Shown here piece by piece: positions 1 to 64,000 of a stretch of 64,000 nucleotides of DNA (within the stretch, counting starts at the first letter, position 1; the number at the start of each line of letters is the position of its first letter). Made by a program: the position numbers and the translations under genes. The notes below the pieces were generated by a model. The model had not been told where the DNA came from. It made no database searches and saw only the letters and a program-made list of their open reading frames with translations. Source of the stretch: Mobula hypostoma (Eukaryota); contig NC_086097.1 in NCBI RefSeq assembly GCF_963921235.1, forward strand, positions 119,166,001 through 119,230,000. Direction: 5' to 3'.

Positions 1-2405
1 AGTACTGGACCTCAGGAGAGAGAATCTGTAGAAGGTTTAAGGGATAGCTTTTTAGATAGCTTGTTGTTGAGCTCACTAGGGGATTGGCTGTGCTAGATTG
101 GATGTTGTGCAATGATCCAGAGTGATAAGAGAGCTTAAGGTTAAGGAACCCTTGGGGAACAGTGATCACATTATGATTGAGATAACTTTGAAATTTGAGA
201 AGAAGAAGCTAAATTCCAATGTGTTAGTATTTCACTGGAAGAAAGGAAATTACAATGGCATGAGAGGGGAATTGTCCAAGGTTGACTGGAAAGGACACTA
301 GCAGGAAGGACAGCAGAGTAGCAATGTCTGGAGTTTCAGAGAAAAATGAGGAAAGTGCAAGACAGATATATTCTAACGAAGAAGAAATTTTCAAATGGAA
401 GAAGGACACTATCGTGTCTGACAAGTGAAGTAAAAGCGAAAAAGAGGGCATACGAGGAAGCCAAATCTAGTGGGAAGATAGATTATTGGAAAGCTTTTAA
501 AAACTTCCAGAAGGAAACTAAGAAGATCATTAGGAAGGAAAAGATGAATTATGAAAGGAAGCTGGCGACTAATATCAAAGATACTAAAAGCTTTTTTAAG
601 TACAAACGTGTATATAAGGAGTAAAAGGGAGTTGAGGGTAGATACAGGACCAAGAGAAAATTATGCTGGAGATATTCTAATGAGAGATGCAGGGATGGCA
701 GAGGAACTGAATGCGTATTTTGCATCAGTCTTCACAGTAGAAGACATCTGCAATATACTGGACATTCAAGAGTGTCAGGGAAGTGAAGTACATGCAGTGA
801 AAATTGCAACTGAAAAGGTGCTCAGGAAGCTTAATGGTCTGAGGGTGGATACATCTCCTGGACCTGATGGAATGCACTCTTGGTTCGGAAGGAAGTAGCT
901 AGAGAGTTTGCGGAGGCAATAACAATAATCCTTCACAAATCGATAGATTCTGGCATTATACCGGATAACTGGAAAATTGCAGATGTTACTCCACTATTTA
1001 AGAAGGGTGGGAGGCAGCAGAAAGGAAACTATAGACCTGTTAGCCTGACATCAGTGGTTGGGAAGTTGTTGGAATCAATTGTTAGGGATGAGATTATGGA
1101 ATACCTGGAAGCACATGACAAGATAGGCCAAAGCCAGCATGGTTTCTTGAAAGGAAGATCCTGCCTGACTAATCTACTGCAATTTTTGAGGAAATTACAA
1201 GCAGTGTAGACAAAGGAGATGCAGTAGATATGGTGTACTTGGATTTTCAGACCTTTGACAAGGTGCCGCACATGAGGTTGCTTAGCAAGATAAGAGCCCA
1301 TGAAATTACAGGGGAGTTACTAGCATGGGTGGAGAATTGGGTGATTGGCAGAAAACAGACAGTGAGAATAAAGGGATCCTACTCTGGCTGGCTGCTGGTT
1401 ACCAGCGGAGTTCCACAAGGGTCGTTTGGGACCGCTGCTTTTTAAGATGTATGTCAAAAGTTTGGACTACGGTATTAATGGATTTGTGGCTAAATTTGGC
1501 AATGATACAAAGATAGGTGGAGGAGCAGGTAGTGCTGAGGAAACAGAGAGCTTGCAGATAGACTTAGATGGTTGAGGGGAATGGGCAAAGAAGTGGCAAA
1601 TGAAATACAATGTTGGAAAGTGTATGGTCATGCACTTTGGTGGAAGAAATAAACATGCTGACTATTACTTAGATGGAGAGAGAATTCAAGATGCAGAGAT
1701 GCAGAGGGTCTTGGGAGTCCTTGTGAAGGATACCCTAAAGGTTAACCTTCAGGTTGACTCGGTGGTGAAGAAGGCCAATGCAATGTTAGCATTCATTTCT
1801 AGAGGTATAGAATATAAGAGCAGGGATGTGATGTTGAGGCTCTATAAGGCATTCATGAATCCATATTTGGAGTATTGTGTGCAGTTTTGGGCTCCTTATT
1901 TTAGAAAGGATATACTGACATTGGAGAGGGTGCAGAGAAGATTTACAAGAACGATTCCATGAATGAGAACGTTACCATATGAGGAACGTCTGGCCACTCT
2001 GGGGCTGTATTCCCTGGAGTTCAAGAGAATGAGGGGGAATCTCATCGAAATGTTCCAAATATTAAAAGGCCTGAACAGATTAGATATGGAAAGGTTATTT
2101 CCCACGGTAGGGGAGTCTAGGACAAGAAGGACATCCATTTAGAACAGAGATAAGGAGAAATTACTTTAGTCAGACGGTGGTAAAACTGTGGAATTTGTTA
2201 CCATGAGCGGCTGTGGAGGCCAAGTCATTGCGTGCAATTAAGGCAGAGATAGATAGGTTCTTGATTAGCCAGGACATTAAAGAGTATGGGGTGAAAGTAG
2301 GGGAGTTGGGATGACTGGAAGAATTGGATGAGCCCATGATTGAATGGTAGAGCAGAGTCGATGGGCTGAATGGCCTACTCTGCTCCTATATCTTATGGTC
2401 TGATG
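1..2405 (+). mobile_element. CR1-clade LINE, decayed ORF2 (endonuclease end, RT) and 3' UTR
   Basis: Frameshifted ORF pieces carry CR1 RT motifs: SPGPDG, WKIADVTPLFKKG, NYRPVSLTS, QHGFLKGRSCLTNL, VYLDF..FDKVPH, SGVPQGS, LEYCVQFWAP. The 3' tail reads gatgggctgaatggcctactctgctcctatatcttatgg. Confidence 0.95.
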
Positions 2406-2599
2406 CGATCTCCTCAAAACAAACTGATCATCTTTGATAAACAATTGATAGATTTTTGTCATCATTGTTTGGAAATTTGGTGGACAATTTCTTGGCCTCA
2501 GTTGGTAGCTCTGAATATAAGGGAAATCCATAGTGTTGATAGTACTGCTGACTACCTTTGTTGACATTCAGTTGTGTACTGGGATGGGGGAGATCCAAT

Positions 2600-2919
2600 T
2601 ACGAGGGTGATTGATAAGTTCGTGGCCTAAGGTAGAAGGAGTCAATTTTAGAAAACCTAGCACATGTATTTTTCAACATAGTCCCCTCCTACATTTACAC
2701 ACTTAGTCCAGCGGTCATGGAGCATACGGATCTTGGGCCTCCAGAAAGTGTCCACACATGGGTGATTGATAAGTTCATGGCCTGAGGTAGAAGGAGATGA
2801 GTTATATAGCCCTCTTTACATGCACATGCAGTTCAACTCTTTGAGTGATTATGCAGAAAGTTTGAAATTAATAACTCATCTCTTTCTGCCTTAGGTCACA
2901 AACTTATCAATCACCCCTG
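2600..2919. mobile_element. Mariner-like MITE
   Basis: tacgagggtgattgataagtt..ggcctaaggtagaagga at 2600-2640, a second direct copy at 2760-2805 and an inverted copy at 2871-2918. Confidence 0.7.
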
Positions 2920-2949
2920 AAGAGTTATTAGCCTGTTGTTGAGTCCCAC

Positions 2950-3550
2950 TGTAAGTTGAAGCATCGCTTCATCAGGCACCTCTGTACCATCCATCACAAG
3001 CAGGACTTCCCAATGGCCAAACATTTTAATTCCCATTCCCATTCCCATTCCCATTCTGATGTGTCATTCTACGGCCTCTTGTGCCTACATGAGGACATTC
3101 TCAGGGTGGAGGAGCAACAGCTTATATTCTGTCTGTGTCGCCTCCAACCTGATGGCATGAATATAAATTTCTCCTTCTGGTAAACAAATATCCTCCCCGA
3201 CTTTCTCTATCCCCACTCTGACCTTTTACCTCTTCTCACCTCCATATTACTTCCCCCTGGATTCCCTCCTTCTTCTCTTTCTCTATGGTCCATTCTCCTC
3301 TTCAATCAGATTCCTTCTTCTCCAGCCCATGACCTTTCCCACCCACTTGGCTTCACCTTTCATCTAGCCTCCTTCCCCTCCACCCACCTTTTTATTCTGG
3401 CATTTTACTGCCTTCCTTCTCAATACTGAAGAAGGGTCTCAAGCCAGAATGTTGGCTATCCATAGATGCTGCCTGACCTGCTGAGTTCCTCCAGCATTTT
3501 GTGTGTGTTTATTGCTCTGGATTTCCAGTATCTGCAGATTTCTCATGTTT
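2950..3550 (+). mobile_element. Penelope-like element 3' fragment (GIY-YIG C-terminus plus pLTR)
   Basis: Peptide HRFIRHL..QDFPMAKHFNSHSHSHSD..RVEEQQLIFCL..LQPDGMNINFS, a pyrimidine-rich tract, and the gatgctgcctgacctgctgagttcctccagc terminus. Confidence 0.88.
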
Positions 3551-3754
3551 ATAATTTACAAGGCTATTATCATTCCGATTCATTCTGTTTGGTTTTCAAA
3601 GTCACAGCATTTTGTTTACATAAATATTTCCTTCTCAGCTTGATTCTTGACAGCAAATGGGACTGGTCTGAACTGCCAATAGACTGGCTTGTTATTAGAT
3701 TTGTTGCTCATAGGTACTTTGAAACTTGCTCTGCAAGATAGACTTCAAACACAT

Positions 3755-4255
3755 ATTCAGTAGCCACTTTAATAGGTACACCTTTACAGTCACACGTTAA
3801 TGTAAATATCTAATCAGCCAATCATGTGGCAGCAACTCAATGCATTAAAACCTGCAGACATGGTCAAGAGGTTCAGTTGTTGTTCAGACCAAATCTCAGA
3901 AAAGGGAAGAAATATAACTCTGACCGTGGAACAATTGTTGGTGCCATATGGGGTGATTTGAGTATCTCAGAAACTGATGATCTCCTTTTGATGTACAACA
4001 CTCTCTACAGTTTCCAGAGAATGGAAATTGTAGACAATTTGCGAGAAACAAAAAACATCCAGCGAGTGGCAGTTGTTTGGGTGAAAACGCCCTGTTAATG
4101 AAAGAGGTCAGAGAAGAGTGGCCAGACTAATTCAAGCTGACAAGAAGGCGACAGTAATTCAAGCAACCACCTGCTACAACACCGGTGTACAGGAGAGCAT
4201 CCTTGAATGCACAACACTTCAGACATTCAAATAGATGGGCTACAGCAGCAGATAA
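3755..4255 (+). mobile_element. Tc1-derived MITE (cagtggccactttattaggtacac TIR family)
   Basis: TIR-like cagtagccactttaataggtacac; the body matches the other copies in the window. Confidence 0.8.
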
Positions 4256-4396
4256 AAATGAAGCAGCACCAATGCAGACATTGATATAGCTAGGAAGAGT
4301 TGGGGAATGATACTGGTGTAGGTTTGGAACATGGACTATTCCATGTGGCCAAAAAAAAAAGGCAGGCATAGCTGGGACCCATGACTACACTTTTTG

Positions 4397-4485
4397 ATAG
4401 ATGTTACCTGGCCTGCTGAGTTCCTCCAGCATTTTTCTGCATGTTTCTTGAATTCCCAGCATCAGTAGATAGATTTTCTCGAGTG
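4397..4485 (+). mobile_element. Penelope pLTR terminal fragment
   Basis: tagatgttacctggcctgctgagttcctccagcattt...ttcccagcatc. Confidence 0.7.
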
Positions 4486-5387
4486 TAAAAACTTAGGTGG
4501 TTAGATTTAAACAATACCTGGAATTTAAGATAATCTCAGGAGGCATTATGATCCACACCATGGTTCAGCTAGCAGAAACTAAGCCACACTTAAAATCAAA
4601 GGCAACTGCTCCAAACTGCAGGTTCTGAAGTTGATTTCTGAGTGTGGGGGGCAATAGTTCAGGTGTGGATAGATGGAATAATGTAGAATAAAGCTTAGCA
4701 TCCATTGAGCAGGCCAAAGAGCTTGTTGCTGTGTTGTAGTACTCCATGAAACCAAGTTCAAAGAATACTGCTAAGACTATTTCAGCCCAATGATAACGTT
4801 GAAATGACCATCACTGAATACAATATTTTCAGTTTAAAACATCAAAGTGTTTCAACTGATGAAAAAGAGGTCACATTTTAATAGACTACAGATCTAAGAT
4901 TAAGACAAGAACAAAAATACATCAATAGCAATTCAAAGTGAAAACATAAAGGAAGGAAGTTCCTTGAAAGCTCATTCTAACACGAAGAAACTGGATTGTA
5001 TATCTATGCCACAACTCATAATGACAGCAAACACAGACTTCCAAGAGCTGATTTACAAACCTTTTACTCATATGTGAATCATCAGGCCTTCTTGATCATT
5101 GGTCAAGGCATGTACTTTTGCAAGTTCAGTCAGATATCTTCGACAGAAAGTTTTGTCACATTGAAAATCTATTCTGGTGTAGCTCTACAGTTATTAAGGC
5201 AGATAGAATCCACAGTAGAACACAATGGACAGCAGAGGTAGTAAATACCATCGCACCAAACTATGAAAAATGAACAAATTTGATGGGGAAGGGCTGCAGA
5301 GGAACATAAGCTAGACTAGAAGTTGCATCAATGAAGCTTCAAAGTGACACATTGACATATTTTTTGAAAGATATCTTCTGTACATGA

Positions 5388-5855
5388 TGAAGTGGCCACT
5401 GAGTGTGTTTGTGATCTTCTCGTGCTGTAGGCCATCCACTTTAAGGTTCAAAATTTTACGCATCCAGTGATGATCTTCTGTACTCCACTGTCGTCATGTG
5501 TGGTTACTTGAGTTACTGTCACCTTCCTACCACCTTGAACCAGTCTGGCCATTCTACTCTGACCTTTCACATTGACAACTTTCACCCACAGAACTGCTGC
5601 ACTTTATTTTTCACATGATTTTCACACCATTCTCTGTAAACTCAAGAAAATGTCATGCAAGAAAATCCAGGAGATCAGCAGTTTCTGAGATACTCAAACC
5701 ACCTCACCTGGCACAAAAAATCACCCTCCACAGTTATAATGATAGCATAGTCACATTTCTTCCCCATTCTGAAGTTTGGTCTGAACAACAGCCAAACATC
5801 TTGACAGTGTCTGCATGCTTTTATCCTTTGAGTTACTGCAACATGATCGGTTAAT
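5388..5855 (-). mobile_element. Tc1-derived MITE
   Basis: aagtggccactgagtgtg end; reverse complement of the family body. Confidence 0.8.
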
Positions 5856-5971
5856 TTTTAAATAGTGTTTGAGCTGTGGCTATTCACACGGTCAGGTGTC
5901 TAAAGAGAGTAGAGTAGTGGACATAGCATGCATTCCTGAGGTGTGCCAGTGTTGGCTGTCAGTGAGGAGTC

Positions 5972-8305
5972 CATATGACCATAAGACATAGAAGTAGAAT
6001 TAGGCCATTTTGCCTATCGAGTCTGCTGCATCATTTAATCATGGCTGATCCTTTTCTCTCCCTCCTCAGCCCCACTCCCCGGCCTTCTCCCCCCCACCCC
6101 TGTAACCTTTGATGCCATCTCCAATCAAGAACATATCAAGCTCTGCCTTAAATACACCCAACAACCTGGCCTCCACAGTTGCCTGTGGTAATAAATTACA
6201 CAAATTCATGACCCTCTGGCTAAAGTAATTTTTCTGCATATCTATTTTAAATGGAGGCCCCTCTATCCTGAGGCTGTGCTCCCTTGTCCTAGACTCCCTC
6301 ACCATGGGAAAGATCCTTTCAACATTCAAAGGGTTTCAATGAGATTCCCCCAAACCCAGAGCTATCAAGTGTTTCACGTTTAATAACCGTTTCATTCCCA
6401 GAAACAGCCTTGTGAACCTCCTCTGGACCCTCTTCAATGCCAGCACACCTTTTCTTAGATGAGGAGCACAAAACTGTTCACAATACTCAAGGTGAGGCCT
6501 CACCAGTGCCTTATAATGGCTCAGCATCACATCTCTGCTCTTATATTCTAGACCTCTTGAAGTGAATGCTGGCATTACATTTACCTTCCTCGCCACTGAC
6601 TGGACCTGCAAGTTAACTTTTAGCATGTTCTGCACAAGGTCTCTGAAGTCCTTTTACATCTCCGATTTTTGGATTTTCTTCCCATTTGGAAAGTAGTCTG
6701 CACATTTATTTATTCTATGAAAGTGCATGACCATGGATTTTTTAACATTGCATTTCATTTCCCACTTTCTTGCCCATTATCTGAATCTGCCCAAGTCTTT
6801 CTGCAGCCTACCTGTTTCCTCAACACCACCTGCCCTTCTACCAATCTTCATATCATCTGCAAAATTGGCAAAAAATCCATCCATTTCATCATCTAAATCA
6901 TCGATATACAATATAAAAAGAAGTGGTCCCAATACCAACACCTACGGAACACCACTAGTCACTGGCAGCCAACTGGACAAGGATCCTTTTATTCCCACTT
7001 GCTGCCTCCTACCAATAAGCCAATTCTCCAACCATGTTAGTAACTTTCCTGTAATACCATGGGCTCTTAACTTAGTAAGGGGCCTCATGTGGCACCTTGT
7101 CAAAGGTCTTCTGAAAGTCCAAATATACAACATCTACTGCATCCCCTTTATCTATCCTACTTGTAATCTCCTCAAAGAATTCCAACAGATTCGTCAGGCA
7201 AGATTTTCCCTTAAGGAGACCATGCTGACTTTGTCCTATCTTGTTCTGTGTCACCAAGTGACATAACAATTGACTCCAATATCTTCCCAACCACTGAGGT
7301 CAGGTTAACTGGTCTTTAACTTTATTTCTGCTGTCTTCCTCATTTCTTAATGAGTGGAGTGACATATGCAAGTTTCCAGTCCTCTGGCACCATGCTAGAG
7401 TCCAACAATATTTGAAAGATCATTACTAATGCCCCCAGAATTTCTACCACTACTTCTTTCAGAACTCTAGGGTGCAGCTCATCTGATCCAGGTGACTTAT
7501 TGCCCTTAGGTCTTTCAGATTTTTGAGCACCTTCTCTCTTGTAATAATAACTGAACTTACTTCCCTTCCCTCATGCACTACAACATCTGACACACTGCTA
7601 GTGTCTTCCACAGTGAAGGATGATGCAAGATACTCATTTAGTTCATCTGCCATCTTCTTGTCCCCTGTTATTATTTCTTCAGCCTCATTTTCTAGTGGTC
7701 CTATATCTTTTCTTATCTCTTGTTTATTTTTTACATACAAACGTTTGTACTTGAAAAAGCTTTTACTGTCCATTTCTCCCAGTTACTGTTGGGAGGTCTG
7801 TATAAAACTGCCATCAAGGCCCTTTTACCCTTGCAGCTTCTTAACTCGACCCAGAAGGATTCAACATCTTCCAAATCTATGTCACATCTTTCTACGGAAT
7901 TGATGCCATTCTTTTGCAGACGAGCTACCCCATCTCTCTGCCTACTTTCCCTTCACTTCGATACAACGTGTAACCTTGGATATTCAGCTCCCAACTGCAA
8001 CCATCCTTCAGCCACGATTCAGTGATGGCCACAACATCACACCTGATAATTTATAATAGTGCAACAAGATCATCCTCCTTATTTCTTATACTCTGTGTAT
8101 CGAGATATATAGCACTTTGAGTACTGCATTTGCTACCCCTTTTGACACTGCATCCCTTATGCACTGATACTCACCCTGGTGGCTGCAATTTTGTCCTACC
8201 TGCCCTTCCTGACAGTCTGACTGCATGCTATCTCGGCATTTTTAACACCTGTCCTATCCTGAGTTTCTTTACTCTGCTTCCCACCCTCCTGCCAAGTTAG
8301 TTTTA
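5972..8305 (-). mobile_element. CR1-clade LINE, decayed ORF2 with internal deletions
   Basis: Minus-strand ORFs QHGLLKGKSCLTNLLEFFE, VYLDFQKTFDKVPH, VTSGVP, RPHLEYCEQF; ccataagacatagaag 3' tail at the left end. Confidence 0.93.
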
Positions 8306-8814
8306 ATTAGGAGGAGATGTTACTTCTGATCTGTGGTCTCCTGATAAGGAAGTCAAGGATCCAGCTGCAGAGGCAGGTAGCAAGCTATGTTTGCATAATA
8401 TATTGTTTTATATAGTTCTCGAGCTTGTTCAAACAGTATAATGCTACAGTTATGAGCAGTCTTTCCATGCCCTTTATATTCAGCAGTGACAGAGTAAAGC
8501 ATAGTTTACAAGCAAGTCTAGTGAGAGGTCAACACTACTGTTCCATGCCACTGTGACTTATTGCTCAATACCTTCTCATTCGTATGATTACGGTCTTAAA
8601 CAAAAAAAGATCATAAGCAAATATTTCTAACATAACACCGGGGAAGTAAAATGGTTTTGATGCTACTATCTCACCTAAATCTTGCCGAACATGATTTACT
8701 GAAGTGTTTCAATACTGTCAAAGGAAAATGGCCATTCCCATATAGCATCTTCACAAAAGCATCCAAAAAGATTGAAATTTATTTACAAAGCAGTAAACTA
8801 TTTATAGGTTGAAC

Positions 8815-9147
8815 CTTTAAGCAGTTGATGCAAATTGAATATCTCGTTATGTGTATGGCAATTTTACTTTGTTGAAAACAAGCACATCTATGACTCTCTT
8901 GTCTAATAGGATCAAATACATGAACACTTAGACAGGTATAGACAGAACAATTGTGCATGCTAAAAAATGCTTTGCCTTTCTTTCCCCTTATATTCAGATT
9001 AATACTTAGCATTAAAAAAAAAACTTTTACCTCTGCTTTTGTGGAAAACTCCATGTCCTCACTGGTAAGGATAGCTTGCTTATTCTTTATTTGATCCTTT
9101 GATTGTCGGTTTATGAGTATCACAATGAGGTCCATTATTAGAAAACA
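8815..9147. repeat. Copy A of a diverged ~330-bp local direct duplication
   Basis: Aligns colinearly with 9698-10070 through shared anchors ctttaagcagttgat, caattttac, aataggatca, taaggatagctt, attctttatttgatccttt and ttattagaaa. Confidence 0.8.
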
Positions 9148-9149
9148 TA

Positions 9150-9690
9150 CACAGTACCTAATACAGTGGCCACTGAGCCTACGTTCATAGTCTTCTACTG
9201 CTGTAGGTCATCCACTTCAAGATTCAACGTGTTGTGCATTCAGACATGTTCTTCTGCATGTCGATATTGTAACACACGGTTATTTAATTTACTGTCGCCT
9301 TTCTGTCAGCTTGAACCAGTCTGGCCATTCTCCTCTGAGATCTCTCACTAACTACTTTTCCCCACGGAACTGCCAGCACTGGATTTTTTTTTTACGTTTT
9401 GCACCATTCTCTGTAAACTCAAGAGATTGCTGTGCATGAAAATCTCAAGAGATCAGCAGTTTCTGAGATACTCAATCCACCTCATCTGGCACCGACATTC
9501 ATTCCACGGTCAAAGTCACATAGATCACATTTCTTCCCCATTGTGACGTTTGATCTCAGCAACAACTAATCCTCTTGACCATGTTACATGCTTTTATGAA
9601 TGCATTTGCTGCCATGTGATTGGCTGATTGGATATTTGCATTAACAAACAGGTGTACAGTTGTACCTAATAAAGGGTCTACTGAGTATAT
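9150..9690 (-). mobile_element. Tc1-derived MITE
   Basis: gtacctaatacagtggccactgag ... tgtacctaataaagggtctactgagtata. Confidence 0.85.
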
Positions 9691-9697
9691 TTTGAGT

Positions 9698-9795
9698 CTT
9701 TAAGCAGTTGATAAAAATGGAATCTTCCGAACAGTGTATGTCAATTTTACATTGCTAAAAGCAAGGACATCATATGATTCTCCTGCCCAATAGGA

Positions 9796-9863
<68 letters not shown>

Positions 9864-10070
9864 TCAGATAGGTACAGAGAGAATCACATTTTGCAAGCTA
9901 AAAGATGCAGTGCCTTTTCCCTTATATTTAGATCAGTCCTTTACTTTAGAAAACATTGAAATCTTCATTTTTGGAAAAATTCCACATAAGGATAGCTTCC
10001 TTAATTCTTTATTTGATCCTTTAGTTTTAGGCATATGAGATTCACAATTATGTCTTTTATTAGAAACTAT
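9698..10070. repeat. Copy B of the local duplication, containing a (CA)n(TA)n microsatellite at ~9797-9861
   Basis: See 8815-9147. The compound microsatellite is present only in this copy. Confidence 0.8.
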
Positions 10071-10974
10071 ATTCCTTACAAAGGATGATATTAATGATTT
10101 CAAATTCCATCAGATCTACTCAGTATCTTCTGAAAAATTTCCATATAATATCAAATGAGCTAAAATACCTCCAAATCTATTTTCAGACAGGCCAACTTAC
10201 ATTTCTTTGCAATTAGGAAGATAAATAAATGCTTTTTTCATATTCTAAGCATAAATTCAATATAATTTTAACAGGGCCTCTTGCATTTGCATTCTATTGC
10301 ACAGGAAATTAATCCCAGAAACATGTCTGTCTAGTTTTCTGACCTTATGCTGTTAGTTTCAGTACTGCCAAGACTTTGGTAAAAGAGCAGCAGAAAACAT
10401 ATTAAAATGATGTAAAATGTGTTGAACAGGAGATCAGGAATCCTTCAGGAAATTCAAATGCCATTTTTGGCTATAAATCTAGAAATTACAATGAATCAAA
10501 TTAACATAAACAGTTTAATGTTTGTCAAAATAAAGAGAAGAATTTGATAAATGGATATAAAATATTCAGACGTCAGTAATGCTCAGAGTAATTTTCAGGC
10601 TGTAATCTAAGAAACTGATTATTCATTAAAAATATGCACATTTTGATTACAAAGGAAAGCTGCTGATATATCTTGCAAATGGAACATAATGAAATCAATC
10701 ATATTTTATTCAAGTCAGTGAGCTGCTCAAGTTGCTCATAATGAGTAAAGTATTAATAAACCAGAAGGTTTGAGTCCACCTTATAAGGATAATTCCATGG
10801 ATATTTTTGGGCATTATGTCCAGGGAAAAACAAGCAGTTTCAGGGGTCTCTGTCCATTCAACTGAACTACAGAGTTACTCAACTTGGACAACCCAATCTT
10901 AGGACAAAGGAGCAAGAGATCATCAGGATTTAGTTTAATCCTTGACAACTTTTGAACCAAACGTATTTGATACA

Positions 10975-11232
10975 TAGTGGTTCGCGAGCGCCTTACAGTA
11001 CTAGCGACCCGGGATCAATTTCCACCGCTGCCTATAACGGGTTTGCACATTCTCCCTGTGATCACATGGGTTTCCTCCCTTAGCCTAAGGATGTAGCCAT
11101 TGGTAGATTACTTGGTCATTGCACATTGTCCGGTCATTAGGCTAGGGTTAAACTGAGGGTTGTTGCGTGGCGCAACTCAAAGGGCTGGAATGGCCTACTC
11201 CACGCTATATCTCAATAAATAAAATAAATAAC
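10975..11232 (+). mobile_element. tRNA-derived SINE (HE1/V-SINE-like)
   Basis: B-box-like gggatcaatttcc, V-domain-like gtttgcacattctccctgtg..tgggtttcctcc, CR1-like tail ggaatggcctactc followed by (AAAT)n. Confidence 0.75.
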
Positions 11233-11546
11233 TAAAGAAATACTTCTGAAAAATTCAGCAATAAGATGCTGAGCCATCTGCAACCCAAAGGACTGCATTG
11301 GGTCAGAGAGCAAAACTAAATGATAATGATAACGGTGCTGGACTTATTTAGACAGTGGCCTTTGATGACACTTCACACATGTTTTATTGACAATAAAACA
11401 AATAATGGATATCACCTGTAAAATGCTGTTAAGAAAAAGAAGCCACCATAAAGTTAACTCATAGAAACAATAGACCACTGGATACTATTCGTGTTTTCAG
11501 AACTTCATGCAAAAAATAAGTGTCAGGTAGAAGCATATAAAGGACA

Positions 11547-11745
11547 CAAACACCAGGAAATCTACAGATGCTGGAAATTCAAGCAACATACATAAAAACT
11601 GCTGGTGAACGCAGCAGGCCAGGCAGCATCCATAGAAAGAAGCACAGTCGACGTTTCGGGCCAAGACGCTCCGTCAGGACTAACTGAAAGAAGAGATAGT
11701 AAGAGATTTGAAAGTGGGAGGGAGAGGGAGATCCAAAATGATAGG
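11547..11745 (-). mobile_element. Penelope pLTR fragment with a degenerate hammerhead
   Basis: Near-identical to 17381-17580; minus strand reads agtc-ctgacgg-...-gaaacgtc-gact. Confidence 0.85.
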
Positions 11746-11877
11746 CAGATTCTCTGACTCTGAATTCCACCTCTTGGTTATTCTGTAGTTTTTATTTTAG
11801 CATTTCTTCTTACTCTACTTCAAGCTGAACTACTGTCTTTGTGTCAGTCCATTTTTAACTCATTGCTGTATTTATTA

Positions 11878-12470
11878 TTAGAATCAAAATCTGATTCATT
11901 ATCACCGAAACATGTCGTGAAATGTCTTGTGCCAAGGCAGCGGTACAGTGTAATACATAAAATATGCTATAAATTACCAGGAATACATATATAAATTCCT
12001 GAAGAACTTATGCATGTTATTATATACATACATAAATGTACTTATGTATTATATAAAGGATTCCTGAAGAAGAGTCTCAGCCCAAAACATCGACTGTTTA
12101 TGCATTTCAGTAAATGTTGCCTGACCTGCTGAGTTCCTCCAGCATTTTGGGTGTGTCTTGAATTTCCAGCATCTGCAGAATTTTTCATGTTTCTAAATTC
12201 CTTATGTTGATATATATATCGTGTAAAAAAGAGAACAAAATAGTGATATAGTGTTCATGGGTTCAGGGAACGTTAAGAAATCTAATGGAGAAGGGACAGA
12301 AGCTGTTCCAAATATGTTAAGTGTGTATTTTCAGCATCTGGAACCTCCTCACTGATGGCAGTAATGAGAAGAGGGCATGTCTGTTGTTGGTGGAGTCCTT
12401 AATAAAGTGCCTTCTTGAGGTATGTCTTTTTGAAGATGTTCTCAACGTTGAGGAGGCTAGTGCCCATAAG
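11878..12470 (-). mobile_element. Rex1/Babar-like LINE 3' fragment interrupted by a + strand Penelope pLTR piece (12062-12192)
   Basis: agaatcaaaatctgattcattatcac tail; ctcctcactgatggcagtaatgagaagagggcatg is the typical Rex 3' ORF end. Confidence 0.6.
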
Positions 12471-12505
12471 GGCTTCTCGTCTAAGCAGGTGAAGAATTTT
12501 AAAAT

Positions 12506-12775
12506 TACACTCAGTGGCTACTTTATTAGATACACCTGTATACCTGCTTGTAAATACAAATATCTAATCAGCCAATCACATGGAATGATTGTGGGTGCCA
12601 GATGGGGTGGTTTGACTATCTCAGAAACAACTGATCTCCTAGAATTTTTATACAGAAGTATCTATCACTTACAGAGAATGGTGTGAGAACAAAAACAAAA
12701 GTGAATAGCAGTTCTGTGGGCAAAAACACCTTGTTAATGAGCAAGGTCAGAGGAGAATGGCCAGACTGGTTCTTA
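12506..12775 (+). mobile_element. Tc1-derived MITE, partial
   Basis: tacactcagtggctactttattagatacacctgta TIR. Confidence 0.8.
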
Positions 12776-13799
12776 TGATGACTCCGATCACTTTTCACTA
12801 AAATCAATTTTTTATTTGCTCTAATTGTTTTTCATGTGAATGCTGCTTATGTAATACTATGCACCCATAATGTTGTTGTAAGTATGATTTTCATTGTACT
12901 TGTGCGTATGTGTACTTGTGTGCATGACAATAAACTTACCTTTGACTTTGACTTTACATCCTTTCCTGTAGGTTCTCGTGTTGCTTGGGCTTGCCCATAT
13001 GTTAGATTCACATTTTGCAAGTTATTTATCCGCAGTTTCCTATTCTTTAAAAAACTGATGATTTATAGTTGAAAGTAATTACTCCAAATTGGAAAAGAGC
13101 AGAGTAGAGTTAAAGGAGGGTAGTTAATTCAAGTTTTGAGATCAAGGTCATTGGGTTCACTCAGTATTGGGACCCAGGTTTCATTTATTTCGGTGGCCAC
13201 TTTATTAGGCATCTCTGCAGTAGCCTTCCAGTCAAATCACTCTGACACTCTGTATTGACAAGTGGCTTGTGGAATGATCCTTTAGATCATCAGCCAGACA
13301 CCCAGTTCTGTTCCCATTTTTGACAGTAGGGCCCTCATCACTAGTGCTTCCAGAATCTATTCAGTTAGGGAAAGCTCCCTTTATCCTCCCTTGAACGCGG
13401 GCATTGTTGGGGGAACAACATGTGCGCCTTCTGTGGAGCAACCTACCTCCAATGTATGAAATCCCCACTGCATCTGAGAAACTTCACCTTCAGGTAGAGA
13501 GGAGCAGCTTTCTATCTGGCAAGCTCTCTTCAGTCCCTTTCTCCAGTACCATACCTCAGCTCACTCTCTCTATCCTCCTCCACACTCTATCAGCTCCACC
13601 TGCATAGGAGGCTCGAGTGGATTACAGCACAGCAATTTTTTGGATCGGACTCTGTGGGTGCAGCTTGGACTCCCTACCAAACCTACTTCTCACCCTTTCA
13701 CAGGGAAACCTGTATTATTAAAATTATCGTTCACCACTAAATCAACTCTGCTGCTCTGCTTTTGGGTCAAGCCTCCTCTAAGTTCGCTGACACAAGATA

Positions 13800-15364
13800 C
13801 AGGTTTCCCCCACCATCCGAAGGTAGAGCGTTCCTATGAAACTGTTCGTAAGCCAAAATGTCGTAAAGCGAAGAAGCAATTACCATTTATTTATAAGGGA
13901 AAATTTTGTGAGCGTTTACAGACCCAAAAATTACTGACCAAATCATGCCAAATAACACATAAAACCTAACACAACAGTAACACGTAGTAAAAGCAGGAAT
14001 GATATGATAAATACACAGCCTATATAAAGTAGAAATACTTTTCCACAATCATTACTGAACTGTTCGCCGAAGCGAAAATCTCACGCAAGTGCTGTTGGCA
14101 GAAAATCTCACGCAAGCGCTGTTGGCAAGAACACTCTCTCCAGTAACCTTTAAGCTATGAAGCTGCCAAATCATACCAAATAACACGTAAAAATACACAG
14201 CCGATATAAAGTAGAAATAATGTATGTACAGTGTAGTATCACTTACGGGAATCGGGAAGACAGCGCCGAGCACACTGATGATGGTGTGTTAGACTTGTCG
14301 GAGTTTGGGTGGTGCAGTGGCCCCCACCCTCCGGGCCGCTGAGCGATACATTGCCACGAAGAACGCAGGGGTTCAGCGGTAGCCAGGAGGAACACAGCAC
14401 ATCTTTAAGAAAAAAGCCGAAACAAACATACTAATTAATTAGGTGCCGCCCGTAATTGTCGGCCCAGATCAGTGCCGATTTCCGATTGTGTCGTCTCTGA
14501 TCTGGGCCGACAATTACGTGTCGGCGGCACCTAATTAGTTAGCACGTTTATTTGGGTTTTTTTCTTAAAGATGTGCTGTGTGCCTCCCGGCTACCTTCGC
14601 ATTCTCCGCGAATCGGTATCTGCCCGTGGCCTGGGGGTTGGGGTGGTGGGACACTAGGGTGTCATCTCGTCATCTGTTTCCATTAGGGCAGGCAGCTCAT
14701 CTTCTTCTATCTGTGCCCGCTTCGATGTCGAAGGTCGAGGTTCGTCATCTGCTGTGGCTGATGTGGAAGGCTTGCTTGACTGCTGAGCCTCGCGCATTTT
14801 TCTATCACACAGTTCTTTAATAAGGACTCAAACCATCCTGAAAATATCCCCTAAACCGACGTACCCTTTCAAAATTAAAGTCGTACTTTACCATTACTCA
14901 TTCGGTTTCCATTGTTATCCTTTTTTCTTCCAATTGCATCAGCTCTTCATCTGTCAGTTCTTGGTGATGGGATGCCAAAACCTCTTCAACATCATGTTCG
15001 TCAGCTTCCACAAGCCAAACTCACTTTGTCCTTACTTTGTTCACCACGATCAAAACGCTTAATTATGTCTAGTTTTACGGTAAGTGTAACACCCTTACGA
15101 GCTCTTTCAGGCTTTTCCGATACCATTGAACTCATCTTGCAAACGGCTGCTCACAGGCACGTGTTAAAGCAAAGCAGTTCCGAATCCGGGGGAGAGCGGC
15201 TGCTCGGGGCGCGTTGTCTTTTATCGCGCGCTGATTTTTTACCGCACGCTGTTTTTTTTTCGTAATAGTGAAAACACCTTCTGAAAGCGAAAACGGTACT
15301 AATGTAGTTCTTTCGTAACAGTGAGGTTTTGTAAAGCGAACGTTCGAAAAGCGGGGGACACCTG
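13800..15364 (-). mobile_element. Tigger/pogo-type DNA transposon, internal-deletion derivative
   Basis: TA|caggtttcccc ... gggggacacctg|TA termini. The minus strand encodes MSSMVSEKPERARKGVTLTVKLDIIKRFDRGE joined to an acidic C-terminal remnant (DVEEVLASHHQELTDEELMQLEE). Confidence 0.88.
14315..14645. mobile_element. Palindromic hAT-like MITE embedded in the Tigger element
   Basis: Long arms acacagcacatctttaagaaaaaagccg..taattaggtgccgcc..cggcccagatcag / ctgatctgggccgac..ggcggcacctaatta..ttcttaaagatgtgctgtgt; cagtggccccca.. and ..ggggttgggg ends. Confidence 0.65.
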
Positions 15365-16419
15365 TAGTATCTTGTGGCATATATGTATTTCGATAATGAA
15401 CTTACTCTGACTTTGACTTTCTACAGATCTCCACTGACAAGAAGGCAACTGGAATTTACTTAAATTAGGTTCTTCTGTGCTAGCATGCTGGCTTCATTTT
15501 CTTTTGATTGGGAACTTCTGCCTGAGGATTGCTGGGGCCACAGGCAAGCTGAGCACCTTAAAGGCACCTTATGGGGTAAATCTATGGGGTAACAGGAGAA
15601 TTGTGTGCTTGTGTGTGTGTATGTGTAGCTGCTGTAGCTGAGGGCAGGATTTTTATGTGAGATTCAAGTTCTACAGTTATGCACTTGACATATGTACAGA
15701 AATTGAGAGTCTGTGCAATACTTGGTGGCATTGTTTCATGTGTATCTGGATGTCATTAATCATTGGGAATTCAGCCATCATTTGCTACCATCCTTCTTCT
15801 CTTGGAAATCTCATGATCATCAAAATCTCTAAATAACATTCTTTCCCACTCATATTTTTGTGCATCTCTCTATCTATCTAGCAGCAAGCCATCTAGTTCT
15901 TGAATCAAGCCTTGCTCCACAACATTGATCACAAAAGCTAGAAAGAGATTTTAAGATGGGCATAAGGATTTCACATCTTACAAGGAACGTGAGGGAGCTT
16001 CCTCACTTTGCAAGCCAAGACATCTCATTTAAATAATGGCCTTACCTGCAATATCGGGGATTCCTGATCTGTCATTAAACAGGTGATAGGCATTTGCAGC
16101 GAGAATTCTCCCCAAGAGATTAAGATAAGATGATTTTTTTTTCACACAAGTGGTAAACCTTGAGTTTAATGCATTGTAAATGGTATGCTGTGGCAGCAGA
16201 GCAGTGATACTCAACTGACATTAATGACTGGGGAGAGATTACTGACAATCAAGCAAAGTGCCACTTTGTGTTCTGTGAAGCATATATTTATACATCATAA
16301 ACTCCAGTGCTGTTATTCACTTCAGCTGCTAAGCAGTGAATGATAGAAGGTCATTATTCACTCTGAATGTACATGTGGTGTTGAACAATGAGGCTCTGTC
16401 AGTTCAAGATGATTTTATA

Positions 16420-16920
16420 TTCAAGATTCAAGATTCATGTTTATTTATCACATGTACATTGAAACATTCAGTGAAATGCCTTGTTTGCATTAACAACCAA
16501 TACACCCAAGGGCTTGCTAGGGGCAGCCTGCGAGTGTCACCACACATTTCAGCACCAATACAGCATGCTTGAAATATTTGACAGAACGACACAGGACACA
16601 ACAAAGTAGAACACAACAAGCAACAAAACAACAGCAAAACAAGCCCTGTTAGTCCCTCCCACACATGCACATATATAATACTCTAATCCCAAGACTTCTT
16701 CCAGGTTCTAGCCGACTCAGATTCGGACTTTCGTTCAGATGTGGACACACCAAAAATGGGCCTTTGAGAACCCCAGTAGTCTCACAAAGATTTGCAGACG
16801 TTGAGCTCAGGTCAACTAGTCTTGACTTCCAGACTTCTGATTAGATCTTCAGGCCTTGATCTTCACCTTTGAGATCAAGTCATGACAATCACCAAACACT
16901 AGGCCTCGAACTCCAGTCTT
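16420..16920 (-). mobile_element. Non-coding repeat with a Rex-like (TTGAATC)n 3' tail; related to 28730-28965
   Basis: ttcaagattcaagattcatgtttattt..tacattgaaaca..gtgaaatgcc..ttgcattaacaaccaa is shared with 28730-28800. Confidence 0.5.
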
Positions 16921-17008
16921 ATCCTTGAAACGCCATTTGAAGTAAGGTTTGAGTGGGAAAAACGGGATGAATCCACTCTGGAAAATAATGCATCAAGATT
17001 GACTGTCT

Positions 17009-17058
17009 TAACTCCATCATGGATGGTCGCAAGTTCGGCTGCGAAGGGAGGAGATTTA
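17009..17058 (+). ncRNA. Degenerate twister-ribozyme-like motif
   Basis: t|aactcc-atcatggat-ggtcgcaagttcgg-ctgcgaag-ggaggag resembles the twister core UAACUCC..GGUCCCAAGCCCGG..GGAGGAG; P2 is ctcc/ggag. Confidence 0.6.
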
Positions 17059-17476
17059 GGAATTGGTCTAGCAACCCTATCTCATTAAAAACCCAGAGAA
17101 CTGCCAGCAGAGGCTCCAAGGAGCTCATCCTAGGTAGAGGAATAATCTTCACCTACAGGTCCAGGACAGTGTCACAATGTGCGCTGACAATACTGGAACC
17201 CAAGTGCAGTGGAAAGACAGACATTTATGCAGAGATGGTGATGAGAGTTTATTCATAATCATTCCTAAAGAACACCAGTAACTTGGATGAGCGACACCAT
17301 GAGAAGTAACATTCTCAAAACCAGGACCCTGCGATTAGCGATAATCAGGCATCCGCTTAAATAATACAAGTAATACGGAAACAACAGGAATTCTGCAGAT
17401 GCTGGAAATTCAAGCAACACACATAAAAGTTGCTGGTGAACGCAGCAGGCCAGGCAGCATCTCTAGGAAGAGGTGC

Positions 17477-17512
17477 AGTCGACGTTTCAGGCCGAGACCC
17501 TTCGTCAGGACT
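17477..17512 (-). ncRNA. Minimal type I hammerhead ribozyme (Penelope pLTR)
   Basis: Minus strand agtc-CTGACGA-agg-gtctcgg-cct-GAAAC-GTC-gact: core, helix I and helix II are intact. Confidence 0.85.
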
Positions 17513-17810
17513 AACTGAAGGAAGAGTGAGTAAGGGATTTGAAAGTTGGAGGGGGAGGGGGAGATCCAAAATGATAGGAGAAGACAGGAGGGGGAGGGAT
17601 AGAGCCGAGAGCTGGACAGGTGATAGGCAAAAGGGATACGAGAGGATCATGGGACAGGAGGTCTGGGAAGAAAGACAAGGAAGTGGTGGGGGGTCCCAGA
17701 GGATGGGCAAGGGGTATATTCAGAGGGACAGAGGGAGAAAAAGGAGAATGAGAGAAAGAATATGTGTATAAAAGTAAGTAACAGATGGGGTACGAGGGGG
17801 AGGTGGGGCA

Positions 17811-19309
17811 TTAGCGGAAGTTAGAGAAGTCGATGTTCATGCCATCAGGTTGGAGGCTACCCATACGGAATATAAGGTGTTGTTCCTCCAACCTGAGTGT
17901 GGCTTCATCTTTACAGTAGAGGAGGCCGTGGATAGACATATCAGAATGGGAGTGGGATGTGGAATTAAAATGTGTGGCCACTGGGAGATCCTGCTTTCTC
18001 TGGCGGACTGAGCGTAGATGTTCAGCAAAGCGGTCTCCCAGTCTGCATCAGGTCTTGCCAATATATAAAAGGCCACATCGGGAGGACCGGACGCAGTATA
18101 TCACACCAGTCGACTCACAGGTGAAGTGTTGCCTCACCTGGAAGGACTGTTTGGGGCCCTGAATGGTGGTAAGGGAGGAAGTGTAAGGGCATGTGTAGCA
18201 CTTGTTCTGCTTACACAGATAAGTGCCAGGAGGGAGATCAGTGGGGAGGGATGGGGGGGAACGAATGGACAAGGGAGTTGCGTGGGGAGCGATCCCTGCG
18301 GAATGCAGAGAGAGGGGGGAGGGAAAGATGTGCTTAGTGGTGGGATCCCGTTGGAGGTGGCGGAAGTTACGGAAAATAATATGTTGGACCCGGAGGCTGG
18401 TGGGGTGGTAGGTGAGGACCAGGGGGACCCTATTCCTAGTTGGGTGGCGGGAGGAAGGAGTGAGAGCAGATGTACGTGAAATGGGGGAGATGCGTTTAAG
18501 AGCAGAGTTGATAGTGGAGGAAGGGAAGCCCCTTTCTTTAAAAAAGGAAGACATCTCCCTCATCCTAGAATGAAAAGCCTCATCCTGAGAGCAGATGCGG
18601 CGGAGATGGAGGAATTGCGAGAAGGGGATGGCGTTTTTGCAAGAGATAGGATGAGAAGAGGAATAGTCCAGATAGCTGTGAGAGTCAGTAGGCTTATAGT
18701 AGGCATCAGTGGATAAGCTGTCTCCAGAGACAGAGACAGAAAGATCTAGAAAGGGGAGGGAGGTGTCGGAAATGGACCAGGTAACCTTGAGGGCAGGGTG
18801 AAAGCTGAAGGCAAAGTTAATAAAGTCAACGAGTTCTGCATGCGTGCAGGAAACAGCGTCAATGCAGTCGTCGATGTAGCGAAGGAAAAGTGGGGGACAG
18901 ATACCAGAATAGGCACGGAACATAGATTGTTCCACAAAGCCAACAAAAAGGCAGGCATAGCTAGGACCCATACGGGTGCCCATAGCTACACCTTTAGTTT
19001 GGAGGAAGTGGGAAGAGCCAAAGGAGAAATTATTAAGAGTAAGGACTAATTCCGCTAGACGGAGCAGAGTGGTGGTAGAGGGGAACTGATTAGGTCTGGT
19101 ATCCAAAAAGAAGCAGAGAGCTTTGAGATCTTCCTGATGGGGGATGGAAGTATATAGGGACTGGACATCCATGGTGAAAATAAAGCGGTGGGGGCCAGGG
19201 AACTTAAAATCATCGAAAAGTTTAAGAGCGTGAGAAGTGTCACGAACATAGGTTGGAAGGGATTGAACAAGGGGGGATAAAACCGTGTCGAGGTATGCAG
19301 AAACGAGTT
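17811..19309 (-). pseudogene. Penelope RT-GIY-YIG polyprotein, 5'-truncated and disrupted
   Basis: MDVQSLYTSIPH, GVAMGTRMGPSYA, RYIDD, Cys linker CKQNKCYTC, VIYCVRSSRCGLLYIGKT. There is a premature TGA at 18048-18050, and a pair of compensating frameshifts relative to the plus arm. Confidence 0.92.
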
Positions 19310-20216
19310 CCCCACCACCACCACCCCACCAGCCTCCGGGTCCAACATATTATTCTCCGTAACTTCCGCCACCTCCAACGGGATCCCACCACTAAGCACA
19401 TCTTTCCCTTCCCCCCTCTCTCTGCATTCCGCCGGGATCACTCCCTACGCAACTCCCTTGTCCATTTGTCCCCCCCATCCCTCCCCACTGATCTCCCTCC
19501 TGGTGCTTATCTGTGTAAGCGGAACAAGTGCTACACATGTCCTTACACTTTCTCCCTTACCACCATTCAGGGCCCCAAACAGTCCTTCCAGGTGAGGCAA
19601 CACTTCACCTGTGAGTCGGCTGGGGTGATATACTGCGTCCGGTTCTCCCGATGTGGCCTTTTATATATTGGCAAGACCTGACGCAGACTGGGAGACCACT
19701 TTGCTGAACATCTACGCTCTGTCCGCCAGAGAAAGCAGGATCTCCCAGTGGCCACACATTTTAATTCCACATCCCACTCCCATTCTGACAGGTCTATCCA
19801 CGGCCTCCTCTACTGTAAAGATGAAGCCACACTCAGGTTGGAGGAACAACACCTTATATTCCGTCTGGGTAGCCTCCAACCTGATGGCATGAACATCGAC
19901 TTCTCTAACTTCTGCTAATGCCCCACCTCCCCCTCGTACCCCATCTGTTACTTACTTTTATACACATATTCTTTCTCTCACTCTCCTTTTTCTCCCTCTG
20001 TCCCTCTGAATATACCCCTTGCCCATCCTCTGGGTCCCCCCCCCACCTCCTTGTCTTTCTTCCCGGACCTCCTGTACCATGATCCTCTCGTATCCCTTTT
20101 GCCTATCACCTGTCCAGCTCTTGGCTCTATCCCTCCCCCTCCTGTCTTCTCCTATCATTTTGGATCTCCCCCTCCCCCTCCCACTTTCAAATCTCTTACT
20201 CACTCTTCCTTCAGTT

Positions 20217-20252
20217 AGTCCTGATGAAGGGTCTCGGCCTGAAACGTCGACT
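20217..20252 (+). ncRNA. Minimal type I hammerhead ribozyme (Penelope pLTR)
   Basis: agtc-CTGATGA-agg-gtctcgg-cct-GAAAC-GTC-gact; predicted cleavage after C20248; helix III reduced to palindromic ACGT. Confidence 0.88.
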
Positions 20253-21033
20253 GCACCTCTTCCTAGAGATGCTGCCTGGCCTGCTGTGTTCACCAGCAAC
20301 TTTTATGTGTGTTGCAAGTAATACGGAATTCCTGAGCCAATCAAAATAAACATAGCAAACTTAAAGAGAAAGCACCAGAAGAATGCATTACAAAGACCGA
20401 GTCACTCAAGAAAAAACACAAGGAACTCTAAAGAATTAACATCTGTCATTAAGTAACAATTAACCATTTCAGGTACTCTAAAATCCTTGGAGTCCAATGC
20501 TCTCTGGCACCTCACACAAGCCCAAAGAACACATTACAGACAAAGGACTCTAGCAAGTTGCTGTGGGAGGCCTATGGCCCAGTAAAGGTGATGGAATTAA
20601 AGAAGTTAGTAATTGACTCTCTTGAGAATAAAAACCTGGAGACTGAGAGCTGCTGACTCAGACAGGACACTGTGGCTCATTGAGGATATTCCTGAGGTCT
20701 TCTTAGTTCTTAGTCCTCTCTGTCCGGCAGTCTACCAACTCTCTCCATTCGCATCTTCTCTTCTCTTCTCATCTCTCCCCGACAAAAGACCACAAAATCC
20801 CTGTTCCCAGACCCACAAGAAAGAACAACATCTCACTCATTGGATAGCACACATTCCAAAGCCCCGTTATCTCTAGCCATAACCCAAGCATCGCTGCTAC
20901 AGAGAAACCATTACCTTAGCAGTGAAATCGTACAGTGCGTTACATGTACGCACATGAGAAAAGTGCATAGGCGCTGTGTGTGAAAGTGTGGATGTTTAAA
21001 CATGAGTACTACTATGTGTTTTTGTTTACTGCA

Positions 21034-21056
21034 GTGTGTTTGTGTGTGTGCGTGTG

Positions 21057-21099
<43 letters not shown>
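21034..21099. repeat. (TG)n microsatellite
   Basis: Visible TG run with a few interruptions. Confidence 0.95.
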
Positions 21100-21100
<1 letters not shown>

Positions 21101-21544
21101 CAGCAACATGCATGGATTCAGCATGTATGTGATTTGCAATCAACATGAATCTTCTTGCCATTGGATTAAATCCTGTCACGAATGTGTGGCAGTTAATGTC
21201 AAACATCCATAGCATAGTCAAAGTCATTGCACACAGGTATCATTTGTCCCTCAGAAATGGAGTGAAAATAAGTCACCCTAGCCCGTAGGAACTGCATAAG
21301 AAGAAGAAAGTACACAGGTAAAAAAAATCAAATAAAATCTAAAAGATATCTTTCTAAAATGTTAAAAGTTTTGGTTGAACTGAACAATTAATATACCATC
21401 CCTTCACCTTGAATTATATATAACATTTCTAGACTCTTAAATTTATATTATAGATATTCATTGAAGGTAGTCCCATACATTCAAACTTTTTTTCACATTT
21501 TTATCTCTGAATATCAGTCAGCATTTCAGTGAACTGATATTCAG

Positions 21545-21805
21545 TGAGACTAGAACTAGAGGTCATAGGTTAAGGATGAAAGGTGAAATATTAAAGGGAA
21601 CCTGAAGTGGAGTTTCTTCGCACAAAAAGTGACAAGAGTGCGGAACAAGTAGTGGAAGCGGGTTTGATTTCAACATTTAAGAGAAGTTTGGATAAGTAGG
21701 TGGATGGGAGAGGTGTGGGTCAATGAGACGATGCAAACTAATAGAAAAGCACAAATTAGATGAGACGAACAGCCTGTTTCTGTGTTGTAGTGCACTATGA
21801 CTCTA
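21545..21805 (+). mobile_element. CR1 3' fragment
   Basis: ctagaactagaggtcataggttaagg..catttaagagaagtttggata..gcctgtttctgtgttgta. Confidence 0.75.
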
Positions 21806-22294
21806 GGAATTTATGGTTACGGGGGAGTGCATGGATGATAATTGATGTGGTACTAATGTCTAAGAATGAGAAGTGGTTTTATTTGGGGAATTTTCAGGGC
21901 AGGCAAGAAATGGTAGTTGTATCATCCCTCTCTTTATCCACAGTATCAGATCATGTGTCACAAGAAGCAATGCTAGCAGTCTATGAGTCATCAGCTATAT
22001 TTCTTTTTTACTAATGTACAGAACTGACCCCCTCTCCACTTCAATGCATCCTTGACTGAGATGCTGATGGAACAATGTTTGTTGGGACAACAAAATTTGG
22101 TATAACTTATGTTGTCATAAGCTATAAGGCTGGGAGAGATACTCAGAAGTTAGGGACATTGTGTAAGTGTCCAACTGGAAACCAATAGATAATCAAGCAA
22201 GGACCAGGAAGAAACTGTGCAAGTTCTGTGGGTCAAAAATATACAGTGAACATGGATCAAAAGATCCAGCTTAATGAGAACGGAAGGTAGGAGG

Positions 22295-22860
22295 GTGCTC
22301 AGTGCTGACTACCTATGGGTAACCAATCCCTCTTTCCCTCTCGCTCGCTGCTCTCAGAAGAAGGCATCTGTCTGCAAATGGTTTCTCTCTCCCTCTTGTT
22401 CGATGCTGCCGGATGATAGTGCTGGAGTCCTGGTTTGGGGTAAGATTTCATCTGTGCTGTTTGTGGGTTGAACTCCGTAGTTCATGTTATGATGTGTTTC
22501 TGGTATCTGGTCACTTTTTTTTGTTGCTATTTTGATCAGGGGGTGGGATGTTGGCTCTGCAGCCTGCAGATAATGAAGGGTTAGGGTTAGACTGAACTGA
22601 GATGGAATGAATATGCCTGAACTCTTGTGATAATTTTGTGGTTTGCTGATTTATATTCTGTGTTTTTCATTTGTTTTTTTTTGTCAATTGCATGATTTGT
22701 TCTTTTTTTGCATATTTGGGGTCTGATGTTTTCTTTGAATGGGTTTTATGGTTTTCTTTGTTTCATGGCTGTCTGTGGAAAGATGAATCTCAGGGTTGTA
22801 TATTGTACACATACTTTGATAATAAATGTAGTTTGAGTCTTTGAATCTCGAATTTTTGAA
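22295..22860 (+). mobile_element. Non-coding repeat with a Rex-like 3' tail
   Basis: Ends gaatctcagggttgtata..tactttgataataaatgtagtttgagtctttgaatc; no ORF. Confidence 0.45.
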
Positions 22861-23239
22861 AGATTCATGGGACTGAATTGATAAATGCACTTGACATCCG
22901 AGATGTTAACTAAAGGGCACTGTGATAGAAGACCATTAATCTAGGTTTCAAAATGCTTTACATAATGTATTCATCAATGGCCAAGATATGGAATGGAAGA
23001 CTAAGAAGATTGAGAACTCAGAGGATGATACTCAGTGTAGAGTTTTAGTTCATACACCAGAATTTGGCACAGAAATTGAGGATACGTCAAGTGGCCTCTT
23101 CAGGGGTGATTCAAATTCAAGATTGTTTGATGTCATTTTCTGTACACAAGTGTAAAGGAGAGCAAAATAATTGTTACTCCAGATTTGATGCAGCACAAAG
23201 AGAAAACACACACAGTGAGATAAAGAACACAATAATTTA

Positions 23240-23510
23240 ACCACTTGGAAATTAACACCACCACTTAGACACCCTCCTCTAAGTCACTCACCATCCTGGC
23301 TTGGAAACATATCGCCGTTCCTTCTTTGTCACTCGGTCAAAATCATGGAATTCCCTCCCTGACAGCAGCGGGTGTACCTGCACCTCAGGGACTGCAGTGG
23401 TTCAAGAAGTTAGCTCGTCACTACCTACTCAAGGGCAACTTGGGATGGGCAATAAATGCTGACTTAGCTGGCAATGCCCACATCCCACAAATGAATAAAT
23501 AAAAAAAACA
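23240..23510 (+). mobile_element. LINE 3' end (CR1/L2 clade) with an A-rich tail, inserted into a Rex 3' fragment (23110-23665, minus)
   Basis: gcagtggttcaagaag..ctcaagggcaacttgggatgggcaataaatgctg..gcccacatccc..aataaataaaaaaa; acaataatt occurs on both sides. Confidence 0.6.
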
Positions 23511-23989
23511 ATAATTAAAAAACATGATAAATATAAATACATAAAATAGCTTATATACATAGATTGATTGCGTATGCGTAAGTGTCTATACATAAGGTGA
23601 CTCTGACAAGAAATGATAAAGTAATAGTCATGGGTGGAGGTGCTGATCAGCCTTACTGCTTGGGGAGTTTCTTGTTCATTAGTATCCTAATTCAACTCAA
23701 TAGCTTCTATCAGAGTGAAATAGTTAACATAATATGCGAGCATGCTGTATTGATGTTTTTTTCAGATGAGCTTTATGGTGGCATGGAAACCTATCATTAG
23801 TTTTAGAGTCTTCGATTGCAGCTTACTCTTCTGACATGTAGTGCAGTTACTATAAGCAAATGGTCCACTCATCTTGTTTAAATAGCTTAAGTACAAGGTG
23901 GCAGGCAAAACCTGAAAAAGCTCCCAATGAGAGTCAGAATACGGCTGGAAATAAAACAGTTAAAACCACACAAATTACCAGTAGACAAC

Positions 23990-24545
23990 CATAAACACAA
24001 GTGATTCTGCAGATGCAGGACATCGAGAATAACACATAAAATGCTGGAGGATCTCAGCAGAGCAGGCAGTATCTATAGAGAGGAATAAAGAGTCAGTGTT
24101 AAGGGCAACAATAAGAAGGTGGGGGAGGGTAGAAGGGGTACAACAGTACAAGATGATTGGTAAAAATAGGTTCTGAGGAAGGAACAGTAGATGGGTGGGG
24201 GAGAGGGATGAAGTGAGAAGCTGGGAGGCGATAGGTGGAAAAGGTAAAGGGCTGAAGAAGAAGTAAACTGATAGGACAGGACAGTGGACCATAGGAGAAA
24301 GGGAATGAGGAGGGGCACCAGAGGGAGGTGATAGGCAGATGAGAAGAGAAGGGGCAAGAGGAGAGCCAGAACAAGGAGTAGAGAAGAGAGAAGACTGAGG
24401 AAGATGAAGTTACCAGAACTTAGAAAAAATCAATGTTCATGTGACCAGGTTGGAGGCAATCCAGACAAAAGTGAGGTGTTGTTCCTCTCGGCTGAGAATG
24501 GCTTCATCCTGGCAGTAGAGGAAGCCATGGATGGACATGTTGGAA
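23990..24545 (-). mobile_element. Penelope 3' fragment
   Basis: ataaacacaagtgattctgcagatgc terminus, purine-rich tract, GIY-YIG tail remnant (aggttggaggc..gaggtgttgttcctc). Confidence 0.85.
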
Positions 24546-24559
24546 TGCAAACTCCTCTA

Positions 24560-25230
24560 CCTAACGCAGTAGCCACTGAGTGTATGTCGTGGTTTTCTGC
24601 TGCTGTAGCCCATCCACTTCAAGGTTCGATGTGTTACCCATTCAGAGATGCTCTTGTGCACACACACCACTGTTGTAGTGCGTGGTTATCTGTAACCTTC
24701 GTGTCAGCTTGAACCAACCTGGCCATTCTCCTCTGACCTCTCTCACTAACAAGGCGTTTTCGCCAACAACTCTGCCACTCCTGGGAAACTTTTCATTTCT
24801 CACAGCATTCCCATGAACTCTGAACTCTGGAGGTGGTTGTGTGTGAAAATTCCAGGAGATCAGCAGTTTCTGAGATACTCAAACATAGAAAACATAGAAA
24901 ATAGGTGCAGGAGTAGGCCATACGGCCCTTCGAGCCTACACCGCCATTCAGTATGATCATGGCTGATCATCCAACTCAGAAGCCTGTACCAGCCTTCCCT
25001 CCATACCCTCTGATCCCTTTAACCATTCAAACAACCCATCTGGCATGAACAATCTTTCCATGGTTAAAGTCACTTTGACCTCACTTCTGCCCCATTCCAG
25101 TATTTGGTCTGAATAACAACTGAACCTCTTGACCATGTCTGCATGCCTTTATGCATTGAATTCCTGCCATATGATTGGTTGATTAGATATTTGCATTAAA
25201 TGTGTACCTAATAAAGTAGTCTGTGAGTGT
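24560..25230 (-). mobile_element. Tc1-derived MITE carrying a nested CR1 3' fragment (24883-25022, minus)
   Basis: TIR tgtacctaataaagtagtctgtgagtgt; inserted acatagaaaacatagaaaataggtgcaggagtagg tail. Confidence 0.8.
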
Positions 25231-25494
25231 CTGTTGGCAATAATAAATCTGATTCTGACTTTGATGCTGGCTCTTGGAGCTAGTTGTGCATAACTTGTCT
25301 ACTACCGGAAGCAATCTGAGTGACAGCTTACTGCCCTCACAGTGCATTGTGTACAAAGCTAGGCGGGGAGTTAAACACCTTCTCAAAAATCACTCAGACC
25401 AGAAGCTTTCATTAGGGTTTTTAATGAGAAATCTTTTTAAAACTGTAAAATTTAAGTAAAACATGTGAACAGAATAGCCACACACCTGAATTTA

Positions 25495-26875
25495 CTAGGT
25501 GGCCCCCGTTTTCTGAAAGTTCGCTTTACAACACTCGCTGTTAGGAAAGACCTACATTAGTTACCTGTTTTCGCTAACAGAAGGTGTTTTCACTGTTACG
25601 AGAAAAGGCAGTGTGTGAAAAAAGGCAGCGTGCGAAAAAAGGCAGCGCGCGCCCGCACAGCCAAGCTCCTCCCCCGGAACTGCATTCTAGCCGGCATTGC
25701 TTAAACACGTGCTTTTTCTCAATTTATTTTGTGCATCCATTAGCAAGATGAGTTCTAAGGTATCGGAAAAGCCTAAAAGAGCTCGTAATGGTGTTACACA
25801 GTGTAAAACTAGACATAATTAAGCTTTTCGATTGTGGTGAATGAAGTAAAGACATTGTCCGCGCATTGAACTTGCCTGTGTCCACCATTCGTACTATTTA
25901 CGCGTAGAGAGAAAGAATTTTGAAAGCTGCCGATGTTACTGTTGGTTCTGCTCGTAGCAAAGTGATCTCTCTTAGTTGGCATCCAATAATGGATAAAATG
26001 GAAAGTCCATTGCTTGAGTGGATTGATGGGTGTACAAAGCGTGGTGTTCCGTTAAGTTTTTTTATACTTAAGGAGAAATCAGTCAGTCTTTTTAATAATC
26101 TGAAACAGAAAGCACTGGACGATGGCGATGAAAGTGGAATTTAAAGGTAGTCATGGGTGGCTTGATCGGTTTCTGAGGCGAGGGCAGCTTCATAGTTTAA
26201 GCAGTTGTCCCCAACCTCCGGGCTGCAGACCGATACATTGCAGCGAAGAATGCAGCGGTGCAGCGGTAGTCGGAACGCACCCAGCACATCTTTAAGAAAA
26301 AAGCTGAAGTAAACAAGCTAATTAATTGGGTGCCGCCCGGCACGTAAATGTCGGCCCGGATCAGAGGCGATTGCAGATTGCGTCAGGTGGTTATTCGTAT
26401 AAGCAAGTGCTTAACCATGACGAAACTGCAATTTATTGGAGTCTTCCCGATTCCGGTAAGTGAAACTACACTGTACATACATTATTTCTACTTTATATAG
26501 GCTGTGCAGCTGTGTATTTTTATGTGTTATTTGGTATGATCTGGCATCTTCATAGCTTAAAGGTTACTGGAGAGAGTGTTTCTGCCGAGAGCGCTTCCCT
26601 GAAATTTTCACTGTGCTAGACAGTGCTGCAGAAAAGTATTTCTACCTTACATAGGCTGTGTATTTATCATATCATTCCTGCTTTTACTATATGTTACTGT
26701 TATTTTAGGTTTTATGTGTTATTTGGCATGATTTTGTAGGTTATTTTTTGGGTCTGGAAACGCTCAAAATTTTTTCCAGTATTAATAGATGGTAATTGCT
26801 TATTCACTCTACGACATTCCAGCTTACGAACCATTTCACAGGAACGCTCCACCTTCGGATAGCGGAAGAAACCTG
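25495..26875 (+). mobile_element. Tigger/pogo-type DNA transposon derivative with a transposase N-terminal remnant (~25748-26200)
   Basis: Same termini as 13800-15364 in the opposite orientation (..gaaacctg|TA). CENP-B-like HTH peptide KLDIIK..LNLPVSTIRTI..MESPLLEWID..GVPLS..KEK..FKGSHGWLDRF, with stops and frameshifts. Confidence 0.9.
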
Positions 26876-28967
26876 TAATATAATCGATTATTCTCACGAT
26901 CAGCTTTAAACAAGGTAATATGCACATGCAGCATTCTATAGCTATGTATGGTCTAGAGTGAACTCGTGGTGCAATGGTACCTGATAGCGTTGAACAACAA
27001 ACATAATATTTCCTTCAATGTGCATCTACTAAATGTTTACCAATATTAAGAAAGCTTAAGACTCACAGATGTTGCTGTTTCAAAGGCGAATAAAGAGTGG
27101 ATGGAGATGGATGTCTTTTTACCATGTGTGCTTCAAGCTGAAATCTGAATTAACCAGTGCAGGAAATGAAGCAAAAAAAAAAGCTTATGAACAGGAAGTG
27201 ATATTTGCACAAAATAAACTACATACCAAAAAAAAACACTGCCTCTAGTGGTCAGAACAGACAAAACTCCAACCAGGAAAACATTCAAGCAATTTACCAA
27301 ATTTATAATTAACTTTTGATCTCTACAAACACAAGATATTGTCAAGGGAGACAATTTTTCTTGTCCTATTTAATTTCAACTTTTGATTGAACAGAGCATC
27401 TTTTCACATGTGAACTACCAGATAATAAGTTAAAAAAGGAAATGAATATAAATGCCATAGCTTGATATGTAAAAGATTTCTTCAACGGGTGCACAGTTAA
27501 ACTTTGTGCTGAATGAAGGTGCTCAATAAGGTTAATAAAACTAATGCTACACTCGGCTTTATGGATGAAATTGTTCTCATTGGCCATAATGCTTTGTCCC
27601 ATGTGTGTGTTACAGACAAGATTTTATTAAGCCAATTACATCCAAAGGCTACTGACTTTATAAAAGGTCTCCTCTGAGTCTATCTTTTGCACGTATTAGG
27701 AGAAATGTCATTCAGAATTTTCAACATGACACACATTAATATAATTCAGTTTATGTCATTTGTCATTCATTTGTTTGTAAACAAATGGGAGATTGCTTGC
27801 TAAATACCTTGTTACTGAAAAATAAATGCTCCTTTAAGCAGATGGTAAAACTGATTTCAAATTATGTGGTGAGATTTACATTGGCAGATATTTTAATTAA
27901 ATTTGAGGGGATTTGGCTTTTGGATTTTAGTATATTCAAATTTATTTTAATAAATGGATTTTGTAACTATTTCCAAAACAATGCTTTGGTTTAGGGAGGA
28001 TGGGTTACATCACAAGGTGAACATGTTAATTAAAGAATTTAGGCACAAAAAATGCTACAAGCACTAAGTATCTCTAGGAAAACAAGTCGAAGAATTGAAG
28101 ATGCTGACAATTATACTGTTGACAAGGAACTGACAAATAGATAACTCAATTATGTACATAGCTGAGCAATTAAAATTTGTAAAAGAAGTGCATCAATGCT
28201 GTTCAATCCTTAAAATATTTGCAATGAGCTCTGAACGTTGGATGTGGTCTATAGGTTTGGAAACACCTGCAGATGTCATATCACTGTGACGTTTGAACTG
28301 CGTTATTTCATTAGACACCAATCCTTTTAATCATGCTGCTGGTAAAAGAAAGAAGAAATTGTAACTTGTCACATCTCCTTTGCCCATCTATTGTGTAATA
28401 GGTGGCATATTTCAGAACGTGTGGATAACATTTGCCTTGCTAATCTTAGTTAACACACTGCAAAGTGCAACCTCGCTCTGGATAGCTGACTGAAACATGG
28501 TTCACAAAGCACTGTCCTTCAGGGCTGTCTCTCAGGCTAGTCTGAATTTATAATTTACATCATTTCTCAAGGGATTACTCAGGAACGAACAGTTCATTCC
28601 TCTTGGTGATAAACTGGAAAAGCTGACAGGGACAGAAGGTGATTTGCATAAACCAATTAAATGAAATATCAGTCAGAAATTATGTGTACATTTCAGTATA
28701 AAATACATACAACAGGATTCAGTTACCGATTCATTTTATTTTCCACACGTACATCGAAACACACAAGTGAACTGCGTCATTTGCGTCAACAACCAACACG
28801 ACCTACAGGGAGGCGGCCTGCAAATGCCTCCACGCATTCTGGCGCTAACATGGCACACCCACAATCCTCGGTAGAACAGCACAGAGCTCAACAAAACAAA
28901 ACACAAAAATCATCAAAAACACCAACAGCAAAAACTAGTCTCATTCCTACCTCCCAGCCATCCATGT

Positions 28968-31900
28968 ACTGACACAGTGCTGCAACCCCAGAACAGCAGT
29001 ACAGATTGAAAATACTGTGGTGAGCATGATGACAGACGAGAACACCCTCTAAACAAAACAACAGTTTTATTGCAATAAACAAAAGAACAGGCCTTGTGCC
29101 ATGACCCAGAGAGAGAACAGCTCAGTCTCATACAGATGGGGGAGGTGAGTATCACACACCCTGGTTACAGTTAGGGTGACCCACAAATACACAAGTGAAT
29201 AACTGTATAACCCAAGCTAAAATGTAACAATAAATGAATATAAACTTTCCACCATAATCCCACCAAAGCATTTTAACACAAGATCCATAAACAGTGCTGA
29301 TTATTAGAAATGTAGGGGTGGGCTGTTGACCACCCCCCCCCAGAGTGTCACACTGCCCCCATCTGAGGGGTCAGCCATGCCCAGCAACCCCAGAGTCCAA
29401 AACAAAGTCCAGAAGTCCTTGTGATGGCCGTCGCTGCCGCCTATGGTGCTGGGCGTTTTCTGGAGCCACGCCAGGGGATGCATTGTTTAGTGAGGCAAGA
29501 GGCAGGGCACTCAGAGTGTTAATCTTCCTTCAGCCTCATTGGGCCAGTGGTGGCCAAGGGCTGATATGGTGCCAACCGGTCCCAGTGCAGCACGACTGCC
29601 TTCTGCCACTCAGGCAAATGCACCTAATATACAGCATCGGAGATGCAGTCGAGCACCTCTCCCAGCCCCTTCCATTGGCTTCCCAGCATGGGGGATAGAC
29701 TCTTCTTCCTGGAGGGGCAGCAGTGACATGCTTGGTCTCCCCCAGCCAAGTCCTGACCCCGGCTGCGGGCGTCACAAGCTCGTTTCTGGTGACTGCTGGC
29801 CGAGCTGCATTATGTACAGCTCGCAGGCAGAGGTGCTGCAGGTACTCCTACCTGGTATTCCCCCAGGAATCCCTGGCTCGGGAGTGGGGGCTAACCACCA
29901 GATCCACTGGGGTGCACAGCTCTCGCCTGAACACGAGCACATCTGGCGTACACCTGGCGCCTTGCTGAACAGCTGTCGGTAACACCCATAATACCTGGGG
30001 AAGGTGGTGATCCCAATCGCGCTGGTGCTGGCTAAAGGGAATGGCCAGGGCATAGCCAGGAGACGTTTAAAGCGTCCCACCAGCCTATCACTTTGCAGGT
30101 AAAGCGGGGTGGTCCACATTTTGGTGATTCCCAGACACTTGCAGTCTTCGCTAAGCACCTGCACCTCAGTGTTGTGCCCCTGGTCACTGTGGAGTTCCTC
30201 AAGCGTGCCAAAGTAACAGAACTGTTCTACGAGTCTCTCAGCGGTGGTAGTGGTGCTCTGGTCTGGGACTGCGTACACCTCCGGCCACTTTGTGAAGTAA
30301 CCCATGGCCACGAGAACGCAGTGGATCCCGGCGTCAGTGCGGGGGAAGAGACGCAGGATGTTCACTCCTGTGCGCTCCACTGGGGGCACCACCAGGTAGT
30401 GCTGCATTGACATCCCATACTGACCGCCCAGCCCCTTCTGGGACGGGCAAACATTGCAGCAGCGCGCAAACAGCTCCACATCCTTCCTGCACGCGTGCCA
30501 AATGAAGTGTCCGCACAGCTCGCCCAATGTCTTTGCAACCCCGAAACGTCCGGCCCCGACCAGCCAGTGCACTGACCACAGCACCACGGTGTGGAGCCCC
30601 CAAGGGACCACCAGCCATAGGAGATGTCTGTCACCGTCAGGCAACTACCAACACCGGATCGGCAACCCGCACACTCCTCCAGCATGATAGTACGGGGCTT
30701 TGGTTTCTGGATCCAGGGCCGAGATCACCCGTGACCATGGCCGCTGTCCCATGCTCAGCCATCTCCTCACCCGGGCCAACAAAGGATCGCTCACCTGCTC
30801 ACTGCGCAGCTGCTGGTTGTCCATGGTGGGGAGATGCCCACTGGCTGCCACCTGAAGTGCCACTACTGCCACTTGCTGCCGGCTCTACACCCCGAGACGG
30901 CGACAGCGGCGACACTCAGTGGCCTCACAGGGAGGCGAGAGAGGGCATTAGCGTTGCCATGGTGCCTTCCGGCACGGTACTGCTTCTCAAAATCATGGCT
31001 CTGGAGAGCCTCTAACCACCACACAGTCTGCCTTTCGGGGCCACAGAAGCTCAACAGCTCCATCAGTGATGCATGGTCCGTGTGAAGCCGGAACCATCAG
31101 CCGAAGAGGTAGGGGCGGAGGTGGTGGAGAGCCTGGACCATGGCCAAGAGCTCCTGGCAGGTGACACAATCGTTCCATTCAGGGCAGATCAGGGTGCAGC
31201 TGAAGTATGCCACAGAACAGTTCTCCTTGAAACCCCCTCCTGTCACAGCACGGTGCCTCCCCCATTGCTGGCATCTGTATCAACAATGAAAGGGCATGTT
31301 GGATCAGGATACACCAGCACTGGGATCTGTGTGAGCACAAGTCAGAGCTGATCGAAGGTGGCAGCACAGGTGTCAATCCAGGCAAAGGGCCTCCCCTCTT
31401 CGGCGAGCTGGTGCAGGGAACTGGCAACGGTGACAAAGTCCTTAAAAATCCGGTGGTAGTATGATGCCAGCTTCAGGAAGCTGCGAAGCACAGAGTCATC
31501 ATGAGGGTTGGGCCATTCCCTGACTGGCGCCACCTTCTCAGGGTCCATCACCACTCCTTCTGCACTCACTATGTTTCCCAGGGACTTGGTCTGGCAGCGC
31601 AGCAGGCTGCACTTTGCAGGGTTGAGGTGCAAGTTCGCCTGGTGGATAGCAGCAAAATCCTCTTCCAGATTCAGCAGAACATCATCAAAAATGAAGGTGT
31701 GCTCCTGAAGATCATCCAAGTAGATGACACAGTGACTCCATGAAATGTGAGCCAGCACCCTCTACATCAGTCTCTCCAATGTTGCTGGGAGATTATACAG
31801 ACCAAACAGCATTACCCACAGTACCACAGCCCTTGACCAGTGGTGAAGGCAGTCTTGGGACGGGACTCTGGGGCCAGAACGACCTGCCAATAACCACTGT

Positions 31901-33190
31901 GGAGATTGAAAGAGCTGAACCAGGTCAAACCTGTGGTGTAGTTCAGGGCATCATCAATTCGGGGCAGTGGGTCACGGCAATGAGATGGTATTAGTCTAAG
32001 CAGAACTGCCATGTCCCATCATTCTTCCTGACTAACATTGCTGGCTGCCCATGGGCTGTGGGAGGGCTCAATGATGCTTACTGCTGCCATCTCTTTGATC
32101 CTCTGCTCCGCTGCCTGGCATTTTCTGAGGGCCAGGTGAGGGGCCAGGCGTCTCTTATGTTGCTGTGGTGTTGCACCAGCCCCGTTTGCCTGCCATCCTC
32201 GTCCTTGGCTGCGAAGATGTCAATGTGCTGGTCCAGGAGGTTCTCTAGCTGCCGCCACTGGTCCTGATCCAAACCAGGAGGGCACTGCAGTAGTGCTGCT
32301 GATGTTGTCGCTCTGCACCGATGCAGTTGCCGATGACAGGGGCACGATGCGCTGCGCCGGGGAAACCGGTGGTGGCTGTTGTCATGCCTACCTGGTCTGC
32401 TTCCTGGAGTTGCCCTGCAGAAGAGCCACGGTTTCAGCGCCGAAGTAGAGTGTGGCCCTCCCCCGGCACATCCACATGGGCCCCCTCAGTGGGACAGCAG
32501 GTCCAGGACAATGATGCAGGACTCAGGACTCACACATGTCGGCTATCCATGCCTTGTGCTCCACTGTGCTTTTCCCCACTGTGATGCACAGCCTCCTCTT
32601 CCCTCTCATCATTGCCCACACTAGTGATGTGGCTAGCTGGACTGCTGTCATTGTCCACCCAGGCGGGGATGGCTGGTCCGTGTTGGGGAGGACACCCGTA
32701 CAGATGATGGTGATAGTTGATCGTATGTCCACCAACGCACAGCATCTGAGGCACTCCACCATACAGTCCACATATAAGCCTTGCTCTTCACCCAAACTGC
32801 CCACCTGGGGAGGAGACAACAGAGGGATTCTGCTGGAGGTCTCAGTGATGCTAAAATGCCTTGAGGTCTAAAATTGCTTCTGCCCACTCCACCTCTGCCA
32901 GCACCTCCTCAAGAGATGATGGTAATTTCACTCTTGCGTCGGTGCCTTTGAAAAGGCATAGTGGGCAAGGTCATCCTGGGCTGCGGGAGGAAACGGGGGG
33001 TGACTATGCCAAACACAGTGGCAAGGATCTGCTGTGAATGCCCCCAAGCTTTCTCCTATTATGGCGCCATCTGCTGCCCAGTTCTTCCCTCTTTGCTTGT
33101 ACCAACTGCATTTGCTTGACCCACCTCTACGAGGGCTCTGTAGTCAAGCTGCTCTGCCGGTGTTCAGTGGCTTTTGGACACCACCACAGA
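28968..33190 (-). mobile_element. Gypsy/Ty3 LTR retrotransposon, decayed, 5' part missing; 3' LTR ~28968-29352
   Basis: Domain order on minus: protease (ALVDIRS), RT (PLPRIDD, SGYWQV, YLDD), RNase H, integrase (CNVC, GYFTKWPEVYAV, HSDQG). PPT-like agatgggggcag abuts the LTR start tgtgacac at 29352; AATAAA lies in the LTR on minus. Confidence 0.93.
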
Positions 33191-34815
33191 CTGTGGCTGA
33201 GCATTCCATAGATTCACTATTCTTTGGCTAAAAAAAATCCTCCTTACCTCTATTCTAAAAAGTCACCCCTCAATTTTGATGCTACCCTCTATTTCTGGAT
33301 AACCCCACCACAGGAAACATCCTCTCCACATTCAGTTTGTCTAGTCCTTTCAACATTTGGTAGGTTTCATTGAAATTCACTGCATTTTTCTAAATTCAAG
33401 TGAGTACAGGCCCAAAGCTGTCAAACACTCCTCATATGTTAACCCTTTCATTCCTGGAATCGTCCTCATGAACCTCCTCTGGACTCTTTCCATTTACAAC
33501 ACATCATTTCTGAGATATGGGGCCCGAAACCATTGACAGTACTCCAAGTGTAGCCTGACTAGTGTCTTATAAAGCCTCAGCATTATCTCCTTGCTTTTAT
33601 TTTCTATTCCCCTTGAAATAAATGCCAACATTGCATTTGCCTTCTTTACCACAGACTCAACCTGTAGATTTACCTTCTGGGAGCCTTGTACAAGGACTCC
33701 TAAGTCCCTCTGCACCGCTAATGTTTGAACCTTCTCCCCATTTAGTTAGTATTCCACACTATTGTTCCTTTTACCAAAATGCATTAACATACATTTCCCA
33801 ACACTGTTTTCCTTCAGCCACATTTTTTGCCCATTATTCCAATTTCTCGAAGTCCTGCTGTAATCAGATTGTTTCCTCAGCACTACCTACCCCTCCACCT
33901 ATCTATATATCACTTGAAAACTTCACACAAAGCCATCGATTCCATTATCCAAACCATTGACAAGCAATATGATAAGTAGCGGCCCCAATACTGACCCCAG
34001 AAGAACACCACTGGTCACTGGCAGCCAACCAGAAAAGGCCCCTTTTATTCTCACTCACTGCTTCCTGCCTGTAAACTATTGTTCTATCCACGCCAGTGTC
34101 TTTCCTGTAATGCCACAGGATTTTATCTTTTTAAGCAACCTGAGGTGTGTCACCTTTCAAATGCCTTCTGAAAATCCAAGTAAATGATATCCACGTGGAA
34201 TTCTGCAGATGCTGGAAATTCAAGCTACACACATCAAAGTTGCTGGTGAACGCAGGAGGCCAGGCAGCATCTCTAGGAAGAGGTACAGTTGCCGTTTCGG
34301 GCCGAGATCCTTCGTCCTGACAAGGGGTCTCGGCCCTAAACGTCGACTGTACCTCTTCCTAGAGATGCTGCCTAAATGACATCCACTGCCTCTTCTTTGT
34401 CCATCCTGCTTGTTACTTCCTCGAAGAACTCTAAGAGATTTGTCAGGCTAGATTTCCCATTACAGAAACCATGTTGACATTGTCTTATTTTGTCATTAGT
34501 CTTTAAGTATCCCGAAATCTCATCCTTAATAATAGACTCCAACACTTTCCCAACCATTCAGATTAGGCTAACTGGCCTATAATTCCCTTTCTTTTGTCAT
34601 AAAGAGTAAACTGACATATGCAATCCTCTAGTCCTCTGGGACCATGGCAGAATCAAATGATTCTTGAAAGATCATGATGAATGCATCTATTATCCCTTCA
34701 GCAACCTTTCTCAGGACTCTCGGATGTAGTCCATCTGCTTTAGGTGACTTATCCACCTTAAGACCTTTGAGTTTGCCTGGCATTTTTTCCTTTGTAATAG
34801 CATTGGCACTCATTC
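33190..34815 (-). mobile_element. CR1 LINE fragment
   Basis: KSPKADGLHPRVL, QHGFCNGKSSLTNLLEFFE, RLHLEYCQ. Confidence 0.92.
34195..34372. mobile_element. Mini Penelope fold-back insertion inside CR1
   Basis: TSD taaatgatatccac (34181-34194) / taaatgacatccac (34373-34386); ~55-bp inverted arms meet within the hammerhead CTGA region. Confidence 0.9.
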
Positions 34816-35491
34816 CTGATGGCTCTTTCTTTGCAGTCCCCATAGTGCCAAGGAGAGAGTTGGTTTTGCAGAGCAAGCAGCCAGCAAAACCTCTACATAT
34901 CACCTTAATGGGCTCACATCATGCCCTTTCAATTGGTATGAAAGGGAGAGAAAAAGAATAGCAAAGTTGCAAATCAAGGTTAGAATGTTGCATTAAATAA
35001 TTTTAGTGTGTGAATAAGACTTTGGGAGAGATAGATAATATTGTGTCAGCAGCAATGGCACAAGAACTCACATACACACTCACCCACAATGGCTCAAAAC
35101 CCTAGTGGCGAGAAGTCAGAGTCTCACAGAATGTGAAAAATACAAATACTCTTCATTCGCCATCCACCTTATAGTAGTATCCATTCATCATAAACCCATT
35201 GGAAAACAATACCGTTATTTTATTTAACTGTATTTACTGGCCTTCTATTTTTGATTCAGGTTTGAAGTTTGAAAGCTTTTGTTTCAAAACACTCCATTCA
35301 ATTTTACACCATCAATCAGTTCTCCCATAGCATGACAAAAATTTACTGTCTAAATCTGTTCATGCCTTCTTTCAACTGACACTTGCCCTCAGTTTTTAAA
35401 ACATCAAAATTAGCCTGAAGAAATTCAACATTATATCTAAAAACTGGGAAGGCATTTCACTTAATAGATAAACCTGGAAGAAATCTGTTCA

Positions 35492-36540
35492 AGACAATAG
35501 ACAATAGGTGCAGGAGTAGGCCGTTCGGCCCTTCGAGCCAGCACCGCCATTCACTGTGATCATGACTGATCATCCACTATCAGTATCCAGTTCCTGCCTT
35601 ATCCTCATAACCTTTGATTCCGCTATCTTTAAGAGCTCTATCCATCTCTTTTTTGAAAGCATCCGGAGACTTGGCCTCCACAGCCTTCTGGGGCAGAGCA
35701 TTGCATATATCCACCACTCTCTGGGTGAAAAAGTTTTTCCTCAACTCCGTTCTAAATGGCCTACCCTTAATTCTTAAACTGTGGCCTCTGGTTCTGGACT
35801 CATCCATCAGCGGGAACATGCTTCCTGCCTGCAGCGTGTCCAATCCCTTAATATTATATGTTTCAATAAGATCCCTCTCAGCCTTCTAAATTCCAGTGTA
35901 TACAAGCCCAGTCGCTCCAATCTTTCGACATATGACAGTCCCGCCATCTCAGGAATTAACCTTGTGAACCTACGCTGCACTCCCTCAATAGCAAGAATGT
36001 CCTTCCTCAAATTTGGAGACCAAAACTGCATACAGTACTCCAGGTGTGGTCTCACCAGGGCCCTGTACAGCTGCAGAAGGACCTCTTTGCTCTTATACTC
36101 AATTCCCCTTGTTATGAAGGCCAGCATGCCATTAGCTTTTTTCACTACCTGCTGTACTTGCATGCTTGCTTTCAGTGACTGATGTACAAGAACACCTAGA
36201 TCTCGTTGTGCTTCCCCTTTTCCTAACTTGACTCCATTTAGATAATAACCTGCCTTCCTGTTCTTACCACCAAAGTGGATAACCTCACATTTATCCACAT
36301 TAAACTGCATCTGCTCACTCACCCAGCCTGTCCAAATCACCCTGCATTCTCATAACATCCTCCTCACATTTCACACTGCCTCTCAGCTTTGTGTCATCAG
36401 CAAGTTTGCTAATGTTACTTTTAATTCCCTCATCTAAATCATTAATATATATTGTAAATAGCTGCGGTCTCAGCACTGCACCCTGCGGTACCCCACTGGT
36501 CACCACCTGCCATTCCGAAAGGGACCTGTTAATCACTACA
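35492..36540 (-). mobile_element. CR1 LINE, 5'-truncated, relatively young
   Basis: SGVPQGAVL, KLADDTKL, MQFNVDKCEV, RPHLEYCMQFWSP; gacaatagacaatagg tail. Confidence 0.95.
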
Positions 36541-36849
36541 TGTTAGCTACGTGTGCTACATGACAGCTACCTCAGTTGTGCTGCAGAGATCAAGTGGCAA
36601 GGAGAGATTGAACAACCAAAAGACCCAGCCGCTAAACACAACCACCACTCACTCTGCGTACACTACATGAGGACATGTGGATCCCAAATTGCCTCTACAA
36701 TCACCTGAGGACAAACCAATAGACAAACAATCAGGAGAACATCAAACTCTACTTGAGTGATCTCACTACTATTACTGGAAGACCGGCAAAGAATACAGTA
36801 GTATATAGGTCTTTTGCAAATATGGGCAAAGAAATAGCAGCTTGAGATT

Positions 36850-37400
36850 AACCCCGCTAAACGTGAATTGGTGCATATTGGCAAATAAAATGCAAAGAGA
36901 CAGTAAACTGTTAATGGCAAGACTGTCAACAGTGTCGATGTGCAAATGGACTTTGGGGTCCCAGTTCAGAGCACCCTAAATGTGGCTACACTGGTTCATT
37001 CTGATCACCCATTATAGGAAGGATTTTGAGGCTTTAGAGAAGGTGCAGAAGCTGTTTACTAGGATGCTGCCTGGCTTGGGGGTCGTTATATGCAATGGCG
37101 AGAGGGTGGATAAACTTGGATTGTTTTCTCTGGAGTGGTGAGACGGAAAAGACATCTGTTAGATATATATAAGATGAAGAGAGGCATTGACAGAGTTAGA
37201 CAGTCAGTATCTTTATCACACGTTTGAAATGTCTAACACCAGTGTGCATCATTTAAGGTGGGGTGGGGGTATGGTCAAAGATGATAAGTGGGATAAATTT
37301 TTACACGGAGACGTGAGGGTACCTGAAATGTATTACTTGGGGTGCTGCTGGAAGCAATTAAGATAGGGACATTCATGATAGGCACTGAATGTGTAAAAAC
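36850..37400 (+). mobile_element. Old CR1 fragment
   Basis: ggctttagagaaggtgcagaag..actaggatgctgcctgg..ttgttttctctggag. Confidence 0.7.
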
Positions 37401-38072
37401 TGAAAGGACATTTATTTGCTGGGAAAGCAAGTTAAGGATGTTGAAATACACTGGTTTTCTGTTTTCATGACGTGTTGCTTTCAATGCAATCCCATAACCC
37501 CTCTAAAATTTCCAAAAATATACATGACTTAGGTTCTGAACGTAATCAAATAAGTCTACAAAAATATTGACAGAAAGGTCAAGGACCATTGAATGTGCAC
37601 TGAGGTGTTTCTATGGAATCTCAAATCGCATTCCAACTGACTGGTATTGCAGTTTTAGTTATAGGTTCATTGGGCTGGAGACAATGGAGCACAGGCAGCA
37701 TTCTGAAACAGGGAAGGAGAAAGTCACCCTTACACACAAGATACAGCCATTGAGACATTGTTCACTCCAAAACTGGAAAAATTGTTTGAAAAGTGGAGCC
37801 CTTGAAAATGAAATGGTCTTGTAAAACTGGCACTGACAATACTTGACAAAGAATGACCGACTGTTATGGTTATCTATGACCTTGGCATTGAAGGGATGGA
37901 AACTCTTGCAATTCACAAAAAGCTGCAAATTCTGAAGGTTAAATTATTGACTCTGCAATGGTTATCTGTCACATCTTGAACAATGGAAAAATTGGTATTA
38001 CTGAATTGGTAATTAGTATTATATACATTTTTTAGTCCTATCTTTTTTAATGAAGGGAAAGAAGAAGAATTC

Positions 38073-38202
38073 ATAAACACAAAATACTCTGCAGATGCTG
38101 GGGTCAAAGTAACAGGTCCTGACGAAGGGTTCTGGCCTGAAACGTTGACTGATTGTTTCCACGAATGCTGCCCGACCTGCTGAGTTCCTCCAGCGTGTTG
38201 TG
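38073..38202. mobile_element. Mini Penelope inverted insertion containing a hammerhead (38115-38150, +)
   Basis: 13-bp TSD agaagaagaattc (38060-38072 / 38203-38215). A minus-oriented 3' terminus is followed by plus-oriented gtc-CTGACGA-agg..cct-GAAAC-GTT-gac. Confidence 0.85.
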
Positions 38203-38276
38203 AGAAGAAGAATTCCCCTTTCATATAATATTTGTGAGGTCTCCAGTATGGATTTGGTCAAGAAGATGTTGGAAAT

Positions 38277-40575
38277 GATTAGATTAGATTAGATTAGATT
38301 CAACTTTATTGTCATTGTGCCAAATACAGATACAAAACCAATGAAATGCAGTTAGCATCTAACCAGAAATGCAAAGAATAATGTTACTTACAAAATAACT
38401 GTGAATAAAAAGTAAGTGCTACAGCACACAAATATATAAGTACTGAGACAGTACACTATGGGTGCAATACTGCTTAGCACTGTGATGTGAGGTTCAGCAG
38501 TGTCACAGCTTCAGGGAAGAAGCTCTTCCTGTGCCTGCTGGTGCGGGAGCGGAGGCTCCTGTAACACCTACCAGATGAGAGGAGAGTAAAAAGTCCATGG
38601 TTAGGGTGAGATGCACCCTTAATAATGCTTTTCACCCTGCCCGGGCAGCATTTATGGTAGATGTTCTCAATGGTGGGCAATTGGGTGCCGATAATCCGCT
38701 GGGCAGTTTTCACCACCTGCTGGAGTGCTTTGCGGTCCGATACAGAACAATTGCCATACCACACCGAGATGCAGTTGGTGAGTATGCTCTCAATGGTACA
38801 GCGGTAAAAGTCCGTCACTATCCTGGGACAGAGGTGAGCTTTCTTGATGCTCCGCAGGAAATAAAGGCACTGTTTTGCCTTTTTGATCAGGAAGGAGGAG
38901 TTCAGGGACCAGGTGAGATCCTCGGAAATGTGGACATCAGGGAATTTGAAGCTTGATACATGCTCCACTACAGCTCCATTGATGTAGATGGGGACGTGAG
39001 TGTGGCTCCTAGCATGCCTGAAGTCCACAATAATCTCCTTGGTCTTCTAGGTGCTAAGGGCCAGGTTGTTGTTGGCACACCACGCGGCCAAGTGCTGGAC
39101 CTCATCCCTATAGGCCGTCTCGTCATCCCCACTGATCGGGCCAACCACCGTGATGTCATCTGCAAACTTGATTATGGAGTTAGAACCATGTACAGGAACG
39201 CAGTGTGACGAGAATACACATAAAATTAAGATGTTTGCTGGCCTGGGCTAGCATCAGTGGCATCAGCAGTTGGTCTGCCACCTGCCCTCAGGGGAAGGAG
39301 AGATAAGGAACAATGGAGCAGCGTCTGGAGATGTGTAATGAAGGGACGTGGGAGAGAGAGAGCTGTCTGGAGCGGCTCCCCCCTTTGAACCCTGAACTGT
39401 TTGAAGTGATGGACAGGCGATACCCCAGCAGGGGGATAAAAAGGGACAGGTTCGCTAAGACAGACACACACGCCACCTGAGGTAACGAGACCCTGGAAGT
39501 GGTGCGCCTCTCACGAGTGGGTGAGAAGTATCAGACAACGACCAGGATGGAAAGGTACAATCAGCGGGAACCCGGTGTGTGTCCGCCCTTGCCTGGGTGC
39601 CGGGTTCACCGCAGAGGATCGACCGCATCTGGAGGAGGGGTCACAGTCGGTGACCTCAGGTGACATCACCAAGGACCCGCCCAAAAGTTGCTTGTGAGCA
39701 ATCTCGCCGGTCTGTGAGTGAAGCCGTTCTGAATGATCAGTTGTTCCTGTTCTATCTCTCTCTTCCCCCCACGTTGTCCATCGCCATGGCAACGATTACT
39801 GCGAACTGAACTTTGAGTCACTTTGAAATTTGGTCATTTACCCCTAGACAATGATAGAGCTTGATTGATGCTGTTATCTTAATTCTGTGCACATGTGTGT
39901 TTATCATCGCTGAACTGTTGCATTTATTATCCTTTCGATTACTGTGTTGCTTGTTTCTTTAATAAAACTTTCTTAGTTCTAGTACTCCAGACTCCAACTG
40001 AGTGATCCATTTCTGCTGGTTTGGCAACCCAGTTACGGGGTACGTAACAGCAGTCATAGGTGAAAAGGGAGTACAGAAGAGGGCTCAACACACAGCCTTG
40101 AGGCACGCCGGTGCTCAGGGTGAGAGTGGAGGAGGAGAGGTTGTCTAACTTAACTGATTGGTGTCTGTTAGTCAGAAAGTCCAAGATCCAATTGCAGAGG
40201 GATGAGCTGATACCAAGCTGGCGAAGTTTGGTGATCAGCTTGGAGGGGATCACAGTATTGAATGCCGAACTAGAGTCAATGAACAGCATTCTGATGTAAG
40301 AGTTGGGGCGGTCCAGGTGGGTCAGGGCAAAGTGAAGTGCCATGGGGATGACATCCTCTGTTGACCTGTTGGTGCAATAGGCAAATTGATGGGGGTCCAG
40401 GGTAGTGGGCAGACAGGCTTTCAGATGAGATAGAACCAGTCTCTCAAAGCACTTTGCAGTGATGGGGGTGAGTGCAACTGGGGTCATTCAGGCCCGTGGC
40501 AGAGGAGTGCTTTGGCACTGGCACGATGGTGGCATTCTTGAAGCTTGTGGGGCAACTGCCTGGGCCAGGGACAGA
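38277..40575 (-). mobile_element. Rex1/Babar LINE, 5'-truncated, split by a solo LTR
   Basis: [75 protein letters not shown]; (AATCT)n tail. Confidence 0.95.
39204..40049 (+). mobile_element. Solo LTR (846 bp, Gypsy-like)
   Basis: TGTGACG...CGTAACA termini, 4-bp TSD gcag (39200-39203 / 40050-40053), AATAAA at 39961. Removing it restores the Rex RT frame. Confidence 0.92.
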
Positions 40576-41404
40576 TTAATGGCACTCAGGACCCACAGCT
40601 GTGAGGAGTGAACACCAGAAACTAAGAGCACGAGGCAGCCACTTGTCTCTCCTGTCTGCCTTACCATTCATTATAATTAGAGTTGATGGGCGCAGGCCTG
40701 TCTTCTGAGGATAGGAAGTTGAGTATAATAGTAATTTGGGCCTCCATAAGCAAACTAGTCCAAGCTTGGTTGTGTGGTTGTCAGTTAACCCACAGAATGT
40801 CACTATCTGTGCAATGCAGGAGACCATCTGAGCCTGCAGAGATATTACTCCTCAAGATAACATTGAATTTCCCTGTGGACTATTTGTAGATAAGCCCTTT
40901 CAATGTGAGTGTTTTTCTTCCTAGGCTCTCTGACTGTGATCAGAGCAGATTTCAAAGTTCAAAAGTTCTGCAGGAAAAGTTTGAATTCAACGTGAGTGAC
41001 AATCCAAATGACAGAACACCATTAGGCTGCGACCCCTCAATACCACCAGTCTTCAACCAGACTTATTCTAGTATGGCATCCCTTGGGAACAGTCATCACT
41101 TTATGGCACTGCAGAAAAACTGACACTGTCTGACAGAAATACAGTAACACCTCAACATAGGCTTAATTCCCAACCAGATATGACTGGTCCAATTTCCACA
41201 GCGAAACTTCAACCTGGAATGATCACAATCATGCCAATCTGGAAATGATTAATTCTATTTGGCTAGAAACACATTTTCAAATTTCGAAATCTCATTTGTT
41301 AAAATGCAAGAATTTCATAATACGTAATACATGTTTCTATTTCTACGAATACAAAGGGGTAGTGTTTTATTTTTAAATAAAATATAAATACCTGCAGAGG
41401 ATAA

Positions 41405-41760
41405 TACACTCAGTGGCCAGTTTAATAGATACACCTGTACACCGGCTCATTAATACAAATAACTAATCAGCCAATCATGTGGCAGAAACTCAATGAATAA
41501 AAGCATACAGTCATTGTCAAGAGGTTCAGTTGTTCAGACTAAACATCAGAATGGGGAAGAAATGTGATCTAACTGACTTTGACCATAGAATGATTGCTTG
41601 TGCCAGGCAAAGTGGTGTGAGTATCTCAGAAAATGCTAATTTCTGGGATTTATATGAACAACAGTCTTTAGAGTTTACAGAGAATGGTACAAAAAAAAGT
41701 GAGCAGCAGTTCTGTGGGCAAAAAAAATCACTGTTAATGAGAGAGGTCAGAGGAAAATGG
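41405..41760 (+). mobile_element. Tc1-derived MITE, partial
   Basis: tacactcagtggccagtttaatagatacacctgta. Confidence 0.85.
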
Positions 41761-41829
41761 ACAACCAAAGGTGCTTGTTTTTATCTTTGTAGAATTTGTT
41801 TCTTTGCTATCCAAGGACAATTCTACTTG

Positions 41830-42676
41830 AAGAACGTTGGGTACTGCAGGGCTACTCCAGCAGTGAGCTACTCATCGATCAAAGCAGCTGCACTGCTATC
41901 GAGAGCGGAACCAGCTGAAGTGTCGAAGGAGCTGGCCAAGGTGTTGAAGGGGCTGGTCAGGGCTGGGACAGTGGAGAAGGAGCCGGCCAGGATATCGGAG
42001 GAGACCACCAACGTGTCGGAGTAGCCAGTCGGGATATCGGAGGAGCTGGGCAGGATATCAGAGGAGCCAGTTGGAATGTCAGAGGAGCCGGTTTGGGTTT
42101 GGAGGAACTGACCTGGCTGCAGACCAGCTACTCGGAAACATTGGAGTTGATGCATTATAACCGTGGGTGATAGTCTTGGACTTTTCACTTGCAATCACAA
42201 GACTTTGTTGAACAATGATAATGTAAGTTGCCACAGGTCTGTTACCCTTGTTTGGTGGAGAAACAGTCGACATGGGAGCTACGTAGCCTCGGTTGTAGTA
42301 GAACTAAGCCTCAAGGCTCCGCTTGCCTTTTGCTGCAGACCAGGTGCGAAACACAGAAGCAATACAGTGTGGTTGAGCTCGGCTTGGGCCCACCCTCTCC
42401 TGAAGGTGCTGCCCTCCTGTATTTGAGTGGAGGAATAACAAGCAGCATTGTATGTGTCTGCCAGGAGTCTGTACCATTGAATGTCGGACATTGTTCCTCG
42501 GAGTCTTGGGCAATATAATGTATATGTCTTTTTTTTTGAGTGAATATGCTTCCTTGAATTTGTTACTTGCTATTTTTGAATGCTTTACACCTTGGCCCCA
42601 GAGGAACGCTGTCTTGTTCAGCTGTGCAGGGGTAAGTATGGCTTGAATGACAATTAAACTTGATTTGATTTGATTT
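41830..42676 (+). mobile_element. Non-coding repeat with an internal 21-bp minisatellite (~41979-42090) and a Rex-like tail
   Basis: About five ggagccagcc.ggatatcgga-type units; ends accttggccccagaggaacgctgtc..aatgacaattaaacttgatttgatttg. Confidence 0.55.
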
Positions 42677-43844
42677 CTGTGCCGATGGTCCTGTGCTGTG
42701 CTGAACTATGCAGCTATGGAGGCCTTTCACATTTTCCCATTTTTTCTGGGTACGTGTTTTTCTCCCAGATGGAGAAGGCAACCTTAGTGGATGGAAAATG
42801 GAGGTGTGGTGCCAGGTTGAGGACGAGGGAGTAAGAGGAAAGGTGCCAAGAGTGCAGACAGATAGTTGGTAGCTGATATCGTTGCTATGGATCAAAGGCC
42901 TTTCATGATGTGAGCCTGGGAGGAAAAATTCCTGCAGCAACTAGCAATGTACTGCCCATTCATTGATTTTCTCCTCAGACTTATGAATAGTTTACTCCAC
43001 AGATCTGACCATATGGCCTACATTTTGTCCTGTGTGAGAGCTATCAGTACATACTAAGAGCAGATAATTTGCCCATCTGTGCCTCTGAAGACATAAACCT
43101 GATGGGATTGAGATTGCTGGGCATCCATCCATTAAAAGTTGAGAAAGATAATTACAAAAGGAAAGAGAGCTTTAGAGGTCCTTTAAAAGTAAGATTTGAA
43201 TTTATTTCAGAGTAACTGAGAGATTATAGGTTTATTCCATGGATACAGAAGGACCATTAGGCAGTGAAGTGGAATCAGTACTTTGTGTTCATTTTCAAGG
43301 ATATCTAATGACACAAAATGATCCTAAATTATTTTCCTTTGGGTAAAATCTTGTTGCAATTCAAGTTCATAAGAGCTACATTAAATCCCTTAGACTAAGT
43401 TACAGTTCTCTCTATCAAGCTCTTGAATCCACTCTTGGCAGCTGAAGAAAGTTCTTCGCTGACTTGGTGTCTGACACAATACATTGTAGTGAAGAGGTGG
43501 TAAAATGTCTCTGAAGTTCTGTTGCAATCAAGTTCCTAATGAAAGAGCTTTTTAATGGGGTAAGAGGAATGGGATTGTATCACCTTCCAAAGGATAGGGT
43601 AGTGGGTCATTTGTTGCTAATGCAAGAAGCTACTGATTCATCATTACTAAACACTTCTGAGGACATCAAATGATATTTTGTTAGAATTGAGGACCTCAAT
43701 TATTCAATGCATTGATGTGCCCAGAACTTATTGAGGAATGTCATGGTGAGCTGTTTTGAAGCGCAGCAGTCCCAGTAGTCAAAATATTCTTTGATGGCTG
43801 ACGTTGGAAGCTCCAGGACTTTGATCAGAAAAATAATGGAAACT

Positions 43845-44320
43845 TTAGGTTGGAGGAGCAATATCTCATATTCTGTCTAGGTAGCTTCCAACCTGACTTC
43901 ATAAACGTAGATTTCTCTATCTTCTGTTAATCTCTCCCCTTTCCCCCTTCTCTCTTTTACCATTGCTCATTCTGGTTCCCCTCTTACTGCCTCTCTTCTC
44001 CTCACCTGCCTGTCACCTCCCTTTGGTGCTTCATTTCTTTCCCTTTCTCCCCTGATCCACTCTGCTTTCCTATCAGATTCCTTCTTCTATAGCCCTTTAG
44101 CTCTTCCACCTATCACCTCCCGGCTTCTTACTTCAACACCCCTCCTGTCCCCATCCACCTTATCCCTCACATGGCCTTACCTATCACCTGACAGTTTCTA
44201 CTCTTTCTCCTCTCCCTCCATCGTCTTATTCTGTCTTGATGAAGGGTCTTGTCCAAATATTTGACCATTATTTCCCCTATATAAATGCCTACTGAATTCC
44301 TCCTGCATTTCTTTTCTGTG
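43845..44320 (+). mobile_element. Old Penelope 3' fragment
   Basis: aggttggaggagcaatatctcatattctgtctaggtagcttccaacctga, pyrimidine tract, degenerate ttgatgaagggtctt. Confidence 0.8.
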
Positions 44321-44894
44321 TAACTAAAGAAATTTTTTTTGAACATTGGTATATAGTATGACTTGGAGAGGAACTGGTTTTCCACTGCACCTGCTACACT
44401 TATCTTTCTTGGCTGTGGGTTTAGAATGTGCCGTCGATGAATTATCGGCAAAACATGCCAGGGATCTTGCAAAAGATGCATTCTGTAGTTTCATAGTCAG
44501 TAAGAAGAGGGAATATTAAACAAAATGATTTGAATGATAATAACCACTTTCATTCTGGATGACTATGACCGTCGGGTACGTAGGTGGGAGGAAAGTCATA
44601 CAAGAGAAATTGAGGTGTGAATTTGTAGAGATGAAGTTATAACATGTGCGTTTGGCAGCAGAAGTAATCCAGGTCCGCAAGAAGCATGACCTGAGAAGTG
44701 TAAGGCATAGGACAAGATGTGTGTTAAGTGATGACCACCTCAACAAAGGGAGAATTTGAGTATTTTCCATATGAGCATTCCCACCAGTGAATCATCCACT
44801 GTTAACACCTGCTGACAACAGATTAATATCTTCCCAGGGAACTCGCAGAAATAATGGGGCAAATATGTCGCCATCTGATGGCCTCAAATTCATG

Positions 44895-45145
44895 TTTTTT
44901 TTAATTGAGATACTGTGTGGAATAGGCCCTTCTGGGTCTTCAAACTGCATTGCCCAGCAATCCCCCAATTTAATCCTGGGCTAATCACGGGACAATTAAC
45001 CAGTACATCTTTGGACTGTGGGAGGAAAGCAGAGCACCCAGAGGAAGTCCATGTGGTCACGGGGAGAGCATACAAACTCCTTACAGACAGCAGTGGGTAT
45101 TGAACCTGGGTCACTGGCACTGTAAAACTTGTGCTAACCTGTACG
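44895..45145 (-). mobile_element. HE1/V-SINE-like element
   Basis: tgtgggaggaaagcagagcacccagaggaagtccatgtggtcacggggagagcatacaaactcc (V-domain, reverse complement). Confidence 0.8.
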
Positions 45146-45971
45146 CTGCATCCTACTCCTAATTGCCAATGATAAGGCTTGTCACTGTGCCAGAAATAAG
45201 GGGGTGTGATGGAATACTCTTCTGCCCCTTGCCCAGATCAGTACTGTTCCAACAATCATCAGGAAACTTGACAGAATGTAGGTCAAACAGTCCATCCACC
45301 ATCTTAACCATTCAATTTCGCCAGCATTGGCTCATGCTGGCTCCATTTTCATGTTCCTGGCAACAAAGACGCTTACTTCATCGGCCCTATCCTCTCATCT
45401 CCTTTTACTTGCTGGGATTCCCAATCTCCCTGTGTTTAAAAAAATAAATGGAAGCACTGATTTCAGTGTTAACTAAAGTTAGAAATGTTGACCTCCTCAA
45501 CTGCTCTCAATTCGGACTGAAAGACACATTGATGGTGGAGATCATCAGGACAGTGTTGGGTTGAAGATTTATTCACAACTTTGTGATCTGGCGTTTTGAG
45601 CATTTTCTCAGATTGGAATATCAATAGCATTGTTTTCAATGCTATCTGATTGGTTTCAGTCTTCTTTCATTCACGAGATTATGGAAGGAATGCTGAAGAG
45701 CATCGTGTGGGCTATTACTTACAGTGAAAGTTCCAGGTTATGTAATGAACTTGCCTTTGTAATCACTGAGCAACTGCCTCACTCCTGATATCACTGACAC
45801 AAGATCGTTACTTTGCTTTCCTACTTTTGTTTCATTATAGTCACATATTTGTCCTCACGCAAACAGGCTGGTATCACTACATTAATGATTCGTCTAATAT
45901 TGGAGTGCATGAAAACTATGTAAGACATACTCTACAGCACAAATAATAGAGCTGTGGCAAAAAATAAGTCT

Positions 45972-46815
45972 CCATAAGACCAAAAGACAACATAAGACAT
46001 AAGAGAAAAATTAGGCCATTTGGCCCATCGATTCTGCTCCACCATTTCATCATGGCCAATTTATTAACTCTCTCAAACTCATTTTCCTACCTTCTCCCCA
46101 ATAACCTTTGACATACTCATTAATTAAGAAACTACCAACATCCATCTTAAATATACCCAATGTCTTGGCCTGCACAACTGCCTGCGGCAAAGAATTCCAC
46201 AGATTCACCACAATCTGGCTCAAGCAATGTTTCTTCAACTCTGTCTCTCAGTTCTGATTCTGGCCCTCTGGTTCTAACCGCCCATATTATACGAAACATC
46301 CTCTCCACATCCCCTCTATCTATGCTTTTCAATATGCAATACATACTGATGAGACTCCTTTTATGGAATCAAGTATAAGGACTCCCAAGTCTATTATCAC
46401 CTCTGATTTTTCAGTTTTTTCCCCATATGGAAAACAATGCATGCCTTTATTCCTTCTGCCAAAATGAATGACCATGCATTTTCCTACACTATATTCCATC
46501 TGCTACTTCTTTGCCAATTTCCCTTAACCTCTTTAAGTCCTTCTGTAGACACTCTGCTTCCTCAACACTTACTCCCTCTCCACCTATCTTTGTATCATCT
46601 GCAAACTTGGCCACAAAACTACAAATTCCTTCATCCAAATCATTGACATACAATGTGAAAAGCAATCCCAACACTGACCCCTGCGGAACATCACTAGTCT
46701 CTGACATCCATCTGGAAAATACCCCTTTTGCTCCCACTCTTTGCCTCCTGCCAGTCAGCCAATCCTCTAACCATACTAATACCTTTCCTGTAAAACTCCA
46801 GACTTCTATCTTGTA
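45972..46815 (-). mobile_element. CR1 fragment with an internal deletion
   Basis: SDVPQGSVLG, KFADDTKIGG, VNLWNSLPQ; cataagac tail. Confidence 0.9.
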
Positions 46816-47154
46816 ACTATTTTCAATTCAGTACAGTTTTATTTCCCTCCCCTCTTGCCTGCTTTTTTCAAAACTCTATTTACAGTGGCTCAAATAAATG
46901 CGTGCGGTTGACTGAGAGCATGTACGTTTTTTAAGAGAAATAACCTTGGAAAATATGAACCACAGGGTCTAGAGAACTCTCCCTCAAAGGGCAGTGGAAG
47001 CAGGGTCTTTGATTATGTTGAAGGTTGATAGATAAGAAAGGGAACAGAAGATTACAGTGTGTAGTCAGAAAGGAAGGGATGAACTTGCAACCATATTAGC
47101 AAGCTCAAGCATCTAAGCACTCCAAACCTGCTCCTAATTTCTATCCCTATCCAC

Positions 47155-47732
47155 ATTCAGTGACCACTTTATTAGGGAGATGCATTCACCCGCTCATTAA
47201 TTGAAATATCTAATCAGCCAAACATGTGGCAGCAACTCAAAGCATAAAAATCAAGCAGGCATGGTCAAGATGTTCAGTTGCTGTTCAGATCAAGCATCAG
47301 AATGGGAAAAGAATGTTGTCTAAGTGACTTTGACCGTGGATTGATTGTTGGTGCCAGACAGGGGTGGTTTGAGTAACTCAAACACTGCTGATCTCCTGGG
47401 ATTTTCACACACAACAGTCCCTAGAGTTTACAGAGAATGGTGCGAGAAACAAAAAAAAAAACATCCAGTGAGCAGCATTTCTGTGCACAAATATGACATG
47501 TTACTGAGGGAGATCAAAGGAGAATGGCCAGACTGGTTCAAGCTGACAAGAAGACAACAGTAATTCAACTAACCACGTGTTACAACAATGGTGTGCAGAA
47601 GAGCATCTCTAAGTATGCAGCATTTTGAACCTCGAACTGGAGGAACTACAGCAGCAGAAGGCCACAAACATACACTCAGAGGCCACTTTATTAGGTACTG
47701 GAGGTAACTGATAATGTGGCCACTGTGTGTAT
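47155..47732 (+). mobile_element. Tc1-derived MITE, full length
   Basis: Left TIR cagtgaccactttattagg; right end tacactcagaggccactttattaggtac..gtggccactgtgtgta (a direct plus an inverted TIR copy). Confidence 0.85.
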
Positions 47733-47761
47733 AAATACAAACACAAAATAACAGAATATGG

Positions 47762-47895
47762 TCTATGATGAAAGGACTCAGCCTGAACATCAGCTATTTA
47801 TTCCCCTCTATAGCTACTGCCTTACCTGCTGAGTTCCTCTAACAATTTTGTGTTTTGCTCGAGATTTCATGTTTCTGCAGGATGTCTTGTGTTCA
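47762..47895 (+). mobile_element. Penelope pLTR fragment
   Basis: Degenerate tgatgaaagg..cctgaac followed by acctgctgagttcctc. Confidence 0.65.
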
Positions 47896-48679
47896 GAATG
47901 TGAGACAGGACAGGCTGCTAGTGTCAGATAAAGGAAAGAGATTCTAATCCTGTGGAGCTACTTGTAACTGAAACTCATTAACAATAAAAGAAAAATACTT
48001 TTACTTTGTCAATGCCAATTTGTAGATAATTCGTACATAGAATATCAATTACTGCTATATTATCAAATATCAAAGGAGGTGTGGAAATTGATAGGCACTG
48101 ATCTGGCTCTGTTGCTGTGAGATCATTATACATATCCATCGGCTTCATTTGATTGCCTTTGAGGTTAGGGAGAAAGGCCAACTCACTCAAAGCTATGTGT
48201 AGGTGGTGTCGATTCCATGACAGTATAGATCGTACAAGGACTGTAGGGAAAACATATGGTGAGCTGCAGGGCCATTTATTTCTGCTTCAGAATAAATGAT
48301 ATTCTTAAGGAATTTCCATACTAACCAACCATTCTAGTTAGCTTATCCTCTTCAATCCATTACCCTTGTTACTGCACTACACTGTAAACACTTAAAACCA
48401 CTTTTTATAATGCTGTTTGCATTGTAAATGAATGCTGGTATTTATGTAAGTATGTACATTTTATTCCAAGTCTCTACTTTCTCTCTAAATTTTTTTTTGT
48501 ATAATTCTTATTCTTTATAATTGCTGACTATTGTTTTTATTTTTGATTTCATGCTGTGCCCTGACCTACACACCATAGCAAATTACCAGGACACATAACT
48601 GTAAATGGCAAATAAAGTTGATCCTTGATTCCACATCAGAAATTGTATTTAATTTCTCAGTTGTGTTTGCAGAGGTAAT

Positions 48680-49243
48680 ATACAATCAGAAGCCAATTTA
48701 TTAGGTACCCCTACACTTGCTTGTTAAAGCAAATATATAATCATGTGGTAGCAACTTAATGCATACAAGCATACAGACATGGTCAAGAGGTTCAGTTGTT
48801 GCTCAGATTTAACATCAGAATGGGGAAAAATGTGATCTAAGTGTCTTTGACCATGGAATGATTGCTGGTGCCAGACAGGGTGGTTTGAGTAGCTTAGAAA
48901 CTACTGATCTCCTGGGATGTTCAGTCTCTGGAGTTTATAGAGGATGGTGCAGAAAACAAAAAAAAAACAAACATACAGCAAGTGGCAATGCTGTGGGTAA
49001 AAATGGCTTGTTAATGTGAAAAGTCAGAAGAGATTGGCCAGACTGGTTCAAGCTGACAGGAAAGTGACGGTAGCTCAAATAACCACACGTTACAACAATG
49101 ATGTGCAAAAGAACATCTCTGAATGTACAACACATTGAAACTTAAAGTGGATGGGCTACAGCAGCAGAAGACCAGGAACATACATGTAGTGGCCGCTTTA
49201 ATAGGTAGAGGAGGTAAGTAATGAAGTGGCCACTAACTGTATA
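48680..49243 (+). mobile_element. Tc1-derived MITE, full length
   Basis: gccaatttattaggtacc ... gtggccgctttaataggta..aagtggccactaactgta. Confidence 0.85.
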
Positions 49244-49599
49244 TTTAGAAAAGATGTGTTATTATTAACTTTACAACATCAATTGAATGTGTTGTAGACA
49301 AAGTATTTAATATCAATTTCTGTGTCACTATCACAGACAAGCTAAATCAATAACTTATCAGATTGATCTTTCAAGGCTGATTTGTCTCAAGGGAAATAAA
49401 ATTCTACAGCTCCTAACAGAGAAATGTTGACTGTTTGAATGATACCTGATTCCAAATATAGATTGGTTAGCATGCAGAAGTGTATAGGTGGCGAATGCCA
49501 TGACATCACTACAAATATTTGCATAGCACTCACAATCTGTCCCATGAAATGAGTCAGGATCACTGAACCTTTGGAGAAGCCACACGAAATAAACATACT

Positions 49600-50200
49600 G
49601 TATGATTCAATAAGCTTGGTTTGGTAAGTGATTCAAGATTATTGCATACAGCTCTGGTCACCTCACTGTATGAAGGATGTTGAGGCTTTGAAGAGGATGC
49701 AGAGAGGTTTACCAGAATGCTGCTGGTTTAGAGGGCATGTGCTATCATGAGTGGCAGGACAAACTTTGGTTGGTTTCTTTGGAGCCGCAGAGACTGAAGA
49801 GAGATCCGATAGTGGTTCATAAGATTATGAGAGGCATAGATACAATAGATAGGAATAATCTGATTCTCAGGGTAGAAATGTCTAATACCAGAGGGCAATC
49901 ATTGAAGGTGAGAAAAGGAAGGTTGAAAGAGGATGTAAGGGGTAAGTTTTTACTCAGAGAGTGGTGGGATGCCTGGAATGGGCTACCTGATAATGTGGTA
50001 GAGCCAAATACATTAGAGGCTTTAAGGGACATTTAGATAGGCACATTAGATATTGTGAGGAAGTTGGGGGAGGATATGGACATTGTGTCGGTAGGAGGGT
50101 TGGCTTTTTGGTGTTTTTGATACACTTTTTAGCTGTTTCAGCACAACATTGTGGGGCGAAGAGCCTGTTGCTGTGCTGTACTATTCAATGTCTTATCTTC
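49600..50200 (+). mobile_element. CR1 3' fragment
   Basis: SLEPQRLKRD..HKIMRGID..TRGQSLKV..WNGLP; cctgttgctgtgctgta tail. Confidence 0.85.
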
Positions 50201-51282
50201 TACGTCATTGTTTATCGTCATTCTTCAGTACATGAGTGTAAAGTAGAGCAAAATAATTGTTACTCTGGATCTGATGTAGCATAAAAAACACAATAAATAG
50301 AAATATAAAATATAAAATGTATATAAGCTAATCTCATGTGTGTATAGACACACTCTACAGATACTTGTACATTGTGCTTTATAAAATTTATAAAATATAA
50401 TTTTTTTAAACACGATGTACAAGTATCTGTAGAGTGTGGCTATACACACATGAGATTAGTTTATATACAGACTGACTGCATGTACATAAAGTGATGCTAG
50501 GAGCAGAAGTATCCAAACATAGGCGATTCTGACAGGAAACGATAAAATGACAAAGTGGCTCTTTTCAAGAGGAACTCTTCTTGGTAACAGCAGGGTTATG
50601 AAAACATAGTAGGACAATGGCTGTGTCAGTACAGGTATGAGGTGTGGAGTGTAAGTGTGAAGTGAAAGTGTAAGGAGGATAAAGGGTACAGACAGGCTGT
50701 GGAGTGAAGTGGCTGATGCATGTGTAGTGGTGGTGGATAGGATTAATGGTTGGAGGTGCTGATTAGTCTGATAATTTAAGGAAAGTAACCGACTTTGATA
50801 GAACTCTGAATGTAGATCGCTACAGGGAGTCGGTAGGCCAGTCACTGCAATCATTGGGTGAGAATGTGGCTGGTGTGTGGCTTAGCTCTGTATTTCCGTC
50901 TTTTACATGCATCTTTTGCTTCATCTGCATTTCTAGTGATGAAAGTAATATCAATCTCAGATTTAAAATTGCAACTGATTGGACGTCGATGACAATCAGT
51001 GGAAAGGTAATCCAAAGGTCTACTAATCTTTGCAAAGATAATCAAACAATAGAAATTACTGAAAATGTTCAGCTGGTCAGGCAACAGTTGCAGAGTTAAT
51101 GCTTCAATTCATTTCAACACTGCTTCATCAGGATAGCGGAGTTGAGCAAGCAGTGTGCTACACAAACCTCCGCTCATGTTTATTCACCTGAGGATAAGAT
51201 CAATTCCTTCTACTCCAGGATTGAATTATTTCATTCTCTCAACCTGCTTCACAGCCTCAGAATGCTTAATATTACAGAGTGT

Positions 51283-51560
51283 GCACTTAGTCGCCACTTT
51301 ATTAGGTACACATGTACACCCACTCATTAATGCAAATATCTAATCGGCCAGTCTTGTGGCAGTAACTCAATGCGTAAAAGCATTGGTCAAGAGGTTCTGT
51401 TGTTGTTCACACCAAACATCAGAATGGGGGAAAACTGTGATCTAAATGATACAGACTGTGGAAAGATTGCTGGTGCCAGATGGGTTGGTTTGAATATCTC
51501 AGAAACTGCTTATCTCCTGGGATTTTCACGCACAACAGTCTACACTAAATTTTGTGAAAA
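51283..51560 (+). mobile_element. Tc1-derived MITE, partial
   Basis: cacttagtcgccactttattaggtacac. Confidence 0.8.
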
Positions 51561-51682
51561 CCTGCATCTTTATCATTTGAATCATAAGGTACATAGACAC
51601 AATAACTCCCAAGCTCTCTAGTTGGATTCCAACCATTCCGACTTTCCTTTTCTGTCATTGGACCAATATCCTAGAATTACCT

Positions 51683-52148
51683 TTAGGATGTGAAAGCTTT
51701 AGAGAGGGTGCAGTGGAGATTTACTAGGATGCTGCCCAGATTGGAGAATATATCTTCTGAAGATTGGTTGAGCAGGTTAGAACTTATCTCTTTGGATTGA
51801 AGGAGGATGAGAGGTGATTTGATAGAGGTGTACAAGATGAGAAGCAGCATACATGGATCAAACGGACATAGTCTTTTTCCCAGGGTGGAAATGGCTAACA
51901 CAAGGAGACATAAATAAAGGTGATTGGCGGAAAGTATAGGTTGGATGTCAGAGGTAAGATTTTTACACAGAAAATGATGTGTATGTGGAATGTCCTGCCA
52001 AATGTGGTGTGAGAGGCAGATACATTAGGAACATTAAAGAGCCACAGGAATGACAGAAAAATGGAAGATCGTAGAGTAGGTTAAGAGGTTGGAACAACAT
52101 TGTGGGCCAAAGGGCCTGTAATGTGCTGTAATCTTCTATATTCTATGC
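51683..52148 (+). mobile_element. CR1 3' fragment
   Basis: gctttagagagggtgcagtggagatttactaggatg ... gggcctgtaatgtgctgta..ttctatattctatg. Confidence 0.85.
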
Positions 52149-52667
52149 TTCCTACCTAGTAGCTGCATTAGTAATTAAAGAAGGTAGATTAGGGAGAGTT
52201 CAAGTCAAATCAAGTTGATTTTATTGTCATATGCACATGTGTGTCACATGCATAGGTCAAGATGGACAATGGCCTACATCCCATGAATAGACAAAGCTGT
52301 AATTACTCCTCTCCCATCCAAAACCTTACATCTCCAGGGGCAGAATAAATACATAGATAACATCCCAGGCTAATGAAAAACAAAGTTATCTCCAACTACT
52401 TATACAGATTTATTCTGATCGCCTGTTTAAGAACAGTGATTACATTGGTTACCTGGGTGTAATTGGGTGGTGCAGATGCATTGGGCTGGAAGGGCCTGTT
52501 AACACATTATATCTCTAAACTTAAATTAAAAATTAAATTAACATCTTGAATGTTAAAGTCTATTGTCAGTCTTATGACCATAAGTGGAATAAATTTGCTG
52601 ATATTTCACAGGAAAGTGACTCTTGGAGTTTCTATATTTCTGAATAAGTAGGCAACATATTTTGTTC

Positions 52668-52803
52668 GTAAACAACAGGAATTCTGCAGATGCTGGAAAT
52701 TCAAGCAACATACATCAAAGTTGCTGGTGAACGCAGCAGGCCAAGCAGCATCTATATAGATGCTGCTTGGCCTGCTGCGTTCACCAGCAACTTTGATGTA
52801 TGT
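52668..52803. mobile_element. Mini Penelope fold-back insertion with a perfect 96-bp palindrome (52708-52803)
   Basis: 14-bp TSD aacatattttgttc (52654-52667 / 52804-52817); base-by-base symmetry about 52755/52756. Confidence 0.95.
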
Positions 52804-53029
52804 AACATATTTTGTTCTACTGTATTCAATGGGTTGTTGAACAGAATTATCTTTTTTTCAGGGGTAGATCACTTAACTGAGATAAATGTGTGTTTAACTT
52901 TCAGGTGCACCGTTTACACAAGATAAAAAGAACCCGCAGATCCTCATGGAAGCTCATTGACTCCAAGCTTTTCCTATATAATGCCCTTTCCATGGAAGCA
53001 GTTTCATCTACTAAATGATTCCATTGTTT

Positions 53030-54480
53030 TCAGAACACAAAAACGTGGGACAGAGAACAATTTAGCACAGGAACAGGCCTTTTCAACCAATTAAATTAGT
53101 AATCAAATGGCCAAGTAAACTAAACTCCTCTTCCTACACAATGTCTATATCCTTTCATTTTCTTCACATTCATGTTCCTTACTAAACATCCCTTAAAAGT
53201 CCCTAATGTATCTGTCTTTACCACCACTCCACGTGGTGCAATCTGGGCACCTACCACTCTCTGTGTAAAAGCATACCCTTCACATCACGTTTGAAATTAT
53301 TCCTTTTCACCTTAAATGCATGGCCACTGGTATTAGAAATTTGAACCCTGAGAAAAAGTACCATCTTTCTAATTTATCTACGCGTCTCATAATCTATGTA
53401 ACTGCTATACTGTAGGTATTCCATTTTAGCAGTTCTGTAAGAGCAGTCAGTTCTGCTTTCAGCCTGTTTGGGTTTGAGCTGCAATAAGACGCTTTGTTGT
53501 TCAGCTTAGGAATGTGGTGTCAGCCAGTCAAGATGGTGGAATTAGGAGGAGGTCCTAGAGAACGCTGGGTGGAGAGGTTTTGTGAGGGTCATTGGTGTGG
53601 GTCGAGATCTTTGTTGGTGAGACCTGGGAGAAGACAGGTGGAAAGATGTTGAGGATGTCGTCCCTGTTGCACAATGGCTTCAAGGAGGAATGACCAATAC
53701 TCTCATGGGAAACCCATATGTTCGAGATGGATTTTGAACAATATTGACAAACTGGTGTATAATTTCATGCAGACCGAGTGTCCAGCACGTGAATTACGGA
53801 CAAGCTCAAGATGAGATACAACTTATGTGCACATTTGACTGTTTAATTATAATGGGACCTTTTTTTGGCTTTCTTTTCTTTAACAACTCTTTGGTTAAGT
53901 TAACATTCAGAAATCTGCTGTCTTTATAATTGTATGCCGTGTACAGTCTGTTATTTCTTGCTGAAGGGTGATTGCAGGGGAGCAGTAAATCAAAGGGCAT
54001 TCACACAAACCAGGGTTTGGGTGCACGAGCCATCCCAGCCTCACGGGATTGGCAGAACCAAAGTGTACACTCTAGACGTACGGCGGCTGAGAAAGGAGGG
54101 TTTCTCACTGCAGTGGCCAGTGGCTTTTAGCGAGGGGCTAACGAGCCTTACTTCCAGGATGCCCAGTAAAAAGGGGTTTCACTTATAAACCTCCATCAGA
54201 TCTCTGCTCGGCCTCTGCTGCTCCAGAGAAAACAACCCGAGTTTGTCCAACCTCTCATTATAGCACACGCCCTCTAATCCAGGCAGCATCTTGGTAGATC
54301 TCTTCTGCACCTTTTCCAAAGCTGGGATATCCTTCCTACAATGGGCGACCAGAACTGTATACAATACTCCAGATGTGGCCGAACTCTAAAGCTGCAACAT
54401 AACTTTCTGGATTTTAAACTGAATGTCTTGCCTAATAAAGGTAAGCTTAACCATATGACTACTTAACCACCTTATAGACA
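53030..54480 (-). mobile_element. CR1 3' fragment split by a solo LTR
   Basis: RKDIPALEKVQKRSTKMLPGLE..ERLDKLGLFSLE; the sequence continues across the insertion (ctcataatc|ttataaacc). Confidence 0.85.
53397..54181. mobile_element. Solo LTR
   Basis: TGTAAC...GTTTCA termini interrupting CR1; degenerate 4-bp TSD (tcta/ctta). Confidence 0.75.
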
Positions 54481-54854
54481 CATGGATATGTGTTCGTTTT
54501 ATGTTTAAGCAAGGACAGATATTCTTTAAGAGAAAAGACACTATTACATATTGCAAGTAGCAATATATGACCTCAAAATGCACGACAAGTACGCTAGGTT
54601 TTAAAAGAGCAAAGATGTTCAAGCTCTTGGTTATGCAGAGAAGGCAGTAGAAATCTAGGGATCTTGCACTAACAGTAGAAGATTATTTCCTTCATTGCCT
54701 GTAGTTATTAAACTAACACTATCTCCTTTTTCAGGGATAGCTTGAGTTAAACTGATGAAGCATGAATGTACAGATAGCAAGATGTTTAATTGCCTGACCC
54801 GGCTGTTGGATAGAAAAGGAATACAAATTTACCTTCACTCTGTCAACTACAACA

Positions 54855-55485
54855 GATAGGATTTCTTTGTGGCCACCGATTTTAATTCTACTTCCCATTC
54901 CCATTCCGACATGTCAGTCAATGACTTCCTCTACTACCATGATGAGTCCTTCTCATGTTGGAGGAGCAAGTTTGTATATTCTGTCTGAGTAGCTTCCAAC
55001 CTGATGGCATTGACATTGATTTCTCTAACTTCTGGAAGTTTCTCTCCCTTCCCCTTCTCGCTTTTTGCATTCCTCATTCTGGCTACCCTCTTACGCCTTC
55101 CCTTCTCCTCACATGCCCATCACCACCCTCTGGTCACCCTCCTCGTTCCCTTTCTCCCACATTCCACTGTCTGCTCCTATCATGTTTCTTCTTTGGTTCT
55201 TTCCCTTTGCCACCTATCACCTCCCAACTTCTCACTTCATCCCTTCTCTCCCACCCACCCAACTTCACCCTCACCCAGCTTCACCTGTCTCTAGCCAGCT
55301 TATACGCCATCCTCCATTTATAGCTTCCTATTCTGGCTTCTTCACCTTTCATTTTGAGTCCTGATGAAGGATCTCAGTTTGAAATATTGACTGTTTATCC
55401 ATCTCCATAAATAATGCCTGACCTGTTGAGTTCTTCCTGCAATACTCTGGATCTTCAGCATCTACAGAAACTCTTGTGTTTATGA
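54855..55485 (+). mobile_element. Penelope 3' fragment with a degenerate hammerhead (~55357-55393)
   Basis: LEEQVCIFCLSSFQPDGIDIDFSNF; agtcctgatgaagg..gaaatattgact. Confidence 0.85.
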
Positions 55486-55764
55486 TACACATATAGGAGC
55501 ATCAAATTTGACTTCTGTCTTCAAGAATGGGTTGGGTGAATTTGAGAAGATAGCTGCTCTTGTCCGGAATGAGCCGTCTTTCTCAGGAGCAGTTCTAGTA
55601 TCATTTATTAAGTCCAGAATAGAAACCCTGCCAACTTTAAACTGCAGTAAGTTTTGTCAGGTAAAGGAAAATGAAAGGGCTGCCAATGCAGCCCCAAAGA
55701 GGTGTATAGCTGTGGACAGTTGGAAAGCCACAAGTTCTCAAGGCAACGAGGTCTTAGGCTACAT

Positions 55765-55844
55765 CAGGGGTTCCCAACCTTATTTAATTCCGTAGACAAA
55801 TACCATTAAGCAAGGGGTCCTTGGACCCCAAGTTGGGAACCCTG
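55765..55844. mobile_element. 80-bp hAT (Charlie-like) MITE
   Basis: TIR caggggttcccaac / gttgggaaccctg; 8-bp TSD ggctacat / ggctagat. Confidence 0.85.
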
Positions 55845-56346
55845 GGCTAGATCATACTTGCAATGAAGTCCTGTTGTTCATATCTAGCCAACTGCCACTC
55901 TCCTACCCATCAGATATGAAAGATTCAAGCTTCAAGAATAAAGGTGGTTTATTGGCGTTCTTCAGTGCACAAGTGTAAAGGAGATCAAAATGATTTTTAC
56001 ACTGGATCTGATGCAGCATAAAAAATATTCAGTCGCAATAAATATATTCATCCATCTATTGAAGACTTGTACCTAACATACATCTTGTGCTTCCGAAGTG
56101 CTTCACAATAACTCGAGGAAGTTCATACCTTGGATCGACCTGAGTATTTCCAGTAGTGAGCTCACATAGTCATAAATGACAGGTCAAGACAGTAAAACAC
56201 TGTGAGTAGTGGCATGCTGTGTGTATTATATTGCTGTCATTGCCATCAGAGCCATGTAACATCTGACTTATAAAGAGATGTAATATTGGTATCTGCCAAT
56301 ACATTCAAAGAGACGAATAATATTTCATTATTGATACTTAAATCAG

Positions 56347-56491
56347 CTTCTCCATGGATTGTCTCCTTGTCGTGGTGGAGAAGCTTGTGTGGTCCTGTGA
56401 TCCCGAGAGCAATGCCATCTGGAGCTATGCTCCTGGTAGGGTCACCCATGATAGTAAGGTTGAGGGTGAGGACCCTGACAAAGAACAATCC
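56347..56491 (+). ncRNA. HDV-like ribozyme candidate
   Basis: P1 cttctcc(56347-53)/ggagaag(56377-83); P2 ggattgtc(56356-63)/g(a)acaatcc(56483-91); P3 cc/gg around a 7-nt L3 ttgtcgt; J4/2 Caaa with the candidate catalytic C at 56479. Confidence 0.6.
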
Positions 56492-56765
56492 AACCAAGAC
56501 CTCAACAGTGGAACAGGCGGACAAAGTTACTTTGAACTCAATGGCTGTGAAGGCGGATGAAGGCTGCAACAAATCCATCAGTCCAATCATTGTGGTTTCC
56601 ATGCCATTGGAATCAGTTGTTTGATTTGTTAAGTATCGTGTGCTTCTTGGAGTGCAACACCAAGTACACGTTAAACAAATACCCGCACAGGCATCTTTGC
56701 TCTGTGGGCCACTTCTTCAGAATGAAGACCATCATCCTCGACCTCAAGGGGTAGCCACGACGACG
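56347..56765 (+). mobile_element. 419-bp non-autonomous RTE-like retroelement
   Basis: Perfect 11-bp TSD acttaaatcag (56336-56346 / 56766-56776); RTE/Expander-like 5' UTR (ccttgtcgtggtggag..ctggtagggtcaccc); (ACG)n tail; no RT. Confidence 0.85.
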
Positions 56766-58809
56766 ACTTAAATCAGGTTTTCTGTTGATGAAAGAAAACA
56801 ATAGTTAGCTCCCTGTTAAGATAAAGCCAGACAATTAGATTTCCAATGAGTTTTCCTCTCTAGTTGATGAAATTTTAGCAATGAATTGTGGTAGGAAAGG
56901 AAAAAAAATCTATTTTTGTATTTATTGCAATCTTGTTTGCATAAGATTGATGGGAAACATAATTAATGTTATTGATTGGATTCTATTGAAAGATCTAACA
57001 ATTAAACTATATTTTTTCCACAACCTGCATTATGTTTAAAGGTATCTGAAGAGCTATAAACCAGAACGAATCCTGTTAAGAAGTAATTAACACTTAATGC
57101 TGTGGAGAAGCGAAGTTCGCAGAGATACCCACAGTAGAAACACAGCTCTGAGATAGTGCTGAGGGTATGTGATTGGGAATTAACAGGAGCTTGGTTTACA
57201 TAATCAGGAATCATCAATTTACCTCAAAAAATCCCATCCAGCAAAACAAACTATTGCTGGAGGTATCATTTCTTCCCTAAAGCATTTTAATGAGTGTTAT
57301 CTCCCAAATCTGAGTCCATTTCTATTGGCATGATTTCACTTAGACTTCCAACTATAATTCCAAAGTGGTGCAAAGCATTTCTGTAGCAATGCTAAAACTA
57401 TGCTCCCCTTATCTTACCTATCCTCCCCTCAACTTCATTTCCTGTTAGCCATACAATTCTCTCCCATTAATCCTTCAGTATTATTTAGTTATATAAGAAC
57501 AGTAACCTGAGTCAACTGCTACCTAAAGAGAAAATGTTGGGAATACACAGGAGATTATCCAGCCCTCAAATGGCCTAATAATATCATTTGTGGTTTTATG
57601 TCAACTTTTGCCAAATAATACTCTGACACCCCTAAATAATATTCCTAGTGGTGAGATATAAATAAGTAGTAAAACTCTCATAACCTGCAATGGAAATACC
57701 AATATTTTGATACATGTTTCACTGGCTGTTTTTCTCTGCGCTTAACTCCCCGGGGCCTGTTCGCACAGTCCTTTTAAACTCAGAGGCCCTTAATTTTCTG
57801 TGCATCTTTTAAATCTACCAGGGGCCCATTTAATGTGCTGATTTTAGAAACACAAGGGCCTTGTTTCCCATAATCCCTTTAAATTTACCACAGCCCTATT
57901 TCCCATATTGCCTTTTACTGAAAAGTGTATTATGATACTGTATAACATATAAAATTAAGTAGAATGTGTGTTGTGTTATTAGTTGCAGCAACGTCCAGTC
58001 ATCTGGCAGATCTGCCAGTTCAGCACCACCAGTAGAGTCTTGAGGTTGCCGGACCGCAGGAGTTTCACTGGAAATTCTCTACTTTGTAGAATTTTGAGAT
58101 TAATTTTCAGGCTATATTTGCGCATATTTTGACTGAAGTAAGCAATCATATCCACAGAATGCTTCAAGAAATATAAAAGCAAAAATCTATCGATTAATTG
58201 CAACCATTTCTTAGAAATGTGCAGAATGTCCTTCAATGTTAAAGTTGTACATTAAATGTTTTTTTTTAGTTTATATACAAAGCAGCAATAATCAAATGGA
58301 TTTCTAAATTGTTCAGCCTTGCTGTGGCCCTTAATGAGTTGTCTCAAATAGTCTGTCAGGGTCAAATATGAAATTGAAGTGGCATATTCTCCACACAGGA
58401 AGAAAGACAGCATTAGAAACATGGGTCAATACCCTAATCTTTCAATAGTGTAAATTAAGAGGTTTGAAAGCAGGTGGATGATACACCTTTGCAGCTGAAG
58501 AATATACATACATGACATTGATGAATTTGAAAAAAAAGTAAGAGAATCTATTCAGGGCCTAGAAATGTTGCTGTTGGATTCACTACATGACTGATTACTG
58601 TGCTGGCATTAAAACTCAACATTTTGCCACTTTATTGTTTATCTTAGCAGTGTGCAAAGATATAAATCCCAATCTTCTTACACATTCATTTTAAAGCCCA
58701 TCTTTTTTTTAATCTTTTGATGAGTGGGACTTTAGACATTAAATAATTTTGAAAGGATCACTTAAAAATAATAATTGCTCAATGGGGATGCGAGAGTCTG
58801 CAGACTCCT

Positions 58810-60200
58810 GATTCTAGATGGCTTATTGTCATGCATCAATACATAAGTGAAAGAAATATGATTGTTACTCTGAATCTGATACAACATAAACAACAGAATT
58901 GATTAAAGAACACTACAAAGACACAGTAAATATACGACCATGAGATTGGCCTACATACATAGACTGATTACATGTACATAAAGTGATGCTATATACAGAA
59001 GTATCTGAACGTAAGGTGACTCTGAGAGGAAATTTTGAAGAGGCGGTGGACAAGTGTGGTAGGATGTCGATCAGCCTGATGGCTTTGGGGGAAGTAACTG
59101 TTTCTCTGTATGCTGGTCTCAGCATGGATGCTGCATAGCTTCTTCCCTGATGATAGTGAGACAAACAGTCCATGAGCAGAGTGACAGTGGTCCTGCTTGA
59201 TATTGCTGGCCTTTTCGCATTCAAAGTGTCAATGGATAATTTGTACTGTACCCTACAATAGTTAATTCATACACATAACTTTGTTTATCTAATGCATAGT
59301 TAATTTGTAAATTTAATTCTTACTTTCCTAAGTTATTGTGTGTTATGTGTATGTTATGTATACTGCCGTGCTTTACACCCTGGTCTGGAGAAATATTGTC
59401 TCATTTGGCTGTATACATCTACGAGGTATATATTTAAATAACAATAAACTTCTTGACTTTTTCCATCATTTTTCTATATGTACATCCCTGATGACCGGTA
59501 GGCTGGTGCTAGTGATGAGCTGGTGAATTTTAGCTACCAGTTATAGAGCCACAGTGCAGTTTCTGTACCATACGGTGATGCAGCACATCAGGATGCTCAC
59601 AGCTGCTCGTCTGTAGAAGGTTATAAGTATTGATGGGCATATTACAGCTCTCTAGAGGCTCATCAGAAACTAACGATGTTGGTGAGCTTTTCTGATTGCG
59701 TAGGATGAGTTCTGGGACCAGAAGAGATTGTATGAAGTGTGCACTCCCAGGACTTTGAAACTCCTCGTAGTTTCTACTGCTGTGCTGGTGATGTAAAGGG
59801 GAGTGTGAGAGGTACGAGTACTCTTGAAGTCAATAACCATCTCCATTGTCTTGTTGACATTAAGCAAAAGGCTATTTGCCTGGCACCAAGTTTCGAGTTC
59901 TTCCACCTCCTCTCAGTAGCCATCTCATCGTTGTTGGTGATGAGCCCCAGAACTGTTGCGTCATTGGGGAACTTGACAATGGGATTACTCGGGTGTTTGG
60001 CTGTCCAGTCATGCGTGAGCAGAGTGTACAGCAGTGGGCTCAGCACACAGCCCTGGGGGCACCCATGTTAAGCATAATGGGCAGGAAGGAGTGGTTGTAC
60101 ATCCTGAATATCTGAGGTCTGTTGGTTAGGAAGTCCAACACCCAGTTGCACAGAGGTGTATTTAAAAAGAGGAGTAGTAGTTTGTCCACCAAGGTGTGTG
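58810..60200 (-). mobile_element. Rex1/Babar LINE fragment, with a + strand Rex 3' piece nested at ~59240-59460
   Basis: LSPLLYTLLTHDW..IVKFPNDATVLGLI, WCQANSLLLNVNKTMEMVIDF. Confidence 0.88.
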
Positions 60201-60211
60201 AAGCAATAGTT

Positions 60212-63200
60212 TCGAATACTGGGAATCTGGACCAAGATGTACAAAATGCTAGAGGAACTCAGCAGGTCAGGTGGCATCTATGGAAGGAAATGAACAGCTA
60301 AATTTTCTTGCCAAGACCCTTCATCAGGACTGGAAAGAAAGAGGGGCACATATCTGAATAAAAAGGGGGCTGACGGGGGGGGGGGGAGCATGAGCTGACA
60401 AGTGACTTGTGAATCCAGGTGACTTGGGGAGAAGGTGAGTTGGGGGGGGGAGGTGGGTTAGTGCGGGAGGGCAGACAGGGAAATGTGTGAGAAGCTGAGA
60501 AGTATTATGGAGAGAAGGTAAAATGCTGAAGAGGAAGGAATCTGATAGGAGAGGACAGTAGACCCTGGAATAAAGGGAAGAAATTGGGGATCCAGAGGGA
60601 GGAATGTGTAGAGGTGTAGATGATCAGAAGGCTGTGAGGATGGGGAAGGACGAAGAGAAGGAGTAAAGGGGCTAGAGGGATAAATAAAAAATAAGGTGGG
60701 GTGGAAACAGAGGCAAATGGAAAATGTTGTTGATGCCATCAGATTGGTGACTACCAAGACAGAATATGAGGAGTTGTTTCTCTAATTTACGTCTGGTCTC
60801 AACTTGGTGGTAGAAGAGTCCATAGACAGATATATCCGTGTAAGGATGGGAAATAGAATTTAAATGGCTGGCCACCAGGAGATCCAGGCTGCAATAGTGG
60901 GCAGGATGAAGGTGTTCATTAAAGTGGTCCCCAATCTGCATCAGATCTCACTGTTATAGAGGAGGCTGGACTGGGAGTACCTAATACAATAAATGACACC
61001 AGCAGATTCACAGAGGAAGTGTTGCTTTGTATGGAAGGAATGGAGAGGGGAAGATGTTCCTGGTGGTGGGATCCTGTTAAAGATGGCAGAACTTGAGGAG
61101 AATGGTGTACGATGCAAACCTACTGACTCTCACAGTTGCCTTGCTATAGCTCATCACACCCTGTCACCTGTAAAAACGCAGTTCCCTGCTCTCAGTTCAA
61201 CTGTTTCCACAGCATTTGTTCTCAGGATGAGGGTTTCCATTCTGAAACATCTAAGATGTCCCCTTTTCTCAAATAATGCTGTTTTATTTCCATCACTATT
61301 GAAACTGCATTCATTAGCATCTCCTCCATTTCCTCAGATTGGCCCTCACCCCACCTTCCTACTGTTGTAAGAGGAAAGGGTTCCCCTTGTCTTTACCTAC
61401 CACTCCACAAGTCTGCGGGAGGAGAAGATGGCAGCGCGCCTGCGCATGCGCAGCCCTCCGGTGAAAAATGATATCGTACCTATTAAATAGGGGCCGTGGA
61501 CAATTCTGATTTGATGGAGAATGGACGTGAAAGCACAAAGGAACATCTGGAGAAATTTCTGAAATGCCCGTTCGCTGCTGTCGTTACTGTGTGGTCGGGA
61601 ATCTTTTGGAGGGTAGACCTTAAAATCCCCGGCCCTGCCTGCTTTTGGTGACCGAGAAGGAGGTCGAATCGTTCGGACAGAGATGGCGCTCAGTACAGTC
61701 GTAGAGCTGATCAGAGCTCGAAGTTTTCGGAGGACTCAGAGTCGAATTGTGTCCATAAGACCATAAGACAAAGGAGCAGAAGTAGGCCATTCGGCCCATC
61801 GAGTCTGCTCCGCCATTTTGTCATGAGCTGATCCATTTTATCCTATTTAGTCCCACTGCCCCGCCTTCTCACCATAACCTTTGATGCCCTGGCTACTCAG
61901 ATACCTATCAATCTCTGCCTCTGTGGTCGGGCACGGCAGGGAGAGTTTTTCTTCCTCCTCCCGTCTGTGTGAGATGTGGGACATTTGAGAAACTTTGAAC
62001 TTTACTGCACTCATGGACTTCTTCATCAAGTTATGATACTGTTGCACTGTTTGTATCTACAAACATTTGTATATGTTATAATTATGTGGTTTAGTCAGTT
62101 TTTTTGGTCTTGGTCTGTCCTGTGTTTTGTGATATCACACCGGAGGAAATAATGTATCATTTCTTAACGCATGCATCACCAAATGACAACAAAAGAGGAC
62201 TACGTGTCTTCATAATCCTATATCCAGCACATTGTTCTCTGCAGCTTCTGGTATATCCAAAGAAATCCTAACACGAAGCACATCTTTCCCTCTCCCACAC
62301 CACACTTTCTGTAGGGGTCACTCCAAAAGTGACTCCCTTGCCCACTCATCTGTCCCCGCTGATTTCCCTCCTGGCACTTATGCCTACAAGCGGGACAAGA
62401 GCCGTCTGTTCCTACACCATCTCCTTCATAACCAGTTAGGGCCCCAAACAGTCCTTTCAGGAGAGGCAACACTTCACCTGTGGGTCTCTCGGGGATATCT
62501 ATTGTAGCTGATACTCCCAGTGCAGCCTCCTCCACATCGGTGATGCAGTTAGGGGACCACTTTGTCAAACACCTTCACTCTGTCAGTCGCAAAAGGCAGG
62601 GTCTCCCGGTGACTATCCATTTCAATTCTACTTCCCATTCTCTTCTGACATGTCAGCCCATGGCATCCTGTACTGCCACGATGAGGCCACACTCAGGTTG
62701 GGCGGGGGGGGAAACACTTTATATTCCATCTAGGTAGCCTCCAACCTGATGGCATCAACATTGATTTCCCTAACTTCCAGTAATTACTCACTACCCCAAC
62801 TCCTTCTCTCACTTTTCCATTCTTTATTCTGTTACTCTCTCACCTCTTCTCTCTCCTCACTTGCCCATCACCTCTCTCAGGATCCACTCATCCTTCCTTT
62901 ACTTCCACGGTCCACTGTCCTCTCCAATTAGATTCCTTCTTCTTCAGTCCTTTAACTTTTACGTCTATCACCTGCCACTTTCCTATTTCATAGCCCTACA
63001 CTCAATTCTCCCCCATTGTGTTTCACCCATCACCTATCAGGTTGTATTTCTTCCCCTTCCTCCACCTTCTTATTTTGACTACTCCTCATTTTCTTTCCAG
63101 TCTTGATGAAAAGTTTCAACCCATAATGTTGACTGTCTATTCCCCTTTGTAGATGCTGCCTGACTTGCTGAGTTTCTCCAGCATTTAACATGTATTGTTC

Positions 63201-63232
63201 AATACTTCCAGTTTCTCCAGAATCCCTTGTGT
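60212..63232. mobile_element. Old head-to-head Penelope (minus arm ~60212-61085; plus arm ~61090-61414 and 62217-63232)
   Basis: Minus GIY-YIG peptide IGDHFNEHL..VASHLNS; plus KPTDSHS..VPLVFTYH then IQHI..LGDHFVKHL; pLTR termini at both outer ends. Confidence 0.8.
61415..62217 (+). mobile_element. Non-coding CpG-rich repeat with a Rex-like 3' end, carrying a nested CR1 3' fragment (61753-61920, minus)
   Basis: Begins gaggagaagatggcagcgcg; ends acaccggaggaaataatgtatcatttc..aaatgacaacaaaagagg; it interrupts the Penelope ORF. Confidence 0.65.
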
Positions 63233-63234
63233 CA

Positions 63235-63700
63235 ACACTAATTCTACCTTATTCTCTTCATTTTCCTATCAGCTCACCCCAAAATGTAGCACTCATTTAC
63301 ACTGGAGGGACAATTTACAGTGGCCAGTTGACTTTCCATCCTCCATGTATTAGGCACAGGGAGGATGTACAAACTCCACACAGACAGCACGGGAGGTCAG
63401 GATCGAGCCCAGGTTATCGGTGCTGTTATGGGCTGACCAGTGGACCATTTGCAATCAGTATAAGTGTAAGACAGATTGTTGTGTGAAACCTTTAAGTATC
63501 ACCATACTTCCAGCACCAACGTGGCATGGGCACAACTCACTAACCCTAACTATAAGTTTTTGGAATGTGGGAGGAAACAGGCACCTATGCAAACAAGGAG
63601 AACATACCAACTCCTTATAGACAGTGCCAGGGATCAAACCCCAGTTGGTTGTTGCTGGCACTGTAAAGTGACTGTGCTAACTATTATGCTACCATGCCAC
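63235..63700 (-). mobile_element. Two adjacent HE1/V-SINE-like fragments
   Basis: cacagggaggatgtacaaactccacacagacagcac..ggatcgagccc; tgtgggaggaaacagg..ggagaacataccaactccttatagacag..gctaactattatgctacc. Confidence 0.7.
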
Positions 63701-63862
63701 TCCTGTGCCTGTGTATGTAAGTAGGTTGTCACCACACTTCCATCATAGCATGCCTAGAACTCGCTATGTGTGCATATGAGTGTGTATGTTTGAGACACTG
63801 TGCATTTGTGTATGTAAAAATACATGTGTGAGAGAAAATATGTGTTCGTGTGTGAGTGAGAC

Positions 63863-64000
63863 TCATCATCAGCAGCATCGTTATGTGCCATGTTGTATGA
63901 CGTGGGTGATCATTGTCTTTCCATGATCATGATTGTTCTTGGCAAATTCTACAGAAATGGTTTGCTTTTGCCTTCTTCTGGGCAGCGCCTTTTCAAGGTG
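63863..64000 (-). mobile_element. RTE-derived short element, 3' part (cut by the window edge)
   Basis: Minus strand agaagaaggcaaaagcaaaccatttctg..ttgccaagaacaatcatg (RTE 5'-UTR-like) joined to aagacaatgatcacccacgtc..ggcacataac(GAT)n. Confidence 0.6.

Follow-up and report, generated by a model that had tools for sequence, protein, structure and literature searches.

Twister ribozymes of the 'T-variant' form have been described at the 5' end of Perere-3, an RTE-clade retrotransposon of Schistosoma mansoni (Liu et al. 2021, PMC8501958). Bipartite non-autonomous RTE LINEs, such as RTE-N1/N2_Lch, RTESINE1/2 and Bov-A, are also known (Kojima 2018, PMC5786205), and a 5' ribozyme was suggested there as the reason why they retain the 5' end. 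The ribozymes cited in support (Ruminski et al. 2011) are HDV-like according to PMC6765202, and twister is not named in the part of PMC5786205 considered here. The R2 SIDEs of Drosophila combine a ribozyme head with the 3' end of their parent and are mobilized in trans (PMC3414825), as we propose here for a family in Mobula hypostoma; however, they carry an HDV-like ribozyme, use a site-specific 28S target and are present in few copies, whereas the Mobula family has a twister, is dispersed and exceeds 1,000 copies. Twister-headed RTEs and ribozyme-headed internally deleted LINEs have thus each already been published. No report combining the two was found in the literature covered, although a twister of this family or host group may already be among those assayed in PMC11662667. 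New here are the reassignment of part of the locus to an LTR, a target-derived T at position -1 (56/99 copies), and a head that is identical at 48 of 50 positions on RTEs with only 43–49% protein identity.

The window analyzed is a 64,000-nucleotide stretch of the M. hypostoma genome (NC_086097.1, positions 119,166,001 to 119,230,000), and the locus within it is a nest of insertions: a decayed 228-bp outer element was split by a later solo LTR, and that LTR subsequently received a Penelope-like element. All features lie on the plus strand except the Penelope-like element, which is given no strand. The outer element is flanked by 12-bp TSDs, ATTGACTGTCTT at 16998–17009 and ATTGACTCTCTT at 20612–20623, which match at 11 of 12 positions (chance of such a match within 50 nt of the tail, ~2.5e-4); the last base of the left TSD, a T, occupies position -1 of the twister site. 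These TSDs, and an element start at 17010 with a twister-type AACTCC, had been claimed in the original prediction, and both are upheld. A decayed type-P1 twister, present as the 3' cleavage product only and without a P3 stem, covers 17010–17059 and opens the 5' part of the element (17010–17154), which corresponds to positions 1 to ~150 of the parent RTE, in its 5' UTR. The 3' part starts at 17155, near parent position -70, and runs to 17169; its last five bases (17165–17169) are the left TSD of the solo LTR. Beyond the right LTR TSD (20539–20543) follows the parent 3' end (20544–20611), in which the last part of the ORF and a short 3' UTR extend to 20598, followed by a decayed AAG/TAAG-type tail at 20599–20611. 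As it stands, the outer element is likely dead, and the locus displays no sign of a host function.

The original prediction took everything outside the Penelope-like element as one element of ~650 bp. When this sequence was used as a query, 39/39 non-self matches start at query position 172–189, and none of the 29 fetched loci align to the first 150 nt, which indicates that the middle 421 bp are a separate repeat, unrelated to the outer element (17010–17169 plus 20544–20611). This repeat spans 17170–17380 and 20329–20538, begins with TG, ends with CA, and is flanked by GACAG on the left and GACAA on the right. The 5-bp TSD is exact in 6 of 22 copies and agrees at four of five bases in three more, and no exact 4-bp or 6-bp TSD was found at any of the 22. 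At another locus (L163), two copies lie 3 kb apart on the same strand, as expected of a pair around an internal region, and four further copies (L012, L014, L022, L029) have common sequence before or after the repeat, as judged by eye. By these sequence features the repeat, two-thirds of the element proposed earlier, is classed as a solo LTR. The nested Penelope-like element is confirmed at 17381–20314 between exact 14-bp TSDs (17367–17380 and 20315–20328). It has inverted arms at 17414–18260 and 19469–20315 (97%) and a minus-strand open frame of 433 codons (18048–19349), which contains an RT and ends in a GIY-YIG-type motif.

Head and tail of the outer element match both ends of full-length RTE copies in the same genome. 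The window copy retains parent positions 1–151 and the last ~70 nt with the ORF deleted, and, as far as these matches define it, it derives by internal deletion from a ~3.2-kb RTE LINE; like the bipartite RTEs, it joins RTE 5' and 3' ends, and those elements are likewise 200–300 bp long and without an ORF in the part of PMC5786205 considered. The same head is found on 20 of 30 endonuclease-bearing loci, head and tail are spaced 2.8–3.9 kb apart in 7 of 20 extended RTE loci, and one long copy (L133) has a flush 15-bp TSD. Relatives of the parent encode proteins of ~1,000 aa with EN, RT and DUF6451; a Pfam search of six short fragments from decayed copies of the parent matched RVT_1 in one, below the cut-off. 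The family is non-autonomous and RTE-like, as predicted, but it is not SINE-like with a separately derived head: where a classical SINE has a head derived from a small RNA, with A and B boxes, it has the parent 5' UTR, from which the twister is inherited. The family is old: copies are ~0.15 from its majority, and the window insertion and its LTR are shared by related organisms that are ~12% diverged.

Conservation of the twister core was assessed across the family and with the Rfam twister-P1 model (RF03160, gathering cut-off 67.2 bits). The family majority has the full GGUCCCAAGCCCGG...GGAGGAGGG core. Genome-wide, 9 of the 62 scored candidates match the model and all nine belong to this RTE-derived family, with 39–47 bits (best 46.9, E 3.7e-6), all below the cut-off; relatives score 37–54 bits. 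P1 and P3 are part of the model but absent from these heads. The window copy itself has no match at E≤10, and the motif is recognized through better-kept copies only. The majority sequence can form P2, PK1, PK2 and three P4 pairs, with A1, A2 and the general-base G present; this full set persists in 13/99 copies, and the G, whose position was not set by the search pattern, in 83/99. Across nine heads of different RTEs 98.4% of cells pair, compared with 29–60% in slid controls. Two pairs are changed on both sides, but nine heads with two independent changes offer too few events, and common descent by itself can lift such counts above those of shuffles. Minimum-energy folds ignore pseudoknots, and one copy (L061) folded differently.

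The predicted fold can be compared with that of Perere-3 (PMC8501958, in the part considered here). The core blocks CUCC GC, GUCCCAAGC CCGG and GGAG GAGGG UUGG (Table 1 of that paper) also occur in Mobula, and both systems have a TSD flush with the cleavage-site AA, a P1 strand taken from the flank, a short tandem tail and an RTE parent whose single EN-RT ORF begins ~150 nt downstream. In contrast to Perere-3, P3 is reduced to a 3-nt loop and the outer P4 pair of the majority is an A-G mismatch. The Mobula family further differs in consisting mostly of ORF-less bipartite derivatives that are extinct, with a twister activity that is predicted; that part of the paper describes no internally deleted family alongside Perere-3.

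In the window copy, 10 of 50 twister positions deviate from the family majority. PK2 is broken at two of three pairs and PK1 is weakened, while A1, A2 and the general-base G are retained. The original prediction regarded this copy as probably inactive, which agrees with its decay, and named core substitutions and a missing 5' P1 strand as the grounds. The latter does not hold: no copy carries an encoded P1 strand, and defects in P1, as well as any base at -1, are tolerated in twisters (PMC11662667 and PMC8501958, in part). The copy was likely inactivated by the loss of pseudoknot PK2, as its sequence suggests.

If RNA self-cleavage defines the element, 5' ends are expected at the cleavage site. 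Ends were located by anchoring on positions 51–140 only. As had been predicted, they gather at the cleavage-site AA, in 27/29 loci and in 19 of the 21 that could be anchored among 29 loci found via the 3' end; of the anchored endonuclease-bearing copies, only 9/19 start there. Short and long copies begin at the same AA, flush with the TSD, and 62 copies share no common upstream flank, with columns -12 to -1 unconserved. A P1 strand carried over from the master was accordingly rejected. Nor does P1 pairing in the flanks exceed background: 29, 13, 10, 6 and 4 copies have 0–4 pairs against 30.1, 14.8, 10.1, 3.5 and 3.5 expected. A T precedes the AA in 56/99 copies. An origin of this T in the element was rejected, as it is also present in the 3' TSD copy in 12/14, and by this comparison it comes from the target. 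It does not represent the published RTE signature either: the part of PMC6007223 considered deals with the base that opens the TSD and with an upstream T-run, not with the last base. A TSD could be recovered for only 26 of the 88 short copies; 17 of these 26 are 11–12 bp, in agreement with the RTE mode of 10–12 bp cited in the same paper.

Taken together, the outer 228 bp are quite probably a dead, internally deleted RTE that was later split, whose RNA would have been excised by its twister from read-through transcripts and recopied by the parent RT. The match of head and tail to both ends of full-length copies, and the AA start common to short and long copies, are consistent with this course of events. 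The AA would be the 5' end left by self-cleavage, with flanking DNA supplying the base at -1 and, where there is one, the P1 strand, and a few short masters would have been mobilized in trans via target-primed reverse transcription. Because its relatives mostly start at the twister cut site, the family likely spread by cutting itself out and borrowing the enzyme of the larger element, in much the way described for the Schistosoma element; both the self-cleavage and the absence of a promoter are inferred from sequence.

Other histories of the locus have to be weighed against this one. That one ORF-less element of ~650 bp moved whole, as read earlier, is practically untenable: a single 12-bp TSD does enclose everything, but the middle 421 bp occur without head or tail in 29/29 fetched loci, have their own 5-bp TSDs and split the parent 3' sequence in register. 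The short copies could instead arise afresh, each time the RT leaves the 3' end of a full-length RNA and resumes in its 5' UTR at a microhomology hot spot, while the twister still sets the 5' end. Short homologies do lie at or adjoining several junctions, no diagnostic substitutions per junction class were found among 98 copies beyond CpG-type sites, and short and long copies are of equal age. Moreover, 55/98 copies fall outside the shared named junction classes or stand alone; the window junction (150/-70) is unique among the 98, so this copy may be a one-off deletion. Repeated jumping is nonetheless unlikely, since there are junctions shared to the exact base by 21, 15 and 9 of the 98 copies. 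The tails also differ, being AAG in 26, TAAG in 17 and TAAC in 4 of the 88 short copies (41 unclassified) but TAAC in 7/7 long ones. Short copies likewise far outnumber endonuclease-bearing ones, with at least 1,213 close matches to the head in one search against at least 33 candidates in another. Of 99 pattern-picked copies, 88 are short (median 248 nt), and none reads through into the ORF.

The constant 5' end might also mark transcription start at an internal promoter, with the twister fold as a passenger. Internal promoters yield fixed 5' ends in other LINEs as well, and the case for cleavage is built on sequence with Rfam scores under the cut-off. This explanation is even less probable than template jumping, because the start coincides with the exact nucleotide 3' of the twister scissile bond. 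A cap-type extra G before the AA is not in excess (2/26 TSDs), neither a tRNA in 99 copies nor an A/B-box match in the first 260 nt was found, and the 50-nt fold is retained in RTEs that are 43–49% identical in protein. For the Perere-3 counterparts, furthermore, cleavage has been demonstrated both in vitro and in yeast (PMC8501958, in part).

If cleavage by the Mobula twisters is confirmed, the link between twister and RTE, known from one flatworm, would extend to a large animal genome and to other RTE lineages, and ~250 nt (the ribozyme, a 5' UTR hairpin and 60–110 nt of 3' end) would suffice for mobilization, outlining the minimal RNA needed by the RTE protein. Twister-headed RTEs would then also be a likely source of some of the many animal twisters with no assigned role. 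More tentatively, and on balance doubtfully, the P3-less 50-nt twister may be a portable 5' module swapped between distant RTE lineages in aquatic animals, which would here have spawned several promoter-less mini-LINE families; insertion sites would restore U|AA in more than half of new copies, so that many of these could excise themselves from host RNA from the outset, and 13 of the 99 sampled copies may remain active. The head is identical at 46–48 of 50 positions on RTEs whose proteins are 43–70% identical to the parent, and it is absent from several closer relatives, including the closest found (74% protein identity).

Removal of a nested Penelope-like element from positions 16998-20623 of the window was originally predicted to leave a single element of ~650 bp bounded by a 12-bp target-site duplication (TSD). 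The Penelope was confirmed at 17381-20314, with an exact 14-bp TSD, 847-nt inverted arms (97%) and a minus-strand frame giving a weak RVT_1 match (E 4e-5). The outer 12-mers were likewise found; the left one (16998-17009) and the right one (20612-20623) differ at a single base, and the probability of finding so good a match by chance in the 50 nt around the tail is ~2.5e-4. The sequence between them is not one element. A genome search with 16990-17380 returned 39 non-self matches, every one starting at query position 172-189, and in 29 fetched loci the alignment opens at element position 154-169, extends no further than 592 and covers the head in none. This 421-bp repeat (17170-17380 plus 20329-20538) starts with TG, ends with CA and is flanked by GACAG and GACAA. 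Among 22 copies with both ends, the 5-bp TSD is exact in six and matches at four of five positions in three, and exact 4-bp or 6-bp duplications are seen in none. Sequence adjoining the repeat is common to several loci, and locus L163 carries two same-strand copies 3 kb apart. The repeat is a solo LTR, a third layer overlooked in the original prediction, and because it is separate, the outer element comprises only 17010-17169 plus 20544-20611 (228 bp). L163 and L022 are two-LTR elements of this family with related internal regions; no pol-like frame was recognised in that of L163, which is itself broken up by Penelope pieces.

Each Penelope arm also contains a hammerhead-type core, at 20221-20245 (+) and 17484-17508 (-). 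These follow CUGANGA...GAAAC, which we take to be the minimal core; Rfam did not detect them in the window sequence. With the outer twister, two ribozyme classes therefore lie within 3.6 kb.

Relatives of the outer element are abundant. A search with the head alone gave 273 candidates, and a 25-nt head pattern tolerating CpG decay plus one mismatch gave 1,213 genome matches (reversed control, 0). Because this pattern recovers only five of 29 loci chosen by their 3' end, 22 of which have the head, we estimate the true copy number at roughly 5,000 (about 3,000-15,000). A sample of 99 pattern matches was assembled from the 10 exact ones plus 89 taken from the top 100 of the listing. Of these, 88 are short (median 248 nt), none reading through into the ORF, and 11 lack the 3' end within 650 nt. 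Median non-CpG distance to the family majority sequence is 0.15 (97 short copies), compared with 0.10-0.17 in 11 long copies and 0.22 in the window copy. Contigs of three other organisms cover the left flank, head and LTR start (12/578, 86/734 and 74/630 letters differ), so both the outer element and the LTR predate the splits from those organisms. Structure and boundaries are shown for this twister-headed mini-LINE family, as are its copy number and age; the family is real and extinct. Near-identical flanks in the locus pairs L002/L003 and L228/L229 probably reflect segmental duplications.

In a genome search with the Rfam twister-P1 model, 62 of ~199,000 rough candidates were scored. The nine resulting matches all belong to this family, none exceeds the 67.2-bit cut-off (best, 46.9 bits), and the window copy gives no twister match at E<=10. 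The majority head retains P2, both pseudoknots, A1, A2, the general-base G and three of four P4 pairs, with a 3-nt loop closed by a C-G pair in place of P3; all of these features persist in 13 of the 99 sampled copies. In the window copy, 10 of the 50 head positions depart from the majority; two of the three PK2 pairs are lost, and only A-U and U-G remain of PK1. According to PMC11662667, twisters tolerate defects in P1, P2 and P4 and any base preceding the cleaved AA (-1), but not pseudoknot mismatches. By this analogy the ancestral head was plausibly active and the window copy, buried under two later insertions, is likely dead, in line with its predicted inactivity. At some of window positions 17054-17055 and 17067, G is preserved in contigs from two other organisms; the PK2 damage thus dates in part from after the insertion, in this lineage.

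The family is presumably promoter-less and was presumably mobilised in trans. A host transcript would likely read through a copy, and the twister would likely cut this RNA at N|AA. The released RNA would probably retain the 5' UTR hairpin and the 3' end recognised by the parent protein, and target-primed reverse transcription would then be likely to insert it with a TSD flush with AA. Earlier reports describe the same mechanism for Perere-3 in its full-length form, whose ribozyme is active both in vitro and in yeast (PMC8501958), bipartite RTE derivatives whose intact 5' ends were linked to ribozymes (PMC5786205), SIDEs with ribozyme heads (PMC3414825, PMC6765202) and twisters active in fishes, amphibians and reptiles as well as one from a dolphin (PMC11662667). 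A literature search, with most subscription papers and Repbase outside its scope, found no twister-headed bipartite family and no twister-RTE in cartilaginous fish.

To locate 5' ends, loci were anchored on positions 51-140 only and read upstream, a start being scored as AA with at least eight of 12 identities. The predicted clustering at the cleavage site was borne out: copies start at AA in 27 of 29 head-found loci, all seven anchored Rfam loci (of 9) and 19 of 21 anchored loci found by the 3' end (of 29). Among the loci found through the endonuclease (29, of which 19 could be anchored), only nine do so, several being mutated or damaged at the start. Upstream of AA, neither conserved flank columns nor a flank common to copies was seen. 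From the 88 short copies 26 TSDs were recovered (16 flush with AA, nine off by 1-2 nt, one by 7 nt), only two with an extra G. The -1 base is T in 56 of 99 sampled copies, compared with 30.5% in flanks (p=6e-8). In a test of its origin, based on 24 TSDs recovered among 87 copies (null rate 2/435), this T recurs in the 3' TSD copy in 12 of 14 cases, indicating that it derives from the target, and a purine follows there in 16 of 18. The simplest cause would be that the second nick favours pyrimidine|purine steps. A target-derived T before a purine differs from the first-base signature described in PMC6007223, and in more than half of the insertions it re-creates the canonical U|AA. Pairing of flanks with the 3' P1 strand does not exceed chance.

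Among loci found by the 3' end, longer copies translate to an RTE-type RT. A search with an endonuclease piece gave 33 candidates, and of 30 loci, 20 carry this head upstream. Among 20 extended loci, seven span 2.8-3.9 kb from head to tail and all seven end in TAAC; in L133 a 15-bp TSD directly abuts the AA. The majority frame of this parent LINE is about 1,004 codons, and a 179-aa piece matches ~1,000-aa EN + RT + DUF6451 proteins of gastropods, fishes and lancelets (up to 61%). The window copy corresponds to parent positions 1-151 plus the last 60-70 nt. In one long copy, L117 (G000:C36:137444402-137447707), the head region forms tandem units of about 64 nt.

Short copies could descend from several short masters or from one-off deletions. 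Of 153 copies, 98 could be aligned over their whole length; among these, 21 retain 249 nt, 15 retain 252 nt and 9 retain 288 nt. The tails of the 88 short copies are AAG (26), TAAG (17), TAAC (4) or unclear (41). Several short masters are favoured on these grounds. However, no junction class carries non-CpG changes of its own, the junctions have short homologies nearby, and that of the window copy is unique.

The head also occurs beyond this genome. From 80 related loci on metagenome contigs, the 56 reaching the ORF start were examined; 11 match the twister-core pattern, one of which, L301, was rejected by eye. L268 has a decayed twister. Rfam twister-P1 matched seven of 17 loci scanned (37-54 bits). 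Across nine heads, 98.4% of cells pair, and a single pair in each of P2 and P4 has changed on both sides. The same P3-less twister as in this family (46-48/50 identical) lies at L283:374-423, L291:24-73, L257:1-50, L262:3235-3284 and L281:4-53; the L257 contig starts at AA. The L283 and L291 heads are 48/50 identical to the family's, with proteins at 49% and 43%. Protein identity to the parent is 43-70% for the bearers L283, L291, L257 and L281, while the closer L254 (74%) lacks the twister and, like L258, L260 and L255, has another 5' UTR. When 39 proteins were placed in a tree with FastTree, the twister bearers appeared scattered; module exchange and repeated loss would both fit. A second, long-P3 twister type lies 5' of the ORF in the more distant RTEs L294, L296, L306, L324 and L327.

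Follow-up and report, generated by a model that had tools for sequence, protein, structure and literature searches.

A 419-bp RTE-derived retroposon with a predicted HDV-like ribozyme at its 5′ end

An aged 419-bp retroposon copy was found in a 64-kb stretch of animal DNA (the window, meaning the whole stretch analysed), and its first bases carry helices in the order of HDV-like ribozymes. It is probably an RTE-derived retroposon whose head would cut the RNA immediately before C56347 and whose RNA would be copied in trans by an RTE protein. Homology to published RTE entries shows that the 5′ part of the element derives from an RTE 5′ UTR and includes the LINE 5′ end. The RNA is likely freed by self-cleavage, with copies mostly starting at the first base of the fold. 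Features are listed in Table 1.

Table 1. Coordinates of the retroposon copy, its predicted ribozyme helices and flanking repeats (positions in the window).
Feature	Coordinates	Strand	Basis or remark
Target site duplication (TSD), 5′ copy	56336..56346	none	Last two bases, A and G, able to pair with 56384-56385
Bipartite RTE-derived retroposon copy, non-autonomous, 419 bp	56347..56765	+	TSD, family junctions, RTE homology
P1 5′ strand	56347..56353	+	C56347 is +1; predicted cleavage just 5′; family junctions cluster here
J1/2 linker, 2 nt (1 nt if T56355 pairs with A56492)	56354..56355	+	Helix reading
P2 5′ strand	56356..56363	+	Pairing, covariation
P3 (56364-66 with 56374-76) and 7-nt L3 (56367-73)	56364..56376	+	Outer pair T-T
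P1 3′ strand (56377-83) and C56384, single P1.1 partner	56377..56384	+	Pairing, covariation
Long branched P4 domain, 93 nt	56385..56477	+	For example 56385-87/56475-77, 56391-95/56470-74, inner stems
J4/2 with predicted catalytic C56479	56478..56482	+	Invariant in 16/16 rows
P2 3′ strand, A56484 bulged	56483..56492	+	Pairing, covariation
Rest of RTE 5′ UTR-derived segment	56493..56697	+	Locus L008; RTE-3_Crp 153-348 and relatives by eye
Junction zone between 5′- and 3′-derived parts	56698..56717	+	Depth drop, extra variants in run X9; thin in organism D
3′ segment common to elements differing upstream	56718..56756	+	Loose ends before 56718
(ACG)3 microsatellite tail	56757..56765	+	Letters; loose ends behind 56766/56767
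TSD, 3′ copy	56766..56776	none	Exact repeat

A sequence-only reading of the same DNA had placed the start of the element by a perfect 11-bp TSD. The exact repeat was found, and the 11-mer has no third occurrence in the window. Such a match has a chance probability of ~6e-7 at a single place and 5e-4 with 30x30 registers. TSD length is given as 9–11 bp because the first two TSD bases could also continue the (ACG)n tail; this overlap leaves the 5′ boundary at 56347 unchanged. BLAST and a covariance model identified the element as the sole copy in the window. A tblastn search with RTE-type proteins of >950 aa detected no reverse transcriptase (RT) or endonuclease coding in the element beyond one 21-residue match, the predicted N-terminus of one RTE-type protein. 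The element had been called ORF-less; this holds for RT and endonuclease coding, but a 156-codon stop-free frame spans most of the minus strand. Animal DNA rich in repeats, including RT fragments of LINE type, surrounds the insertion. As for a host gene at the insertion, two candidate exons near 55430–55795 had no homologs.

Parts of the stretch are contained in 20 of 24 sequencing runs (8 organisms, 9 studies), and four of these runs were examined. Summed contig depth rises from ~9–50 in the flanks to 1e4–1e6 between 56347 and 56767, which shows that the element belongs to a high-copy repeat family, contig depth itself being no copy number. Loose ends before 56347 comprise 111 contigs in run X1, 122 in X6 and 130 in X9, from three organisms. 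They agree at only ~0.35, so the flanks are unrelated and AT-rich. At the 3′ end, loose ends fall behind 56766–56767. Given the clustering before 56347, the first P1 base is the commonest 5′ end of the family among the places listed, as had been anticipated for an element that starts at its own cut site. Dispersed copies in the three organisms thus have their two ends in common while their flanks are unrelated, and the TSD was seen directly at the window copy only. In organism B (X6) the same flank is joined to the element start, so the insertion is older than the split between organisms A and B. The window copy departs from the majority letter at ~25 listed places, many at CpG, and sister elements diverge from the window sequence at 56450–56477, 56512 and 56718.

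Relatives were collected with a two-motif head pattern taken from the window, which returned 20 metagenome loci and 0 matches in the genome-contig and viral-contig collections. Nineteen loci were homologous to the head; L007, without a BLAST hit, was dropped as a chance match. L008 is 68% identical to element positions 1–351. Downstream of the head, L002 and L011 carry a reading frame that resembles an endonuclease. Among the 134 relatives of L002 are many single ORFs of ~1000 aa that combine an endonuclease with an RT domain, and some are named craniofacial development protein 2-like (CFDP2-like), a name that presumably marks RTE-derived endonucleases. Three short fragments from L002/L011 matched no Pfam family significantly. 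Kojima 2018 links the retained LINE 5′ end with predicted RTE ribozymes (PMC5786205). In the supplement to that paper, whose parts compared here do not print the first ~20 bases or the 3′ ends of the Repbase entries, RTE-3_Crp, RTE-7_PM, RTE-1_AC_1 and RTE-15_CPB are collinear with the element head to their positions ~343–348. RTE-3_Crp 24–155 matches 56367–56493 at ~107/128 columns, counted by eye, and its 153–348 parallels 56496–56697, also read by eye. The first base of L3 is position 24 of RTE-3_Crp and RTE-14_Lch, 20 of RTE-1_Crp and 21 of the element; the match to the Repbase RTE heads sets in at about base 1, homology beginning within 1–3 bases of the first base. RTE-3_Crp, RTE-7_PM, RTE-1_Crp, RTE-1_AC_1 and RTE-15_CPB have the same 5′ UTR as the element and are themselves LINE entries (PMC5786205).

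This origin bears on another reading, a conventional Pol III SINE headed by a small RNA, which the size, the many copies, the TSD and the RTE-type tail bring to mind. That alternative is extremely improbable: RTE homology, in the printed parts of the Repbase entries, begins within 1–3 bases of the first base, no tRNA gene was found in the 64-kb window, none of 14 exact B-box matches in the window lies inside the element, and the element has no Rfam match. The earlier suggestion that self-cleavage takes the place of a Pol III promoter agrees with the missing tRNA gene and B box, to which an internal Pol II promoter must be added as another possibility.

The head of the element contains P1, P2, P3, P1′, P4 and P2′ in the order of a nested double pseudoknot. 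All helices named in the sequence-only reading are present, and an HDV-like descriptor matched the window at a single site, 56347, vs none in 40 shuffled windows. P1 is Watson-Crick paired at 7/7 positions. P2 (56356-63 with 56483 and 56485-91) is paired at 8/8, and T56355-A56492 is a possible ninth pair. P3 consists of two G-C pairs and an outer T-T mismatch, P1.1 is the single pair G56369-C56384, and several P4 pairs are broken in the window copy. When the P3/L3 core and P1 3′ strand were kept fixed and the flanks shuffled, a perfect P1 arose in 15/20000 shuffles, a perfect P2 in 20/20000, and a perfect P2 preceded by CNAA in 0/20000. At the gathering threshold nothing in the window matched Rfam, and relaxing the cut-off to E<=10 still brought up no ribozyme family in this region. 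The relatives L002, L008, L009 and L013 were likewise without an Rfam match, and the Rfam HDV-type models therefore miss this subtype.

Two variants of the helix model were rejected. An 8-bp P1 would take G56346 as +1. This G is present in both TSD copies, position -1 is variable among relatives, and the loose-end places listed include 56766, with 53 contigs, but not 56346. A 4-bp P3 is broken in L002, L003 and L010, and the seventh P1 position is still complementary in L002 and L003.

Covariation was assessed in alignment A1, which holds the window copy and 15 of the 19 homologous loci (16 rows); L006, L016, L019 and L020 were omitted, their heads duplicating those of L001, L004, L012 and L014. 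The aligned heads are only 53–71% identical to the window copy. Covariation of P1, P2, P3 and P1.1 had been proposed as a check, and double-sided changes were found in 6/7 P1 pairs and all eight P2 pairs. Over the core, 14/19 pairs change on both sides vs a shuffled mean of 7.8, and 0/500 shuffles equal this count. Of the cells, 89.5% are paired vs 75.2% after shuffling and 34–48% in slid registers. Four of five covariation measures were reached by 0/500 shuffles, and the fifth by 45/500. Because kinship inflates the full-alignment statistics, covariation was repeated after reducing each family to a single row (9 rows). P2 then had 69/72 cells paired and P1 49/62, values reached by 2/51,840 and 16/51,840 sampled strand swaps, respectively. 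The branched P4 brings 12 further double-sided pairs for a total of 26/45, a count in which most P4 stems were derived from RNAalifold on the same alignment.

RNAalifold recovers P2 unaided. It also draws a rod, in which P2 is extended by L3/P3 pairing with J4/2, and the minimum-energy fold of the head is the same kind of structure (-53.0 kcal/mol), with L3 and J4/2 sequestered. The nested half of the HDV fold reaches ~-39 kcal/mol and P1 adds -9 kcal/mol, pseudoknot terms excluded. A rod-shaped hairpin as the only structure, with no ribozyme, would fit both predictions and the head MFE z-score of only -1.74. However, the folding programs used cannot draw pseudoknots, and P1, which crosses P2, covaries at 6/7 pairs, whereas the inner rod pairs show no double-sided change. 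P3 also stays paired when both of its sides change, in viral copies and in RTE1-N1_LA as printed. We consider the rod on its own very unlikely.

Positions outside the helices were similarly constrained. C56479 and the two following A's are unchanged in 16/16 heads, and none of the three was part of the search pattern; conservation of this cytosine had been named as a point on which the ribozyme reading could fail. CNAA precedes the best P2 partner in 15/20 metagenome loci (15/19 RTE-like) vs 0/25 phage loci having the same core motif. P1.1 is G-C in 13/13 ungapped rows, and with zero variation it is conserved but shows no covariation. The +1 base is C in 12 of the 16 rows, T in 2, A in 2 and G in 0, and the +1 pair is formed in just 8/13 ungapped rows. 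The P3 outer pair is A-U in 14/16 rows vs T-T in the window copy. A1 cannot test P3, L3 and part of P4, because the search pattern fixed them. The supplement to Kojima 2018 (PMC5786205), in its printed parts, shows both P3 inner pairs swapped yet paired in RTE1-N1_LA and RTE-1_OAf, and a viral copy has G-C as the P3 outer pair. A strict descriptor was passed by only 3/20 metagenome loci.

Several features of the window copy are handicaps for cleavage. The final A and G of the TSD can lengthen P1 to 10 pairs (-15.7 vs -9.1 kcal/mol), capturing the P1.1 cytosine. With this P1-extending flank and the ~25 differences from the family majority, the window copy is probably a weak or dead cutter. The mismatch in P3 was confirmed. 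In X6, listed rows at other positions account for every T change counted at a level of at least 5% (T>A 1, T>C 8, T>G 2), so T56364 seems to be the family state there; X1 and X9 contain unlisted T>A rows. The mismatch thus seems family-wide in the organism of X6. J1/2 is also short, at 1–2 nt; in drz-Agam-2 constructs, whose P2 is longer, a 1-nt spacer gave little cleavage and spacers of 3–7 nt slow cleavage (PMC4908430).

HDV/CPEB3-type ribozymes have a G1-U wobble at the cleavage site. The C at +1 and the one-pair P1.1 had been listed as non-canonical; both are present in the element, but they are not anomalies, since the active L1Tc/NARTc ribozymes share both. Trypanosomatid ribozymes cut before C1 (PMC4035085), and with C1 the rule in active L1Tc-type ribozymes, the missing G1-U wobble excludes only the G1 subtype. 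In L1TcRz, P1.1 has 1–2 bp and a G at -1 can disrupt it by lengthening P1 (PMC3185411). The printed L1Tc 3′ primer implies a CNAA-G start of the P2 3′ strand, as in the element (PMC3185411, PMC4035085, PMC3383444). NARTc, an ORF-less internal-deletion derivative of L1Tc, cleaves too (PMC3185411). L1TcRz and the element are therefore alike in C1, in a 1–2-bp P1.1 (one pair in the element), in sensitivity to G at -1 (predicted for the element) and in retention of the head by a short derivative, NARTc. They differ in that L1TcRz, of the Ingi clade, is 77 nt long, has a short P4 and is proven both to cleave and to act as a promoter, whereas the element, of the RTE clade, has a 93-nt branched P4 and a fold predicted from sequence. 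The P3 T-T mismatch is the real oddity among the non-canonical points. A P3 mismatch is reported for TvSIDER1b, a fold that its authors regard as compatible with activity (PMC3383444).

The start of the copies could instead be set by an internal Pol II promoter, the inherited fold then serving as end protection or as a protein-binding site with little cleavage. Pol II initiation on C is unusual, which counts against this explanation, and so does the retention of the catalytic-position C and the J4/2 AA in 16/16 heads of 53–71% identity. On its side are the short J1/2 and the P3 T-T that is apparently fixed in X6, yet accompanied by a sharp copy start at 56347. The mismatch loses weight with TvSIDER1b, also mismatched in P3 (PMC3383444). 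Precedents exist on the same side: Pr77 of L1Tc is promoter and ribozyme in one, with transcripts from +1 (PMC3185411, PMC3383444), and some trypanosomatid SIDER heads are inactive despite adequate folds (PMC4035085). Taken together, we regard a promoter-defined start as unlikely and self-cleavage as the preferred reading.

The 3′ part of the element comprises only ~50–70 bases. The segment 56718–56756 likely comes from the 3′ UTR of a partner LINE, judging from the letters joined to it in other elements. Loose ends before 56718 comprise 31 contigs in X6 and 5 in X15. The 5 X15 contigs joining at 56718 read S-H-S-K-A-H-K-stop in a 30-letter consensus, hinting that an ORF terminates directly upstream of the common 48 terminal bases; the X6 consensus before 56718 has an agreement of only 0.59. 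The L002-derived RTE-type proteins end in another C-terminal motif. No autonomous element with both ends was recovered, and the 3′-end pattern was unmatched in viral contigs. The bipartite RTE origin put forward in the sequence-only reading is therefore secured on the 5′ side by collinearity with Repbase RTEs (in their printed parts), while the origin of the short 3′ part is drawn from 30-letter loose ends.

Rather than by simple internal deletion, the element could have arisen by tail exchange, as a chimera in which an RTE family supplied the 5′ UTR and another LINE the 3′ end. Tail exchange is known among RTE-derived elements, and the divergence of sister elements at 56450–56477, 56512 and 56718 would fit, as would the far fewer organism D contigs over 56691–56732 than over the 5′ part. 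The L002-derived C-terminal motif, unlike that in the loose ends, points the same way, but L002 belongs to a distant subfamily (60% in the head), and its C-terminus is a poor guide to the true partner. Against the chimera, a short microsatellite tail and an A-starting TSD suit an RTE-type insertion; tail and first TSD base match in RTE-related elements (PMC6007223). We judge the chimera rather unlikely. It is compatible with the ribozyme reading, since it touches the origin of the 3′ part only.

Under the favoured self-cleaving model, a source copy would be transcribed by Pol II, either from upstream or internally. P1 would form first during transcription, and P2 would then close the double pseudoknot. 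The first ~146 bases would constitute the ribozyme, with C56479 as the putative catalytic base. The head would remove upstream RNA at +1, leaving a 5′-OH RNA that may retain a compact terminal fold. An RTE endonuclease-RT would bind the 3′ end in trans, and the ACG repeat may anneal at the nick. Target-primed reverse transcription (TPRT) would copy the RNA to its 5′ end, which would yield unit-length copies with 9–11-bp TSDs.

Bipartite RTE LINEs composed of a 5′ UTR and a 3′ end with the ORF absent, as in the element, include RTE1-N1_LA, RTESINE1/2, WALLSI3 and MAR4_MD (PMC5786205). RTE1-N1_LA (~400 nt) has the same L3 and J4/2 motif, a paired P3, and P1 at its first bases (PMC5786205). The element differs from RTE1-N1_LA-type elements, as printed, in host and RTE subfamily, in its (ACG)n tail and in the mismatched P3 outer pair, and the P2 bulge belongs to the element alone. 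R2 SIDEs are ORF-less derivatives that retain the HDV-like 5′ fold, and RTE 5′-junction cleavage is cited as known (PMC6765202, PMC3774820). R2 ribozymes resemble the element in an HDV-like fold at a non-LTR 5′ end, though R2 is site-specific in rDNA. In drz-Agam-2 it is J1/2 that is large and structured, and P2 has 12 bp; the element has a J1/2 of 1–2 nt and its large insertion in P4 (PMC4908430). Since ribozyme-headed internal-deletion elements are known from NARTc, R2 SIDEs and RTE1-N1_LA, the principle is not new. No paper on the family of the element and no covariation model of its head were found in a search that covered neither most subscription journals nor Repbase reports nor Ruminski et al. 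2011. The fold may already have been shown in Ruminski et al. 2011, the key RTE ribozyme paper, or in its supplement.

Covariation and family-wide 5′ junctions support a largely predicted link, namely that RTE-derived non-autonomous elements retain a self-cleaving head and start at its cut site. The thousands of junctions in a genome would reveal in vivo where the RNA begins, and cleavage could easily be assayed with a 146-base construct. RTE UTRs are used as gene-writing templates, so a structure model of the head has practical value.

More broadly, and as a tentative proposal that we hold at somewhat under even chances as a whole, the RTE 5′ UTR of many animal RTE families would be a single conserved HDV-like ribozyme of the C1 type whose P4 is large and branched, would have its core in common with L1Tc and with the minimal ribozymes, devoid of P4, of prokaryotic virus contigs, and would have been amplified massively despite a P3 U-U mismatch and a 1–2-nt linker. 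If true, the family would offer a natural test of what the HDV core tolerates and of what sets a retroposon 5′ end, cleavage or just the fold. The shared core has a pyrimidine at +1, a single, purine-first P1.1, a UUGNCGY loop and a CNRA-G start of the P2 3′ strand. Carriers include crocodile, lamprey, coelacanth and elephant Repbase entries, assigned by suffix, and termite- and fish-like contigs.

Assembled contigs leave the window sequence within the 419-bp RTE-derived retroposon copy at 56450–56477, 56512, and 56718. These loose ends reveal at least one sister family, in which the head with its predicted HDV-like ribozyme is shared, the base of P4 is better paired, and the middle is different. 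Elements having just the last ~48 bases in common with the window element were also revealed by loose ends. At two metagenomic loci (L013 and L017), viewed from the head to about +400, other short elements combine this head with a different 3′ end and a GAT-type tail, and adjoin AT-rich microsatellites. They are likely further bipartite RTE derivatives.

Among the sequences printed in the supplement of Kojima 2018 (PMC5786205), SINEs that acquired this RTE segment downstream of a tRNA head lack parts of the ribozyme. In SINE2-1_EC, L3 carries a G-to-A change and the P1 3′ strand is shortened; the match of IdioSINE2 to the RTE segment starts directly 3′ of the ribozyme (PMC5786205). The losses in these two SINEs are in line with the suggestion made by the authors of that paper.

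The insertion site was compared with run X9, an assembly run of coded organism D. Flanks 56250–56337 and 56775–56855 have equal contig depth (9.47), and the left flank piece apparently ends at the TSD. Flank depth and the end of the left piece would be compatible with organism D having an empty site there, although the joint between the two flanks is not among the rows listed.

Four minimal HDV-like folds lacking P4 were predicted inside an 8-kb stretch of L039, a 112-kb IMG/VR contig. Each is preceded by a T run and placed between ORFs or at ORF ends. Their core is that of the RTE head, with C+1, a 7-bp P1, a G-C P1.1, and a bulged P2. Three have E values of 3e-7 to 3e-6 under the RTE-built model, at loci preselected by a similar motif. 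A tRNA search of the surroundings found none near the folds, which may have a role in processing a polycistronic viral transcript. A minimal-core pattern search of viral contigs returned 41 loci, including seven outside the L039 contig with P1 paired at 7/7 positions, P2 at ≥6/8, and C at +1. No tRNA was called at these seven, and several are less than ~1 kb from a match to the pistol or RAGATH-5 ribozyme. Non-tRNA minimal HDV-like ribozymes are already known from phages (PMC10879173).

Positions of window features and of predicted folds and minimal-core loci on viral contigs
Feature	Position	Strand	Remark
Short relatives of inverted-repeat element	11548–11745, 34197–34316, 52667–52803
Inverted repeat, 1 kb	17414–18414 / 19316–20315		96.6% identity
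RT-like frame	18048–19349		flanked by repeat arms
Candidate LTR retroelement remnant	29772–32485	minus	GC-rich
58-codon frame	55480–55656	minus	candidate terminal exon
Four predicted P4-less minimal HDV-like folds	L039, ~3977–4048, 5495–5565, 5949–6018, fourth near 3240–3300	minus
Minimal-core viral loci	L051, L056, L057, L058, L066, L072, L076, each near 1480–1560		P1/P2 pairing, C at +1

A splice-acceptor-like pyrimidine tract lies ahead of the 58-codon frame. This frame could be a terminal exon, and the element would then sit antisense in an intron. A homolog search with the frame gave no match. Other retroelement-like sequences are present in the window. The GC-rich region contains decayed integrase- and RT-like minus-strand frames and resembles an LTR retroelement remnant. 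The inverted-repeat/RT unit (17414–20315) is presumably a young Penelope-like element, and we take the short relatives to be fragments.
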